Of a stretch of DNA of 64,000 nucleotides, positions 1 through 64,000 are shown piece by piece. The stretch covers positions 62,001-126,000 of the forward strand of contig NZ_MWQY01000002.1 of the NCBI RefSeq assembly GCF_002087085.1. Reading direction: 5' to 3'. Under the pieces are notes generated by a model. The model had not been told where the DNA came from. It saw only the letters and a program-made list of their open reading frames with translations, and did not search any database. The position numbers were made by a program, and so were the translations under genes. Every line of letters begins with the position of its first letter. Within the stretch, counting starts at the first letter, position 1.

Positions 1-837
1 GTTCATGGTCATCAGAAAACCGAAGAGCCTGGCGCCGTCGTCACCGAACAGTTCACCCGCCTGCATTGGAAGGGCGAAGCGATGCTGAGCGTAGGCGAAA
101 CCGTAAAAAGTAATCAGAAACGAAAAGACCAGCAGCCTGGGCCGGGAAAGAAGCGCCCGAAAGAGTCCTCCGTCAAGGGCTTTTTCCGTGGAGTCTGAAA
201 GCATGCTCAGCTCCAGCTCTTCCCGGGACGGAAGGGTCTCGGGAATAAACACGCCAACCAGGACCAGGGCGGCACAGGCGGCGCAGGCGTTTCCCCAGAA
301 GAGCCAGGAGGGGGCTGCAGCAAACAGGAAGCCTGCGATGAGCTGCCCGATTCCAAAGCCGAGGTTATGGCCCATGTAGATCAGGCTGAAAGCCGTCTGT
401 CTGTTCTCCGGCCTGGTTACATCCATGCTCATGGCCTGTCTCGCCGGGTCGGTTATACCGTCGAAAAACACGGAGGCAATTACGAAACCCGCTATCATGT
501 AGGGGTCGGAAAGAAAGCCGCAGGGAACAAACATGAGGGCGCTCAGGAACTGGGATATCATCATGACGCGCTTGCGGCCAAAGAGGTCTGTCATTTTACC
601 GCCGATGAGATTACCCGGAACATAGGCTATGGTAGTCAGAAAGAGGATGTCCCCCGTCTCCTTCGGTGAGAGTCCGAAACGCCGGGTGAGAATCAGGGCG
701 AGGAAGGGAAAGACAAAAATACCGGTGCCGTTCACCACTGTGGCGGTAAAAAGGGCATAGACGCTGGCAGGCAGATCCCTATAGGGGGTGGCGGCCCTCG
801 ACAGAATATTTTTTTTAAATTCGGGAACTGGTTTCAT
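1..837 (-). CDS. MFS transporter (C-terminus runs off the window start)
   Basis: Manual translation from ATG 837: MKPVPEF...ALFTATVVNGTGIFVFPFLALILT...GGKMTDLFGRKRVM (MFS motif A); many TM segments; frame open to base 1. Not in the ORF track. Confidence 0.85.
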   Translation of the reverse strand, partial: MKPVPEFKKNILSRAATPYRDLPASVYALFTATVVNGTGIFVFPFLALILTRRFGLSPKETGDILFLTTIAYVPGNLIGGKMTDLFGRKRVMMISQFLSALMFVPCGFLSDPYMIAGFVIASVFFDGITDPARQAMSMDVTRPENRQTAFSLIYMGHNLGFGIGQLIAGFLFAAAPSWLFWGNACAACAALVLVGVFIPETLPSREELELSMLSDSTEKALDGGLFRALLSRPRLLVFSFLITFYGFAYAQHRFALPMQAGELFGDDGARLFGFLMTMN

Positions 838-1079
838 GATTACAGGACTGTACCCGGTATGGGGTGCTTTGTTCCAGAAGTTCCATGCTGTTATGAACAG
901 GTATTTCCGGTTTTTTACAGGTCCGGACATCTTAAAACAGCTGGACCCCCTGTTTTCCCCAGGTGATGGTACCCTGCATCTGCCTTGCCTTCCCCTTCCG
1001 TTTTCGGGTAGCCTTTGGGCATGACAGATCCCGGGCCGGTTCACCCGGCACATACGCGCGGAAACAAGGGATACCCCCG

Positions 1080-1586
1080 GTGAACCTTGTACTCTCCCTG
1101 CGGGGGGACGGTCGGCTTGAACTGCGTCCCTCGAGGGTGTTCCGTGTTCTCCTCGGAATAATCGCAGCCGTTCTCGGAACAGCCATCGCCTTTTCAGCGG
1201 CCGCGGGGGAAAATACGGCTCTGATGCCCCTTCTTCTGATGGCCGCATCCCTGCTGGCATCGCTCTACGAGGAACGCTGGATATTCTCAGCGGACGGTGG
1301 AATCGAGAGCCGTCATGGGCTGCTGTTTCTCAAGGCTGTGCGCATCTACCCGTCTGAAGAGGTGGAGAAATTTACCCTCTCCTCCTTTACCAAGGGAAAA
1401 CTGAGAGGCACCGACCCGCAGGCCCCTTCCTTTCTGCCAAGCTACCTTGTACTCGCCGTAGAAACTCGCGGGGACGGAGACCGGACGATAGAGATTCTCA
1501 GATACGCAAAAAAGGAGAGGCTCGAAACCAGAGCGGCGAAGATCGCCGGATTCTGTTCCAAGCCTCTCCTGAACAGGATCGGATAG
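1080..1586 (+). CDS. Hypothetical membrane protein (two TM helices plus soluble domain)
   Basis: ORF 963..1586; GTG 1080 follows AAGGGA; two hydrophobic segments. Confidence 0.55.
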   Translation: MNLVLSLRGDGRLELRPSRVFRVLLGIIAAVLGTAIAFSAAAGENTALMPLLLMAASLLASLYEERWIFSADGGIESRHGLLFLKAVRIYPSEEVEKFTLSSFTKGKLRGTDPQAPSFLPSYLVLAVETRGDGDRTIEILRYAKKERLETRAAKIAGFCSKPLLNRIG

Positions 1587-1591
1587 CCTGA

Positions 1592-2605
1592 CTACTTCAG
1601 TCCTTTTGTATCCTGGTACAGGTAGCAGGCAACCTCGTGGGCGCTGTCGGTTTCCAGAAGCTCAGGAATATTCCCCTTACAGACATCCATCCTCTTCGGG
1701 CAGCGGTCGTAGAAATAGCAGCCGTGGCGCTCCCTGTCGGGGGAAGGAACATCTCCGGTCAGAATGATTCGTCTGCGCTGCCGCTCAACCTTCGGGTCCG
1801 GGATCGGCGCTGCAGAAAGCAGAGCCTGGGTATAGGGGTGCCGTGGATTCCTGTAGAGCTCCGTCGCCTCGGCGATCTCGACGATTTTTCCCAGGTACAT
1901 TACCGCGACCCGGGTGCTGATATACTCGATGACCGCCAGATCATGGGCAATAAAGAGATAGGTAAGCCCAAGATCCTTCTGCAGCTCCACCAGCAGATTC
2001 AGGATCTGCGACTGGATGGAGACATCCAGGGCACTGACCGGTTCGTCCAGAAGAATCAGCTTCGGATTCAGAGCCAGGGCACGGGCGATCCCGATGCGCT
2101 GCCGCTGACCGCCGGAAAACTCGTGGGGGTACCGGTTCTTGTAGAACTTCGATAAACCGACCCGCTCCATCAGCTCCTCTACTCTTCGTTCAATTTCGTT
2201 CTGGGAGAGCCGGAGGATCTTCTGTCGTGTGTAGATCTGCAGAGGCTCCGCGATGATGCTGCGAACGGTCATACGGGGATTGAGGGAAGCGTAGGGATCC
2301 TGGAAGACCATCTGCATATCCCCCCGGGCCTTCAGAAGTTCCCTGGGGCTCAGTTCGGGCAGGTTTCGTCCCTGAAAGAAAACCTTTCCCGCTGTCGGGG
2401 GGTAGAGTTGTGCTATGGCCCGGGCGGTCGTACTCTTGCCGCAGCCCGATTCACCTACCAGCCCGAGGGTCTCCCCCCTGTTAATGGACAGCGAGACGCC
2501 GTCCACCGCACGGATATGTCCGACTGTCTTTTTGAGGAGTATTCCCTCTTCGATGGGGAAATGGAGCTTCAGGTCCCTGGTTTCCAGGAGAGTCGCATTG
2601 CTCAC
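1592..2605 (-). CDS. oppF: Oligopeptide ABC transporter ATP-binding protein
   Basis: Walker [24 protein letters not shown]-terminal HPYT and Cys motif. Confidence 0.93.
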
Positions 2606-3621
2606 AGCGTCACCTCCTTTGCATCATAAAGCCAGCAGTTGACGCTGCGGCCGCCCTCGAATTCAGTGGCTGCAGGGTACCGGCTGCGGCAGATCTCCAT
2701 TGCATGTTCGCAGCGGGGATGAAAAGGACAGCAATCCGGCAGATCTATCAGGTTGGGGGGCTGCCCCTTGATGGAGTAGAGCTTCTCGTGTTTTTTCTGG
2801 TCAATCCGCGGTACGGACTTTATGAGCCCCCGGGTATAGGGGTGTTTCGGCTCTTCGAAGAGCTCGTCGGCATTCGCTTTCTCCACGATGCGCCCCGCAT
2901 ACATGACACAGATATTATCACACATTCCCGCCACCACTCCGAGGTCGTGGGTAATCAGAATCTGGGCGGTCCCAAGCTCGGCAGAGAGTTCCTGCATCAG
3001 CTCCAGGATCTGGGCCTGGATGGTGACGTCCAGGGCGGTGGTCGGCTCATCCGCAATCAGGATTTTCGGATTGCAGCTCAGAGCCATGGCGATCATAACC
3101 CGCTGCCGCATACCGCCGGAAAACTGGTGCGGGTAGTTGTCCACCCGCTTTTCGGCATTCGGAATACCGACCTTCTTCAGCATCTCGATCGCCTTTTCGC
3201 GGGCGGCGGGTTTACTGAGACCCTGGTGAAGAACTATGGTTTCGATCAGCTGGGTCGAAATCCTTAAAAAAGGGTTGAGGCTCGTCATGGGGTCCTGGAA
3301 GATCATGGAGATCCGGTTGCCCCGTATATCCCGCAGATTCTCCTTCTTCAGTTTAAGGATGTCCCTGCCGTCAAAGAGTACTTCCCCGGCGACAATCTTT
3401 CCCGGAGGGGAAGGTATCAGGCGCATGATCGACAGATTGGTCACCGATTTGCCCGATCCGGATTCACCGACGATTCCGAGGGTTTCTCCTCTGTGCAGGG
3501 TAAAGGAGACCCCGTCAACGGCCTTTACGATACCATCATCGGTTCTGAACTGGGTCCGGAGATTCTTTACCTCAAGTATAATATCTGTGTGTTCCACATG
3601 CTGCTCCTTAGCTTTCATCAT
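2602..3621 (-). CDS. oppD: Oligopeptide ABC transporter ATP-binding protein
   Basis: [37 protein letters not shown]. Confidence 0.93.
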
Positions 3622-3633
3622 CAGTCAGCCCCG

Positions 3634-4731
3634 CTAGAGCTTGTTCTTGCTCTGAGGATCAAAGGCATCGCGCAGTCCGTCTCCGAGAAAATTCATTGCG
3701 AAGAGGAAGAGCGTCATCGCCGCGGCGGGAAAAAAGAGCCGCCAGGGGTAGATCGTCATGCCGTCCACACCTTCCTTTACCAGGGACCCCCACGAGGCGT
3801 AGGGTGCGGATACACCTAACCCCAGATAGGAGAGAAAGGACTCCATCATGATGAAGGTGGGAATCCGCAGGGTAGCGAACACGATAATGATGCCGAGGGT
3901 ATTGGGAATGAGATGTCTGAGGATCACCCTCCAGGTACCCGCCCCCATCGATCGGGCGGCCTCGACGAACTCCGAGTTCTTCAGGGTAATAATCTGACCG
4001 CGTACCACCCGGGCAACGGTCAGCCAGCTTACCACCGAAAGGGCGAGAAACAGATTGAGAATGTTACGCCCGAATATCGCCATGAAAATAATGACCAGCA
4101 GCATATATGGAAGTCCGTACATTACATCCACGAAGCGCATGATCATGTAGTCGGTCTTGCCTCCCACGTACCCTGCCAGGGAGCCGAGGAGGATGCCGAT
4201 AATAAAGGATGTAAAGGTGCCGATAAAGCCGATGGCGATGGATACCTGCCCGCCGTAGATAATCCTGGCCAGCATATCCCTGCCATGGTAATCGGTACCG
4301 AGAAGGTAGCGCCGTTCATGTACCTTGACGGTCTTGCCCCGATACTCCATCGTTTCAGTGGCAATCCTGTGCCTGATCTCATCCAGACGTGCCTTGTCTT
4401 CCTCGTTGAGTTCCCGTCCTTCCTTCTCTGCCACCCTTTGCATGGCCTTCAGCTCCTTCTCGTACCAGAGTTCGCCGGCGGTCTTCGTCAATGAAGGCGG
4501 CAGGTCCTGATGGTCCGAGATGATCTTCTTGTAGGAGTAGATGGGGAGAATCGGCGCTGTAATCGAAAGAATGGTGTAGACAATCACCATCACCAGGCCC
4601 GCCATGGCCATGTGGTTCTTTTTGAGCCGGTTCCAGGCATCCCGGGAGAGGCTGTTGCCCTTCTCGATCTGGTTCAGCCCGTTTACCGGGAGGTCTTCCT
4701 GTTTTTTCCAGAAAAAAATGTTGCGCAGCAT
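3634..4731 (-). CDS. oppC: Oligopeptide ABC transporter permease
   Basis: LGTDxxGRD, EFVEAARSMGA (EAA loop), NFLGDGLRDAFDP. Confidence 0.93.
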   Translation of the reverse strand: MLRNIFFWKKQEDLPVNGLNQIEKGNSLSRDAWNRLKKNHMAMAGLVMVIVYTILSITAPILPIYSYKKIISDHQDLPPSLTKTAGELWYEKELKAMQRVAEKEGRELNEEDKARLDEIRHRIATETMEYRGKTVKVHERRYLLGTDYHGRDMLARIIYGGQVSIAIGFIGTFTSFIIGILLGSLAGYVGGKTDYMIMRFVDVMYGLPYMLLVIIFMAIFGRNILNLFLALSVVSWLTVARVVRGQIITLKNSEFVEAARSMGAGTWRVILRHLIPNTLGIIIVFATLRIPTFIMMESFLSYLGLGVSAPYASWGSLVKEGVDGMTIYPWRLFFPAAAMTLFLFAMNFLGDGLRDAFDPQSKNKL

Positions 4732-4746
4732 AATACCAGTGACCTC

Positions 4747-5676
4747 CTATTTATACGAAACCCTGGGATCCAGGAAGGCGTAAATGATATCGACAATGAA
4801 ATTCATGAGGATGAGGATCACCGAATAGACGATTACTGTTCCCATGATTAGCGTGTAGTCGCGGTTCAGGGCGGATTGAACGAAAAAGCGTCCGAGACCG
4901 GGCACACGGAAGATCGTTTCAACAACAACCGAACCGGTTACAGTGGCAGCGAAGGCGGGCCCCAGGTAACTGACCACCGGAAGCATCGCCCCTTTCAGCA
5001 CATGCCTGAACATCACGACCCCTTCGCTCATACCCTTGGCGCGGGCAGTCCGGATATAGTCGCTGCGGAGTACCTCCAGCATACTTGCCCGGGAGAGCCG
5101 TGCAATGTTGGCGAATCGCGGCATGGCCAGGGTAATCGCCGGCATGATCAGGGTAACCCAGCCGTAGCGGCCGGTAATCCAGCCCGAGGTGGGAAGCCAG
5201 CCGAGCTTCATCGCGAATATCCACATAAGAACCGGACCAATTACGAAGAGAGGAACAGAAATACCCACCACGGCAAAGGACATAGCTGCGTAATCAATCC
5301 AGGAGTTCTGCCGCAGCGAAGCGAGCATCCCCGCCCCGACTCCCAGAAAAATCGCTATCACCAGACTGACTACCCCCAGAAAGAGGGAATCCGGAAGACT
5401 CGAAAAGATGTAGAAGTTGACGTCATGATCGTTGTACCGGTAGGAGGGTCCAAGGTCCCCGCGCAGGATGTCCCAGACGTACCGCAGGTACTGCACGATC
5501 AATGGTTCGTCGAGATGGTATTTAGCCTCGATATTGGCCATAACCTGCTCGGTAAGGGCCCGTTCGGCCATAAATGGCCCGCCCGGTGCAATCCGGATTA
5601 TAAAGAAGCTGATGGTAATGATGATAAACAGCGTCGGAATCAGTCCGATCAGCCGTCTGATGATATATTTAGTCAT
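4747..5676 (-). CDS. oppB: Oligopeptide ABC transporter permease
   Basis: MTKYIIRRL, APGGPF, DYIRTARAKG, YAFLDPR; ATG 5676 follows GGGGG. Confidence 0.93.
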   Translation of the reverse strand: MTKYIIRRLIGLIPTLFIIITISFFIIRIAPGGPFMAERALTEQVMANIEAKYHLDEPLIVQYLRYVWDILRGDLGPSYRYNDHDVNFYIFSSLPDSLFLGVVSLVIAIFLGVGAGMLASLRQNSWIDYAAMSFAVVGISVPLFVIGPVLMWIFAMKLGWLPTSGWITGRYGWVTLIMPAITLAMPRFANIARLSRASMLEVLRSDYIRTARAKGMSEGVVMFRHVLKGAMLPVVSYLGPAFAATVTGSVVVETIFRVPGLGRFFVQSALNRDYTLIMGTVIVYSVILILMNFIVDIIYAFLDPRVSYK

Positions 5677-5749
5677 ATATCCCCCGTTGAGAATTAGGGT
5701 CACTGCTACGTAAAACGGGACTTTTTGATTTGATCAGTGCTGCAGAGGG

Positions 5750-5782
5750 AAAACCGGGGACCGGTACAGCAGACCGGTCCCC
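5750..5782 (-). terminator. Hairpin between oppA and oppB (terminator or mRNA stabiliser)
   Basis: GGGGACCGGT (5756-5765)/ACCGGTCCCC (5773-5782) 10-bp stem, short U run on minus strand. Confidence 0.6.
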
Positions 5783-5814
5783 AGAACATGGTACAGCCAT
5801 GGAATGGTTCAGGA

Positions 5815-7392
5815 CTATTCCTTCAGGTAGACTGCCTTGAGAGGATGATAGTCACGTATGTTGGTGTACCATCCCCCCCACTTGTCGGTATCGATCATAT
5901 TCTGAGAGACATAGAAGTAGATGGGAAGTACTCCCATATCCTCCTTGATAAAATAGGTCTCCGCATCCCTGAGCACCTGATACCGCGCCTCACTGTCGGG
6001 CATGGTGGCCGCCTTCCTGACGGCTTCATCGTAGGCGGGATTCGAGTAGAGTCCGTCGTTTCCGGCGCTTCCGGTCAGGAACATGTCCAGGAAGGTGTTG
6101 GGATCAGTATAGTCTCCGATCCATCCGGCTCTGGCCACCGCGAAATCGTGGGTTCGACGGGTTGCCAGGTAGGTCTGCCACTCCTGGTTGAAGAGATCGC
6201 ACTCTATACCGAGATTCTCGGCCCAGGCCTGCTGAATGTATTCGGCGATCTTCTTATGCCCCTCGGAGGTGTTGTAGAGGATCTCGAACTTCGGAAAACC
6301 CTTTCCATCGGGGAAGCCTGCCTCGGCAAGGAGACGTTTGGCCTCGGCAAGATTGTCGGAGAAGAGTTCTCCTCCGGGGAATCCGGGCATATTGGTCGGC
6401 ACAAAGGAATAAGCCGGAACCTCACCGCCCTTGGAGACCTTTGTCACGAGCTCCTTCCGGTCAAATCCCAGGGCCAGGGCTTTGCGGACCCTGGGGTCGT
6501 CAAAGGGAGGCCGTTCGTTGTTGACCAGGTAGTAGTAGGTTCCCAGGTAGGGGGCAACCTGATAGTCCTTGTGCTGTTCCGCCTGCTCGACCATGTCCAG
6601 CGGAACCTCGACAATCATGTCCACCTCGCCGTTGAGGTACATATTGTAGGCAGTGTTGTCGTCTTCCAGCGGCAGGTAGGTCGCTCTGGAAAGTTTGACT
6701 GCGTCCCTGTCCCAGTATTTTTCATTGGGAACGACGGAAAGGGATTCCTGGGGCTTCCACTCCTCCAGAACGAAGGGTCCGTTGCCGACGAAGTTTTCGG
6801 GGAGCGTCCATTCGTCTCCATATTTTTCGATGGCGTGCATCGGCACAACCGCGAAGGAGTAGTGGGTCAGGGCATCCGCTACATAGGGCAGTGGACCGAT
6901 CAGGTCGATCTGGAAGGTGTAATCGTCCAGGGCACGGATCTGTACCGCTTCCGGACCGGCTTTACCGGAGTTGTACTCCTCGGCTCCCTTGACGAACATG
7001 TTGGGAAACCAGGCATAGGGAGAGGCAGTATCGGGATTCATACCCCGCAGCCAGGAATCGACCACCGTCTGGGCGGTGATTTTGGTTCCGTCGCTCCAGA
7101 CCGCCTTGCGCAGCTTGAAGGTATACTGAAGACCATCCTCGCTCCGTTCCCAGCTCTCGGCCAGACCGGGGATGGGACCGCCGGTTTTCGGATCAATGGT
7201 AGTAAGTCCCTCGAAGAGAGACATGTATATTCGATGCTCCGGTACACCTTCGATCAGGTGCGGATCCAGGGCTTCTGGCTCGGCACCGTTCCCCATGACG
7301 AACTCCGCTCCTGAACCGCCGTCTTTCTGGCCGCCGGGGAATACTGCCATCAGAACCAGAGTACAGAGCAGGACAGCTAATAACTTCTTCAT
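5815..7392 (-). CDS. oppA: Oligopeptide ABC transporter substrate-binding protein
   Basis: Signal peptide; EPEALDP, LFEGL, PGLAESW, VGNGPF, RAGWIGDY (family 5 SBP). Confidence 0.93.
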   Translation of the reverse strand: MKKLLAVLLCTLVLMAVFPGGQKDGGSGAEFVMGNGAEPEALDPHLIEGVPEHRIYMSLFEGLTTIDPKTGGPIPGLAESWERSEDGLQYTFKLRKAVWSDGTKITAQTVVDSWLRGMNPDTASPYAWFPNMFVKGAEEYNSGKAGPEAVQIRALDDYTFQIDLIGPLPYVADALTHYSFAVVPMHAIEKYGDEWTLPENFVGNGPFVLEEWKPQESLSVVPNEKYWDRDAVKLSRATYLPLEDDNTAYNMYLNGEVDMIVEVPLDMVEQAEQHKDYQVAPYLGTYYYLVNNERPPFDDPRVRKALALGFDRKELVTKVSKGGEVPAYSFVPTNMPGFPGGELFSDNLAEAKRLLAEAGFPDGKGFPKFEILYNTSEGHKKIAEYIQQAWAENLGIECDLFNQEWQTYLATRRTHDFAVARAGWIGDYTDPNTFLDMFLTGSAGNDGLYSNPAYDEAVRKAATMPDSEARYQVLRDAETYFIKEDMGVLPIYFYVSQNMIDTDKWGGWYTNIRDYHPLKAVYLKE

Positions 7393-7656
7393 AAATCCTT
7401 CTCCTTTTAAAGTTTGAATATCTTAAAACAATACATTAAAAGTGGTCACCCCGCAATAAATTTCACCCGGACTTACAGAAACCGGCAGTAGCGGATCTTT
7501 TTCTGCATATAGAATTAAGCAGATTAATGATTACTTAATACAAGGGGAGTGTCGTGCTTTAAGAATTCATCACCGAGGCACAGCATCATGTTCTTCCGTT
7601 AATGGCCCCAGGTCTTCCACCCTTGCCCCCCGGCCTTTTCCGTTCTACAGTGACCT

Positions 7657-8721
7657 ATGGCGACAGCAGTAATCTTCGGCGCCGGGGTCATGGGCTCGGC
7701 AACCTCCTTTCCGCTCAGCGACAAGGGTCACAGCGTTCGCCTGGTGGGGACCCACCTGGACGGGGAGATTATCGGCGAAGTCAAAGCCCGGGGGTACCAT
7801 CCGGGATTGAAAAAAAATCTTCCCGCCGAAGTAAAGGCCTTCCAATGGACGGAACTCGACAAAGCCTTCCACGGGGCGGATTTTATCCTCTCCGGGGTCA
7901 ACTCCCATGGAGTGCGCTGGTCCGCCGAAACCCTGGCAAAGGTCCTGCACAAGCCCCTGCCGATAATCGCCGTTACCAAGGGACTCGAAGCCGCGGAGAA
8001 CGGGGATCTCCTGGCCCTGACAACAGTCTACGAAAAAGCCCTGGCGACCGCCGGAGGCCCGGGGTGTTCCGTCTCCGCCATCGGAGGTCCCTGCATTGCC
8101 GCCGAGCTCGCAGCCCGGGGCCACTCATGCGTGGTATTCGCTTCAGAGAAGGGGGAGATCTCCCGCTGGCTCGCGGATATCTTCAGAACTTCCTACTACC
8201 ACGTCTGGCCCTCCACCGAAGTCTATCCCCTGGAGATCGCCGCGGCCCTCAAGAACGCCTATACCCTGCCGGTGGGCATAGCCCGCGGCCAGGCTGACCA
8301 GCCGGGAGGGGAGGATTCCTCCGGAGCCCGGATGCACAATCCTGCCGCTGCGGTTTTCGGGCAGGGAGTCAAAGAAATAAAGTATCTGATCAGGTCCTGC
8401 GGTTTCAACGATTCCTTCGCCTCATCCCTGCCGGGGGCCGGGGACTACTACGTTACCTGTGCCGGGGGACGCAACCTGCGTCTTGGAACTCTTCTTGGTT
8501 CAGGCAAAAGCATGGCGGAGGCGCAGAAGGAGATGGAGGGAGTCACCATCGAGTCTCTCTCGATAATCGAAACCATGGAACGGGCCCTGCCCGGGCTCCT
8601 GGAACGTCAAATCGTCGCCATGGACCGGCTGCCGCTGCTCGACTACCTGATCCGGACCGTACGGGAAGGTTCCGCCGGACCGCTGCCCTTTGAGAGGTTC
8701 TTTCCGGAGATCCATTTTTAA
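7657..8721 (+). CDS. NAD(P)-dependent glycerol-3-phosphate dehydrogenase-like protein (divergent GpsA family)
   Basis: GAGVMG Rossmann motif, VTKGLE, IGGPCIA, ALKNAY, GDYYVTC..GRN. Confidence 0.8.
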   Translation: MATAVIFGAGVMGSATSFPLSDKGHSVRLVGTHLDGEIIGEVKARGYHPGLKKNLPAEVKAFQWTELDKAFHGADFILSGVNSHGVRWSAETLAKVLHKPLPIIAVTKGLEAAENGDLLALTTVYEKALATAGGPGCSVSAIGGPCIAAELAARGHSCVVFASEKGEISRWLADIFRTSYYHVWPSTEVYPLEIAAALKNAYTLPVGIARGQADQPGGEDSSGARMHNPAAAVFGQGVKEIKYLIRSCGFNDSFASSLPGAGDYYVTCAGGRNLRLGTLLGSGKSMAEAQKEMEGVTIESLSIIETMERALPGLLERQIVAMDRLPLLDYLIRTVREGSAGPLPFERFFPEIHF

Positions 8722-8760
8722 CACGATTTTAACCGATTTTATCGCTTCTCATGATATGAT
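8718..8760 (+). promoter_or_regulatory. Putative Pho-box-like repeat and extended -10 upstream of phnD
   Basis: TTAACA (8718) and TTAACC (8729) 11 bp apart; TGaTATGAT at 8752-8760. Confidence 0.4.
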
Positions 8761-8791
8761 ATTTTCACATTTTATTTTTGGAGGAACCTGA

Positions 8792-9781
8792 ATGAAGAAA
8801 TCAGTACTGTTCATCCTGCTGCTCCTTGCAGCTGTACCACTGGTGTTTGCCGGCGGATCAGCGGAAGAAGCTATGGCACCGGCGGAATGCTCGAACCGGG
8901 GACTTCTCGACGTCATGTACTGCGACGAGGACATGGATCTTGTAGCGGATCTGCCCAAGGATTCAAGCCAGTGGGCCGACCCGGACACCCTTATATTCGC
9001 CTATACCCCCGTTGAAGATCCGGCGGTCTACGAGGACATCTGGCAGCCCTTTATGGACTACCTGGCGAAAGTAACAGGGCGCAAGGTGCGCTTTTTTTCC
9101 GTGGATTCCTATGCGGCCCAGGTCGAGGCCATGCGGGCCGGTCGGCTCCATATCGCCGGAATCTCCACAGGCCCGACTCCCTTTGCGGTGAACCTGGCCG
9201 GCTATGTGCCTTTCGCCATAATGGGAGGAGCGGACGGCCAGTTCGGTTACACCCTGCAGGTATATGTACATGCAGACAGCGATCTGTACGAGCTCAAGGA
9301 CCTGAAGGGCAAGCGCGTGGCCCATACAACCCCCACATCCAACTCCGGCAACCAGGCGCCCAAGGCGCTCTTCCCGGACTTCGGGGTTGTTCCCGGAGAA
9401 GATTACGAAATCGAGTTCTCCGGCAGTCATGAAAACTCGGCCCTGGGTGTAGTCGCAAAAGACTACGACGCGGCGCCAGTGGCCTCCGAGGTGGTCGATC
9501 GTATGGCGGAACGGGGACTCTTCGATCCCGCGGACGTTCGGATCATCTTCGAAACCGATCCCTTCCCCACCACCTCCTACGGATACGCCCACAACCTGCA
9601 TCCCGACCTGGTAAAAAAGATCAAGGAAGCCTTTCTTACCTATGAGTTTGCGGGAACCCCCCTGGGAGAGGAGTTCAATGTCGACGGGTTTATCGAGATA
9701 ACCTACAAGAACCAGTGGGCCCAGATCAGAAAGATCAATGAGTACAACGGTATAGAATATACCTTCGAAGGACTCAAATAG
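8792..9781 (+). CDS. phnD: Phosphate/phosphite/phosphonate ABC transporter substrate-binding protein
   Basis: Signal peptide; YAAQVEAMRAG, DLKGKRVA...SNSG, FSGSHENS; heads phnC/E/E. Confidence 0.85.
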   Translation: MKKSVLFILLLLAAVPLVFAGGSAEEAMAPAECSNRGLLDVMYCDEDMDLVADLPKDSSQWADPDTLIFAYTPVEDPAVYEDIWQPFMDYLAKVTGRKVRFFSVDSYAAQVEAMRAGRLHIAGISTGPTPFAVNLAGYVPFAIMGGADGQFGYTLQVYVHADSDLYELKDLKGKRVAHTTPTSNSGNQAPKALFPDFGVVPGEDYEIEFSGSHENSALGVVAKDYDAAPVASEVVDRMAERGLFDPADVRIIFETDPFPTTSYGYAHNLHPDLVKKIKEAFLTYEFAGTPLGEEFNVDGFIEITYKNQWAQIRKINEYNGIEYTFEGLK

Positions 9782-9802
9782 CCCTTCTCACTGAACGGTC
9801 TG

Positions 9803-9837
9803 ACCGGTGTCGATATTTTCGTTGACACCGGTTTTTA
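9803..9837 (+). terminator. Hairpin plus U tract after phnD
   Basis: ACCGGTGTC/GACACCGGT stem followed by T run. Confidence 0.65.
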
Positions 9838-9858
9838 TTGACACTACACTGACTCATC

Positions 9859-10641
9859 ATGCTTGAAATAAAAGATCTCGTTAAGAGCTACGGGGCAAGC
9901 GAACCCGTATTGAAGGGTTTGAACTTCTCCACCCAGGACAAACATCTGACTGCCATTATCGGCTCCTCGGGGGCCGGAAAAAGTACAATGCTGCGCTGTA
10001 TCAACCGCCTGGTAACCGCGAATTCAGGGCAGATTCTTTTAGACGGTGTGGACCTTCTCACACTAAAGGGCAAAGCGCTGCAGCACGCCCGCAGAAAGAT
10101 CGGTATGATCTTTCAGGCCTACAACCTGATTGACCGCCTCACGGTTATGGAAAACGTGCTGTCCGGACGTCTGGGATACATTCCCTTCCTGCGGGGTGCC
10201 TTTCGCAAATTCCCCCAGGAGGACATCGACCACGCATACGCTCTGCTCAAGCGGGTCGGGCTCTCCCAGTACGTCAATAAACGCTGCGATGAACTCTCCG
10301 GAGGTGAACGTCAGCGCGTCGGCGCCGCCCGGGCCCTCATGCAGAATCCCAGTATTCTTCTGGCCGATGAGCCGACCGCCTCGCTGGACCCGAAAACCAG
10401 CGAGAGAATCATGGAGCTCATCGCTCAGCTGACGGAGGAGCTTCACCTGCCGGTGCTGATCAACCTGCACAACGTGGCCCAGGCCAAGCAGTATGCCGCC
10501 AGGATTGTCGGACTCCGGGGCGGGGTGATCGTGTTCGACGGAAAGCCCGATGAACTCACTGACGAACACCTGGAAAAAATCTACGCCGATAAAAAAGAGC
10601 TCGACGAACAGCTCCATCACCACACGGAGCAGAGCCGATGA
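9859..10641 (+). CDS. phnC: Phosphonate ABC transporter ATP-binding protein
   Basis: GSSGAGKSTMLRCINRL, ENVLSGRLG, LSGGERQR, ADEPTASLDP. Confidence 0.9.
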   Translation: MLEIKDLVKSYGASEPVLKGLNFSTQDKHLTAIIGSSGAGKSTMLRCINRLVTANSGQILLDGVDLLTLKGKALQHARRKIGMIFQAYNLIDRLTVMENVLSGRLGYIPFLRGAFRKFPQEDIDHAYALLKRVGLSQYVNKRCDELSGGERQRVGAARALMQNPSILLADEPTASLDPKTSERIMELIAQLTEELHLPVLINLHNVAQAKQYAARIVGLRGGVIVFDGKPDELTDEHLEKIYADKKELDEQLHHHTEQSR

Positions 10642-11462
10642 ACAAAGCTCTGAGCGGCGGAGGATCCTCCGCCGGACATTTTCACTGGAAACGTCCTCCG
10701 TTTATTTCAAATCCGGTACTGCGCTACGGTCTCCTTACGGCCTTCGTCGTCTACTTTGCCTATGTATTCAATACCCTGGAGGTAAACCCCGAAAGGATTG
10801 TGCGGGGGATTCCCCGGGCAATGCAGATTTTCTCCGGCGCAATTCCCCCGGATTTCAGCGCCCGGGGCAAACTTATTTTTACCGGCTTCATCGAAAGTAT
10901 CCAGATAACCTTTCTGGCCACCTTTGCCGGCGTTTTACTGAGCATTCCCTTCGCCTTTGCGGCGGCCCGGAACATCGCGATACTGCCGATCTACGGACTC
11001 GGCAGGGGAATTATCATCGTCGCCCGCAGCCTGCACCCGGTGGTTCTGGGTGTGCTCTTTGTAAAGGCCGTCGGCTTCGGAGCCTTTGCCGGTGTTCTAA
11101 CCCTGATTATCTACACCCTCGGTTTCGTGGGAAAACTTCTGGCCGAAGCGATCGAGGAGATAAAGCACGGTCAGATCGAGGCGATCCGCTCCACGGGAGC
11201 GGGGTACTTCTCCGTTCTGGTTTACGCGGTTCTGCCTCAGATCATGCCCCGGCTTATCGGGCTTACCATGTACCAGCTCGATATCAATCTCCGGGCTTCG
11301 GCTGTCATCGGTCTTGTGGGTGCCGGGGGTATCGGCAACACCCTGAACTCCGCCTTCGGTCGATACGATTACGGTACCGCCTCCGCTATTCTGCTGGTGA
11401 TGATCATCATCATACTCTTCGCTGAATCGGTCAGTTCCAGGCTGAGGAGGTTCACGCGATGA
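10638..11462 (+). CDS. phnE: Phosphonate ABC transporter permease
   Basis: GKLLAEAIEEI, DINLRASAVIGLVGAGGIG. Confidence 0.9.
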   Translation: MNKALSGGGSSAGHFHWKRPPFISNPVLRYGLLTAFVVYFAYVFNTLEVNPERIVRGIPRAMQIFSGAIPPDFSARGKLIFTGFIESIQITFLATFAGVLLSIPFAFAAARNIAILPIYGLGRGIIIVARSLHPVVLGVLFVKAVGFGAFAGVLTLIIYTLGFVGKLLAEAIEEIKHGQIEAIRSTGAGYFSVLVYAVLPQIMPRLIGLTMYQLDINLRASAVIGLVGAGGIGNTLNSAFGRYDYGTASAILLVMIIIILFAESVSSRLRRFTR

Positions 11463-12286
11463 AGAACCTTACAACGGCTCCTTTAAAGGACATCGGCGGA
11501 GAAAGCTTTCGCTGGGAACGCTACACCCCTCTTCAGCGCATGCGCCGTTTCGCGGGTATGTTTATCGTGGCGGGAATTCTCCTCTGGACCATCAGCACCA
11601 TCGACGTATTCTGGCCCTGGGTCTGGACTGCTCCCGCGGAGATGCAGGACATGATCTACCGCATGATCCCGCCCAATCCCCGGGCGCTGCCGGAGATTCT
11701 GCCGGCCCTGCTTGAGACTATAAATATAGCCAGCGTCGGCACCCTTCTGGCCATCATCATCTCCCTGCCGGTAGCCTATTTCGGCGCCCGGAACGTATCC
11801 CCCAACCGTTTTACCCTCGCCATCGCCCGGGTAATCATCGTTTCTTCCCGGTCCATCGATACCCTCATATGGGCATTGCTGTTTGTGGCCATACTGGGAC
11901 CCGGTCCCCTGGCCGGTGTTGTGGCGATCGCCTTCCGTTCCGTCGGATTCCTGGGCAAACTCATAGGGGAGAGCATAGAAGAGATGGACTGGGGACCCAT
12001 AGAGGCCCTGCAGGCATCCGGGGCATCCCAGGGGCATATCATCAATTACGCCATCGTACCGCAGATAATTCCCAGCTTCTGGGCCGTTGCGATCCTGCGA
12101 TGGGACATAAACATCCGGGAATCAACGGTTCTGGGCATGGTCGGCGCGGGCGGCATCGGCATGCTCTTCCAGGTGGCCATCGATCTGTTCCGATGGAACA
12201 CCGTGTCCATGGTACTGGTTTCCATCGTCGTGGTAGTACTATTCGGAGAGGTTGTAACGGGTATAGTACGACGTAAAATTATCTGA
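11459..12286 (+). CDS. phnE: Phosphonate ABC transporter permease (second copy)
   Basis: GKLIGESIEE, DINIRESTVLGMVGAGGIG. Confidence 0.9.
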   Translation: MKNLTTAPLKDIGGESFRWERYTPLQRMRRFAGMFIVAGILLWTISTIDVFWPWVWTAPAEMQDMIYRMIPPNPRALPEILPALLETINIASVGTLLAIIISLPVAYFGARNVSPNRFTLAIARVIIVSSRSIDTLIWALLFVAILGPGPLAGVVAIAFRSVGFLGKLIGESIEEMDWGPIEALQASGASQGHIINYAIVPQIIPSFWAVAILRWDINIRESTVLGMVGAGGIGMLFQVAIDLFRWNTVSMVLVSIVVVVLFGEVVTGIVRRKII

Positions 12287-12300
12287 AAACGGGAAGGCCT

Positions 12301-13842
12301 ATGAACACGCATTTCGCACTGGAAAACCCCATTGAAGTTCTGACAGGAAAAAAAAGATCCGAACTTACCAGGGACGATCTGATCAACATCATCAATAAGA
12401 AGAACATCGAGCGACTGACCTTTCACTATACCGCCATCGACGGAAAGGTGAAGGAACTCCGCCTTCCCATTACCAGCCATGAACAGGCGGAGCTCGTTCT
12501 TGCCGAGGGAGAACGGGTTGACGGGTCCTCTCTCTTTAAAGGCGTTGTTGATGCGGGAAAATCCGACCTTTACGTTATTCCGGTCTATAAATCGGTGTTC
12601 ATAAACCCCTTCGATCATACGAGTCTCGATTTTGTCTGCCGTTTTGTTACCGGAGAGGGGGAACTTGCCCCCTTTGCTCCGGACAATCTCCTTGCCATTA
12701 CCCATCAGAAGCTGCAGGAGGAGTTCGATGTCGAGTTCAATGCCCTGGGAGAGCTGGAGTTTTACCTTGTGGGAAACTCGGAGCAGAACCTCTATCCTCT
12801 GCCGAATCAGAAGGGATACCACGGCAGCAGCCCGTATGTAAAAACAACCAGCATTGTCAATGAGATGCTCAAGGTTATGACCAACATAACCAGCGAAATA
12901 AAATATGCCCACAACGAAGTCGGCCTTATCAACAATCTGGAAATCGATAATCATCTTTTCAATGGGAAGCTGGCAGAACAGGTGGAGATCGAGTTTCTCC
13001 CCAGCCCGGTGGAGGATGCAGCCGATGTCGTGGTGCTGGGAAAATGGCTCTGCCAGAGCATTGCCAATCGCTACAACCTGATTGCCACCTTCTATCCGAA
13101 GATCCAGATCGGCGATGCCGGCAGCGGTCTCCATTTCCATACCATGCTCAAACGAAACAATAAAAACATCATGCTCGATGGCGATCAGGAACTGTCGGAG
13201 GACTCCCTCAAGCTGATCGGAGGGCTCTGCCGCTACGCCTCCACCCTGTCGGCCTTCGGCAATATGACCGCCGGATCCTTCCTGCGCCTGGTACCCCATC
13301 AGGAGGCACCCACGAAGGTCTGCTGGGGCTACTCCAACCGCAGTGCCCTGATCCGGGTCCCCCTGGGATGGCGGAACCTGGACAACCTGGCAATGAAGGT
13401 CAACCCTCAGCAGCGGCTTAAAGCGGAACGCAAGGACAGCCGGCAGACAGTGGAGCTCCGCAGCCCCGACGGAAGCGCGAATACCCACATGCTCCTTGCA
13501 GCCATGACTACCGCGGTGCTCTGGGCCTACCGAAATCCTGAAGAGGCGCTGAAGCTGGCGGACCAGAACTTTGTCTCCGGGAATATCCACAATAATCCCG
13601 ACAAGGAGCGGGAGTTCATCGACATCGCCACCAGCTGCGTGGAAACGGCACAGGCCCTGAATGATCACCGGGACTATTACATCCGGGACGGCTATTTCAC
13701 CGGCAGCCTGATCGACAAGGTCATCGAAATGCTCAACTCTGAAAATGACGAAGGCCTGAACAAGAAGATTCACTCCCTGCCGGAAGAAGACGGCAAAAAA
13801 CTCGCCGAAGATTATATCAAGCGGGGCATACAGAAATACTGA
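12301..13842 (+). CDS. glnA: Glutamine synthetase family protein
   Basis: DGSS, ELEFY, HNEVG, EQVEIE, AGSGLHFH, RLVPHQEAP, NRSALIRVP, ELRSPD. Confidence 0.85.
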   Translation: MNTHFALENPIEVLTGKKRSELTRDDLINIINKKNIERLTFHYTAIDGKVKELRLPITSHEQAELVLAEGERVDGSSLFKGVVDAGKSDLYVIPVYKSVFINPFDHTSLDFVCRFVTGEGELAPFAPDNLLAITHQKLQEEFDVEFNALGELEFYLVGNSEQNLYPLPNQKGYHGSSPYVKTTSIVNEMLKVMTNITSEIKYAHNEVGLINNLEIDNHLFNGKLAEQVEIEFLPSPVEDAADVVVLGKWLCQSIANRYNLIATFYPKIQIGDAGSGLHFHTMLKRNNKNIMLDGDQELSEDSLKLIGGLCRYASTLSAFGNMTAGSFLRLVPHQEAPTKVCWGYSNRSALIRVPLGWRNLDNLAMKVNPQQRLKAERKDSRQTVELRSPDGSANTHMLLAAMTTAVLWAYRNPEEALKLADQNFVSGNIHNNPDKEREFIDIATSCVETAQALNDHRDYYIRDGYFTGSLIDKVIEMLNSENDEGLNKKIHSLPEEDGKKLAEDYIKRGIQKY

Positions 13843-13856
13843 GCAGGAAAGACGTA

Positions 13857-16130
13857 ATGAAGGGAAAAATCCCTGCACTGATACTGATTACAATGTACCT
13901 TCTGGTAAAGCCGGTGTTTTCGGAAACGGAACAGTTCCCGGATCACAGGGAACGTCCCATCGTGGCCCTTGCCCTGGAAGGCGGTGGGGCTCTCGGAATC
14001 GCCCACATCGGCGTAATACGGGTACTGGAAGAAGCCGGGATTCCCGTTGACATTGTCACGGGCACCAGTATGGGCTCGATCGTGGGGGGGCTCTACGCCA
14101 CAGGCTTCAGCGTAGCTGAACTTGAAGCCCTGGCAACCGAAACCGACTGGATCAGCCTCTTCTCCGAATACGCCGTGGCACGAAACGAAAGCTACCGGGC
14201 CCTTGAGGAGTGGCGACGATATTTTCTTTCCGTCGGTATTTCGGACAGTGAGACACCCGCCGCGGGGGGACTCCTCTCGGGCAACCGGATTCTCAGCTAC
14301 ATGGACAGCCTTACGTATGAGATACCGGGAGAGCTGGATTTCGACGATCTTCCCCGCCGCTACCGTGCGGTGGCTACGGATTTCAGTACCGGAGAAGAGG
14401 TGGTTATCGGAGAAGGCTCCCTGTCCGAAGCCATGCGGGCCAGCATGGGAATACCAGGGGTATTTGCCCCCTATGTGCTGAAAAACCGTCCTCTGATAGA
14501 CGGAGGAATCGTGAACAACCTTCCGGTGGATCTGGCCCGCGCCATGGGAGCGGACATCGTCATTGCCGTTGACGTGGAAGGTGGTTTTTCCAGCCAGCAG
14601 AGCTACCTGGACCTTTCACCCATCGAAAACCTTTCAAGAACCGTTGACCTGATCCTGGACGCCAATGTGAGCGGCCAGCTGGAAAACGCCGACTACGTTA
14701 TCCAGGTTCCCCTTGAGGCATACAGCGCCGCCGACTTTCAGCGAAGCGAAGAGATCATGCTGGCCGGCCGGTACCGGGCCGAAGAACTGCTGGATGAACT
14801 GATCTACCTGCGCAGCCGTATTATGCAGGGACATGAAGAAAACGCATCTCCTGCTGTTAGCCTGGAGCCGGAGGAGCCCATCGCAGGTTTCCACTATTCC
14901 GGAGGAAGCCCGGAAGACCGGAAAAACGCACGACGCATTCTTGATCCCCTGGCAGGAAAGCGTATTGAACCGAATGAGCTTGCCGACCGGGTTGTCGATA
15001 TCTACCGGGAATGTGCCCCCGAAAGCATCCGTATAAAGCGATCTCCGGGTACGGAGAATATTCTTGTAGTGGAAATCGAATCAAGAAAGCCCAGGAAGAA
15101 CAGACTCCGCATGGGCCTCAGTTACGGAGGTACCTACGCTGATTCCATTTCCAGCAGGCTCCAGTTTACCCAGGGCATTGTTCTGGGGAACCTTCTGTGG
15201 CCGGGGCTTGAATTGAGCCTTGATGTCGAGATCCTGGGAGCCCTGGGATTAAAAGCCGGAGTCTACCAGGCCCTGGGGGAACGCTTCTATCTGGAAACCG
15301 GCGTGTTTGTTCGCAGGGATTTTGAAACCTATTATGCCTCGGACGAAGATGAATCCGCGGTGGACTATATCTTTTACGAGACTGAATCCCAGATTGACGG
15401 AACCTTCGGCTTTTATCCCTGGCCCGGCTCAAGGCTGCACGTCGGGCTTTCCAGGGAATGGATTGCCGATACTGCGGCGGACGTCTACCTTCCCGAGCTG
15501 GCGGAAAAAGACATACTGCTGGCCCGGGCGGGATTCGATCTGCTCCGCCTGGACAGCCCCCTGTTTCCCATGCGGGGAGCTGCCCTGGAAATGATGTTTC
15601 AACGGGGTATCCCGACACCCTTCTCCTCCCGGGAGTTCAGCACCTTTTCCACCAGAGGCGAGTTCCAAATCCCCCTGGGAAGAAATCTTTCCCTGGGTTA
15701 CCTTTTTGATGCCGGTGTAGACTTCACCGGAGAGGTTGACCACCCGGATTCCGCACCGTATCTGCACAAGCCCGAGCTGGGGGGACGCCGTCTTTTTCCA
15801 AATCCCCTTTCTGCGGATAAACGTTTCGGAAGCTTTGTTCTAGGCAACGGTCTGGAACTGACCAGGCGACTGAGGTTTATGGAAAGGACCCTTCCCCTCC
15901 CCCTCTTCGCCCGGTTTCATTTTGCCTCCGGTCTGGTCTACAGGGAGTTTGACAGCCCCGGGGAGATCGAACCTCTCCTTCACTGGAGTTCCTCCCTGGG
16001 TGCAGGCCTCAGACTCAACGACGGCTTCGGCGTGCTTTTGCGGGGCGGCCTGGCCGGCAGTGGAAACGGGGTTCTTTCTCCATATTTCGCCATCGATCTG
16101 GGAACACTGCAGAGCAGAAGGCTCTTCTGA
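13857..16130 (+). CDS. Patatin-like phospholipase with C-terminal putative outer-membrane beta-barrel (PlpD / type Vd-like)
   Basis: Signal peptide; GGGALG, GTSMG, DGG patatin motifs; C-terminal half rich in amphipathic beta-strand patterns. Confidence 0.8.
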   Translation: MKGKIPALILITMYLLVKPVFSETEQFPDHRERPIVALALEGGGALGIAHIGVIRVLEEAGIPVDIVTGTSMGSIVGGLYATGFSVAELEALATETDWISLFSEYAVARNESYRALEEWRRYFLSVGISDSETPAAGGLLSGNRILSYMDSLTYEIPGELDFDDLPRRYRAVATDFSTGEEVVIGEGSLSEAMRASMGIPGVFAPYVLKNRPLIDGGIVNNLPVDLARAMGADIVIAVDVEGGFSSQQSYLDLSPIENLSRTVDLILDANVSGQLENADYVIQVPLEAYSAADFQRSEEIMLAGRYRAEELLDELIYLRSRIMQGHEENASPAVSLEPEEPIAGFHYSGGSPEDRKNARRILDPLAGKRIEPNELADRVVDIYRECAPESIRIKRSPGTENILVVEIESRKPRKNRLRMGLSYGGTYADSISSRLQFTQGIVLGNLLWPGLELSLDVEILGALGLKAGVYQALGERFYLETGVFVRRDFETYYASDEDESAVDYIFYETESQIDGTFGFYPWPGSRLHVGLSREWIADTAADVYLPELAEKDILLARAGFDLLRLDSPLFPMRGAALEMMFQRGIPTPFSSREFSTFSTRGEFQIPLGRNLSLGYLFDAGVDFTGEVDHPDSAPYLHKPELGGRRLFPNPLSADKRFGSFVLGNGLELTRRLRFMERTLPLPLFARFHFASGLVYREFDSPGEIEPLLHWSSSLGAGLRLNDGFGVLLRGGLAGSGNGVLSPYFAIDLGTLQSRRLF

Positions 16131-16238
16131 TGACAATCATCCTGACGACAGGATACCCCTTTTTTACAGCCCCTCTTCCTTGACAGCCTGATATACCCGT
16201 GTAAATATTCTGTAATATCACTCCGGGGGAGTACCTGT

Positions 16239-18251
16239 ATGAGCAGCACCAGTTACACGAAACTTGAGCCAGTAGAAATCGATTCCGTAAAAATACCCTG
16301 CAGTTATTGCCACACCCTGGTCCTCGGCAGCGGTTGCGCCTCTTTAAGTACGGCGGTCCGCCTGAAACGCGCAGGCCTTGAGGATTTATGCATTGTAACC
16401 GACAACATCTTCGGCGGAACATCCCGCAATACCGGTTCGGACAAACAGACATACTATAAATTGAGCGATTCAACCAGGGATCCCGACACGCCCTACCGCA
16501 TGGCCGAAGCCCTGACAGCCGGCGGAGCCATGCACGGCGACATAGCCCTTATCGAAGCCATCGGATCGGAGAACGGCTTTTACAACCTGGTGGGGATGGG
16601 TGTCCCCTTTCCGTACAACCCCTGGGGAGGATTTACCGGCTACAAAACCGACCATGATCCGCTGCAGCGGGGTGTATCCCTGGGCCCTTACACTTCAAAA
16701 CTGATGACCGAATACCTGGAAAGGGAATGCCGTACCCTGGGAATCGATATCATGGACCATCACGACGTGGTAAAACTGATAAGGCTGGATGACCGGGCAG
16801 CCGGAGCACTGATCATGAATAAGCGGGAAATGGATACGGACTCCCGGGGGCTCAGGCTTATTCTCTGCGACAACCTGGTTTTCGGTCTCGGAGGCCCCGG
16901 CGGTTTCTATGAAAAAACGGTCTATCCAAAACCGCAAAACGGAGGCATCGGGCTGGCCCTGGAAATCGGGGCGACAGCTGCCAACCTGACGGAATCCCAG
17001 TATGGTCTTACCTCCCAGAAATTCCGCTGGAACCTCTCCGGCAGTTACCATCAGGTTCTGCCCCGCTACTACAGCATAGACGGGGAGACCGGTGAGACCT
17101 TCGATTTTCTGAACGACTATTTTCCCGACATGGCTTCCCTTATGAACGCAGTCTTTCTGAAGGGCTACCAGTGGCCCTTCGATCCCCGCAAGATCCCCGA
17201 TTACGGCTCCTCCCTGCTGGACGTTCTGGTTTACCGGGAAACGGAGATCCTGGGACGCAAAGTCTATATGGATTTCCGGGAGAACCCGAAAGGGAACGAT
17301 CACATCGGCCGCTTCGATCCCGCTCTTCTGGGCCGGGAAGCGGCTGAATACTGGAGAAACTCCGGCATAGACGGAACAACGCCTATAGAACGGCTCAGGC
17401 AGCTGAATCCCGCGGCCATTCAGCTCTACCTGGACCACAACATCGATCTTGCCGCAGAACCCCTGGAGATGGCGGTCTCCGCCCAGCACAACAACGGAGG
17501 ACTCGCCGCGGATATCTGGTGGGAGTCGGTGAACATCCGGCGGCTGTTCCCGGTGGGGGAAGCCAACGGCACCCACGGCGCGGCCCGCCCCGGCGGAACC
17601 GCCCTTAACTCCGGACAGGTGGGAGCCTTCCGGGCGGCCCAGAAAATCGCCCTTGCCTACCGGGACAAGACTCTGGATACGGAGAAGGCCCGGGATTCCG
17701 GCCGCCGGGCTGCCTCAGAAATACTGGGAATACTACAGCAATTAACAGCCGGAACCCCTGTTCCCGACTGCGACAGAGAGTACAAGACCGGGTTTCAGCA
17801 GCGCATGAGCAGATATGCCGCCGCTGTGAGGAGCGCACAGACAGCAAAAGAGGCAAAGGCGGCCGCCGAAAAGCAGCAGAAAGATTACACCGAACTGCGG
17901 GTCGATCCCATGCGTCTTTCTATAGCCCTCAAGCTGCGGCACATGGTCTTTGCCCATCGGATGTACCTTGAAGCCATAGCCGACTATATTCAGCAGGGAG
18001 GCGGAAGCCGGGCATCCTCCCTGGTTATAGCCGCGGAGGGGCAGGAAGGAACCCCGGTTCATCCCCTCTTACCTGACTGGCGCATAGTGCCGGAGAACCT
18101 GAAGCTGCGGGGCAGGATTCAACACATCCGCTGGAACCCCGACACAAAGAAACCGGAGTTCGACTGGATTGACACACGGCCCATTCCGACGGAGGATTCC
18201 TGGTTCGAGACGGTCTGGGCCCGATACCTCGACGGTTCGGTGTTCAAATAA
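16239..18251 (+). CDS. FAD-binding oxidoreductase (SdhA/FrdA/NadB flavoprotein superfamily)
   Basis: VLGSGCA, GGTSRNTGS, QHNNGGL, LFPVGE..GTHG..RPGGTALNS. Confidence 0.75.
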   Translation: MSSTSYTKLEPVEIDSVKIPCSYCHTLVLGSGCASLSTAVRLKRAGLEDLCIVTDNIFGGTSRNTGSDKQTYYKLSDSTRDPDTPYRMAEALTAGGAMHGDIALIEAIGSENGFYNLVGMGVPFPYNPWGGFTGYKTDHDPLQRGVSLGPYTSKLMTEYLERECRTLGIDIMDHHDVVKLIRLDDRAAGALIMNKREMDTDSRGLRLILCDNLVFGLGGPGGFYEKTVYPKPQNGGIGLALEIGATAANLTESQYGLTSQKFRWNLSGSYHQVLPRYYSIDGETGETFDFLNDYFPDMASLMNAVFLKGYQWPFDPRKIPDYGSSLLDVLVYRETEILGRKVYMDFRENPKGNDHIGRFDPALLGREAAEYWRNSGIDGTTPIERLRQLNPAAIQLYLDHNIDLAAEPLEMAVSAQHNNGGLAADIWWESVNIRRLFPVGEANGTHGAARPGGTALNSGQVGAFRAAQKIALAYRDKTLDTEKARDSGRRAASEILGILQQLTAGTPVPDCDREYKTGFQQRMSRYAAAVRSAQTAKEAKAAAEKQQKDYTELRVDPMRLSIALKLRHMVFAHRMYLEAIADYIQQGGGSRASSLVIAAEGQEGTPVHPLLPDWRIVPENLKLRGRIQHIRWNPDTKKPEFDWIDTRPIPTEDSWFETVWARYLDGSVFK

Positions 18252-18283
18252 ATTGCTGGAAATCACACTATATGGAGTATCAA

Positions 18284-18586
18284 ATGAGTTTCAATCCCTT
18301 AGCCCCCATTGAAAAAAACGACAAGGATCTCTACGCCTATGTGGAACACGGCAGAAGTATGGCCCTTGAAGCCGGATCCCTGGGAAGGATGGAAAAACTG
18401 CTTATCGCCATGGCCCTGGACGCCGCCCATGGAGCAGCCAACGGGGTAAAATCCCTTGCCCTTCAGGCTATGGAGGCCGGAGCGAGCAGAGAACAGGTTA
18501 TGGAGGCCCTGCGGGTCGCCGCCTACATCAGCGGTGTGGGAAGCGTCTACACAGCGGCGGCAGGGCTTCAGGACGTACTGAACTGA
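18284..18586 (+). CDS. Carboxymuconolactone decarboxylase/AhpD-like family protein
   Basis: EKLLIAMALDA...AMEAGASREQVMEAL pattern; no CxxC; ATG 18284 follows GGAG. Confidence 0.7.
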   Translation: MSFNPLAPIEKNDKDLYAYVEHGRSMALEAGSLGRMEKLLIAMALDAAHGAANGVKSLALQAMEAGASREQVMEALRVAAYISGVGSVYTAAAGLQDVLN

Positions 18587-18592
18587 GCCTTT

Positions 18593-18634
18593 AAAAAATC
18601 CCCCTGCGGACGGAAGCCGTCAGGGGGGACTGTT
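18593..18634. terminator. Terminator between convergent genes
   Basis: A run, then TCCCCCTG...CAGGGGGGA GC-rich stem. Confidence 0.65.
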
Positions 18635-18651
18635 ATTGCGGTCCAAGGATC

Positions 18652-19827
18652 TTACTCTCTGGCAATCTCCAGAATCGCCTTTACGTCTTTCTCCGACAGC
18701 TTAACGTAATTACCCACTCCGCTCCCCCGTTCCTGGAAGGTTTTGGCGGCAATCTCATCGAAACGGTCCGCAGAAACCCCCAGTTCTTTCAGGGTCACCG
18801 GCATACCGATGGACGAAAAGAAGGCCTTGAGCCGCTCGATTCCCTCAAGAGCGGTCCGTTCGGGATTGTCGAAACGCTCGTCCACGTTCCAGACCCGGAC
18901 GGCGAACTGCACAAAGCGGGTAACATCGTGCTTGTAGATATGCTTCATCCAGGCGGGCTGGATTACCGCAAGACCGGCGCCGTGGGCTACATCGTATATA
19001 CCCGAGAGCTCATGCTCGATCTGATGGGATCCGAAATCCCCGATGCGGCCGGTGCTTAAAAGATCGTTATGGGCCACCGTTGAGGCCCACATGATCTCGG
19101 CCCGGGCATCGTAATCCTCCGGATTTTCAATAACCAGAGGCGCATTCTCGATAACCGTCTTCAAGGTGGCCTCGCAGAGCCGGTCGGTAAAGCCGACTTT
19201 CTGCACGTTGGTAAAATAGCGCTCCATAACGTGGGACATAATATCCGCTATGCCGCTGGCTGTCTGGTACGGAGGAAGACTGAAGGTGAGCTCCGGGTTC
19301 ATGATGGCGAATTTCGGGCGAAAGAGCTCATTGTTGCGGCCCCGCTTGTACCATCCATTCTCATTGGTCAGAACACAGCTCTGGGAGGCCTCGCTTCCGG
19401 CTGCGGGGATGGTCAGAATAACTCCCACGGGCATACATGCCTTCGGGTCGGCCTTGCCGATGAAGTAGTCCCAGACATCCTGATCGGGATTCGCCACCCC
19501 CGCGGCGATTCCCTTGGCGGAGTCAATGACGCTGCCTCCTCCCAGGGCCAGAATAAGCCCGATGTCCTTTCTTTTACAGAGCTCTATTCCCTCCCGGACA
19601 AGACCGAGCCTGGGGTTCGGCATAACGCCGCCGAGTTCGCTATACTCGATTCCTTCGGCCTTGAGTGAAGCGACTACCGTATCGAAAAGACCGGATTTCT
19701 TGACCCGGTCGCTTCCGTAATGGATAAGAACTGACTTTGAATATTCGGCGGCTCGTTTTCCCACCTCTTTTTCCGTTCCTTTTCCAAATACTATCTTTGT
19801 AGGACTGGCGAATTCAAAATTATTCAT
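18652..19827 (-). CDS. Iron-containing alcohol dehydrogenase (BdhA/YqhD type)
   Basis: GGVMPNP, GGGSVIDSAK, DIMSHVMERYF, HQIEHELS, HGAGLA. Confidence 0.9.
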   Translation of the reverse strand: MNNFEFASPTKIVFGKGTEKEVGKRAAEYSKSVLIHYGSDRVKKSGLFDTVVASLKAEGIEYSELGGVMPNPRLGLVREGIELCKRKDIGLILALGGGSVIDSAKGIAAGVANPDQDVWDYFIGKADPKACMPVGVILTIPAAGSEASQSCVLTNENGWYKRGRNNELFRPKFAIMNPELTFSLPPYQTASGIADIMSHVMERYFTNVQKVGFTDRLCEATLKTVIENAPLVIENPEDYDARAEIMWASTVAHNDLLSTGRIGDFGSHQIEHELSGIYDVAHGAGLAVIQPAWMKHIYKHDVTRFVQFAVRVWNVDERFDNPERTALEGIERLKAFFSSIGMPVTLKELGVSADRFDEIAAKTFQERGSGVGNYVKLSEKDVKAILEIARE

Positions 19828-19907
19828 AATATTGTTCTCCGTTGTATGATGTCATAGTAATTATTGCATATAGTACAGGCTGTCGCAAGTATTGCCCTCC
19901 GGCAGGT

Positions 19908-21584
19908 TTACAGGCGCATGTTGATTCCGCCTCCGTACTCAGGGGGATTGGCAAGTTTCGCGTATAGAGTAAGAACCCCATCGCGCACCCGGGGCTCGGG
20001 ACGCTTCCAGGACAAACGCCGTTTTTCCAGTACTTGAGCATCCACCTTTATATCAAGACGCCTCCCGGGTACATCGATACGGATTGTATCGCCATCCTCC
20101 ACTAGGGCGAGGGGGCCCCCCTCCGCTGCCTCGGGAGAAACCTGACAGATATATGGGCCTTTGGCAAATCCGGAGATACGACCATCCGTCACCAGTGCGC
20201 AACTCGACTCCAATCCCAGGGCGTTCAGAAAACCGATAACCTTGAAAACCTCGTTGAAGCCCGGTCCCCCTTTCGGGCCTTCGTAGCGCAGGACAAGTAC
20301 GTCGCCGGCCTTGATTCTGTGGTCGCGCAAAGCCCGGATGGCCTCCTCCTGACTGTGAAACACTCTGGCCGGCCCTTCGTGGCACAGCATATCCCTGGGA
20401 ATAACCGGCGTGCGGACTATAGCAGAGGATGCCAGGTTTCCTCTCAATACGACAAGCCCGTTTTCAGCGGTGGGATTGCTGAGCTCGCGAATTATATCCG
20501 ACGGCCTGAAAACCGCATTATCCAGCAGCTCCTTAAGAGTCTGGCCGCTGACACTTGCCGCATCAGTCTCCAGGTGGCTTTCAATCGATTTCAAGACTGC
20601 CTGAACCCCGCCGGCTGCGTCAAAATCAGACATGGAGTAGGTCCCGGAAGGGGTTACATTGGTAATGCAGGGAACCTGGTCACTGAACTTCTCGATGAGG
20701 TCGAGGTTTATTTCATCCTCCCAGCGTTTTTCGTAGGCCAGAGCCAGCAGATGAGCGATAGCGTTGGTCGATCCCCCCAGGGCATGGAGGGCCTTTATCG
20801 CATTGCGCACAGACTTTTTCGTGATCAGGTCCGAGGAGCGTATATCGTCATTGGTCAGCTGTACTATCCTTCTGCCCGATTCCTTTGCCTGCCATAAACG
20901 GCGGGCTGATACAGCCGGCGCCGTTCCGCCGCCGGGAAGACACAATCCCATGGCCTCAACAAGGCACTGCATGGTATTGGCAGTCCCCAGAATTGCACAG
21001 GACCCGGCGCCGGGGCATGAGGCATTCTCGATGTCTGCCAGTTCTTCTTCGCTGATCCCCGGCTCGCCTATACCGTACAAATAGCATTCTTCATCCAGAT
21101 TGGCGATTGTGACGCTGCCTCCGCAGGAACCGCCGGAGGACATGGGACCGCCGGGAACGAAGATTACGGGAATGTCGAGTCTGGCTGCCGCCAGCAGATG
21201 GGCCGGTACATTTTTGTCGCAGGACGATATAAGAACCAGCGCGTCCAAAAGGCCTATTTTCGTTATCGCCTCGACCTCCGCGGCAATAATGTCCCGGGTA
21301 GGAAGATCATAGCGCATGCCATGTTCCCCGACCGCCATGGGACACTGGGCCGGACTGTTGAATTCGAAGGGCGCACCTCCCGCCTGCCAGACTCCCGCTT
21401 TTACCGCATCAGCCACCGCGCGCAGATGAATATGCCCCGGGCTGGTCTCGCCCCAGGAGTTTGCTATGCCGATTCGGGGACGCTTCAAATCCTCCGAATC
21501 GTAGCCCATCGACTTTAACAGCGAACGGGCCCGGGCATTCTCAGGCCTCTGAATGAATTCCAGGTTCTCTTTGTATCCGCTCAT
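19908..21584 (-). CDS. IlvD/Edd-family dehydratase (likely sugar-acid dehydratase)
   Basis: PGHIHL, CDKNVPA, CPGAGSC...TANTM, GGSTNA, RYEGPKGGPG, TDGRISG; catabolic context. Confidence 0.85.
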   Translation of the reverse strand: MSGYKENLEFIQRPENARARSLLKSMGYDSEDLKRPRIGIANSWGETSPGHIHLRAVADAVKAGVWQAGGAPFEFNSPAQCPMAVGEHGMRYDLPTRDIIAAEVEAITKIGLLDALVLISSCDKNVPAHLLAAARLDIPVIFVPGGPMSSGGSCGGSVTIANLDEECYLYGIGEPGISEEELADIENASCPGAGSCAILGTANTMQCLVEAMGLCLPGGGTAPAVSARRLWQAKESGRRIVQLTNDDIRSSDLITKKSVRNAIKALHALGGSTNAIAHLLALAYEKRWEDEINLDLIEKFSDQVPCITNVTPSGTYSMSDFDAAGGVQAVLKSIESHLETDAASVSGQTLKELLDNAVFRPSDIIRELSNPTAENGLVVLRGNLASSAIVRTPVIPRDMLCHEGPARVFHSQEEAIRALRDHRIKAGDVLVLRYEGPKGGPGFNEVFKVIGFLNALGLESSCALVTDGRISGFAKGPYICQVSPEAAEGGPLALVEDGDTIRIDVPGRRLDIKVDAQVLEKRRLSWKRPEPRVRDGVLTLYAKLANPPEYGGGINMRL

Positions 21585-21615
21585 GAGTTTTCTTCTCCTA
21601 ATTTATCCAGGTCTT

Positions 21616-22377
21616 CTAGGCGCTGTACACACCACCGTTAATATCCAGGGTCGCCCCGGTAATAAAACCGTCGTACTCACTGGCCAGGAAAGCGACCGCC
21701 CGGGCCACATCCTCGCATACACCTGCCCGCCCCAGGGGAATTCCCCGGATTGTCTCGTTCTTTGACTCTTCCGTCGTGTGGGTGGCATGAAAACGGGACC
21801 CCAGAATCAGTCCCGGCGCCACGGCGTTTACCCGGACTCCGTACTCAGCCAGCTCAACAGAGAGAGACCGGGTAAAAGTCAGTACCGCTCCCTTGGCAGT
21901 CGAATAAACCAGGCTTCCCGTGTGACCGCCCTTGCGTCCCGCCAGGGAAGCGAGATTAACCACTGAGCTGCAGCCTGATTTTTTCAGCAGGGGAAGCGCT
22001 TCGCGGGTAACAAGTATCATGGAATCCAGGTTCACCGACATAACCTTGCGGTAAAAATCCATATCCAGATCTTCAAGGGACCTTCTTCCGACAAGGTCTC
22101 CTGCATTGTTTATGAGAACATCCAGATTCGCCCACTCGTTCCCGATACGGGATACGAGTTTTTTTACATCCCCTTCATTGGACAAATCCGCCTGACAGGT
22201 GAGCGCGATCCCCCCTGCCGTTTGAATCTCCCGGGCCAGGGCTTCCGCCTTTTCTCCGCTGCTGTAATAGTGAATCATAACGGAAGCGCCCCGAGAAGCC
22301 AGTTCCCGGGTAATCGCTTCACCTATACCCGATGCGCCGCCGGTCACCAGTACTTTCTTTTCCTTCAATGAATTCAT
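21616..22377 (-). CDS. Short-chain dehydrogenase/reductase
   Basis: TGGASGIG, NNAG, YSTAK, VNAVAPG. Confidence 0.9.
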   Translation of the reverse strand: MNSLKEKKVLVTGGASGIGEAITRELASRGASVMIHYYSSGEKAEALAREIQTAGGIALTCQADLSNEGDVKKLVSRIGNEWANLDVLINNAGDLVGRRSLEDLDMDFYRKVMSVNLDSMILVTREALPLLKKSGCSSVVNLASLAGRKGGHTGSLVYSTAKGAVLTFTRSLSVELAEYGVRVNAVAPGLILGSRFHATHTTEESKNETIRGIPLGRAGVCEDVARAVAFLASEYDGFITGATLDINGGVYSA

Positions 22378-22405
22378 ACGCCCTCCTCATGTTGTCTACC
22401 AGAAA

Positions 22406-22438
22406 CATACAGGTTTATTACAGGTTGATTCACCTGTT
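22406..22438. promoter_or_regulatory. Putative GntR-family operator (copy 1)
   Basis: CATACAGGT-ttat-TACAGGTTGATtCACcTGTT, closely matching 23635-23666. Confidence 0.6.
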
Positions 22439-22472
22439 CATATAATGATGCCGGAAATCCCGGATCGAGATG

Positions 22473-23570
22473 TCACCTTGACGGTGAGCCGCTGTTTTCC
22501 GGCGCAGGACCGGTGGAATTCCGTATAAAAATCTTCACAGGCACGACGGTCCTGATCGGCCCGGGAGATCCGTGCTCCAGTGAAGAAAACAGCGTATCGA
22601 CCGCAACCCTGGCAAGGAGCGGAATATCGACCCCAACGCTCGTCAAAGAAGGAGAAAACTGCATACACTGTTCCGTTTCATCAAAACCGACAAAACTTAT
22701 TTCACCGGGAACCTGCAAGCCCCGTTTTTTCGCAGCTTCCATGGCACCCAGGGCCACGCTCGCGTTACAGGCACAGACAGCCGTCGGCAATTCCTGACCT
22801 TCCAGGATTTTAGCCATGGCCTCCATTCCATTTTCAAAATTCCAGGAACTGTGAAAAATCCGGGACTCAACATCTGAATGGATACTGACAAAATCCATAT
22901 AGCTGTCGCGGCAGGTATCAGTTGTATAGTAGCCGTCCATGCCGTTTATAAAGAAAATCCTGCGGTGTCCCAGGGAATACAGATAATCCAGGGCGATTTT
23001 CGCGGTATTTGTGCGGTCCTCAAGGACCATAGGAAAGCGATCATGTACCCTGTTCACCAGAACAAGGGGTTTGTTGGTGGCCTCAGCCTGGTTCAAAGCT
23101 TTTTCCGGAGCCTGACTTACGAATATAAAACCCGCCACACCGCTTTTCATCAGCTGGACAGGAAATTCACCGTTCCTGTCTATGGTCGTATAAAGCAGGT
23201 TGTATCCGCGCCCCCTGATTTCCCGGCCAATGGAGTAAAAGAGATTTGAATGAAAGGGCTCGGTAATGCGGTCAACGGAAAAACTACCCCGGGGAAGAAT
23301 AAATGCCAGGGTATGCGAATTATCTTCGGATATGTCCGCTTTAATCCTTGGAAGGACTACCGTCCCTTTTCCTGGCTTCTTGAGTATCAGGCCATCCCGC
23401 AGGAGCAGATTCAAGGCTTTACGGACAGTCAAACGATCCACACCGAAGCGCTCACCTAAAATTCTTTCAGATGGAAGATACTTTTCTTCCTGGGTATCTT
23501 CCTTCTTGATCTGCTCAAGGAGGGCTTCATACACTTGAATGTATTTGCTCCGTTCCTTTTGAAATTGCAT
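22473..23570 (-). CDS. GntR HTH plus LacI-type sensor domain regulator (AraR-like)
   Basis: LPSERILGERFGVDRLTVRKAL...GKGTVV, then VPGEISFVGFD, PSLTSV; ATG 23570 follows AGGGGA. Confidence 0.88.
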   Translation of the reverse strand: MQFQKERSKYIQVYEALLEQIKKEDTQEEKYLPSERILGERFGVDRLTVRKALNLLLRDGLILKKPGKGTVVLPRIKADISEDNSHTLAFILPRGSFSVDRITEPFHSNLFYSIGREIRGRGYNLLYTTIDRNGEFPVQLMKSGVAGFIFVSQAPEKALNQAEATNKPLVLVNRVHDRFPMVLEDRTNTAKIALDYLYSLGHRRIFFINGMDGYYTTDTCRDSYMDFVSIHSDVESRIFHSSWNFENGMEAMAKILEGQELPTAVCACNASVALGAMEAAKKRGLQVPGEISFVGFDETEQCMQFSPSLTSVGVDIPLLARVAVDTLFSSLEHGSPGPIRTVVPVKIFIRNSTGPAPENSGSPSR

Positions 23571-23634
23571 ATGAACATCCCCTACCGCATCAAAAAAACA
23601 TTGCGCCCCCGGCATATACATGCTATGATTGGTG

Positions 23635-23666
23635 CATACAGGTAGTATACTGGTTGATGCACTGTT
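23635..23666. promoter_or_regulatory. Putative GntR-family operator (copy 2)
   Basis: CATACAGGT-agta-TACTGGTTGATgCACTGTT in the divergent regulator/dctP gap. Confidence 0.6.
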
Positions 23667-23717
23667 TTACTTTACCAGCAATTTGCGTTTAACGCAATAA
23701 ATTTTTAGGAGGTATCT

Positions 23718-24731
23718 ATGAAGAAGACGATGTTGGCTCTTCTGGTATCCTTTCTGGTGATCGCCGTTTTCGGGATGACTACGGTATTCGCCGAGGGCGC
23801 CAAAGAGGACGGTTCCGGACAGCAATACGTTATCAAGATGGCAACACCCAGTAACCCGGAGGATTCGTGTGTAAAGGCTTTTTTCCACTTCAAGGAACTG
23901 GTGGAAGAGAACAGCGATGGACGCATCCAAGTCCAGGTCCTCCATTCAGGCCAGCTAGGCGGTCATCGCGACTACATTGAAGGACTGCAGATGGGCAGTA
24001 TCCAGATGGCGGAAATCAACACCTCAGTACTCTCTGCCATCGATGACCAGTTCATGATCTTTGACCTGCCCTACATTGCCAAAAGCGTGGAACACGAAAT
24101 CCGTGTCATCGAAGGCGGAGTCGGCGAAAGACTCTCCAAGGCCCTTGAAGATAAAACGGGCATCAAGATCGTCGGCTGGATGGTTCGTACCCCCCGCAGC
24201 GTTTATAATTCCAAGCGCCCCATTCGTACCGCGGATGATTTTAACGGGATTAAAATCCGGGTTATGGAAAGCCCCGTCATGATGAAAACAATGGAGCTAC
24301 TCGGAGCGAAACCGGTACCCCTGGCTGCAACTGAACGCTACATGGCCCTTCAAACCGGAGTCGTGGATGCGGCGGAGAACAGTCCTCCTCTGATCATTAC
24401 CGAGAAAGAGTACGAGGTAACGGATTATCTCTCCCTCACGGAGCACTTCGTGACTCCAAATATCATCGCCATCGACGGAAAGTTTCTCAATAAACTTCCC
24501 CAGGATCTGCAGAAGGTTGTTCTGGATGCAGGCAAGGCCGCCGGCAAATATGCCATACAGCAGGACCAGGACCAGCTGGCCGGGGCAATCGATACCCTGA
24601 AGGGACTGGGAATGGAAGTGAACGCGATACCCGATAAAACCAGCTTTATCAACAAGGTTAAACCCTTGTACGCCGAATACCAGGACCGGATTGGAAAAGA
24701 TCTTATCGACGTCTTTGTAAATTCGAATTAA
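23718..24731 (+). CDS. dctP: TRAP transporter substrate-binding protein (system 1)
   Basis: GQLG, FDLPY, GIKIRVM, ALQTGVVDAAEN. Confidence 0.92.
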   Translation: MKKTMLALLVSFLVIAVFGMTTVFAEGAKEDGSGQQYVIKMATPSNPEDSCVKAFFHFKELVEENSDGRIQVQVLHSGQLGGHRDYIEGLQMGSIQMAEINTSVLSAIDDQFMIFDLPYIAKSVEHEIRVIEGGVGERLSKALEDKTGIKIVGWMVRTPRSVYNSKRPIRTADDFNGIKIRVMESPVMMKTMELLGAKPVPLAATERYMALQTGVVDAAENSPPLIITEKEYEVTDYLSLTEHFVTPNIIAIDGKFLNKLPQDLQKVVLDAGKAAGKYAIQQDQDQLAGAIDTLKGLGMEVNAIPDKTSFINKVKPLYAEYQDRIGKDLIDVFVNSN

Positions 24732-24804
24732 AATACTGTTTATAGTGCAACAAATGTCGGCCTGTCCCGTAATGAGACAGGCCGATTATTTAAGGGGGAA
24801 AGTC

Positions 24805-25275
24805 ATGGATAAACTAATTGAAATCCTTTTTGACAGGCTGTTAACTCTTGTCCTGAAGATAGTAGGCATTGTACTGGTCTTAACGGTACTGTTGCAGATC
24901 TATTCCAGAATAGGAATGACCGCCCCCTACTCCTGGACTGAGGAGCTTTCCCGGTTCAGCTTTATCTGGTTCTGCTTCCTGGGCAGTTGTTACACCCTGC
25001 ACAAGGATCTTCACCTGGGTATAGACTATTATTACGACAAAATGCCTCTCAAGGTGCAGAAAGCAGTCAGCGTCATTATTTCTTTATTGATACTGATCTT
25101 CGGTTTAATGCTTTTTGTGTACGGTCTGAAGATGATGCAGATCACCAGTTTCCAGAAGTCACCCATCCTCAGACTCAATATGTCGAATATGTATGCTGTA
25201 CTGCCCACCACCGGGTTTTTCTTTACAATTCACAGCATTCATAAACTCATCAGACACTTCAAGACTGCAAAATAG
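24805..25275 (+). CDS. dctQ: TRAP transporter small permease (system 1)
   Basis: WTEELSR, HLGID, 4 TM; ATG 24805 follows GGGGG. Confidence 0.88.
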   Translation: MDKLIEILFDRLLTLVLKIVGIVLVLTVLLQIYSRIGMTAPYSWTEELSRFSFIWFCFLGSCYTLHKDLHLGIDYYYDKMPLKVQKAVSVIISLLILIFGLMLFVYGLKMMQITSFQKSPILRLNMSNMYAVLPTTGFFFTIHSIHKLIRHFKTAK

Positions 25276-25287
25276 AGGGGATACGAG

Positions 25288-26568
25288 ATGGTCGGCCTGA
25301 TAGTTTTCGTCATTCTTATCGGACTAATGCTCATAAATGTGCCCATTGCCATTGGAACCGCCCTGGCCACCCTGGGGGGAATTATCGCCGTCGGCGACCT
25401 CCCGGTAATGGTGCTGGTACAGCGCATGTTTGTGGGCATCGATACGTTCACCCTTATTGCCGTACCCCTTTTTATCCTGACCGGACGCATGATGGCCCTG
25501 GGAGGGATTACCACCGATCTTATCAACCTTTCCAGGGTGCTCGTAGGTTTTATGCGCGGAGGACTGGCATACATAAATATTGTATCGAGCATGTTCTTTG
25601 CAGGAATCACCGGCTCCGCAGCCTCGGACACCTCTTCTGTTGGCGCAATTCTTATTCCCGCCATGGTCGAAAAAGGGTATGAAAAAGACTTTTCCGTGGC
25701 TGTTACAGCCACCTCTTCCACCATCGGTGTGATGATTCCACCAAGCATCCCCATGGTCATATACGGGGTCGCTTCCGGCTCTTCGATAGGGCGATTGTTC
25801 CTCGGCGGATTCGTACCCGGGGTTATGGTGGGACTGTTTTTAATGGCGGTTACATTTGTGCTGGCCCGAAAGCGAAACTACCCGGTGGAAGTACGGGTCC
25901 CCTTATCCACAGCTATAATCACGGTAATAAAAGGGATACCCGCCTTAATGACCATCCTGATAATAATCGTCGGAATAGTCAGCGGCGTGTTTACCCCAAC
26001 GGAAGCAGCCGGGATTGCAGCATTTTACTCGTTTTTACTTGGTACCCTTTACTATAAAGAGCTTAAACTGAAACATATACCCGACATAATCGTGGAAGTC
26101 GCTACTACCACCGGTATGGTAGCCCTGATGATAGCAACAGCCAGCGCTCTGGGCTGGCTCTTTGCAAACCAGGGGATTCCCCAGATGATCGGAAACGCTC
26201 TTCTGAGCATAACCACAAATCCAGTAATAATCATGCTGCTGGTAAACCTGCTTCTGCTCTTTGTCGGTACATGGCTGGATCTCAGTCCCGCCGTGATAAT
26301 TTTTACCCCGATTTTGTTACCGATAGTACAACAGATCGGAATTGATCCGGTACATTTCGGCGTAATCATGGTCGTGAACCTTGCAATCGGGCTTTTCACG
26401 CCGCCAGTGGGAGTATGTCTTTTTGTCTCCTGCGGTATTGCAGGGATTTCCATTGCCAAAACCGTGCGCGCATTTATTCCGTTCTTTGTTTCAATGGTAC
26501 TGGTACTGATTCTGATTACATACATACCGCAGCTGGTTATGTTTTTACCGAATCTATTAATGCCCTGA
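25288..26568 (+). CDS. dctM: TRAP transporter large permease (system 1)
   Basis: AVPLFILTG, FAGITGSAASD, IPPSIP, TPTEA, TPPVG. Confidence 0.93.
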   Translation: MVGLIVFVILIGLMLINVPIAIGTALATLGGIIAVGDLPVMVLVQRMFVGIDTFTLIAVPLFILTGRMMALGGITTDLINLSRVLVGFMRGGLAYINIVSSMFFAGITGSAASDTSSVGAILIPAMVEKGYEKDFSVAVTATSSTIGVMIPPSIPMVIYGVASGSSIGRLFLGGFVPGVMVGLFLMAVTFVLARKRNYPVEVRVPLSTAIITVIKGIPALMTILIIIVGIVSGVFTPTEAAGIAAFYSFLLGTLYYKELKLKHIPDIIVEVATTTGMVALMIATASALGWLFANQGIPQMIGNALLSITTNPVIIMLLVNLLLLFVGTWLDLSPAVIIFTPILLPIVQQIGIDPVHFGVIMVVNLAIGLFTPPVGVCLFVSCGIAGISIAKTVRAFIPFFVSMVLVLILITYIPQLVMFLPNLLMP

Positions 26569-26581
26569 GAAAGGAGCCCCT

Positions 26582-27616
26582 ATGAGAAAAATCCGCTTCG
26601 GCAAAACCGAACTTATGGTCAGCGAACTCGCCTTCGGAGGCATCCCGATACAGCGCCATCCCCGGGAGCAGGCGATTGAGGAAATCCGAAAGGTGCTCGA
26701 CATGGGTGTCAATTTTATCGATACCGCCCACGGCTATACCGACAGCGAGGAGAAGATCGGAGAGGCCATAAAAGCCTACCCCAGGGAATCCCTCGTTATT
26801 GCCTCCAAATCCCCGGCCATGGATGGCGACGGATTTCGCGAACACCTGGAGCTGAGTCTCAAACGGCTGGGCGTGGAATACATCGATATATACCAGCATC
26901 ATAATGTAAGCAGCCCGAAAAAGATGGCTACCGTACTCGGACCTGACGGTGCCTGGAAGGCCATGCAGAAGGCCATGGACGAGGGGCTTGTACGCCACCC
27001 TGCCTTCAGCGCCCACAGCCTGGAGACAGCGAAGGAGATGATGCTTACCCGGAATTACGAGGCAACCCAGATCCCCTTCAATTTTGTAGACAATGCTGCT
27101 GAAAAGGAGCTGATCCCCCTGGCCCGGGAGCTGGATATGGGCTTTATCTGCATGAAACCTCTGGGGGGAGGGCTTATAGATAATGCGCGGCTCTGCTTTC
27201 GCTACCTGCGGCAGTATCCTGGCATAGTTCCTGATCCGGGAATAGAACACGCCTCTGAGATGGAGGAGATCATCTCCATCTATTCCGACGAATCTCCCCT
27301 TACGGACAATGAGAAGTCGGATATAGAACGGATCCGCGAAGAACTGGGAGCCAGCTGGTGTCACCGCTGCGAATACTGCCAGCCTTGTCCCGAGGGGATA
27401 AGCATAAGTACGGTCCTGACAGCCCGGAGTATGACACGCAGGATGCCCCGGGAAAAAGCCCTCTCAATGCTCAAGGGTCCCATGAAGCAGGCGGAAAGCT
27501 GCAGCGAGTGCGGGACCTGCGAGGAACGCTGCCCCTACGATCTGCCCATACGGGAACTGCTCAAAACACGGCGGAGACAATTCAGCGATTTCGTGGAAAC
27601 CGGCATCTGGACGTAA
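26582..27616 (+). CDS. Aldo/keto reductase with C-terminal 4Fe-4S dicluster
   Basis: GVNFIDTAHGY, SLKRLGVEYID, MKPLGGG; CHRCEYCQPC and CSECGTCEERCP. Confidence 0.88.
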   Translation: MRKIRFGKTELMVSELAFGGIPIQRHPREQAIEEIRKVLDMGVNFIDTAHGYTDSEEKIGEAIKAYPRESLVIASKSPAMDGDGFREHLELSLKRLGVEYIDIYQHHNVSSPKKMATVLGPDGAWKAMQKAMDEGLVRHPAFSAHSLETAKEMMLTRNYEATQIPFNFVDNAAEKELIPLARELDMGFICMKPLGGGLIDNARLCFRYLRQYPGIVPDPGIEHASEMEEIISIYSDESPLTDNEKSDIERIREELGASWCHRCEYCQPCPEGISISTVLTARSMTRRMPREKALSMLKGPMKQAESCSECGTCEERCPYDLPIRELLKTRRRQFSDFVETGIWT

Positions 27617-27635
27617 CAGCCAGCCTGTTCGGCTG

Positions 27636-28580
27636 TCACCCCTTTAATCTGTTCATAATCCGGTATACGGCCCCTGCCCAGAACTGCTGCATCATCATGC
27701 TGAACACGACCGGCAGGGCCACGACGGGGCCGAAGTAGTTCAGCGCAATTACTATACCCGCCGCAGTATTCTTCATGGATGAAGCGTAAACCACCGAAGG
27801 GAGGGCCATGTGTCTCCTTCCCAGAAAAAGAGCTGCCACAGCCAGGGCGGAAAAAAAGTTCAGGAAATTATGCAGCCCCACAAGCAGAAACAGGCGAATA
27901 ATCTCCCAGTCGAAACCCTGTACATAGGGTCGAACCACCGCGCCGTTTACGGTAATAATCACCAGCATCATCAACTTTGTAACAAGGTCAAAGTATGGAC
28001 GAAGGGGCACAACCGCCTTCGGCGCCCGGTTTCGCAGGGCAAGGCCGAGTATGACGGGTATGACAATGGTGCGGGAGAGACTTCCTGTCAGTGCCAGGGC
28101 GTCGAATTCGACCACTTTTCCCATGAAAAAAGCCATTTGAAAGGGGATATTGACCCCGCTCACCAGGGTCACCACTGTAACCAGGGCAAGGGAGAGGGCG
28201 ATATGACCTCCTGCAATGCCGGTCCATACCATGGACGTAATGGCCACCGGCGTCACGGAGAGCAGGAAGTGTCCCGCAGCATAAGCCGGGGTCCCGGAAT
28301 GGAAGAAAAAACCCATCAGGTAACCGATAAGAGGCATGAGAATAAATATCACGCCAAGGGCGATAAAAAACCCCCTGGGGTCGGTGATTACACTGCGGAA
28401 ACTTTCCAGGGTACAGGAGGTACCCACCACAAAAACAATAAAAAACAGGGCGTAGGGAAGAACCACTGCGGCATTGGAGGCATAATCAGCGAATAAAAAG
28501 CCGGTTACGAGACCGCCCATAATAAGGAGCAGAAGATGCCGGCTGATTGTTTTATCCAGTTGTTCAATGAAGCGGCGCAG
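27636..28580 (-). CDS. Bile acid:sodium symporter (BASS) family protein; probable CTG start
   Basis: TSMVWTGIAGGHIALS, SSMKN motifs; AAGGAG at 28594-28589 is 8 nt before an in-frame CTG (28580), 20 codons upstream of the ORF-track ATG. Confidence 0.8.
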   Translation of the reverse strand: MRRFIEQLDKTISRHLLLLIMGGLVTGFLFADYASNAAVVLPYALFFIVFVVGTSCTLESFRSVITDPRGFFIALGVIFILMPLIGYLMGFFFHSGTPAYAAGHFLLSVTPVAITSMVWTGIAGGHIALSLALVTVVTLVSGVNIPFQMAFFMGKVVEFDALALTGSLSRTIVIPVILGLALRNRAPKAVVPLRPYFDLVTKLMMLVIITVNGAVVRPYVQGFDWEIIRLFLLVGLHNFLNFFSALAVAALFLGRRHMALPSVVYASSMKNTAAGIVIALNYFGPVVALPVVFSMMMQQFWAGAVYRIMNRLKG

Positions 28581-28714
28581 ACCGGCAACTCCTTACAGGT
28601 GATTTTAAAAATTGCTGCACACGGGAACGGTTAACCGTAATTGATTGCCGATATTCCGTCAATGCAGCGGATGAAAAATACGGAGCAGCAGGCACAAACT
28701 GCTCCGAATAAAAA

Positions 28715-29995
28715 TCACATCAGCAGATTCGGAATAAAGGTGGATATACCCGGAAAAAAGATCACCATGAGCAGGACCAGCAGAATTGTTCCCACAAAGG
28801 GAAGATTATCCTTTGAGACATTTATTATATCCTCTCCCGATATGGAACTCGTTACAAAAAGGGCGGAGCCCACAGGAGGAGTCTGCTGACCGATACCTAC
28901 GCACAGCACCACAACCATTCCGAATTGCAGGGGATCGATTCCCAGGCGGTTCGCCAGGGGCAGAAGCATGGGAACGACGATAAGCTGCAACGGCGCGCCG
29001 TGCAGAAAAGTCCCTGCAACAATCAGAAGTCCGCTTATCAGCAGCATCGCAAGCTGGGGATTTTCCGTCAGATTCAGTACGGTCTTCGCAATTGCCTGGG
29101 GAACCCGCTGCCGGGACAAGGCCCATCCCAGAAGATACGAAAAGGCCAGTATTATCATGATGATGGCCGTGGTAGTAACCGTCCCAATGAGTCCCTCATA
29201 GAGATCCTTCAAGGTCAGCTCACGATATACAAAAAAACCTATGAGCATGGCATAGAGTACCGCCACTGCCCCTGCTTCCGTGGGGGTGGTAATGCCGAAG
29301 GAGATAAATCCCAGTATGATCAGGGGTAGAAGCAGGGCGAGAAGGGCATCGCGGGTGGCAGACAGGAGCTCATGCATGGAAAAGTTATCCGCCTTTGGAT
29401 AGCTCCTTGCCTTGGACACGCGATACGCCACAGCCATCTGAAAGAGTCCCACCAGAATGCCGGGAACAAGTCCCGCCAGAAACAGCCTTCCGATGGATGT
29501 GGATGAGACAAATCCGTGAAGAACCATGGGTATGCTCGGCGGAATGATGATCCCGATGGTTGCAGATGACGAGGTTACCGCAGCTGAGAAGCGTCCGCTG
29601 TAGCCCTCCTTTTTCATTGCCGGAATCAGAACCTGCCCGACAGCTCCCGTATCAGCCACCGCGGAACCGGAAATACCGGCAAAGAACATACTCGCAATAA
29701 TATTAACCAGGGCAAGTCCGCCCCGTACATGTCCCACCATCGCTTTGGCCAGGCGGATAATACGACGGGTTATTCCCCCGGTATTCATCAGGTTGCCGGC
29801 CAGGATAAACAGGGGCAGTGCCAGAAGCACATAGTTGTTCGCCCCGCTGTGAAGCTGCTGCGGAATTATCGACAGTGGAGCATTCTGCAAAAGCATGTAC
29901 CCCAGGGATGCAATACCGAGAGCGAATCCCAGGGGAATAAAAGCCGCCAGTCCGACAAGCGTAGCAGTAATCAGTACAATCAATCCTAAATTCAT
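28715..29995 (-). CDS. dctM: TRAP transporter large permease (system 2)
   Basis: ALPLFILAGNLM, FAGISGSAVAD, IPPSIP, TPPVG. Confidence 0.93.
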   Translation of the reverse strand: MNLGLIVLITATLVGLAAFIPLGFALGIASLGYMLLQNAPLSIIPQQLHSGANNYVLLALPLFILAGNLMNTGGITRRIIRLAKAMVGHVRGGLALVNIIASMFFAGISGSAVADTGAVGQVLIPAMKKEGYSGRFSAAVTSSSATIGIIIPPSIPMVLHGFVSSTSIGRLFLAGLVPGILVGLFQMAVAYRVSKARSYPKADNFSMHELLSATRDALLALLLPLIILGFISFGITTPTEAGAVAVLYAMLIGFFVYRELTLKDLYEGLIGTVTTTAIIMIILAFSYLLGWALSRQRVPQAIAKTVLNLTENPQLAMLLISGLLIVAGTFLHGAPLQLIVVPMLLPLANRLGIDPLQFGMVVVLCVGIGQQTPPVGSALFVTSSISGEDIINVSKDNLPFVGTILLVLLMVIFFPGISTFIPNLLM

Positions 29996-30026
29996 CTTCC
30001 TCTACCTCCAGAATTGCCAAACTCAG

Positions 30027-30569
30027 CTATCCGTTGTGTTCCTGTTCCGAATCTTTCCTGGAAATCCCGACGGGCCCGCCGGCTTCCTCCAGGTAGTACC
30101 AGTAATCACTGTTCCGGAGGATTTCGATAATTTCGAAAATGAGATATATAATCCACAGAAAAGCAGCAATGGGAATAATCATGTACTGATAGAACATGGG
30201 AATCCCCAGATAGGGACTGCTCAGATTGCGAAACGCACCCGCGAAGAGCAGTCCGTAGTGGATTACATAAACGTTCAGTATAATCACAAAAAAATCTCCC
30301 GCCACAAGAACAGAGCGCTGCAGAGAGGGCTTGAGTACGCTGTAGAGCAGCGAGATTCTCATATGTTTCTTTTCCACAAAGGCAAGAAAAGAACCGAAAA
30401 AGGTAATCCAGATCATGGTGGCAAGGGCGATCTCTTCGGTCCACCCCACGGGGCGTCTGAAAACATACCGGGCCGTAACCTGCAGTACGACAACAAAGAC
30501 CATAATTAATAACGCGGCAAGGGATGTTGCCCTGGTAATATTTTCAAGCAAGCGTATTATTCTGCGCAT
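30027..30569 (-). CDS. dctQ: TRAP transporter small permease (system 2)
   Basis: QVTARYVF, WTEEIA, HMRI, SPYLGIP. Confidence 0.88.
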   Translation of the reverse strand: MRRIIRLLENITRATSLAALLIMVFVVVLQVTARYVFRRPVGWTEEIALATMIWITFFGSFLAFVEKKHMRISLLYSVLKPSLQRSVLVAGDFFVIILNVYVIHYGLLFAGAFRNLSSPYLGIPMFYQYMIIPIAAFLWIIYLIFEIIEILRNSDYWYYLEEAGGPVGISRKDSEQEHNG

Positions 30570-30689
30570 GAGACCTCCATTACGTATGCCGCTTTACCTG
30601 CGGAAAAATGCCGGACACCGCGGCTGAATGCGGTGTCCGTACCCTGGCTGCTGCCAGTACAGTCCGACTTTTTCTTTGCGTCAGCAGTA

Positions 30690-31700
30690 TCAGTACTGCT
30701 CCCCTGCCTTATTAATCTTTTCGATAAGTTCACCAAAACGGTCGGTGTAATTGGGCCAGATCTGCTCCAGGGCAACCTTTCGGAAAGCGGCATTGTTGGC
30801 GGTATTGACCTTGAGTCCCGTCTCTTCAACCATTTCGTTGAGCATGTCGGTCTCATTGTCCACGATAAATTGAATGACCCATTCGCTGGCTTCCTGGGCT
30901 GCCTCGTGAAGAACATCCTTCTGCTCCTGACTGAGGCTCTGGTACTTCTTTTCATTGATAAGGGTTTTCTGGAATGCATACACGTGATTGGTTATGGACA
31001 GATACTTCTGCACTTCATTCAGCTGGGCAGAGTAGATGTTGATTATGGGGTTTTCCTGACCGTCGAAGGTACCTGACTGCAGAGCACCATACACTTCAGG
31101 GAAGGAGAGAGCACTGGCCGCTGCGCCGAAGGTCTCGAAAGTCCTGACCCTGATTTCGCTGCTTGGTGTCCGTATTCTCAATCCCTTGAGATCCTCAGGC
31201 TTATCAATGGGACGAACATTGTTGGTGATCTGCCGGAATCCGTTTTCATAATAGGTCAGGATCCGCAGTCCATGGGCGTCAATCAGCCTCCGGGAAAGCT
31301 CTTCTCCAATTTCTCCCCAGGCTACAGCGTAGGCATGGTCCCGGTTCTTGAAAATGAAGGGAAGATCGAAGACTCCAAAACCATCTACAAACTGAACGAT
31401 CGGGGTAGACAGATTCGCCATATCCACAGTCCCCATCTTGGCCTGCTGAGCATTCTCCATGGCCGGGCCCAGCTCTGCCGCGGGATAAATATCGATTTCC
31501 ATCTTACCACCGCTCATCTTTTCCACATTTTCCTTGAAACGTTCTCCCCACAGATACACCGGATGGGGTTCGACGGTTTCATGGGCAAAGGTAAGCACCA
31601 GCTTCTCTTCACCCGCGGCAGCCCCTTCGGCTTCACCGCCTGCCCAGAGAGTAAAACCTGCAAGCAGAAACAGCACCGTCAATGAAACAACGCGTCTCAT
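30690..31700 (-). CDS. dctP: TRAP transporter substrate-binding protein (system 2)
   Basis: FDLPF, YENGFRQ, DLKGLRIR, ALQSGTFDGQENP; ATG 31700 follows GGAGG. Confidence 0.92.
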   Translation of the reverse strand: MRRVVSLTVLFLLAGFTLWAGGEAEGAAAGEEKLVLTFAHETVEPHPVYLWGERFKENVEKMSGGKMEIDIYPAAELGPAMENAQQAKMGTVDMANLSTPIVQFVDGFGVFDLPFIFKNRDHAYAVAWGEIGEELSRRLIDAHGLRILTYYENGFRQITNNVRPIDKPEDLKGLRIRTPSSEIRVRTFETFGAAASALSFPEVYGALQSGTFDGQENPIINIYSAQLNEVQKYLSITNHVYAFQKTLINEKKYQSLSQEQKDVLHEAAQEASEWVIQFIVDNETDMLNEMVEETGLKVNTANNAAFRKVALEQIWPNYTDRFGELIEKINKAGEQY

Positions 31701-31732
31701 AGACACCTCCTAATTGATACTATCCCTTCTTA

Positions 31733-31748
31733 TGCAGTTTTTATGCCA
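31733..31748 (-). promoter_or_regulatory. sigma54 -24/-12 promoter of TRAP system 2
   Basis: Minus strand TGGCATAAAAACTGCA with correct GG-N10-GC spacing. Confidence 0.75.
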
Positions 31749-31855
31749 TCCTGTGATCCTCGTCGACATGGAAGCTAAAGCGTTAAAGCATAAACATTTA
31801 AATTTTACAATTAATATAAACTATCCTGAAAGACAGAATCAGCGCTAGCACATTT

Positions 31856-31888
31856 TGCGGCATTGCATATACTGGTTGCATTACCGCA
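31856..31888. promoter_or_regulatory. Paired enhancer (UAS) TGC-N6-GCA
   Basis: TGCGGCATTGCA (31856) and TGCATTACCGCA (31877), 21 bp apart, 108 bp from the promoter. Confidence 0.65.
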
Positions 31889-31918
31889 ACTACATCGGCA
31901 GGATCCTGCCGCAAAGCG

Positions 31919-32926
31919 TCACAGTCCGAAGACAAGAACGATATACAGGGGTAAAACAAGCAGATACAGCAGGTAATTCAGGAGAATGGTAAAAGAGACA
32001 TGATCCTCCTGCATTCCCGCCTTGGATGCGATGAGGGATAAATTCGTAGCCGGGGGTGTCGTCATTTCAAGAAAAAGTATCCATTTCTGACTGAAGGACA
32101 AGCGCCCCTCAAATGCGGGAATCCTCATAATCAGAACAAAGATTCCGGGAAGCAGAAAGAAACGGACAAGAGAAACAAGCAGTGTACCGGGCAGCAGTCT
32201 GCCGATACTAGCGCGATTCAGCTGCAGCTGCCCGATCTGAGTCCCCAGGATGAAGAGAATGAGGGGAAAAGTCAGGGAACCAAGAAGTTCAAGGGAGCGC
32301 AGCAGATGATGAAGCAGCTGATCCTCTGACTCGAAAAGGGTGTTCAAACCGCTTACTGCCGCGGCTGTTCCCGCAAGGATTCCAATGAGAGGCGGTGTAA
32401 TGATTTCCCGCACTTTGGGAAGCCTGCCCTGCCCGGTTATCAGAAAATTGCCGATGGACCAGAGAATCGGCGTTTCCGCCAGAATGTAGGCTCCCACGTA
32501 CATGGAGGGAAGGTTCGGTGCAAGCTGTTCAGCAAAGAGCGGCAGGGAAAGGGGCAGAAGCTCGGTTATGGTAAGGGGTATCATCCCGGAGTTTCCGAAG
32601 GAGGAAAGAGCGATATAGGTTCTTCTCTCCTGCCTGGATCCGGGAAGAAAACGAAAAACCAGAACCGAAACCGCCAGGGCCGCCGCGATAATGACCACAG
32701 CCGCCAGAGGAAAAAGAAAGGCACCCTTTATTTCCGCGGCATCGATCTTTGCAATACGGGCAAAAAAATAGAGAGGAAAAGCCACCTGAACAATCAGGCG
32801 GCTTAAGGAGCGATAGAAATCCTTCGGCCAGCCGCCGAAGCGGCCGGCCAGGACTCCAATGGCCACAATACCGGCCAGCTGCAGAAGAGAATACAGGACT
32901 GGTATGAACAGGGTCTGAGGGTTCAC
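31919..32926 (-). CDS. AEC (auxin efflux carrier/malate permease) family transporter
   Basis: FGNSGMIPL, ITPPLIG, TFPLILFILG, TPPATN; ~10 TM. Confidence 0.82.
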   Translation of the reverse strand: MNPQTLFIPVLYSLLQLAGIVAIGVLAGRFGGWPKDFYRSLSRLIVQVAFPLYFFARIAKIDAAEIKGAFLFPLAAVVIIAAALAVSVLVFRFLPGSRQERRTYIALSSFGNSGMIPLTITELLPLSLPLFAEQLAPNLPSMYVGAYILAETPILWSIGNFLITGQGRLPKVREIITPPLIGILAGTAAAVSGLNTLFESEDQLLHHLLRSLELLGSLTFPLILFILGTQIGQLQLNRASIGRLLPGTLLVSLVRFFLLPGIFVLIMRIPAFEGRLSFSQKWILFLEMTTPPATNLSLIASKAGMQEDHVSFTILLNYLLYLLVLPLYIVLVFGL

Positions 32927-32932
32927 CCTTTT

Positions 32933-33733
32933 TCAGGCCCCCAGCCAACCGCCGTCCACGGGCAGGATATGTCCGTTGACAAAATCCGAAGCATCGGAGG
33001 CCAAAAAAATTACCGGCCCCATAATGTCTTCCAGTTCTCCAAGACGTTTCATGGGTATCCTGCCTAAGACCCAGTTCTTCATTTCCGGGTTGGAAAGAAT
33101 CTTTTTATTTATCGCCGTAAGGGTAAAAACAGGTGCGATACCGTTTACATTTACCCCCTTGGGACCCCATTCTATGGCAAGGGATCTGGTTATCTGGTTA
33201 ACTGCCCCCTTGCTGGGAGCATAGGCAAGATCCTCAGCCCTGCCTTGAAAACCTCTGACGGAAGAAATATTGATAATCTTTCCCCGTTTTTTTTCCAGCA
33301 TATAACGCCCGGCATACTTGCAGGTAAGCATTATGGACTTGAGATTCACATCCATGACCCTCTGCCAGGCAGCGGTATCGAACTCGGTGGAGGACTGCAG
33401 GTGGACGATCCCCTGACTGTTGACCAGGATATCGATCCCTCCATAGGTCTCCTCCATGAAGGACATCAGCTCTTCAACTTTTTTCTCCTCCGTAACATCC
33501 GCCGCGAAACTGGTTCCTTTTCGTCCGAGACGGTTTATCGCCTCGGCTGTTTCCGTCAAACCGGCGGGTCCGCGGCCGGATACACACACGTCAGCCCCCG
33601 CAGCGGCAAGCCCCAATGCCATGGCCTGTCCCAGCCCCTTGGTTCCGCCGACTACAAGGGCACTCCTGCCGCTGAGGCGGAACCTGTCGGTAACCGTCTT
33701 CGCCTGTTCAAACACTCTATCCAGGTCTGACAC
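32933..33733 (-). CDS. SDR oxidoreductase (KduD / gluconate 5-dehydrogenase-like)
   Basis: GGTKGLG, GKIINISS, YAPSK, RIPMKRLG, VDGGWL. Confidence 0.85.
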   Translation of the reverse strand: MSDLDRVFEQAKTVTDRFRLSGRSALVVGGTKGLGQAMALGLAAAGADVCVSGRGPAGLTETAEAINRLGRKGTSFAADVTEEKKVEELMSFMEETYGGIDILVNSQGIVHLQSSTEFDTAAWQRVMDVNLKSIMLTCKYAGRYMLEKKRGKIINISSVRGFQGRAEDLAYAPSKGAVNQITRSLAIEWGPKGVNVNGIAPVFTLTAINKKILSNPEMKNWVLGRIPMKRLGELEDIMGPVIFLASDASDFVNGHILPVDGGWLGA

Positions 33734-33734
33734 T

Positions 33735-34172
33735 CTAGGCCTCCACGATGTCGATAAGTCCGGTTCTCTCGTCTGTCACTCTGGTAGTTTTTACCCCTTT
33801 GAAGGCAATAAGCCCAACCTCGACACGGTAACAGCAGCGGGAACCGGGTTCCAGGTGTCCGACATACACCTTGTCATTGGGAGGGTCGGAAACGACTACG
33901 TGAATATGGGGTTCTCCCCCGGCAACGGAGCCGCCCAGAGAACCAACCTCAACCGGGCCTTCCAGGTTATAGTATTTATCCACCGGGGGAAGTCCGGTAC
34001 TGGTAATGGCATGCAGATTGCAGATATCGAAAGAGCCTATACCGGAGGTAAAAACTCCAGCGTCGATATTCTTCTCCTTTAAAAACTTTCTGAGTTCTTC
34101 GATGATAAGTTCGCCCCGGCGGAACGAGATCATGTAACATTCGATTCCATTGGCAGCAGGTATGGCTAACAT
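33735..34172 (-). CDS. PPC/DUF296 domain protein
   Basis: RGELIIEEL, SGIGS, EVGSLGG, PHIHVVVSD, GHL; ATG 34172 follows AGGAGG. Confidence 0.8.
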   Translation of the reverse strand: MLAIPAANGIECYMISFRRGELIIEELRKFLKEKNIDAGVFTSGIGSFDICNLHAITSTGLPPVDKYYNLEGPVEVGSLGGSVAGGEPHIHVVVSDPPNDKVYVGHLEPGSRCCYRVEVGLIAFKGVKTTRVTDERTGLIDIVEA

Positions 34173-34191
34173 TGTTTCCTCCTTACGGAAA

Positions 34192-35466
34192 TTACTTGAG
34201 CATATTGGGAATCCACAGGACAACCTGCGGCATATAGGTGACCATCAGCAGGGTTCCGATCAGCGGGATAAGGTAAAAAGCAACCTCGCTCATGATATCC
34301 TTTATGGAGACCTTGGCTATATCGCTGATCAGGAAGAGGGAGAGCCCCATGGGGGGAGTGACCAGGCCGATCATAATATTGAAGATAAACACAATCCCCA
34401 GGTGGATTTCGTTTACTCCTGCACCGACGAGGGGGGGCACCACAATGGGGACCAGCAGCAGAGTGGCGGTTGTACTGTCCAGGAACATACCGACAATAAA
34501 GAGCAGGATGTTCAGAATCAGCAGCAGCACAAGGGGATTCTGGCTTATGGACAGCAGAAAGCTCGAGAACATCTGGGGTATCTGCTCGATGGCAAGAATC
34601 CAGCCGAAGAGGGCCGCCGCCGCGACAATAATCATTATTGTAGAGGTCGACTTGACCGTCTCGAACAGGGCGGTAAGAATATGCCGCCAGGTAAGCTCAC
34701 GGTAGATAACCAGGCTGATAAAAAAGACATAGACGACCGTCGCACTTGCAGCCTCGGTGGGGGTAAAGAGACCGGAAAGCATACCGAAGATCAGCAGTAT
34801 CGGTGTAAGGAGCGCCGGAAAGGCGGGAATAAAGTCCCGGACCACCTCTTTTACGGTGGGCCAGCGCTCCGCCCGGGGATATCCCCGCACAACGGAGATG
34901 ACACCGGTCATTATCATCATGGCACCCACAGCCAGCACCGCGGGCATGATTCCCGCCAGAAGCAGCTTGACAATGGAGACACTCGCTACGGAGCCGTAGA
35001 TGACCAGGGGAATACTGGGCGGAAAGATCGGTCCCACCGTAGCGGAGGCGGCGGTAACCGCCGAAGCGAAAGATCCTCTGAAGCCCTTCTCTTTCATGGC
35101 CTTGATCTCGATCTGCCCCAGGCCTCCCACATCCGCCAGGGCGGCGCCTGACATGCCGGAAAAAATCAGGCTGGCAAAAATATTAACCTGGGCGAGTCCG
35201 CCGGGAAAGCGGCCAACCAGGGTATCGGCGAATTTAAATATTCGGTTGGTAACCCCCGATGAGTTCATGAGGTTTCCCACGAAGATAAATACAGGAACCG
35301 CAATAAAAGGGTATGAATCGAGGGCGTAATGCATTCTCTGGGTCACCAGAGTCAAGGTCACCCCGGAGCTGAAAACATAGAGAAGTGCGGGAATGATTAT
35401 GGAAAGAACGACTGGAAAACCCAGTATGAATAAAATGAAGAACAAGGCTAACAGAACAAAACCCAT
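34192..35466 (-). CDS. dctM: TRAP transporter large permease (system 3)
   Basis: AVPVFIFVGNLM, FSGMSGAALAD, FPPSIP, TPPMG. Confidence 0.93.
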   Translation of the reverse strand: MGFVLLALFFILFILGFPVVLSIIIPALLYVFSSGVTLTLVTQRMHYALDSYPFIAVPVFIFVGNLMNSSGVTNRIFKFADTLVGRFPGGLAQVNIFASLIFSGMSGAALADVGGLGQIEIKAMKEKGFRGSFASAVTAASATVGPIFPPSIPLVIYGSVASVSIVKLLLAGIMPAVLAVGAMMIMTGVISVVRGYPRAERWPTVKEVVRDFIPAFPALLTPILLIFGMLSGLFTPTEAASATVVYVFFISLVIYRELTWRHILTALFETVKSTSTIMIIVAAAALFGWILAIEQIPQMFSSFLLSISQNPLVLLLILNILLFIVGMFLDSTTATLLLVPIVVPPLVGAGVNEIHLGIVFIFNIMIGLVTPPMGLSLFLISDIAKVSIKDIMSEVAFYLIPLIGTLLMVTYMPQVVLWIPNMLK

Positions 35467-35490
35467 AAAAGAATCCTCCGGTAGTAAGGC

Positions 35491-35973
35491 TTACGGCTTG
35501 TTTTTCGACCAGGGGACATCAGGATGCCTGAGAAAGCGTATGAACATCCTTGTGTAAGCCACGGTCAGCAGAATGAATCCCAAAACGGTCGGCATAATGA
35601 ATATGGGAAAAGGAATCGACAGGGTTGCAGTCCGGTTTGCGAGGTTCTGCATCAGGGTTAAAACCGATCCGTAGGCAACGATCCCGAAGACCACGGCGGC
35701 ACTGAGAAACGAAAGCAGCCGGACAGGATAGCGAAGCCAGAAGGGAAACCACGTCTGCAGCTCTTCCATTCTTATATGCCCGCCCTCCCTTGCAGCATAG
35801 GGTGCACCAAAAAAAACCACGCAGATCAGAAAGTAGCGTACCAGCTCCTCAGCACCTTTAAGGGGAGCCAGAAAAACCACCCGCATGACGATCTGTGCAA
35901 TTACCAGCAGAATGAGGCTTGCAAGAAAGAATGTACCGAGATACTTATCCAAATTTCGGATAAAGGCCTTCAT
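35491..35973 (-). CDS. dctQ: TRAP transporter small permease (system 3)
   Basis: AEELVRY, GGHIRM, 4 TM. Confidence 0.88.
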   Translation of the reverse strand: MKAFIRNLDKYLGTFFLASLILLVIAQIVMRVVFLAPLKGAEELVRYFLICVVFFGAPYAAREGGHIRMEELQTWFPFWLRYPVRLLSFLSAAVVFGIVAYGSVLTLMQNLANRTATLSIPFPIFIMPTVLGFILLTVAYTRMFIRFLRHPDVPWSKNKP

Positions 35974-36113
35974 TAGGGACTCCTTCGTATGATCACATCT
36001 AAAAACTTCTCTTGTGTAAAATTACCACGTTTTCAGGGGTGTCCATATTACAAAAAGGGCGCCGCCGCGCAGGTGTCGTGGCGGCGCCGGAAATACAAAT
36101 CCGGAATCAGCGC

Positions 36114-37133
36114 TTACTTGATCTGCTGAATTCTCTCTACATAGGGTTTCCAGTTGGGGAAATCCTGGTACAGCTTGGCCAGTACGGCTTCGCGGAACTC
36201 GTCGATCTTGAGGCCGTTGGACTCGTCGATAAAGGTCATGCCTTCGTCCATCAGTTTCTGCTTGACCTCGTCGTTTACGGCCGCGACCCATTCTACCGAT
36301 TCATCCCGTACCTCAACCATTGCTTCCTTGATCAGCGCCTGGTCGGCTTCGGGGATTTTCTGCCAGGACTTCTCGTTGATGAAGGTTACCAGAACAGCGT
36401 GCATGTGACTGGTCATCATGATGTAGTCCTGAACTTCGTAGAATTTCTGGGCATAGATGTTTTCCAGCGGATTTTCCTGACCAAGAACAACACCGGTCAT
36501 AAGGGCCGTATGAAGTTCGGTGATCTCAACAGGGGTAGGAATAGCGCCCATACCTTCGATCATGGTCATCCACAGCTGAACGGGAACACCCCGGAACTTT
36601 TTACCCTTCATGTCGGCGGGAGAATAGACGGGATATGTGGCAGAGAGCTGCCGGGCGCCGCGGTAGTGCACGCCGAGGAGCCGGATACCTGCTATGTCCA
36701 CCAGTTCTTCACTGAACTCCTGGGCAACGGGAGAGACATTGGGGTCACCGGCTTTGATGGCATGATCAACATCCCTGTAGATAAAGGGAGAGTTGAAAAC
36801 CGACATGTCGGTCATATACTTGCCGAGGGAGGAAAAGTCGTGGTGTCCCATATCGATGGCCCCTGACTTGATCCCGTCCACCATTTCACTGACACCGCCC
36901 AGCTGGGAATTGGGATAAACCTGAAGCTTTACTCTTCCGTCGCTCTTTTCTTCAATTCTCTTTGCAAGGGTGTCCGCATACTTTGTCTGAATTTCTCCGG
37001 CGATACCGACATGGGCATACTTCAGAACAATGGGTTCCGTGCCCTGGGAAGAAGCTTCCTGCCCTCCGCCTGCGAATACCATCGGGGCTGCAATCACCAG
37101 TACCAGCAGCAGCGACAGATATTTTGCCTTCAT
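36114..37133 (-). CDS. dctP: TRAP transporter substrate-binding protein (system 3)
   Basis: YPNSQLG, DMKGKKFR, ALMTGVVLGQENP. Confidence 0.92.
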   Translation of the reverse strand: MKAKYLSLLLVLVIAAPMVFAGGGQEASSQGTEPIVLKYAHVGIAGEIQTKYADTLAKRIEEKSDGRVKLQVYPNSQLGGVSEMVDGIKSGAIDMGHHDFSSLGKYMTDMSVFNSPFIYRDVDHAIKAGDPNVSPVAQEFSEELVDIAGIRLLGVHYRGARQLSATYPVYSPADMKGKKFRGVPVQLWMTMIEGMGAIPTPVEITELHTALMTGVVLGQENPLENIYAQKFYEVQDYIMMTSHMHAVLVTFINEKSWQKIPEADQALIKEAMVEVRDESVEWVAAVNDEVKQKLMDEGMTFIDESNGLKIDEFREAVLAKLYQDFPNWKPYVERIQQIK

Positions 37134-37158
37134 AAAAACCTCCTTAATCTTGAAATGT

Positions 37159-37307
37159 GTAAACGTTTTCTTGTACCTCTTTAGACTCTAAACCCGTTTT
37201 ATCCATCTGTCAAAGAATTTTTGCCCTTCCCGGTCTATTTTATCGAATTTTCCACGAATTATTTGACAACAGAGACGATTTAAGCATACTATCAGGTAAA
37301 CGTTTTC
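37159..37307. promoter_or_regulatory. Divergent sigma70 promoters, each followed by the same LacI-type operator
   Basis: GTAAACGTTTTC at 37159-37170 and 37296-37307; minus TTGACA(37213-08)-17-TAGAGT; plus TTGACA(37263)-16-CATACT. Confidence 0.75.
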
Positions 37308-37372
37308 CCCTTCTTCACTTCATGAATAACACTTGAAGGGAAACAAAGAGTGGTGTAACGTCGGAGTGCCAC

Positions 37373-38407
37373 ATGATAAAAGCATATAAAATCAAACGAG
37401 CTACAATTAAAGACGTTGCCCGCGCAGCTGGAGTTTCAATCGCTACGGTATCCAGGGTTATCAACGGAAACTACTATGTCAGTCCCCGGATTGAAGAAAA
37501 GGTACAGCAGGCCATCGCCGAGTCGGGGTATGTGCCCAATTCCGTTGCCCGCAGTCTGAAGAGCAATACGACATACCTGATCGGTTTTATCGTATCGGAC
37601 ATTTCCAACTTCATGCTGATGTCCATAGCCCGGTCCATCGAAAATGTTATCCGGGACAACGGGTATAACCTGCTTGTCTGCAGTACGGAAAACGACGAAG
37701 AGCTGGAAAGAAAATACATTGACGCCCTTGTGTCCCGGAACATATCCGGTATTGTTCTGCACAGTACCGGTAAACTCGAGGAATACATAACTCAGGTCAG
37801 TCAGCATGTCCCCATAGCCCTGGTGTACCGGCATGTCGAACACAGCGGATTCATCGGCGATACCATCGATACGGATGCCCGGCAGGCCAGCTACGACATG
37901 ACGCGGCACCTTATCGATTCGGGACACAAACGCATCGGAATGCTGAACGGTTATATGCAGTTCAGTACCAGCCGGGACAGATGGCGGGGATTCTGCTCCG
38001 CCATGGAAGAGGCAGGCCTGCCGGTAAACGATAAATACATCGCCAACGGCGATTTTACGGAAGCCGACGGGTATACGGGCACTCTGCGTATGATGTCCCA
38101 GGACCCTCCCCCCACAGCTCTTATTGGTATGAATACAGCAGTAACCGTTGGGGCCATGAAATATCTGCAGGAAGCAGGAATTTCAATTCCAGAGGACATC
38201 TCCGTCGTATGCTACGGAGAAGTGGAAAACTCGGAACTCATGAAGATCTCTCCAACCCGGGTTCCTCAGTTCCCCTCGGATCTGGGTTCAAAGGTTGGAG
38301 AGCTTATTCTGGACAGAATAAAAAATCCCGGAAGATCAAACCGGGAAGTCATTTTCGGAGCAAAGATTATCCCGGGAAACTCCGTTGCCCCCCCTCCGAA
38401 CAACTGA
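37373..38407 (+). CDS. LacI family transcriptional regulator
   Basis: TIKDVARAAGVSIATVSRVIN, YVPNSVARSL. Confidence 0.93.
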   Translation: MIKAYKIKRATIKDVARAAGVSIATVSRVINGNYYVSPRIEEKVQQAIAESGYVPNSVARSLKSNTTYLIGFIVSDISNFMLMSIARSIENVIRDNGYNLLVCSTENDEELERKYIDALVSRNISGIVLHSTGKLEEYITQVSQHVPIALVYRHVEHSGFIGDTIDTDARQASYDMTRHLIDSGHKRIGMLNGYMQFSTSRDRWRGFCSAMEEAGLPVNDKYIANGDFTEADGYTGTLRMMSQDPPPTALIGMNTAVTVGAMKYLQEAGISIPEDISVVCYGEVENSELMKISPTRVPQFPSDLGSKVGELILDRIKNPGRSNREVIFGAKIIPGNSVAPPPNN

Positions 38408-38420
38408 GTATCCGAATCCG

Positions 38421-38438
38421 ATGTCCTACGTAGGACAT
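38421..38438. promoter_or_regulatory. Perfect 18-bp palindrome, probable LacI-type operator
   Basis: ATGTCCTACGTAGGACAT upstream of the second LacI gene. Confidence 0.6.
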
Positions 38439-38494
38439 TCTTTGGTCAAACCCTTGTTATACTGAAACAATAACCGCTATACTTTTCAGCAGGA

Positions 38495-39577
38495 ATGCAG
38501 GATCGGATTACCCAGAACTCAATTGCCCGGGCCCTCGGATTATCGATAAAGACCGTCCAGCGGGCTTTTTCGGGATCAGACAAGGTTGCAGAGAGCACAA
38601 AAACCAGTATACAAAATTACGCTGCCCTGGTGGGTTATTCATGCAATAGAAGCGCCCGGTCTCTGGTACGCAACAATCTGCGCAACATCCATCTGTTCTC
38701 CTCGTCTTCTCCTCATTACTTCTGGACCAGCGTTGCCAGGGGGATGGAAAGCGCGCTTCTTGAAATCCGGGATTTCGGGTATTCCGCTGTCTACCATCCC
38801 GTACCGGCCAAGAATACCGGCGCCTATATGAAGGAACTTCAGCTGGCGAGCACCGGAGGCATGGATGCCGCTGCATTGGTAAATAATCCGGAATATGATA
38901 TGGGACGGATATTCGGCTTTCTCGACCGCCGAAATATCCCCTACATTACCCTCAACATCGATGCCGTCGAAACGAACAGACTCGCTTTCATCGGCCCGGA
39001 CTATGGCGCCGGAGGCAGACTCGCTGCGGAGTTCCTGGGAAAAACAATACGGGGAAATGGCAGGATACTCATTATCCATAACCCGGTGGATTCCGAGCAC
39101 ATACTTGCGGGAGCTCATATAAACGAAGAACGGCTGCTTCATTTTGTTTCATATCTTTCGGTGCATTTCCCCCGTGTCGAGCACCAGGTTATTTCCTTTC
39201 GGTCAAGACAGAGCAGAGAAGACATGATGCAGGAGCTTGACGAGATACTGAGAGACGAAGCGGACAGTTTTTCCGGAATATACAGCATCGCGGACATACA
39301 GGAATTACTGGGGGAGAAAATTCTTCACCAGGGTCTGGAAAACCGGTATAGTATTCTGGTCCACGGCGTCAACCCGGATACCGGCATGTACCTTCTGTCC
39401 CATGCGTTTACCGCTGCTATCCATCAAAATCCCTTCAGACAGGGGTATTACGCTGTAAGGCTCCTCGAGCATTATCTGGAGAACGGAAGCATGCCGGCGA
39501 CAATTCCCTCAATTCCTCAGGGTATTTTGCTGGGGAACTCAATAAATGACCAGGATGATTTTTGGAGGATAGAATAG
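38495..39577 (+). CDS. LacI family transcriptional regulator
   Basis: [30 protein letters not shown], periplasmic-binding-type domain ([10 protein letters not shown]). Confidence 0.88.
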
Positions 39578-40242
39578 TGTCCCTTCGCCTCAACTCACTT
39601 CTCAACGGAATGTATGTCTCTCTGGCAAGGATCTGCCCCAGCCCCCTGAGTCCCGAGGGTATGCACGGCGCGCTGACCGCCGTTGCCCTCTCCCCGAACC
39701 CGAGCCTTCCCAACGCCTGGATCCCCGTGTTGTACAATATGAAGGGAGATCAGCCCGAATTTCTTGACCGCGATCAGGCGAAAGAGTTTCTTGATACAGC
39801 CGTAACAGCCTATAACAGCGTGGTTGCCTCGCTTACCGGAAACGAAGAGTACTCCCTTACCTTCAGTGTCGGGGAGAAACCGGATGCACAGGAGGCAACA
39901 AAGCTGCAGGCCTGGTGCGAAGGATTTATCAAGGGACTGCGCCAGACCGGCGTCGATCCCGCGGATTATGACCTCGATTTTATATCCCTCATGAGCCCCA
40001 TAGCCTTCTGCGCGAGGCCTGACTCCTTTACGTCCGTCGATGACAAGGAGATTATGGGTGAACAGATCCATCGTATTGCCGGAGAAATTCCCGCCAACCT
40101 TGTTGCCTTGAGGAACTACTTTTATCTGGACATCCAGAAGAAGCGTTTGGCCGGGGGCACGAAGAATCCGGGGCGTAACGACCCCTGCCCCTGCGGAAGC
40201 GGAAAAAAATACAAACATTGCTGCGGCAGAACTAATTCTTGA
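39577..40242 (+). CDS. YecA/UPF0149 family protein with SEC-C motif
   Basis: HGALTA, WCEGF, C-terminal [21 protein letters not shown] 39577 follows GGAGG. Confidence 0.85.
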
Positions 40243-40274
40243 CAATCCCTCCGGCTGGTGTATGATTCAGTATC

Positions 40275-41183
40275 ATGATCGAATCCATGCCTGTTGTTGA
40301 CGCCCATCATCACTTCTGGGACATTCCCGGGAATTACCATCCCTGGCTCTGCGATGACCCGATGATACCCTTCCGCTATGGAGATTATACCGCCCTGCGC
40401 AAACCCTTTATGCCGAGGGATTACGAATCGGCAAGCAGGAAATTCACGGTGATAAAGAGTGTCACCGTGGAAGCGGAATGGAATCCCCAGGATCCTCTGG
40501 GGGAAACCCGCTGGATACACCGGGTTGCCGATGAGTTTGGACGTCCCCATGCACATGTGGCCCAGGCATGGCTCGACAGCAGGAATGCAGAGGAGATCCT
40601 GGCCGGGCAGGCGGAATTTCCCCTTGTCCGGGGCATCCGCCACAAACCGGCTGGCTCTGAAAGACCTCTTCCGGGAACCACAGCAGAACCCGGCGGCCTG
40701 AGCGATCCCGCATTTCAGCGGGGATACTCACTTCTTGCCCGGTACGGACTCAGTTTCGACCTGCAAACCCCATGGTGGCATCTGCCGGAGGCTCTGAAAC
40801 TTGGTGAGAAATTTCCGGAAACCCTGATTATCCTGAACCACACGGGCCTTCCCAGCGACCGAAGCACCGAAGGTCTTTCCGCCTGGCGCTCTGCGATGAA
40901 GACCTTCGCACAATTCCCCAATGCAATGGTCAAAATCTCCGGTCTCGGTCTTCCGGGAAAACCCTGGCTCCTGGAGGATAACCGGGGCATTATTCTGGAT
41001 ACCCTTGAAATTTTCGGTCTCGAACGCTGCATGTTCGCCAGCAACTTTCCTGTGGACTCCCTGGTTGGGGATTTCGATACAATCTTCTCCGGCTTCCTCG
41101 AAGCGGTCCGCGATCTGGATCCTGGGGAAAAACGCAAACTGTTCGTGGAGAATGCCCTTCGCATATACCGGATAGATGCATAG
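40275..41183 (+). CDS. Amidohydrolase family protein (sugar lactonase-like)
   Basis: DAHHHFW, RGIRH, SFDL, LNHTG, VKISG, FASNFPV. Confidence 0.85.
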   Translation: MIESMPVVDAHHHFWDIPGNYHPWLCDDPMIPFRYGDYTALRKPFMPRDYESASRKFTVIKSVTVEAEWNPQDPLGETRWIHRVADEFGRPHAHVAQAWLDSRNAEEILAGQAEFPLVRGIRHKPAGSERPLPGTTAEPGGLSDPAFQRGYSLLARYGLSFDLQTPWWHLPEALKLGEKFPETLIILNHTGLPSDRSTEGLSAWRSAMKTFAQFPNAMVKISGLGLPGKPWLLEDNRGIILDTLEIFGLERCMFASNFPVDSLVGDFDTIFSGFLEAVRDLDPGEKRKLFVENALRIYRIDA

Positions 41184-41274
41184 TCCTCCGGGCGGGGGGA
41201 CGGAGACCGCGGCTGTTCGGTAAAATCCATGGTTCCGGCTTGACCTGCAGGCAAATACGGTGTAAACATAAGGC

Positions 41275-41352
41275 ATGTCTGGAATAACCTGCAGCTGTAC
41301 ACTATTCAGTACCGCAGCCGCCGCGGCCGCCCGGAGGGGAGCCGCGGTTTAA
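41275..41352 (+). CDS. Ala-rich leader peptide MSGITCSCTLFSTAAAAAARRGAAV
   Basis: ATG 41275 to TAA 41352; six consecutive Ala codons at 41314-41331 plus two more; below the ORF-track size cutoff. Confidence 0.75.
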   Translation: MSGITCSCTLFSTAAAAAARRGAAV

Positions 41353-41379
41353 GGATATTCCACAATACTGGAATCGTTC

Positions 41380-41417
41380 ACCGCGGAGACCCGGGTCAGG
41401 GTTACCGCGGTTTTTTT
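41380..41417 (+). terminator. Attenuator terminator (3:4 stem) upstream of the aminotransferase
   Basis: ACCGCGG-aGACCC...GGGTTa-CCGCGGT with a 7-T run, ending 47 nt before the gene start. Confidence 0.8.
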
Positions 41418-41464
41418 ATACCCGCCCTGACAGATCGGCCCCGGAGAACCAGAAGGAGAATCAG

Positions 41465-42763
41465 ATGAGACGACCGATTGTGTGGGACGGAGCAGGAGAA
41501 CTGCGCTACGAAATCAGGGAGATAGTCCGGGTTGCACACCGCATTGCCGCAGCAGGACTTCCTGTAGTTTATGAGAACATCGGAGACCCGGTACAAAAGG
41601 GAGAAAAGGTCCCTTCCTGGATAAAGGACATAGTGGTCTCCCTGACTCAGCAGGATACATCCTACTGTTACACCGACAGCCAGGGAGATTACGCCACCAG
41701 AGAGTTCCTTGCCGCAACGGTTTCTGCCCGCGGCGGCGCCCGGATCGGCCCGGAGGACATATACTTCTTCAACGGCCTCGGCGACGCGGTGGCCCGAATA
41801 TTCGGGTACCTTAAACGGGAAGCCCGGGTCATAGGCCCGTCGCCGGCCTACTCAACCCTCTCCTCCGCCGAAGCTTCCCATTCGGGGTATGAGCACCTTA
41901 CCTATCGGCTGGACCCCGACAATAACTGGATGCCCGATATCTCCGACATCGAAAACAAGGTCCGCTACAACCCCTCTATTGCCGGCATTCTGCTTATAAA
42001 TCCCGATAATCCCACCGGGGCAGTATACCCCAGGGAAACCATCACAGCCATGATAGATATCGCCAGGCGCTACGATCTCTTTGTCATCTGCGACGAAACC
42101 TATGCGAACATCATCTACAATCCGGACCACAGTGTACCTTTGAGCGAGGTGATCGACGGTGTCCCCGGAATGGCCCTGCGGAGCATTTCCAAGGAGTACC
42201 CCTGGCCCGGCGGACGCTGCGGATGGATCGAGGTCTACAACCAGAAACGGGACCCCGAGTTCGCACGCTATATTACCAGCATTCTCGATGCAAAACGCCT
42301 GGAGGTCTGTTCCACAACTTTGCCCCAGATGTCTATTCCCCGGGTTTTTTCCGACCCCCGCTACGCAGATCACCTGAGGTCCCGCAATGCCATCTACGAA
42401 CAACGGGCCCTGGAAGCTACCGAGATCCTTTCATCTGTTCCGGGAATGAAGGTAATCAAACCGAAAGGCGCCTTTTATATAACAGCAGTCTTCGATGAGG
42501 GGCTCCTGACGGACACCCAGAGCCTGCCCGTTAAAAATACCGAAACAGGTCAGTATCTGGATACAATCCTGCCCAGTGTCGCACCGGACAAACGCTTCGT
42601 CTACTATCTCCTGGCATCCGCAGGTATCTGCGTTGTTCCCCTCTCGGGTTTCTGCTGTGACCTTCCGGGTTTCAGGGCAACCCTGCTGGAGAGTGACGAC
42701 CGCCTGCGAAAAGAGACATGGCTGAAAATCGCCGATTCAGTACGCAGGTATACCGGGGCTTGA
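41465..42763 (+). CDS. PLP-dependent class I aminotransferase, AlaA/AlaT-like
   Basis: LRYEIR...ENIGDP (AlaA-like N-terminus), INPDNPTG, CDETY, SISKEY..PGGRCGW, PKGAFY. Confidence 0.85.
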   Translation: MRRPIVWDGAGELRYEIREIVRVAHRIAAAGLPVVYENIGDPVQKGEKVPSWIKDIVVSLTQQDTSYCYTDSQGDYATREFLAATVSARGGARIGPEDIYFFNGLGDAVARIFGYLKREARVIGPSPAYSTLSSAEASHSGYEHLTYRLDPDNNWMPDISDIENKVRYNPSIAGILLINPDNPTGAVYPRETITAMIDIARRYDLFVICDETYANIIYNPDHSVPLSEVIDGVPGMALRSISKEYPWPGGRCGWIEVYNQKRDPEFARYITSILDAKRLEVCSTTLPQMSIPRVFSDPRYADHLRSRNAIYEQRALEATEILSSVPGMKVIKPKGAFYITAVFDEGLLTDTQSLPVKNTETGQYLDTILPSVAPDKRFVYYLLASAGICVVPLSGFCCDLPGFRATLLESDDRLRKETWLKIADSVRRYTGA

Positions 42764-42841
42764 TCTGCCCCGGCGCTATTAATTAAGGTATAGGGGGTCT
42801 GCAGCAGCCCTGTTTTGTTGCAGGCTTAAGGAGACGGAAAG

Positions 42842-43432
42842 GTGATTAAATCGGCCCTTGAGATTGCTTTGGAACGGACAAAGGGGATTGAAGTAGATAA
42901 GAAGAGCCTGGCAGCCCATGATAAGACTGAAGAGGGTAAACGCCTGACCGGCAAGTTTCTTGCCGGCGACCTCAGTTCGAAGGAACTGTCGGCGGCGCTC
43001 ACGGAAGCAAAGAATGAGGAAGCCGAATGGCTCAGGGAGGGCAGCTTCTCAGTACTCGCTGCGAATCTGACCCTGCCCCAGGATGAGAGCTATAAAGAGA
43101 GACTCGAACGGGTACGGGAAGGACTTGTTGCCGTTACCGGGCAGAAAAAGCAGGTAAGCTACCTCTTTGAACAGGTGGAGCAGTTCTTTGAACAATACCT
43201 GGAAAACCAGGAGCAGCTCATACAGGCCCTGGAAAAGCAGTTTGCCCCTCGGCTGCGCCAGAGGGAGCAGGAAATGGAACGTCAGTTCGGACAGAGGGTA
43301 AGCCTCAATCCGGCCCAGGATCCGGAATTTTCGAAAATGCTGAAGCAGCATCTGGGAAAACTGGAAGCCCAGTACAGCGAGGCCCTCAAACAGGCAAAAG
43401 ATCAGTTGCGGGCCCTCTTTCAATCCCGTTAA
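42842..43432 (+). CDS. Hypothetical helical protein
   Basis: IKSALEIALERT N-terminus, AAGGAG RBS, coiled-coil-like composition. Confidence 0.7.
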   Translation: MIKSALEIALERTKGIEVDKKSLAAHDKTEEGKRLTGKFLAGDLSSKELSAALTEAKNEEAEWLREGSFSVLAANLTLPQDESYKERLERVREGLVAVTGQKKQVSYLFEQVEQFFEQYLENQEQLIQALEKQFAPRLRQREQEMERQFGQRVSLNPAQDPEFSKMLKQHLGKLEAQYSEALKQAKDQLRALFQSR

Positions 43433-43433
43433 A

Positions 43434-44795
43434 TTACCGCCCGCCTTTACTGCCCGAGAAAAACACACCGGGCAGGCGGGTGTAATATTCCAGAGAACGG
43501 TACAGACTGGAAAGGGAAATCCTTTCATCGACTCCGTGAAGCATTCCGGAAAAACGGTCCAGGGTCATTTCATCCCCGAAAAGGGAGAATCCGTACACCC
43601 GGGTTCCCCGGCGACGCCAGAAACGGCCGTCGGTTGCACCGCTTATAAGAATGGGAAGAATATCCGCATCCGAACGAAGGTCCTTCAGCAGTAGCCTGCT
43701 GGCCTCGACCAGGGGGCCCGAGGCAGGAGAGATGGTGGGAGGAAAGTACTCCAGGACTTCGATTTCTATCCTGTCTTTCAATCCGCGAAGCCGGGATTTC
43801 AGCCGCTTCAGTACAGTGTCCAGGTCCTCCCCCGGTATGATTCTGATATCCAGATCCAGGTGGGCCTCTCCGGGAATCACATTGATCTTCGAACCCCCTT
43901 CGATAATCCCGATGCTCGAGGTTGTGGAAGACGCGGCATGAAGCCAGCGGGCGGCCCCGGGGCTCCGTCTGTATATCCGCTTCAGACCCAGCCCGCGCAG
44001 GGGGGCCATTGTTAAAAGCAGCTCCTCCCACAGGGAAGCTGAAGCCCCGCGGGCCATGCTGCGAAAAAGGAGTCCCGGTCGATGGGGAAAACGCAGATGC
44101 CCCAGTCTTTCTCCTGCCTGTATGAGGGTATCAATGGCATTGCTGCTGCCGAAGGGGATGCTTCCGTGTCCGGACACGCCGCGGGCCGTAAGACGTATCC
44201 AGGCAACCCCTTTTTCCCCGATTCCCAGAGCGGCAGATTCTCCCCGGCGACCGGAAATAAAGAAGCCGCCGATCTCGGAAACCATATAATCGCAGGCCAC
44301 CGCGTCCCAATGCTCATCTGTCAGCCAGCGGGCTCCGTATGTCCCCGAAGCCTCCTCATCCGCAAGAGCCAGATAGAGCAGGTCGCCGGGAAAAGGCCCG
44401 TTCCGCGTTACCGCTTCGGCAAAACCCACGGCCTGGGCTGCAGTCATATTCAGCATATCCACGGTGCCCCGGCCCCAGACTTCACCGTCCAGAAGCTCCC
44501 CACCGAAGGGATCCCGCTTCCAGTCAGCAGCCTCTGCGGGGACTACATCGGTGTGTCCCATAAAGGCCAGGGACGGTGCGGCCGGATCGGTCCCCGGTAT
44601 TCGAAGAACAAGATTTCCCCGTCCGGGAACCTTCTCAAAGATTTCTGCCTTTAACCCATAGCCCTGAAAAAAGCGGCGCAAGCTTTCAGCAGAGCGGGAT
44701 TCATGTCCGCCGTTTCCATTGTTGACGCAGGAGTTTCGGATAAGTTCCTGCAGAAGCCTGACCAGGACCTCCCGGGGATTCCTAGTGGGAACCAT
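43434..44795 (-). CDS. M20/M25/M40 family metallopeptidase
   Basis: GHTDVVPA, WGRGTVDM, ADEE, GHGS, GATD, HGVDER. Confidence 0.9.
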   Translation of the reverse strand: MVPTRNPREVLVRLLQELIRNSCVNNGNGGHESRSAESLRRFFQGYGLKAEIFEKVPGRGNLVLRIPGTDPAAPSLAFMGHTDVVPAEAADWKRDPFGGELLDGEVWGRGTVDMLNMTAAQAVGFAEAVTRNGPFPGDLLYLALADEEASGTYGARWLTDEHWDAVACDYMVSEIGGFFISGRRGESAALGIGEKGVAWIRLTARGVSGHGSIPFGSSNAIDTLIQAGERLGHLRFPHRPGLLFRSMARGASASLWEELLLTMAPLRGLGLKRIYRRSPGAARWLHAASSTTSSIGIIEGGSKINVIPGEAHLDLDIRIIPGEDLDTVLKRLKSRLRGLKDRIEIEVLEYFPPTISPASGPLVEASRLLLKDLRSDADILPILISGATDGRFWRRRGTRVYGFSLFGDEMTLDRFSGMLHGVDERISLSSLYRSLEYYTRLPGVFFSGSKGGR

Positions 44796-46452
44796 CTATT
44801 ATCTTCAGCCACGAAGGGGGTATCATGGTTACCGGCAGAATAAAAGCCAGCTTCCCCTCACCGTCGCTGTAGAAGGAGGTGGGAATTCCGAGGAGTTCTC
44901 CAAAGGCGTTGAAAACGGACCCCCCGGAATTGCCGAAGGAGACTTCCGCATCGGTCTTGACATAGGTTCCTGTTGGGGTCTTCTCAAATCCCGAAATGAT
45001 TCCCCTGGTAAGGGTGATGGAGACCCTGGAACCTGCACCGCCGTTGGAGGGATATCCAAGAATGGAGACGGGCTGTCCAAGACGCAGACGGTTGGCATCT
45101 CCAAGATTGAAGAAGGGAAAAATATAATTCCGGGGAAGCGGCTGACCGTAACGTCCGGAGCTGATCTTTACAAGGGCCAGGTCAAGAGCCTCATCGTAAC
45201 GGACGACCTCTCCCCGGAAGAGCTCCTGGGGCGGGATATGCTGATTCAGGGTGGCGGCTATATAAACATCCCGGGAGGGCTGGTTTTCCGCATCCCGAAC
45301 GACATGCCAGTTGGTAAGCAGATAACCGTCAGAGGAGACGAGGCTGCCGGAACCTCGTCCCTGGCTGCCGATGACCTCGACGGTTGATCCCACCGCATGC
45401 TCCACCGGGTCATCCGGATCAGGGATGGGTGGCAGGGCAAGAAGATCCTCAGGAGCTTCAGCATCCCTGGAGCTTTTCATGGTGAAGGCTACGGGGAAAC
45501 TGTCAGCAACCTGATCGACAACCAGCACATGGTAGGTTCCGGTGCGAAAGGATGGCGAAGAGTTTCGGTCTATCACAATAGCTTCCCGGCCCAGGAGACT
45601 TTCGCTCCTGTACTCGGCATTTTCGGGGTTTATACCGGGGTTATTGTAAGAGATAAAGAGGTCGATATCCCCGCTTGTGTCACTGATGTCGATGCGCAGG
45701 GCGGAGTCCCATCCCTCGGTCCTGACGGCATAGAGCTTCATCATCCCCTCGTCGGGCTTGAGGATTCCCGAAACCTCATCCCCTGAGGATATCCGCTCTG
45801 TTACAGTGAGCCGTTCATAGTTGACTGAAAGACTGAATCCGATCTCATTCAGGTACCTGCCGTTCCGGCGGGGCGGCCTTTCTCTCTGGTAGGCCACATC
45901 CAGGTAGTATTCCCCGTCATAGAGCCCCTCTTCGCCAAATCGGGAGAGCACCAGGGTTTCATTGTAATCGTCGCTGATGGCCTTGGCGTCCACCATGGAG
46001 TAATCGAGAATATCCGCCCCGTGGCGCACAAACAGGTCCAGATCGCCCCGGGCGTCGTCAAGGGTTATAACGACCCGCATCGCTTCAGGAGGCACATTGA
46101 AGCGGTAGGTGGCGAAATTCACCCCCGAGGAGAGATCGATTCTCCCTTCGACCCGTCGCCCGGATTCCAGCAGGGGCGGGAGTACCGGTGCGGGTTCAAA
46201 TTCCGGCTGCTCTTGAGCGTCAGGCCCTTCATCCTCCACCTGATCGGTATCTGCAGGTTCTGCAGCTTCATCTGAAGGAAGAGTATGAGTACCAGGTTCC
46301 ATGAACACGGGAGGAGAAGTCTCTTCCCGGATCTGGTTGTTATCCTGCTCCTGCGAAACCAGGGGCTGAAGAATAAGGCAGAATGCAAACAGCAGAAAAG
46401 ACAGCTTAATTACGAAACCATTGGTCGTGGCATGGGGGAAGCGGGTATTCAC
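44782..46452 (-). CDS. Secreted trypsin-like serine protease with N-terminal PPC-like domains
   Basis: Signal peptide; two GD(L/I)DLF repeats; LTNWHVV, DLAL, GNSGG. Confidence 0.85.
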   Translation of the reverse strand: MNTRFPHATTNGFVIKLSFLLFAFCLILQPLVSQEQDNNQIREETSPPVFMEPGTHTLPSDEAAEPADTDQVEDEGPDAQEQPEFEPAPVLPPLLESGRRVEGRIDLSSGVNFATYRFNVPPEAMRVVITLDDARGDLDLFVRHGADILDYSMVDAKAISDDYNETLVLSRFGEEGLYDGEYYLDVAYQRERPPRRNGRYLNEIGFSLSVNYERLTVTERISSGDEVSGILKPDEGMMKLYAVRTEGWDSALRIDISDTSGDIDLFISYNNPGINPENAEYRSESLLGREAIVIDRNSSPSFRTGTYHVLVVDQVADSFPVAFTMKSSRDAEAPEDLLALPPIPDPDDPVEHAVGSTVEVIGSQGRGSGSLVSSDGYLLTNWHVVRDAENQPSRDVYIAATLNQHIPPQELFRGEVVRYDEALDLALVKISSGRYGQPLPRNYIFPFFNLGDANRLRLGQPVSILGYPSNGGAGSRVSITLTRGIISGFEKTPTGTYVKTDAEVSFGNSGGSVFNAFGELLGIPTSFYSDGEGKLAFILPVTMIPPSWLKIIDGSH

Positions 46453-46589
46453 AGTGAATGATCTCCCGGAAAAAGATGTTGATAGCCATCATAGTAGCAC
46501 AAGAAAGGGGAAAATGCACAGCGAATACCAACACTCTCCATGACAATCAGGAGTTCAAACCCGACCTGATTGTATTATTCAATTTTTTC

Positions 46590-47591
46590 TCAGGTATATT
46601 CTCCTGTTCCGGCATCAACAAGCACATGCCCGTCTTCGAGGACCGGGTTACCATCGATGGAAAGGGTCGGTCGCTGGAGTATGCCGTCGATATGCCCCTT
46701 GGCTTTGACAAGTCCGCCCAGATTCGCGCTGGTCCCTATGCCGAAATGTACCGTACCCCAGGCACCGTGGTCGTTGACGATGAGACCCGTGAGGGTTCTG
46801 ATTCTGGGATTCAGCCCCAGGGCGAGCTGGGCAACATGGTACACACTTGGGTCCTTCTGGGCTTTCCAGAGGGTATCCAGGTTTCGGGCATCGGTGCCGC
46901 CCTCGACGGCAACCACGCTTCCGTTCTTTACTGTCAGTTTTATGGGTTCCCGAAGTACGCCCCGTTCAGCTCCGCGGAGATTAGGTACGGATCCGTCGAT
47001 AACGATGCTGCCCTCCACGTTCACCGGGGCGATGTTCGCCTCGATGTTGGGGACCCCGGTAAATATACCCGGCTTGTCCGCCACACAGCAGTGGGAATTC
47101 CCCGGTCTGCCCTGAATATTGATGACAACATCGGTTCCCGCCGGATTGGTCAGCCGGACCTCGTTTCCGTCTCCCAGCATTTCGGCGACAAGATCGCAGA
47201 GGGGCTTCATTCTGTCAAAATCCTCTTCGATGCCCCCCTCCATGAGGATCTCGGGAGCACATCCGGCCATACTGACTATACGGGTTCCCTGCTTCAGGGC
47301 ATCTTTAGTGGCGGCGGTATGGGCTATATCCCGCATGGTGGGAAAAATCACTATGTCCGCGGCGGCCATGGCCCCGGCGATGACTGCCGGCGGCTCTTCG
47401 CCGTCCCATTCCCGGGGCCGCATTACGGAGACCACGGTTTCACAGCCTGCGGTCTCCCCTGCGGCACTCAGAGCTTCCGCAACGGAGATCAGGGTCGGGT
47501 CGGTGATGATCAGCAGCTTCTCCGACTCTCTGGCCTTGACACAGCGACGGATTATCTTTTCAGCGCCCTTTGCCATCAGCATCGCGTTCAT
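46590..47591 (-). CDS. M29/aminopeptidase-like metallohydrolase
   Basis: AGTDV, EANIAP, GSIVIDGS, LALGLNP, GTVHFGIG, HIDG. Confidence 0.7.
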   Translation of the reverse strand: MNAMLMAKGAEKIIRRCVKARESEKLLIITDPTLISVAEALSAAGETAGCETVVSVMRPREWDGEEPPAVIAGAMAAADIVIFPTMRDIAHTAATKDALKQGTRIVSMAGCAPEILMEGGIEEDFDRMKPLCDLVAEMLGDGNEVRLTNPAGTDVVINIQGRPGNSHCCVADKPGIFTGVPNIEANIAPVNVEGSIVIDGSVPNLRGAERGVLREPIKLTVKNGSVVAVEGGTDARNLDTLWKAQKDPSVYHVAQLALGLNPRIRTLTGLIVNDHGAWGTVHFGIGTSANLGGLVKAKGHIDGILQRPTLSIDGNPVLEDGHVLVDAGTGEYT

Positions 47592-47611
47592 ATGGACCTC
47601 CTCTGCTCCGG

Positions 47612-48256
47612 TTACACTATGGATTCGACCTCTTTTCCCACCATTACATCGATTATCTCCGCCGCCCGGGCTGGATTAAAAACACCGCAGATACAGCATT
47701 TCGCCAGCTCTTTTCCGGCGGCTTCGGAGCTCATGCGCCCTTTCCTTACCCTGTCCACAAGGGAAGTAATAAGATCAAAGGAGACAAGATGGTGTCCGCA
47801 CATGGTGGCGATTTCCAGGACTTTCGGATTGGGCAGTTTTTCCAGCTTTCCTTTTATTCCCAGGGACTGGACAATAGTGTGGGGTTTAAGCTCAGCAGCC
47901 CTGCAGCACTCTTCAACATGGTCCATGAGACCGCCGACGGTAACCGACAGCCCAAGATCGGCCTTTTTCAGCTCCACAAGTACATCGATAAGCTGCTCCC
48001 GGGTACGATAAACCGCGTGAACAAGTTCGTTCTCCACCAGAATCTTTTTTACTTCCTCGTCCCCGCCCAGGGAGAATCGGCTGCCGCCCTTGGAATCCCC
48101 GATATTCACCGGGTCGTGACGCATGAAGATTTCAAGTGCTTTCTGCAGTTTCGGCAGAGAACCCTCGGAGTTCAAACCGCTGGAGGGCATGGCAAGTATC
48201 GTATAATCCTTTGCAAGGGACTCTTCGTTTCCCTGTCGGTGCAATGTATGTGTCAT
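47612..48256 (-). CDS. Hypothetical Cys-rich protein (neighbour of the 4Fe-4S protein)
   Basis: MTHTLHR, TMCGHH, CCICGVFN motifs; GGAAGGA RBS. Confidence 0.7.
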   Translation of the reverse strand: MTHTLHRQGNEESLAKDYTILAMPSSGLNSEGSLPKLQKALEIFMRHDPVNIGDSKGGSRFSLGGDEEVKKILVENELVHAVYRTREQLIDVLVELKKADLGLSVTVGGLMDHVEECCRAAELKPHTIVQSLGIKGKLEKLPNPKVLEIATMCGHHLVSFDLITSLVDRVRKGRMSSEAAGKELAKCCICGVFNPARAAEIIDVMVGKEVESIV

Positions 48257-48275
48257 CTAATCCTTCCTTATTTTC

Positions 48276-48989
48276 TCAGGCTGATACAACAGGGGGCTTC
48301 CCCAAACCTACGTTGATCTTTGCGTTGGGACGATAGTAGATACCGGCTTCAGAAAGGAGTTCTTCCGCCTCCCAGACATCCCCCTTCCTGCAGCTGGCTA
48401 CATCAAGGCTGAAGACCGTATCCATTGTTTTTGAGGTCTCCTCTATTACACGGATAACATCGAGGAAACGACTTTTGGGTACACTGATCTCGATAATGGC
48501 GGATATTACCTTTTCATCCAGGATCTCCGGGGGGAGTTTTCCTGTCTTTTTATCAATGAGATTTGTAAGGGGATTCTTCGGTTCGAACTCGACCCCTTCC
48601 TTCATGAGGGCAACGGACATTTTCTCAAGTTCCCGCAGCCGGGAACAGACCCCGGGTCTTCCCACTTCGATGGCGATACCGATATGACCGGGTTTGAAAC
48701 GTCCGGTGACATCATTGGTCTTGATTTCTTCGGTTCCCCTGCCGGCGAGGCCGGTTTCCTTGTGGATATTCAGCGGATCGCTGTAGATGGCCCGTACGCT
48801 CCGGGGCCACTCCAGGGGCTGCTGATAAAAGGCATCCGACGGACAGACCTTTACCCGATAACAGACACCGCACTCAACGCACTCATCCAGGTTTATCTTT
48901 GCCTTCTTCCCCTCGATGTAGATCGCTCCTGCCGTACAATAGGGAACGCATTTTCTGCATCCTATACACTTATCCTGATCGATGAGCAT
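48276..48989 (-). CDS. 4Fe-4S dicluster protein of unknown function
   Basis: CIGCRKCVPYC and CVECGVC....CP; C-terminal domain with GRGTEEIKTNDVTGR. Confidence 0.8.
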   Translation of the reverse strand: MLIDQDKCIGCRKCVPYCTAGAIYIEGKKAKINLDECVECGVCYRVKVCPSDAFYQQPLEWPRSVRAIYSDPLNIHKETGLAGRGTEEIKTNDVTGRFKPGHIGIAIEVGRPGVCSRLRELEKMSVALMKEGVEFEPKNPLTNLIDKKTGKLPPEILDEKVISAIIEISVPKSRFLDVIRVIEETSKTMDTVFSLDVASCRKGDVWEAEELLSEAGIYYRPNAKINVGLGKPPVVSA

Positions 48990-49060
48990 ATATTATCTCC
49001 TTAAAAATCCTTTCACTGTTCTCATGGTTCAGACCATTCGTTGAACAGCACATATCAGTC

Positions 49061-49076
49061 AGCAAGGATCATGCCA
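49061..49076 (-). promoter_or_regulatory. sigma54 -24/-12 promoter
   Basis: Minus strand TGGCATGATCCTTGCT. Confidence 0.85.
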
Positions 49077-49232
49077 ATTTCGGAAACAGAAACGCCAAAG
49101 GTAATTCTTTACACAGGTAGCAGTTATAAATGTCAGGGCGATGAATCCGGTGATTTCTTTCCGGCAGGGGCTCCTGGTTTGCACGCCTACATTGAAAACT
49201 TGCATAAATGCAAAAAATGTGTCGTGAAAACT

Positions 49233-50108
49233 CTAGGCCCGGGTCATTTTCTCCAGCACCTTGATAAGGTCCGATGTATCCGCATTCTCAAGCCCCAGCG
49301 ACAGGGCGGACAGGTAGTACTGGTACGCCGCATTTACAACCAGAAGGGGAGTCTTGACCCTCCTTGCGTCATTTACAACAAGACCGACGTCCTTGATCAT
49401 CTGTCCGAGCCCGCCGATGGACGCCCCGCCCTCGTTCACGCTTTGGGCTATGATGCGAAAGTAGTCGCTCCCTGCAACACCGCTGCCGGCCACTTCGCAT
49501 ACCAGCTTCGGATCCAGACCGCTCTTCCGTGCCAGGGTAATAACCTCCATGGTCGCCGCCTGAGTCGTTCCCACGAGCAGCTGGTTACAGTGTTTTACCG
49601 CCTGTCCAAGTCCCGGCTCCTCTCCGACAAAGGTGATCTTTCCCTGGACCTCCATAATAGCCCGACATTCTTCCAGGAAACTGCGGTCTCCGGCGGCTAT
49701 GAGGGTCAGTGTTCCGGCTTCAATCCTGGGAGGGCCCCCCGTTACAGGACAATCGATAAATCCCACAGACTTTTCCGCACATTTGCGTGCCACCATCTCG
49801 AGGTTATCCCGATCGATGGTTGCCATGCAGATAACTCCAGTTCCCTCATGGGCACCGTCGAGAATACCGTCCTTTCCGGTAACCACGTCTATTACCTGCT
49901 GATCATTCAATACATAGACAATCACCTTGTCCGATTCTTCGGCTACTTTACGAATGCTGCTCATGTGATGCCCGCCGAAGGATTCGAACTCATCGATAAC
50001 TTCCTGTCGCCGGGCGTAACCGAATACCTCGTAACCGGCTCCAATGTACTTTTTTGCAGCGACAATCCCCATTCGTCCCAAACCTATTATTCCCAGCTTC
50101 TCCGCCAT
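49233..50108 (-). CDS. Beta-hydroxyacid dehydrogenase (3-hydroxyisobutyrate / tartronate semialdehyde reductase family)
   Basis: GLGRMG, DCPVTGG, GQAVKHCNQ, KDV; ATG 50108 follows GGAGG. Confidence 0.88.
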   Translation of the reverse strand: MAEKLGIIGLGRMGIVAAKKYIGAGYEVFGYARRQEVIDEFESFGGHHMSSIRKVAEESDKVIVYVLNDQQVIDVVTGKDGILDGAHEGTGVICMATIDRDNLEMVARKCAEKSVGFIDCPVTGGPPRIEAGTLTLIAAGDRSFLEECRAIMEVQGKITFVGEEPGLGQAVKHCNQLLVGTTQAATMEVITLARKSGLDPKLVCEVAGSGVAGSDYFRIIAQSVNEGGASIGGLGQMIKDVGLVVNDARRVKTPLLVVNAAYQYYLSALSLGLENADTSDLIKVLEKMTRA

Positions 50109-50157
50109 GCGGTCCTCCCGTATTTCCAGAATATGATTCCAGTTATTATAAACAGGC

Positions 50158-50173
50158 TGCAAGGAACATGCCA
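50158..50173 (-). promoter_or_regulatory. sigma54 -24/-12 promoter
   Basis: Minus strand TGGCATGTTCCTTGCA. Confidence 0.85.
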
Positions 50174-50294
50174 ATGAAAAGAGAATAATGAAAAACACAC
50201 AATTTGTTGCATGGCAATATCTTAGCGGCAAATAGTTCGGGGATTCATTCCAGGAAAAAGGAAATTCTGTAAAAAGAGGTGCATATATGCAAAA

Positions 50295-52232
50295 CTATTT
50301 GCGAAAAAGCACCTCTTCCGCGTCCAGATTGTATTTTCGCATTTTCCGCCATAGCGTTGAATTATCGATTCCCAGAAGGTCAGCGGCCTGCTTCTTGTTT
50401 CCCATGGTCTGACGCAGAGCGGCGACGAGAATACCCTTCTCCATCTTTGCGAAACTCTCACTGTTTATAGTGTCTATATAGAAAAGGTCGCCTTCCCTGT
50501 CGCTGCAGGCCTGAGTTTCATCGGTATCCAGAACCTTATAGACTGTTTCACAGTCGATCCCCCCGTCATTCGCAATAATAGCCAACCGTTCACAGATGTT
50601 TATCAGTTCCCTCACATTGCCCGGCCAGGAGTGTTCCGAAAGAACCGACATTGCCTCAGGGGAGACATCCGGAACCTGTTTTTTCATACGCATGCTGTTC
50701 TGTTCTATGTAGTTGCGAAGCAGCAGCGGAATATCCTCTTTACGCTCCCTCAGGGGGGGGATAGTGATTCTGAGAACATCCAGCCGGTAAAGCAGGTCCC
50801 GCCGGAAACGGTCTGAGCGAACAAGATCCTTGAGGGGCACATTGGAAGCAGCAATAACCCGCACATCGATGGGAATCACCCGGTCATGTCCAAGACGCAT
50901 GATCTCCTTTTCCTGCAGGACCCGCAGGAGACGAGCCTGAAAAGGCAGAGAGAGCTCGGATACCTCATCCAGAAAAATCGTACCCCTGTGGGCGAGTTCG
51001 AAAAGCCCCGCCTTACCCGCCCTGGCTGCACCGGTAAAGGCCCCTTCGACATACCCGAAAAGCTCGCTTTCCAGAAGATGTTCCGGAATCGCCGCACAAT
51101 TGACTGCCACAAAGGGCCCTTTACGTCTTTTGCTTGCGTTATGGATGCTCTGGGCAAACAACTCCTTGCCGGTACCGGTCTCTCCGTCAAGCAGAATATT
51201 TGAATCAGCCTCACTGTACTTCATGGCCAGTTCGATTGCTCCGGAAATAGCCTCGCCATAGCCGATAATGTCCTTGAAATGGTATTTGGCAGTCAGCCCC
51301 TTTTTGAACAGCTTCTGCCGTATACGCTCTTCCACCTCCTGGATGCGGGAGATCTTCTGAAAAGTAGCGACGGCGCCGACTATCTCAGAATCTATCTGGA
51401 GGGGAACACAGTTCGTGGAAATCATCGAGTCCTTTACATTATACAGCCCCTCAAGTTCCTCTTTGCCGGTTTCAAGGACCCTGGTAATACCGATTTCGGG
51501 CAACACCTCACCTATGGGACTGCCGATGAGATTTTGCTTCTCAGATTTCAGGATCTCCCCTGCCAGTTTGTTGAAAAGGGTGATCTTACCCTGCTCATCC
51601 ACTGCTATTATTCCTTCGTAGGAATAGTCCATGATGGTGCGGAGCCGCTCGACCCGTGCTCTCTCGGCCCTGGATATAAGGGCAGTCCGTACGGCCTCGT
51701 CCACCGCCTGCCGGATGGATTCGTAGCCGGATTCGATCATGACAGCGGGAAAATGTGCCGCTTCCGCGATCTTGGTCACCATCAGACCGCCCACAACGGC
51801 ATCCGCATCTCCGGCGATGGCCTGACGAACAAAGGAAGCGCCTTCCTCTTCGGAGGATACCTGATGCGCGACCAGCTCCACATCCATCGCCTTTCCGATG
51901 GAGGAAACACCGTACATGACGAAGGAGGAACCTATACAGGCGATTTTTTTTGCGCCGAAGCGTTCCCTGCATGCGTGAATAGCATGAACAATATCGTATC
52001 CGCTTATGGGCAGCTCAATAAGGGGAATACCGCTGTTGAGGCTGCGAATACTTTCGGCGGCGATACCCCTGGCAATGATGACATCCCCCTTGAGCTTGAG
52101 AGAGGGAACATCATGAACCTCAACCTGCAGGATGTTCTTTTTGATCCTCTCGAAGAGCGGATGCTCCTGAAATACCTTATGGACCAGTTCCATCATAGAG
52201 ACGTAGGGAACACAGAACGTCAACTCGATCAT
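50295..52232 (-). CDS. sigma54-dependent activator, PrpR-like (PrpR_N, PAS, AAA+, Fis HTH)
   Basis: DVIIARG, GETGTGKE, GAFTGA, FLDE, WPGNVREL, AADLLGI..STLWRK. Confidence 0.92.
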   Translation of the reverse strand: MIELTFCVPYVSMMELVHKVFQEHPLFERIKKNILQVEVHDVPSLKLKGDVIIARGIAAESIRSLNSGIPLIELPISGYDIVHAIHACRERFGAKKIACIGSSFVMYGVSSIGKAMDVELVAHQVSSEEEGASFVRQAIAGDADAVVGGLMVTKIAEAAHFPAVMIESGYESIRQAVDEAVRTALISRAERARVERLRTIMDYSYEGIIAVDEQGKITLFNKLAGEILKSEKQNLIGSPIGEVLPEIGITRVLETGKEELEGLYNVKDSMISTNCVPLQIDSEIVGAVATFQKISRIQEVEERIRQKLFKKGLTAKYHFKDIIGYGEAISGAIELAMKYSEADSNILLDGETGTGKELFAQSIHNASKRRKGPFVAVNCAAIPEHLLESELFGYVEGAFTGAARAGKAGLFELAHRGTIFLDEVSELSLPFQARLLRVLQEKEIMRLGHDRVIPIDVRVIAASNVPLKDLVRSDRFRRDLLYRLDVLRITIPPLRERKEDIPLLLRNYIEQNSMRMKKQVPDVSPEAMSVLSEHSWPGNVRELINICERLAIIANDGGIDCETVYKVLDTDETQACSDREGDLFYIDTINSESFAKMEKGILVAALRQTMGNKKQAADLLGIDNSTLWRKMRKYNLDAEEVLFRK

Positions 52233-52395
52233 AAGCAAACTCCGGCATATATGGTAGCATACTTTTTTCAGATAATGACCAGATAAACCATGGGTCTTTT
52301 CAGGTTCCAGGGTTGATCTGAAAACGGCTATATGGAAACCTTGCAATCCACCGCCGAGGTGCTATATAAAGAAACCACAGGAGGTCTCGGACAGC

Positions 52396-53475
52396 ATGAA
52401 GAAGGTTGGGATTATCAGTGCCGGTGCCTGGGGTACGGCCCTGGGTAAAATAATCGCTGAATTGGGCAATGAAGTCGTTATGTGGGACTTCATGACGGAC
52501 GTGGTCGACGACATTAATCATAACAATACCAACGGACGGTATCTGCTTGGTGTCAGGCTGCCTTCGAACCTGCAGGCAACCACGGATATTACCCTGGCCG
52601 CCGCGGACAAGGATTTTATAATTGTTGCAACCCCGTCCCTGTATATAATCGATTCGGTAAAAAAGATTGCCGCCATGCCGGGAGTACGGGAGGGAAACAC
52701 CTTTATCGCTGTGGTAACGAAGGGTTTCATATCCGGCGAAGAAGAATCAAAACTCCTTATCGAGGCCATTGAAGAGTTTCTGCCGGAGACCTACAGGAAC
52801 AACCTGGTCTACATCTCGGGTCCCAGCCACGCGGAAGAGGTTTCCCGGGGTAAGCTGACCGGGCTGATCGCCGCCTGCCCCAACGGGCGCAATGCCATAC
52901 GCTTCCGGGAACTCCTGACCGGTTCCACCCTGATGGTTTTTCCCTCCCTCGATATAGTGGGGGTACAGACCTGCGGTGCCGTCAAGAACGTCGTTGCCAT
53001 AGCCTTCGGAATGCTGGATGCGATGATGGAGTTCTCCGACAGTTTCGGCGACAACACCGAGTCTCTGCTTCTGGCTGCAGGCCTGAACGAGATCCAGCTT
53101 CTGGGAACAGCCCTCGGTTCCACCCACCCTGAAACTTTTACCTCTATTGCCGGTGTGGGCGACCTGGACGTAACCTGCCGCAGCCGTCACGGCAGAAACC
53201 GGCGTTTCGGCCGGGAGATCATCAAGGACAGGATACTCGCCCGCTTCAAGGATCTGGAGGACCTTATCCGTAATATTTCCAGCCTGGGATTCCTGCCCGA
53301 AGGAGCTGTGGCTGCAAAATTTGTTCATGAGATCGCCCGTCAGCGGAAGCTCAAGCTGCCTATCTGCGAAACCGTCTATTCCATTCTGAACTGCGAGGTT
53401 AATCCCTCCCAGGCGGTATCGATAATGGTGGAAAACCTTGGCGGGGCGCTTACGCAGACTATTCCGGACGCCTAG
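52396..53475 (+). CDS. gpsA: NAD(P)H-dependent glycerol-3-phosphate dehydrogenase
   Basis: AGAWGTAL, TKG, SGPSHAEEV, GAVKNVVAIA, GVGDLDVTC.S..GRN. Confidence 0.92.
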   Translation: MKKVGIISAGAWGTALGKIIAELGNEVVMWDFMTDVVDDINHNNTNGRYLLGVRLPSNLQATTDITLAAADKDFIIVATPSLYIIDSVKKIAAMPGVREGNTFIAVVTKGFISGEEESKLLIEAIEEFLPETYRNNLVYISGPSHAEEVSRGKLTGLIAACPNGRNAIRFRELLTGSTLMVFPSLDIVGVQTCGAVKNVVAIAFGMLDAMMEFSDSFGDNTESLLLAAGLNEIQLLGTALGSTHPETFTSIAGVGDLDVTCRSRHGRNRRFGREIIKDRILARFKDLEDLIRNISSLGFLPEGAVAAKFVHEIARQRKLKLPICETVYSILNCEVNPSQAVSIMVENLGGALTQTIPDA

Positions 53476-53537
53476 GAACCGGATCAGAAAGGGGTAGACA
53501 AGCCAATCGGGTTTTGGTATCTTTTGCACCTGATTAC

Positions 53538-53609
53538 GGCGCCGTACCCAAGTGGTAAGGGAGAGGTCTGCAAAACCTTTATGCAGCGGTTCGAATCCGC
53601 TCGGCGCCT
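53538..53609 (+). tRNA. tRNA-Cys (GCA), CCA not encoded
   Basis: GGCGCCG/CGGCGCC acceptor stem, anticodon loop CT-GCA-AA, GGTTCGAATCC T-arm, U discriminator. Confidence 0.95.
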
Positions 53610-53843
53610 CTATATTCAAGGCCCGCAACAGCGGGCCTTTCATCATTCCTGCAAGGCGGGCGGCCATAGGCCTATCCACTCGGCGCCTCTATATTCAAGG
53701 CCCGCAATAGCGGGCCTTTCATCATTCCTGCAAGGCGGGCGGCCATAGGCCTATCCGCTCGGCGCCTCTATATTCAAGGCCCGCAACAGCGGGCCTTTCA
53801 TCATTCCTGCAAGGCGGTAGCCTCCGGCTATCCGCTCGGGCCT
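53595..53843 (+). repeat. tRNA-linked tandem repeats (79, 79, 77 bp plus partial)
   Basis: Units start at 53595, 53674, 53753, 53830; each full unit begins with the tRNA 3' end and contains AAGGCCCGC-aaYa-GCGGGCCTTT. Confidence 0.92.
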
Positions 53844-53994
53844 TTATGCTCAATTTAAGCCGGTACATCCTTTACCGTTCTTTGCCATTGGCTCCGGTTT
53901 TGGATAAATTATAACAAGGAAGAGTTGAATCACAGCCTTCAGATACGCATCTCCTTTTCTTAGGTCCATCCCATACCAAAAGGAGAGTACGAGT

Positions 53995-54480
53995 ATGCCA
54001 AGCGAAAAGTTGATTGAGTTCCTCAATCAGAACCATGTTCACTACGAAACGGCCCACCATTTTGAAAACTACACCGCCCAGGAAACTGCAGCCTCAGCCC
54101 ACGTGAAGGGTAAGGAATTCGCCAAGTGCGTAGTGGTAATGCTCGACGGGGATCCCGTCATGACGGTGCTGCCTGCAAACTACAAGGTCGACCTTAAACG
54201 GCTTAAGCAGCTTACCGGATCGAAGTCAGCCTCTATTGCCCACGAGGAGGAGTTCTCCTACATGTTTCCCGACTGCAGCGTCGGAGCCATGCCCCCCTTC
54301 GGGAACCTGTACCATCTGCCGGTGATTGCGGATTCCGATCTGATGAAGGACGATACCATCACCTTCAACGCCGGAAACCACACGGAGGCCCTAAGAATAT
54401 CGGCGGCGGACTATAAACGGCTGGTCCATCCGCGGGTTGCGAATATTCATCGACGTCGCTTCAGGCCCTTTATTATGTAG
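53995..54480 (+). CDS. YbaK/EbsC/ProX-like aminoacyl-tRNA deacylase family protein
   Basis: TAQETA, AKCVVV, GAMPPFG, FNAGNH. Confidence 0.85.
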   Translation: MPSEKLIEFLNQNHVHYETAHHFENYTAQETAASAHVKGKEFAKCVVVMLDGDPVMTVLPANYKVDLKRLKQLTGSKSASIAHEEEFSYMFPDCSVGAMPPFGNLYHLPVIADSDLMKDDTITFNAGNHTEALRISAADYKRLVHPRVANIHRRRFRPFIM

Positions 54481-55558
54481 CCTCCGGCAGGCATTCCAGC
54501 AGCTTCAGGGGTTTTCCCGAAGAGGTCTCTATTACCCTGTTCACCGCCCCGGCGGGAACAAAAAGGGCCGTATAGGGACCGACAGGCACGTCCCCCAGGC
54601 TGCCTTCCCCTTCCAGACAGAGGACCACGGCAAAGCCTCCGTCTGAGTTGAGCTCTCCTTTTCCGGGAACTGCGTGGTAGTTCACCCGGAAAGGCATGCC
54701 CATGGCCGGCACGGTCAGGGGCAGACAGGTTTCACCTGACTCGTCCAGGGGGCATGATCCGATAAAGCGCCCCCGCAGCTCCTCCGGCGTATACGGGGTG
54801 TAATCGAACATATCCAGCATGGATTCAAAACCGGCACCCAGATGACATGCCTCCTCCGGAAGAACCCGGCCTTTGGGGGTAATGCGTTCGGGACGCAGGG
54901 TAAAATCCGTGGGTTCCTGGGCTTCCAGAAGAAAACACCCGGGACCGATGGCATGGGGCACGCCGCCGGGGACGGCCATTACATCACCGGGCTGTACCGG
55001 GATTTTATGCAGGGCATCGATCATTCCCTGAATATCCTGGGCTTCAAAAAGACGACGCCACTTTTCCCGTGTTATACCGGGCTTGAAACCAAAGAGCACA
55101 TACGGCTTCTGGCCGTCGATCTCCCGTCCACCCAGAATAACCCAGAACTCGCTCTTCCCGAAGGGAGAGTTAAAATAACGCAGGGAGTCCTTACGGGTGG
55201 GATGGGCCTGAATGGTAAGACGTTCGGCGGAGTCGATGAGCTTGACGAGCAGGGCGGGGTCGCTTCCGAAACGATCCACGTGGCGTTTTCCCAGAAAAGC
55301 GGCGGGATCCTGCTCTATAAGGCTCTTCAGGCTTTTCGTTTCTGTCCCGGCATCTTTCGAAACAAAACTCAAGCCTTCCCCGTCGATGTGCTCCCGCCCG
55401 GGATTCCGGGCGCTGACCACCGAGGCCAGCCATGATTCGGGAAACTCACCGTCCCCGGGATTCTCCTTTCCATAGACCGTGTCCAGTATCCTGCCGCCGA
55501 CATATGTACGCCAGACCCGCGTCGGGTCCACCGCCAGTGGTTTCTCTGCAATTGTCAC
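54473..55558 (-). CDS. Mannose-6-phosphate isomerase class I family
   Basis: LLVKLID, RLTIQAHP, KSEFW, GVPHAIG, EAQE. Confidence 0.85.
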   Translation of the reverse strand: MTIAEKPLAVDPTRVWRTYVGGRILDTVYGKENPGDGEFPESWLASVVSARNPGREHIDGEGLSFVSKDAGTETKSLKSLIEQDPAAFLGKRHVDRFGSDPALLVKLIDSAERLTIQAHPTRKDSLRYFNSPFGKSEFWVILGGREIDGQKPYVLFGFKPGITREKWRRLFEAQDIQGMIDALHKIPVQPGDVMAVPGGVPHAIGPGCFLLEAQEPTDFTLRPERITPKGRVLPEEACHLGAGFESMLDMFDYTPYTPEELRGRFIGSCPLDESGETCLPLTVPAMGMPFRVNYHAVPGKGELNSDGGFAVVLCLEGEGSLGDVPVGPYTALFVPAGAVNRVIETSSGKPLKLLECLPEAT

Positions 55559-55665
55559 AACTCTTCTCCCGGATTGTGGTTCCTGAAATCAGAATAGCCG
55601 ATATGCTGCAAAGATGGAATGCGGCTCAGGCCTGAACTGCAGGGAAAAAGGAAGAACCCGTCACA

Positions 55666-56034
55666 TCAGTTACGGATTTTCAGTTCTGTTTTTTCCGGAT
55701 GCTTCTTTAAATGAAGATACCGGTGATGCGCGGTTTGTGCGGCTTTTTTCAGGATTTGCCGTATCTCCGGATCATTCAGTATTTCAAAAACAGGCGGAGA
55801 GCCCTTGAACTCCTCGCTGATCCTGTAATGGTCCTTTTTTTCGGGACTGAAGCTGACATCCTCTCCATCCAGAGAGATCTCCTCATGGAGGAGAGTTCCA
55901 AGAAGATCCGCCACACTGATGGTAAAGGCGCGGCGTAAATCATCAACTTTTTTTGAATTGGTAACACGGTTTCTGAACTTGCTGAAAAACTCTTTTTCTA
56001 CTTCGTGCAGATTCTGAGTGGCTTTGTAACTCAT
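55666..56034 (-). CDS. Hypothetical protein
   Basis: 122-aa ORF with GGAGG RBS. Confidence 0.65.
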   Translation of the reverse strand: MSYKATQNLHEVEKEFFSKFRNRVTNSKKVDDLRRAFTISVADLLGTLLHEEISLDGEDVSFSPEKKDHYRISEEFKGSPPVFEILNDPEIRQILKKAAQTAHHRYLHLKKHPEKTELKIRN

Positions 56035-56112
56035 TCTTTGCCTCCTTGAATCGGATCCATCAGCTTGAGTTCCAGACCAGTCGATACAGCAGCCCTCTAT
56101 ATTCTAATATAC

Positions 56113-56715
56113 TTACAGCACCCTTCCGGGTGAACCGCTTTCCAGGTTTTTCCGCCAGCGCCGGTAATAGGCAAGAGCCATCAGCATTACCCCGTTGCCG
56201 TATTCCCCTGTCCCCATCTTCTCGAACACCTCCTTCTCGGGAACAGGCGCGAACTCCACTCTTTCATGAAGGTCCAGGCTCTGTTCCGTACCGCCCTGGA
56301 GACCAAGGGCCACAAAGGTATGGGTATGGTTTGTCATGAAGGCTGGATTGGGGTTGATGGAGCCGATGCAGACAAACTCATCCGCACGATGGCCCGTCTC
56401 CTCCAGAAGCTCCCGGGCGGCGGCATCTGCCGGATCCTCCCCCGGATCCACTGCGCCGGCGGGGAACTCCACGGTCAGCTCCCCGGACCCGTGTCGGAAC
56501 TGTCGTACCATAAGAAAATCCCGGGTTCCGTCGGCTTTTTCCAGTACGGGAATGATGGTTACCCATTCGGGAGCCTCGATCAGCACAAACTCCCCTTCCT
56601 TTGCCTCCCCGTCCCTGCGTTTCGCGGCAGAAAGGGTAAAAATGGGGGTCTTTGCGACTACCCGGCGCTGGATCTCCTTCCAGTGGTGGTGCTCATCCGG
56701 CTGCACCCAGGTCAT
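56113..56715 (-). CDS. NUDIX hydrolase
   Basis: EFPAGAVDPGEDPADAAARELLEETG Nudix box. Confidence 0.92.
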   Translation of the reverse strand: MTWVQPDEHHHWKEIQRRVVAKTPIFTLSAAKRRDGEAKEGEFVLIEAPEWVTIIPVLEKADGTRDFLMVRQFRHGSGELTVEFPAGAVDPGEDPADAAARELLEETGHRADEFVCIGSINPNPAFMTNHTHTFVALGLQGGTEQSLDLHERVEFAPVPEKEVFEKMGTGEYGNGVMLMALAYYRRWRKNLESGSPGRVL

Positions 56716-57320
56716 AGGGAAGCTCCGCTTTCGTCTTCTGATGCCATAAGACGCTTCAGGGTCTCGGCACAGGCGTCAAGAAACTCCTTCCGCTCAGTAT
56801 AATCGCTTCCCCGGGTTTCCGGGAGGATCAGAACCTCCGCAGGACCGAATCCGCAGTAGTGGAAGACCCTCCTCTGCCACATATCCACCGCCGGTATCGG
56901 CTCGGAAGCGTCGGCGTCGGAGGTAATCACCGTCAGGGCCATTTTCTTTTTCAGAAGGGGGATCCGCCGAAACCTCCCCGTTGAGTCCTCCTCAAAACTG
57001 AAGGCGAAACCCGGCTGCAAAACCCGGTCAAGCCAGCCTTTGAGGATCCCCGGAGGGGTTCCCCACCAGTCCGGATGCACCCAGGCAATCAGCCCGGCCT
57101 CGCTCAGAAGCTTCTGGTGACGCTGGACTGTTTCATCAAAGCTGAAGCGCCGGACTGTCTCGTCAGAACTCAGTACCGGATCGAACTTCTCCTCGTAGAG
57201 ATTCAGGATTGAAACCCCGGCTCCCGTCTTTCCGGCAGCTTCGGCAAGAACCGCGGCCACGGTTCCGCAAAAGGAGGATGTGTTGGGATGAGCAAGGATA
57301 ATAAGGACCGAATTCTTCAT
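56712..57320 (-). CDS. Flavodoxin-like NAD(P)H dehydrogenase (quinone)
   Basis: AHPNTSSF, FDPVL, PDWWGTPPGILKGWLDRV. Confidence 0.9.
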   Translation of the reverse strand: MKNSVLIILAHPNTSSFCGTVAAVLAEAAGKTGAGVSILNLYEEKFDPVLSSDETVRRFSFDETVQRHQKLLSEAGLIAWVHPDWWGTPPGILKGWLDRVLQPGFAFSFEEDSTGRFRRIPLLKKKMALTVITSDADASEPIPAVDMWQRRVFHYCGFGPAEVLILPETRGSDYTERKEFLDACAETLKRLMASEDESGASL

Positions 57321-57446
57321 GCCTCAAGCCTACCCCCGGAGGCAGTCCTTATTCAAGCTTGCCGCTCTTTTTTGGTTTGACTGTTTTTGATTCTCTCGGT
57401 ATCTTATCTAATAATTAACTGATTTTTTTTGTAAGGTATTATCGGT

Positions 57447-57758
57447 ATGATTCACGAGAGCACCGTGCTGGACGCGCTGATGGATGTAATTGACCCGGAG
57501 CTGGGAATAAATATTGTCGACCTTGGCCTGATCTACGGTATCGAGATCGATGAAGAAGGAGACGACAGGGGAATTTCCATCCAGTTCACCCTGACCTACC
57601 CCGGCTGTCCGGTGGGGGACCTGATTCAGAGCGAGATTGTACGTGTCGTCACGGAGGCTACGGGCCTTCCGGTGGGCGCCACGATAATCTGGAATCCCCC
57701 GTGGAATATGGAACGCATGAGCGAGGCTGCCCGGCTTGAACTGGGTTATCCGATATAA
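57447..57758 (+). CDS. sufT: DUF59/SufT metal-sulfur cluster assembly factor
   Basis: VIDPELGINIVDLGLIY, TLTYPGCP, PPW. Confidence 0.88.
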   Translation: MIHESTVLDALMDVIDPELGINIVDLGLIYGIEIDEEGDDRGISIQFTLTYPGCPVGDLIQSEIVRVVTEATGLPVGATIIWNPPWNMERMSEAARLELGYPI

Positions 57759-57787
57759 GCTGAAAATCTGCACACAGGAGACTGCAT

Positions 57788-58549
57788 ATGGAACTTGTTA
57801 TCCGCGATCTGCACGCATCAATAGAAAATCAGCCCATCCTCAAGGGAATAGATCTGACGGTAAGAACCGGGGAGACCCATGCCCTCATGGGACCCAACGG
57901 ATCGGGAAAAAGTACCCTGGCAAACGTGCTGATGGGGCATCCAAAATACGAGGTAACCGGAGGCTCGGTCAGGCTGGACGGCCACGAACTCCTCGACCTG
58001 GAACCGGACCAGAGGTCCCTGGCAGGGCTTTTCCTGGCCTTCCAGTATCCCGTGGAAATTCCCGGTCTTACGGTGGGAAAATTCCTGAAACGTGCGGCGG
58101 AGCTCCGCAGCGGGGAGGAAAAACTCAAGGTTTCCAGCTTTATCAGGGAACTCCGGGAAACCATGGATTTTCTTGAGATGGATCAGAATTTTATCAACCG
58201 TTACCTGAACGAGGGCTTCTCCGGGGGCGAAAAAAAGCGCATGGAGATCCTTCAGATGCTTACCCTCAAGCCGGTCTTCGCGGTCCTGGATGAAACCGAC
58301 TCGGGTCTCGACATCGATGCCCTCAAGATAGTATCCCGGGGTGTACGCCGGCTTTCAGGTCCCGACTTTGGTTCCCTGGTTATTACCCACTATCAGCGTA
58401 TCCTCGATTATCTGAAACCCGACTTTGTGCATGTCATGTATAACGGCCGGATCGTCGTCTCCGGAGGCGGAGAGCTTGCGGCAACCCTGGAAGCCCAGGG
58501 TTACGACTGGGTCCGGGAAGAACACGGGGAGGAGGTAAGCCATGGCTGA
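57788..58549 (+). CDS. sufC: Fe-S assembly ATPase
   Basis: [36 protein letters not shown]. Confidence 0.95.
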
Positions 58550-59942
58550 TACTCCCAATGTAGATATAGAAGATTACCGTTTCGGTTTCAACTTTCCCGA
58601 TTCTTCCGTTTATACCACCGGAAAAGGCCTTTCCGAAGAGGTGGTACGGCAGATCTCCCGCCAGAAGGAGGAGCCCGAGTGGATGCTCAACTACCGGCTT
58701 CGGGCACTGGAGGCCTTCCGGCGGAAAGCCATGCCCAACTGGGGCGCAGACCTGAAGGCCATTGATTTCGACGAGATCGTCTACTACGCCCGGCCTACCG
58801 ACAAGCAGAGCCGAAGCTGGGAGGATCTGCCGGAATCGATCCGGGAGACCTACGACCGCATCGGCATCCCCGAGGCGGAGCGCAAGTTTCTTGCCGGGGT
58901 GGGTGCCCAGTATGACTCCGAGGTGGTTTACCACAACCTGAAAAAGGAACTGGAGGCAAAAGGGGTCATCTTTTCCGATCCCGAATCCGCTGTCCGGGAA
59001 CACCCGGAGATCGTCCGCAAGTACTTCGGGACCGTGGTTCCCTATGGGGACAACAAGTTCGCCGCCCTTAACTCCGCGGTCTGGTCCGGGGGAAGCTTTA
59101 TCTACGTCCCCAAAGGGGTAAAGGTGGATATCCCCCTGCAGGCCTATTTCCGGATCAACCTGGAAAACTTCGGACAGTTCGAGCGTACCCTGATAATCGC
59201 AGACGAGGGCAGCTTCGTTCACTATATAGAGGGCTGCACCGCCCCTGTCTACACCACCGATTCCCTTCACAGCGCCGTGGTGGAGATAATCGCCCTCCCG
59301 GGAGCGCGAGTCAGATACTCCACAATCCAGAACTGGTCCACCGACGTCTACAACCTGGTAACCAAGCGTGCCGTGGCCCACGAAAACGCCACCGTGGAGT
59401 GGGTGGACGGCAACATCGGCTCCAAACGCACCATGAAATACCCCTCGGTCTACCTGATGGGAGAGGGTGCCCACGGCGAGGTGCTCTCCATTGCCTTTGC
59501 CGGAACCGGCCAGGAACAGGACACGGGAGGCAAGATGGTTCATATGGCCTCAAATACAACTTCCACCATCACCTCGAAGTCGATCAGCAAGGGTTCTGGA
59601 ATCGCGAGCTACCGGGGACTTTTGAAGGTAGCCCCGGGCCTGAAAAACGTTAAGTCCCGGGTCGTATGTGACGCCCTGCTCTTGAACGACGAGAGCGCAA
59701 CCAACACCTATCCCTATATGGAGATTGAATCCGACGACGTCTCCATCGAACACGAAGCCCGGGTAAGCCGTATCGGCGAGGACCAGCTTTTCTATCTGCA
59801 GAGCAGGGGATTCGATGAGGAAGAGGCTTCTGGGCTGATCGTCAACGGCTTTCTGGATCCCCTGGTCAAGCAACTCCCCATGGAGTACGCGGTGGAATTA
59901 AACAGACTGATAGAACTCGAAATGGAGGGCTCGGTAGGATGA
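58542..59942 (+). CDS. sufB: Fe-S assembly scaffold
   Basis: [41 protein letters not shown]. Confidence 0.95.
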
Positions 59943-61132
59943 AACACGACAGAGGAAACAGCCTGGTACAGACAACGCGATCCGTACATGCAGTTCGTAA
60001 AGAGGGGGAACGTCGATTTGCAGAGCTCGAGTGGCCCGGCCCTTCCGACGAGATGTGGCGCAGAACCGATGTCTCAGGCATAGACTTCGAGTCCTTCAAA
60101 CCGGACTCCTCAGAGGTTCAGACCGAGCTGCCCCGGTCTGAAGGATTCGAACTGGTAACCTTTAACGGCGGAAAGGGAGAGCAGGATCTCTCCGGGGATG
60201 TAGTTTCCACCCTTGTATCCCATGCCTCGGGAAGCCGGGACCGGGTGGAGGCCTTTCACTACAGCAGGATCAACAACGGTTTCACCCTGCGCATCCCCGC
60301 GGGGGTACACATCGAGGAGCCCATGGTTCTGCGTTTTGCCGGAGGAGACCCGGGAACCCACGAGGCGCTTTTCGGCCGCATTATGGCGGAAGAGAACAGC
60401 AGCGCCCAGGTGTATATAATCCTGGAGGATGCTGACGGCAGCGAAACCCTGCGCACAGCGGGTTTTCACTTTGAAGTCGGCAGGGGCAGCAGGGTCAAAG
60501 CAGCTGCAATCCAGGATCTCTCCCTGAACTCGAAGCATTTCGGCTTTCATTCCGCCTCAATAGACCGGGACGGACAATTCACCTTTTCCGAAATCGATCT
60601 GGGAGCCGCCTTGAGCGTCAGCGCCCCGGTCTTCAGCACCCTGGGAGAGGGTGCTCAGGTTGATATTACCGGGCTCTACGCCGCTGCCAGGGCTCAGCAC
60701 AAGAACCTGCGCCCCGTCCAGCGCCACGCCGAGCCCTACGGAAGCAGCAACAGCCTGTACAAGGGAGCCCTGCTGCCGGGGGGCCGCACCATATTCCAGG
60801 GACTGATCCGCGTCGAACCCGGGGCCGTCAGGACCGATGCCTACCTCTCCAACAAGAACCTGCTTCTCGAAGACGGGGCCAGGGCGGATTCCATCCCCTC
60901 CCTGCAGATCCTGAACAACGATGTACGATGTACCCACGGTTCCACCACGGGAAAGCTAAACCCTGAACAGGTTTTCTATCTCCAGAGCCGGGGATTCAGC
61001 AGCGATGAGGCAAAGCGGCTGCTTTTGTGGAGCTTCTACGACGACGCCCTGGGAAAACTTCCCGAGCTTGTGGCGGAATCGGTTCGGGAGCGTCTCCTTA
61101 AACATCCCATTTTCAGTGCCGGAGAGGATTGA
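59939..61132 (+). CDS. sufD: Fe-S assembly protein
   Basis: [27 protein letters not shown]. Confidence 0.9.
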
Positions 61133-61133
61133 T

Positions 61134-61448
61134 ATGGCCGAATGGAAACCCGCCGTAAAAGAAGACGGTTTCCGCAACAGCACCCGGGTGGAGATTGACG
61201 GAAAGCCCTTTGCCCTTTTCCGCCTGGAAGACGGTATCTACGCCCTGGACGATATCTGTTCCCATGAGTATTCCCGCCTTTCAGAGGGAGAGATCTGGGA
61301 CGGAGAGGTTTACTGCCCCAAACACGGTTCACGCTTCGATATCCGAAACGGGCAGGTACGCTCCTTTCCCGCCATGGTTCCGGTGGGGAGCTACCCCGTC
61401 CGGGTCGAAGACGGGATGGTTTACATCGACATGGAGGCCGCTGAATGA
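61134..61448 (+). CDS. Rieske-type ferredoxin
   Basis: CSH...CPKHGSRFD; ATG 61134 follows GAGGA. Confidence 0.9.
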   Translation: MAEWKPAVKEDGFRNSTRVEIDGKPFALFRLEDGIYALDDICSHEYSRLSEGEIWDGEVYCPKHGSRFDIRNGQVRSFPAMVPVGSYPVRVEDGMVYIDMEAAE

Positions 61449-62674
61449 GACAGACCCTCATGGAACTCACGGAAACGGACATCCGGTATGAATTCCCCGT
61501 GCTGCGAAACCATCCGGACATAGTGTACCTGGACAGCGGTGCTACAACCCAGAAACCCGAGTCCGTCATCCGGCGGATAGACAGGTATTATCGACAGGAG
61601 AACGCCAACGTACACCGGGGAATCCATAGCCTGGGCGAAGCCGCCACCGAGGCCTACGAAGGGGCCCGGGGGAAGGTACAGAAGTTTCTCAACGCCCGAA
61701 AACGGGAGGAGGTAATCTTCACAGGGGGAACAACCGACGCCATCAACCTGGTGGCTTCCGTTTTCAGGGAGTCACTCCTTGGTCCCGGAAAAAGGATTCT
61801 CCTTACCGAGATGGAACACCACGCGAATCTGGTTCCCTGGCAGCTGGCGGCGAAACGCAGCGGGGCTGAGCTTGATTTCATACCCCTTGCAGATGACGGC
61901 TCACTGGACCTGAACAGACTCGATGAGAAACTAAACCCGGATGTGGCTGTTTTAGCCCTCACCCATATTTCCAACGTGCTGGGAACGATAAATCCCGTGA
62001 AAGAGATTATCGGGCGAGCCCATGCAGAGGGGATCCCTGTGCTGGTGGACGCCGCCCAGAGCATTCCCCGACTCCCCGTGGATGTTCAGGCGCTGGGGGC
62101 GGATTTTCTTGTATTCTCGGCGCACAAGGTTTACGGCCCCACGGGAATCGGGGTGCTCTACGGCAGAGAGGAGTGGCTGGAGCGGCTGCCCCCCTGGCGG
62201 GGCGGAGGAGATATGATCGATACAGTGGAGCTGGATGGATCCACCTGGAATACCCTGCCCTACAAGTTTGAAGCAGGAACCCCCAACATTGCCGGGGCTG
62301 CCGGAACAGGTGCTGCCCTGGAGTGGCTGGAGCGGCGGGATATACGGCTCATCTCGGACAAGGAAGAGTATCTTACCGAATACCTGCGATCCCGCCTTGC
62401 CGAGCTGTCGTGGATAAAAATGCTCCCCGCCCCGGAAGGAACACGAACCGGACTCGTCTCATTTACCATGGACGGGATTCACCCCTACGACGCGGCCCAG
62501 ATCCTGGACAGGAAAGGCTTTGCCCTGCGCTCGGGACACCACTGTGCACAGCCCCTGCATCGCCGTTTCGGCCTGGAGGGTTCCTTACGGGCGAGCTTCG
62601 GGGTCTACAACCGGGAATCGGAACTGGACAGGCTGGTGGAAGCTCTGCAGGAGACCCGCCGCTTTCTGGCCTGA
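61445..62674 (+). CDS. sufS: Cysteine desulfurase (group II)
   Basis: YLDSGATTQKP, EHHAN, SAHK, RSGHHCA. Confidence 0.95.
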   Translation: MRQTLMELTETDIRYEFPVLRNHPDIVYLDSGATTQKPESVIRRIDRYYRQENANVHRGIHSLGEAATEAYEGARGKVQKFLNARKREEVIFTGGTTDAINLVASVFRESLLGPGKRILLTEMEHHANLVPWQLAAKRSGAELDFIPLADDGSLDLNRLDEKLNPDVAVLALTHISNVLGTINPVKEIIGRAHAEGIPVLVDAAQSIPRLPVDVQALGADFLVFSAHKVYGPTGIGVLYGREEWLERLPPWRGGGDMIDTVELDGSTWNTLPYKFEAGTPNIAGAAGTGAALEWLERRDIRLISDKEEYLTEYLRSRLAELSWIKMLPAPEGTRTGLVSFTMDGIHPYDAAQILDRKGFALRSGHHCAQPLHRRFGLEGSLRASFGVYNRESELDRLVEALQETRRFLA

Positions 62675-62688
62675 GTCCAGCGTCCGAT

Positions 62689-63504
62689 TCAGATACGCTG
62701 CAGTAACAGCTTTGCAAAGGACATTATGGCCAGCCGATCGGACAGCTCCGCCTGCCGGGCCTCCTCCCCGTTGAGAAGAGGAATAACATGCTGAAACAGA
62801 GGATAGGACTCAACCCCGCGAACCGCTTTTGAAAGGGTGTATAGTTCATCCGCGCTTTCAATGGACCACTTCATGACAGAATCCGAAGAGTTTTTCAGAA
62901 CCAGACGGTTACCCATCTCGAGTCCCCTGGCGGAACAGTATTCCAGAATCATTGCAGCCTGACCGATGCGACGGGCAATGATCTCCAGTAGCTGTGCAAC
63001 TTCATCAGCATTGAAATAGTAGAGGAGCCCGACAGCCAGGACCACAGGCCTGCCCTGGATTTCAATCCTCCGATAGGTGCTTTCCTCGAGGACAGAACCC
63101 GGAATAAGCCTGTAGCGGTCGGATTCCGGAAAAAGCCGTTTTTTCAACGCTATTACCCCTGGAAAATCTATATCATACCAGCGAACGGAATCCGATACGA
63201 AGCCATGGAAGGCCGTATCCAGTCCGCAGCCAAGATTGAGTATCGTTAAATCACCACCCTTTTCGCTTATACTCCTCAGTTCACGCAGCACATTGAGGGC
63301 CCTGGCCACCCAGGCCAGGCGGCTCATACTGAGCTGCTCCGAAGAAATAACCGAGAAGTCGATTCCCAGAGATTCAACCAATCGAACACATTCACTGTCA
63401 TGCAGCAGACCATGTTCCCTGATACTCTCTGAATACCGCCCCCAGAGCGGAAGCAGCATGGTTTTTTCCACTCCTCTCAATGCAGAAGCTGCATCCTCTG
63501 TCAT
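62689..63504 (-). CDS. Class I SAM-dependent methyltransferase (LCM-like)
   Basis: TMLLPLWGR, LGCGLDT, WYDIDFP, GLLYY; ATG 63504 follows GGAGG. Confidence 0.82.
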   Translation of the reverse strand: MTEDAASALRGVEKTMLLPLWGRYSESIREHGLLHDSECVRLVESLGIDFSVISSEQLSMSRLAWVARALNVLRELRSISEKGGDLTILNLGCGLDTAFHGFVSDSVRWYDIDFPGVIALKKRLFPESDRYRLIPGSVLEESTYRRIEIQGRPVVLAVGLLYYFNADEVAQLLEIIARRIGQAAMILEYCSARGLEMGNRLVLKNSSDSVMKWSIESADELYTLSKAVRGVESYPLFQHVIPLLNGEEARQAELSDRLAIMSFAKLLLQRI

Positions 63505-64000
63505 GGTTCCTCCCCGACACTCTCCATCGAAGCGGCACGCCAGATAAAGCACACATGATGTCTGAGGGCATCGCGAATCCGCCCGGAATCGAAATGTCTG
63601 TTCTCTTTCTGAAGACTTCGTTCATAAAAGTTCGCCGCCACGGGGGCCAGCAATTCGGCGGTGAGAAAATCGGTGGAGCAGTCAAAATGCCATCCAAGCA
63701 TCCTTACCCGCTCCAAAACCAGAGTTACCAGCTTCCGTGGTCGTGAAAAAAACTCATTATACAGAAAATCACGAATGCCCTCGTGAAAATACTGTCCCCT
63801 GGTTACAATCCGAACAGGAACAAAAAACTTCTCATTCTGAAGCAGATCAACAGGTGCAAGCATCAGGTCCGATAGCACCGCTTCAGGACCGTTCCTGATC
63901 AGCAAGTCATCAAGATTTTCAGGAACATCATTCATGCCCAGGGCTCTGAGATCCTGACTGAACCGCAGTACTACTTCATCCAGAATAGCGGCTTTTTCCG
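63501..64000 (-). CDS. Probable TetR/AcrR family regulator (N-terminus beyond window)
   Basis: Frame open to the window end (EKAAILDEV resembles the end of a TetR HTH); stop overlaps the methyltransferase start. Confidence 0.5.
   Translation of the reverse strand, partial: EKAAILDEVVLRFSQDLRALGMNDVPENLDDLLIRNGPEAVLSDLMLAPVDLLQNEKFFVPVRIVTRGQYFHEGIRDFLYNEFFSRPRKLVTLVLERVRMLGWHFDCSTDFLTAELLAPVAANFYERSLQKENRHFDSGRIRDALRHHVCFIWRAASMESVGEEP

Follow-up and report, generated by a model that had tools for sequence, protein, structure and literature searches.

The locus analyzed here lies in a 64,000-nucleotide stretch of DNA (the window, from the first letter of which all positions are counted), between an amidohydrolase gene that ends at position 41183, for which no terminator of its own was flagged by a consensus scan, and a gene for a 432-aa PLP-dependent aminotransferase (41465..42763) with its Shine-Dalgarno sequence, AAGGAG, at 41453..41458; the aminotransferase gene and all of the leader features described below are on the + strand. 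The aminotransferase is assigned to NCBIfam family NF005334 (PRK06855) at 651.6 bits (cut-off, 443) over residues 1-430 of 432, and to the Pfam family Aminotran_1_2. Among solved structures, the nearest ones are those of alanine aminotransferases (4cvq, 1xi9, and 3ihj). The “AlaA-like” label proposed for it in an earlier, sequence-only reading of this DNA holds insofar as E. coli AlaA (4cvq) is the best PDB match, but the E value of that match is only 1.5e-41, the family is PRK06855, and a true, full-length AlaA orthologue (E 8.7e-189) is encoded elsewhere in the same genome (G000:C79:146300-147514). By sequence comparison, the enzyme is thus placed in a sister family of AlaA and is not AlaA itself; homology being what links it to alanine, it would be expected to make alanine from pyruvate. 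The need for a third, regulated alanine route is, admittedly, not obvious, since the genome already has the AlaA orthologue and, also elsewhere, an alanine dehydrogenase gene. Metatranscriptome contigs from two runs of one study (depth of approximately 2-6, with DNA carry-over being possible) cover small parts of the window: run X19 gave contigs at 41269-41409 (with a 10-letter loose end) and 41101-41294, which, being contigs, show no starts, ends, or levels, and none in the gene body (41410-42722), where run X20 gave a single low-depth one (42192-42384).

Ahead of the aminotransferase gene, the ORF list contains a short ORF with an ATG start (41275..41352; 25 codons and a stop), translated as MSGITCSCTLFSTAAAAAARRGAAV, which was found exactly where the sequence-only reading had placed it and, as claimed there, has eight Ala residues among its 25 aa, six of them consecutive. 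This run of six Ala codons (GCA GCC GCC GCG GCC GCC, 41314..41331) is the proposed sensing site. The leader peptide matched no Pfam family, and, among the 13 short ORFs of the genome with at least five consecutive Ala residues, it is the only one with a T6 run within approximately 100 nt downstream. Four segments capable of pairing are spread over the leader, the first of which (GCCGCGGC, 41320..41327) lies within the Ala run, while the second (GCCGCGGT, 41341..41348) ends 1 nt ahead of the TAA stop codon (41350-41352), which therefore sits just past segment 2, as had been noticed earlier. Segment 3 (ACCGCGG, 41380..41386), delimited by folding, is the 5′ arm of a terminator hairpin, of which segment 4 (CCGCGGT) is the 3′ arm, the latter spanning 41405..41417 together with its T7 tract. 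Between the stop codon and segment 3, a middle hairpin (41353..41379, -7.7 kcal/mol) with a TTCCA (41361-41365)/TGGAA (41371-41375) stem would be enclosed by the pairing of segments 2 and 3. The CCGCGG cores listed at 41321, 41342, 41381, and 41405, the T7 tract at 41411-41417, and the TTCCA/TGGAA pair are all in place, with an unlisted fifth CCGCGG at 41207. This hexamer is present in 42 copies in the whole window versus 25.5 ± 5.3 in shuffled sequences; by simple arithmetic, approximately 0.06 copies would be expected per the 90 bases that hold four.

The mutually exclusive stems proposed earlier do exist, and their energies are balanced when folded separately: -22.4 kcal/mol for the 1:2 hairpin, -20.2 kcal/mol for 2:3 (the antiterminator), and -22.5 kcal/mol for 3:4 (the terminator, 41380-41411, running into the T7 tract). 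The segment 2/segment 3 duplex reaches -19.1 compared with -9.9 ± 2.3 in shuffles. When 41268-41425 is folded, three hairpins in tandem result, at -62.9 kcal/mol (z = -3.0, equalled by 3 of 200 shuffles), a wider fold of 41184-41470 being less striking (z = -1.46, equalled by 11 of 200).

Upstream of the leader ORF, a -35 box, TTGACC (41240..41245), and a -10 region (41263..41269), which, judging from the sequence and from relatives, may be either TAAACA with a 17-nt spacer or AAACAT with one of 18 nt, with TG before it, make up a putative promoter that leaves only 5-6 nt between the -10 region and the leader ATG. Compared with the weak -10 box of this species, that of relatives is stronger (TAATAT, TATAGT, TAGTAT), and a TTGAC[ACG] box is equally placed in 45 of the 50 orthologous leaders described below. 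Neither this promoter nor the leader terminator was flagged by a simple consensus scan, the reasons being the weak -10 box and the inner helix within the terminator loop, which takes the loop beyond the 3-8 nt limit of the tool employed. Among the 50 leaders, 45 have their ATG 5-12 nt past the -10 box of a TTGAC-type promoter, versus 7 of 258 other ATGs, and an SD-like tetramer is seen upstream of the leader ATG in 4, versus upstream of the aminotransferase ATG in all 50; an AAGG preceding the leader ATG in the window is too near to it for a Shine-Dalgarno role. The promoter-ATG distance and the lack of a usable Shine-Dalgarno sequence together indicate leaderless initiation, and the spirochaete leader is probably read from a leaderless (or nearly leaderless) mRNA, the start of which is deduced from the promoter geometry alone. 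This promoter-to-ATG geometry without a Shine-Dalgarno sequence is new in this analysis.

Orthologues of the aminotransferase gene were found in 67 genomes among 401 of the same bacterial class, with the upstream region being readable in 65. Lack of a conserved Ala run in these regions had been named in advance as the result that would speak against an attenuator, and the opposite was seen: 50 of the 65 regions have an ATG ORF with at least four consecutive Ala codons (four in 11 cases, five in 10, six in 21, seven in 7, and eight in 1), these leaders span 17 families (family labels as given by the genome listing), and 47 of the 50 have a T run of at least five between the leader ORF and the gene. 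In five further orthologues, a terminator accompanies a leader that is Ala-rich to a weaker degree (AAAGA or A-x-A), and ten, among them the same-genus species L006, have no leader. No Ala-run leader was found at the control loci, be it the 11 Leptospira-type or the 50 other-phylum ones; the reverse-complement control, in which 9 of the 65 regions have an Ala run, is a poor null, since GCN repeats also read as GCN (Ala) in another register on the opposite strand. In a 19-leader alignment, invariance within the run is seen at the first and second positions of four Ala codons in succession and nowhere else, with the third being free. All four Ala codons occur (GCC 94, GCA 86, GCG 78, and GCT 19). 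The peptide flanking the run varies between clades, and the upstream gene differs among relatives (a SEC-C motif protein gene in L003-L005, others elsewhere) with the leader being retained.

The secondary structure is likewise recurrent. A strong hairpin precedes the T run in all 22 leaders examined (-14.8 to -33.9 kcal/mol, the terminator of L032 being over-extended), and, in 15 of the 18 non-redundant leaders, a stretch 3′ of the Ala run is complementary to the terminator 5′ arm to an extent reached by a fraction of at most 0.05 of the shuffles. Segment 2 begins 4-10 nt past the end of the Ala run and either touches the stop codon or overlaps with it. Antiterminator duplexes formed by strands of the same leader average -17.4 kcal/mol versus -13.5 kcal/mol for mismatched-species ones, a difference equalled by none of 10,000 permutations. 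As regards covariation of the stems, which the sequence-only reading had suggested looking for, both helices do pair across the alignment (88.9% of the cells for the antiterminator and 93.4% for the terminator, as opposed to 36-53% when slid), but changes on both sides are few, amounting to 3 pairs in each helix, and, as the sequences are related, the shuffle figures overstate the support. In AT-rich relatives, the stems become CUGUGG/CCACAG and the Ala codons are kept; in L003-L005, a hairpin with a different stem sequence occupies the place of the middle hairpin. Many relatives have a chain of three or six segments in place of four, and the parity of the six-segment chain, as we read it, still makes a stall result in read-through.

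A second lineage, a Desulfuromonadales-type order, has leaders with at least four consecutive Ala residues in 20 of 30 loci. These are led by a Shine-Dalgarno sequence, contain up to 56% Ala, and have their Ala run distant from the terminator; only 6 of the 20 have antiterminator duplexes beating 95% of shuffles.

The effect of ribosome position was modelled in 22 leaders by cutting the transcript ahead of the terminator 3′ arm and placing a footprint either on the Ala codons or at the stop codon (the row for L032 is unusable, its assigned terminator being over-extended). In the window, with a footprint on the Ala codons, the probability of segment 3 being paired in 2:3 goes up from 0.46 to approximately 0.82, and in the sister species L004 and L005 from 0.02-0.05 to 0.87. 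Compared with a ribosome at the stop codon, a stalled one raises the probability of segment 3 being paired by at least 0.1 in 16 of the 22 leaders and clearly lowers it in none, with the difference being below 0.1 in five (L001, L007, L008, L010, and L098). The fold with the Ala run blocked, a check suggested in the earlier reading, does shift segment 3 into 2:3. For the leader of the window, this equilibrium model separates the two states poorly (0.82 stalled versus 0.73 at the stop), because segment 1, once freed by a ribosome at the stop codon, can itself pair with segment 3 (1:3). In equilibrium folds of the whole leader, terminator included, the terminator wins in nearly every ribosome state; the switch would then have to be a kinetic one, for which such folds are not informative.

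With the parts, their conservation, and their alternative pairings computed as above, the attenuator interpretation offered by the sequence-only reading is upheld by the Ala runs conserved in 50 of the 65 orthologues, their recurrence in a second phylum, and the balanced alternative pairings, and we consider it highly probable that an alanine-specific, ribosome-dependent transcription attenuator controls the monocistronic PRK06855 aminotransferase gene. From the transcription start onwards, we infer the following course of events. The transcript would begin at, or a few bases ahead of, the leader ATG at 41275, and the 25 codons would be translated without a Shine-Dalgarno sequence. With Ala-tRNA being plentiful, the ribosome would reach the stop codon at 41350 and cover segment 2 (41341-48), so that the 3:4 terminator would form and transcription would end before the gene; were no ribosome present, 1:2 would form and termination would likewise ensue. 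Were charged Ala-tRNA scarce, the ribosome would stall in the Ala run (41314-31) and occupy segment 1, leaving segment 2 free to pair with segment 3 ahead of the synthesis of segment 4, and the polymerase would read into the aminotransferase gene.

Could the same attenuator instead gauge translation stress in general (antibiotics, global starvation), with the Ala codons being but one of several stall sites? Any slow ribosome 5′ of segment 2 would favour 2:3, and, according to the sections of the whiB7 uORF study drawn upon here, that uORF answers the depletion of many amino acids as well as ribosome inhibitors (PMC10274678). We hold such a general role to be distinctly unlikely for the leader in question, as, in 17 families and two phyla, the Ala run alone is kept and the remaining peptide drifts, and as its target is not a stress regulator but an aminotransferase that has alanine-making enzymes as its nearest solved relatives. 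Consecutive identical codons are, moreover, a hallmark of amino-acid-specific attenuators.

The Ala codons are also self-complementary (GCC GCG GCC contains CCGCGG), and the sharing of the CCGCGG core by all four segments of the window implies that the Ala run takes part in the structure (1:2), from which one might arrive at a structured RNA switch binding a protein, a tRNA, or a small molecule, with the GCN repeats as mere pairing material and an incidental reading frame. An incidental frame, however, would hardly open at an ATG 5-12 nt past a -10 box in 45 of the 50 leaders, versus 7 of the 258 other ATGs, and always close at or near segment 2; nor would pairing material be expected to vary at position 3 of the codons with positions 1 and 2 invariant, to keep the Ala codons where AT-rich relatives swap the stems to CUGUGG/CCACAG, or to stand as far off the terminator as the Ala run does in the Desulfuromonadales-type order. 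Searches with Rfam covariance models (leader, T-box, and riboswitch) gave no match at E <= 10 in 40500-42500 of the window and, at E <= 1 in 12 related loci, only a chance-level sraA match off the leader. A ligand-binding switch of this kind seems very unlikely to us.

Reversed logic, in which the enzyme degrades alanine and a stalled ribosome turns the gene off by masking an Ala run that acts as the antiterminator strand, draws on the 1:3 pairing that becomes possible once a ribosome at the stop codon covers segment 2, on the reversibility of the transaminase reaction, and on the other alanine-forming enzymes in the genome. We regard it as highly improbable: in the footprint model, 16 of 22 leaders show more of the terminator 5′ arm sequestered upon a stall on the Ala codons and none shows a clear decrease, the chain parity of leaders with two extra segments can still be read as a stall giving read-through, and the Ala run of the Desulfuromonadales-type order is remote from the terminator. 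That the ORF is a chance one in a GC-rich spacer merely holding the terminator of the amidohydrolase gene, which has none of its own flagged and is joined to the leader by one metatranscriptome contig (contigs cannot show transcripts), is hardly conceivable, being already contradicted by the comparative data, i.e., Ala runs in 50 of 65 orthologues versus 0 of 11 and 0 of 50 controls, a dedicated promoter directly before the leader ATG, and a leader that stays as the upstream gene changes.

The alanine-specific attenuator favoured here has its closest formal counterparts in the classical leader-peptide attenuators of enterobacteria (trpL, hisL, leuL, thrL, ilvL, and pheL), with which it shares a short ORF with tandem cognate codons and a stop codon beside segment 2, four segments whose pairings (1:2, 2:3, and 3:4) are mutually exclusive and similar in energy, and an intrinsic terminator ahead of the first structural gene; of the trp/his/leu/thr/ilv-type geometry claimed by the earlier reading, the ORF, the cognate codons, the terminator, and the exclusive antiterminator are there as predicted elements. 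It differs from them in the amino acid sensed, in having a single aminotransferase gene as its target instead of a pathway operon, in its hosts (Spirochaetia and a Desulfuromonadales-type order), in the spirochaete leader lacking a Shine-Dalgarno sequence and starting 5-12 nt past the -10 box, in the three- or six-segment chains of many relatives, and in matching no leader family of Rfam. Alanine is, to our knowledge, not among the amino acids that textbooks list for leader-peptide attenuation. The tRNA-Ala T-box leaders of Firmicutes bind the tRNA directly, sense its charging, and switch an intrinsic terminator with no need for translation; sensing of tRNA-Ala charging and terminator switching would be common to both systems, whereas the leader described here would depend on translation, and the Rfam searches gave no T-box match.

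The statement that no described attenuator for alanine synthesis was known, on the other hand, needs correcting, as an alanine-responsive uORF acting through whiB7 and aspC has already been published (Poulton et al., PMC10274678). In mycobacteria and other Actinobacteria, as told in the sections of that paper considered here, the whiB7 uORF is Ala-enriched (25-40% Ala, a long uninterrupted run not being required) and its stalling leads to antitermination, it answers antibiotics too, and the outcome is more of the alanine aminotransferase aspC, with alanine being restored; a general translation-stress role was the first proposal for it (PMC10274678). An Ala-rich uORF, stall-driven antitermination, and an end effect on an alanine aminotransferase (proposed in our case) are thus shared. 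However, going by the same sections, the whiB7 uORF controls a transcription factor that activates aspC at a distance (PMC10274678), whereas the leader described here stands directly before an aminotransferase gene, whose product belongs to another family (PRK06855) than the aspC of that system; the gene downstream of the leader does not encode a WhiB7-family transcription factor. Another parallel is offered by the mycobacterial leaderless polycysteine short ORFs, which, in the parts of the preprint considered, are cysteine-responsive attenuators (bioRxiv 10.1101/834739) and which likewise combine a leaderless sensing ORF with a run of codons for one amino acid before metabolic genes of that amino acid, albeit with cysteine in Actinobacteria in place of alanine in Spirochaetia. 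The literature covered, to which the attenuator survey of Lopatovskaya et al. 2010 (Mol Biol 44:128) does not belong, yielded no description of a leader with an Ala run at genes for alanine or PRK06855 aminotransferases and no paper on “PRK06855”; alanine is not mentioned by Naville & Gautheret 2010 (PMC2965389), and the portions considered of Livny & Waldor 2010 (PMC2836559) and Korolev et al. 2016 (PMC4833913) contain nothing relevant.

On balance, we lean, if cautiously, towards regarding these leaders as a widespread family of alanine-specific attenuators that is as yet undescribed, spanning at least two phyla (Spirochaetota and that of the Desulfuromonadales-type order) and read in spirochaetes from a leaderless mRNA that has the leader ATG as its first codon. 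A direct, cis-acting alanine attenuator would bring a classic mode of control to another amino acid and into phyla that have been little studied, and the short and long segment chains seen across clades would depict switches that have been rebuilt with their logic kept. Should leaderless translation be used as proposed, this would be a first indication of its regulatory use in Spirochaetia, for which the promoter-to-ATG geometry provides a clean natural test case. The PRK06855 aminotransferases would then be the alanine-starvation-inducible, alanine-forming enzymes of these bacteria, and a large family named no more specifically than “PLP-dependent aminotransferase” by NCBI would gain a testable label, that of an alanine-forming transaminase induced by alanine shortage.

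The leader between the amidohydrolase-family gene (40275-41183) and the aminotransferase gene (41465-42763, 432 aa) is, in all likelihood, a real alanine-sensing, ribosome-dependent attenuator. All of the elements from which a sequence-only reading had arrived at this proposal are present: a leader ORF of 25 codons (41275-41352; product MSGITCSCTLFSTAAAAAARRGAAV), a run of six consecutive Ala codons within it (41314-41331), CCGCGG at 41321, 41342, 41381 and 41405, and a T7 tract 3' of the fourth copy (41411-41417), along with an additional CCGCGG at 41207. The whole 64 kb window holds 42 copies of this hexamer, so only about 0.06 would be expected in the 90 leader bases that hold four. If segment 1 is placed in the Ala run (41320-41327), segment 2 at 41341-41348, and segments 3 and 4 at the terminator arms (41380-41386 and 41405-41411), the mutually exclusive stems that had been proposed, i.e., the protector 1:2, the antiterminator 2:3 and the terminator 3:4, each fold in isolation with nearly equal energies (-22.4, -20.2 and -22.5 kcal/mol, respectively), which is the balanced arrangement of classical attenuators. 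The minimum free energy fold of 41268-41425 consists of three tandem hairpins (1:2, a middle one, and 3:4 with the T tract; -62.9 kcal/mol, z = -3.0), and a broader fold including DNA 5' of the promoter does not stand out (z = -1.46). A consensus promoter/terminator scan flagged neither the leader promoter nor the leader terminator, and an Rfam search at this leader gave zero matches, even at E <= 10.

The window's own genome (G000) contains 88 runs of at least five GCN triplets, 13 of which fall within ORFs of no more than 60 codons, the leader being the sole one of these 13 with a T6 run in the roughly 100 nt that follow. Two near-identical 25-codon ORFs of the same genome, ending in SAAAAAVPY and lying close to contig ends with no T-run after them (G000:C43:2199-2277 and G000:C78:113-191, - strand), probably belong to a repeat at which the assembly breaks. 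As for the surroundings of the leader, the fifth CCGCGG (41207-41212) is located 5' of the predicted promoter, 24 nt past the amidohydrolase stop codon, and could pair with leader segments in a wider fold if the amidohydrolase transcript reads through; a G>A variant at 41339 in one metagenome run (X18) would turn leader codon 22, which lies in the hairpin 1:2 loop, from Gly into Glu, sparing both the Ala run and the stems; and the 196-aa ORF downstream (42842-43432, +) weakly resembles the spirochaete coiled-coil families LA_3659/SpiroCoCo (E 8.5e-6, below the cut-off), a hint of a spirochaete origin for the window.

A search of 41 related genomes yielded 14 orthologues besides that of the window, with 13 readable upstream regions (L015 being cut by a contig end), 12 of which are organised alike: a TTGAC-type promoter is followed, a few bases past its -10 box, by the ATG of a short ORF that has 5-7 consecutive Ala codons, and then by hairpins, a T-run, a Shine-Dalgarno (SD) sequence and the aminotransferase gene. 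The attenuator has been lost naturally in the one exception, L006 from a genome of the window's genus (G003): the gene starts there a few bases past a SEC-C-motif (YecA-like) gene, and the leader, promoter and terminator are all absent upstream. L003-L005 have this SEC-C gene too, directly 5' of their leaders, and in the window it lies one gene farther upstream (39562-40242).

Extending the sample to the class Spirochaetia (401 genomes, 67 with an orthologue at E <= 1e-120) added 52 new upstream regions and, with two cut by contig ends, gave 65 evaluable loci. Conservation of the Ala run, on which the sequence-only reading had staked itself, was seen in 50 of these 65 (an ATG ORF with at least four consecutive Ala codons, no more than 330 nt from the gene), spread over 17 different family labels, with a run of at least five T 3' of the ORF in 47. 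Among the other 15 loci, ten have no Ala leader and five combine a weaker Ala-rich leader with a terminator, the motif being AAAGA in L121 and L129 and A-x-A in L160, L163 and L166. The latter three, AT-rich and under one genus label (g81), show scattered Ala codons (SAKAS, SAEAT, SASAKA) in place of the run, CUGUGG/CCACAG stems and a clear terminator, and resemble a low-GC or degenerate version of this attenuator. As controls, the same ORF screen picked up 0/11 Leptospira-type orthologues and 0/50 other-phylum orthologues within an 80-locus set, while the reverse complement gave 9/65, being a poor null because GCN repeats remain GCN repeats on the opposite strand.

It is the codons, more than GC-rich RNA, that are conserved. 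Within the run, a 19-leader alignment is invariant in precisely those columns that hold positions 1 and 2 of four Ala codons in succession, with the third positions variable and all four codons in use across leaders (GCC 94, GCA 86, GCG 78, GCT 19); AT-rich relatives keep the Ala codons with their stems switched to CUGUGG/CCACAG, and the remaining peptide varies between clades, except for the C-terminal residues coinciding with segment 2.

A strong terminator hairpin was present in all 22 leaders examined, and in 15 of the 18 non-redundant ones the interval from the Ala run to the terminator includes a segment that complements the terminator 5' arm (shuffle frequency <=0.05; L072, L097 and L098 failed this test) and whose pairing with it nearly matches the terminator in stability. 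The mean antiterminator duplex is -17.4 kcal/mol for own-species versus -13.5 kcal/mol for mismatched-species strands, with 0/10,000 permutations as good. Standard pairs fill 93.4% of terminator and 88.9% of antiterminator cells in the 19-sequence alignment (36-53% with a slid partner), and in each helix three pairs vary at both partners, a covariation that is supportive and not decisive, because it is modest and among related sequences. By our reading the leaders come in two designs: a short one, whose antiterminator strand starts 4-10 nt past the last Ala codon, abutting or overlapping the stop codon, and a long one (L007, L008, L014, L058, L072) with two additional segments and unchanged parity. 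The window's clade also has the classical protector 1:2, because its Ala run itself includes a CCGCGG core.

Leader-peptide attenuation is a textbook mechanism, and all of the functional steps of the attenuator are inferred: a ribosome stalled on the Ala codons would let 2:3 form and permit read-through. Equilibrium folding with the entire terminator lets the terminator win in nearly all ribosome states, and therefore the switch must be kinetic. In a second model, where the transcript is truncated just before the 3' arm, a 30-nt ribosome footprint is blocked and the probabilities of the 5' arm being paired upstream are compared, a footprint at the first three Ala codons beats a ribosome at the stop codon by at least 0.1 in 16 of 22 leaders (one of the 22 being unusable). 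The effect is dramatic in L004/L005 (free 0.02-0.05, stalled 0.87, at stop 0.02-0.06) and slight in five leaders, the window's among them (free 0.46, stalled ~0.82, at stop 0.73). The high at-stop value of the window's leader arises because covering segment 2 leaves segment 1 free to pair with segment 3, which is, within this model, a real caveat for the predicted switch.

An in-frame ATG 5-12 nt past the -10 hexamer of a TTGAC-N16-18-nAnnnT promoter was found in 45 of the 50 spirochaete leaders (a gap of 5-7 nt in 37 of those 45) and at 7 of 258 other ATGs, and an SD-like tetramer precedes the ATG in 4/50 leaders versus 50/50 aminotransferase genes. The window's promoter (TTGACC at 41240-45, a 17-18 nt spacer, TAAACA/AAACAT, ATG at 41275) fits this geometry, judging by which the transcript would begin at or just 5' of the leader AUG. 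The sole comparable case found, as far as the available text of that source goes, is that of leaderless polycysteine ORFs in mycobacteria (10.1101/834739).

Within the 80-locus set, Ala-run leaders also precede orthologues labelled Desulfuromonas or Desulfuromonadales. This Desulfuromonadales-type order was sampled with 151 genomes, 142 of them having an orthologue, and leaders were screened in the 30 loci listed (L167-L196), 20 of which have 4-8 consecutive Ala in a leader ORF (up to 56% Ala, e.g., MAAAAAAAKAAAIGRTCAHTFAG) and 7 of which gave no Ala-enriched ORF by the screen. A 5' UTR and an SD sequence precede the ORFs of these leaders; across the 30 loci listed the leader ORFs vary widely in length and sequence, and hardly any variation is seen in the terminator core GGCCATGG...CCATGGCC ahead of the gene. 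A late-ORF segment is often complementary to the terminator 5' arm and loop and changes along with it, the complementarity exceeding 95% of shuffles in only 6/20 leaders. An Rfam search of 12 loci from both lineages found them covered by no family.

The "AlaA-like" label once given to the enzyme holds at the superfamily level (Pfam Aminotran_1_2; the nearest solved structures are alanine aminotransferases, namely E. coli AlaA 4cvq at 1.5e-41, Pyrococcus 1xi9 and human ALT2 3ihj) and not beyond it, the protein being a full-length member of NCBIfam NF005334/PRK06855 (651.6 bits against a cut-off of 443), a family named just "PLP-dependent aminotransferase". A genuine, full-length AlaA orthologue is encoded elsewhere in G000 (G000:C79:146300-147514, -; 8.7e-189 to 4cvq), with no Ala-type leader in the 300 bases before it, as is an alanine dehydrogenase above the TIGR00518 cut-off (G000:C79:128081-129187, +); the leader-controlled PRK06855 enzyme, whose reaction is presumed from sequence, may thus give the genome a third way of making or consuming alanine.

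The sequence-only reading knew of no attenuator described for alanine synthesis; the available text of PMC10274678 reports an Ala-rich mycobacterial whiB7 uORF: stalling on it induces WhiB7, and WhiB7 activates aspC, an alanine aminotransferase gene. That loop, the one alanine precedent found, is indirect and antibiotic-responsive too, and full-text literature searches found no description of an Ala-run leader immediately before an aminotransferase. The alanine-attenuator interpretation is supported, with its enzyme family, published precedent and initiation mode corrected: the mechanism is a known one, and what is new is the amino acid, the target family, the phyla and, probably, the leaderless start.
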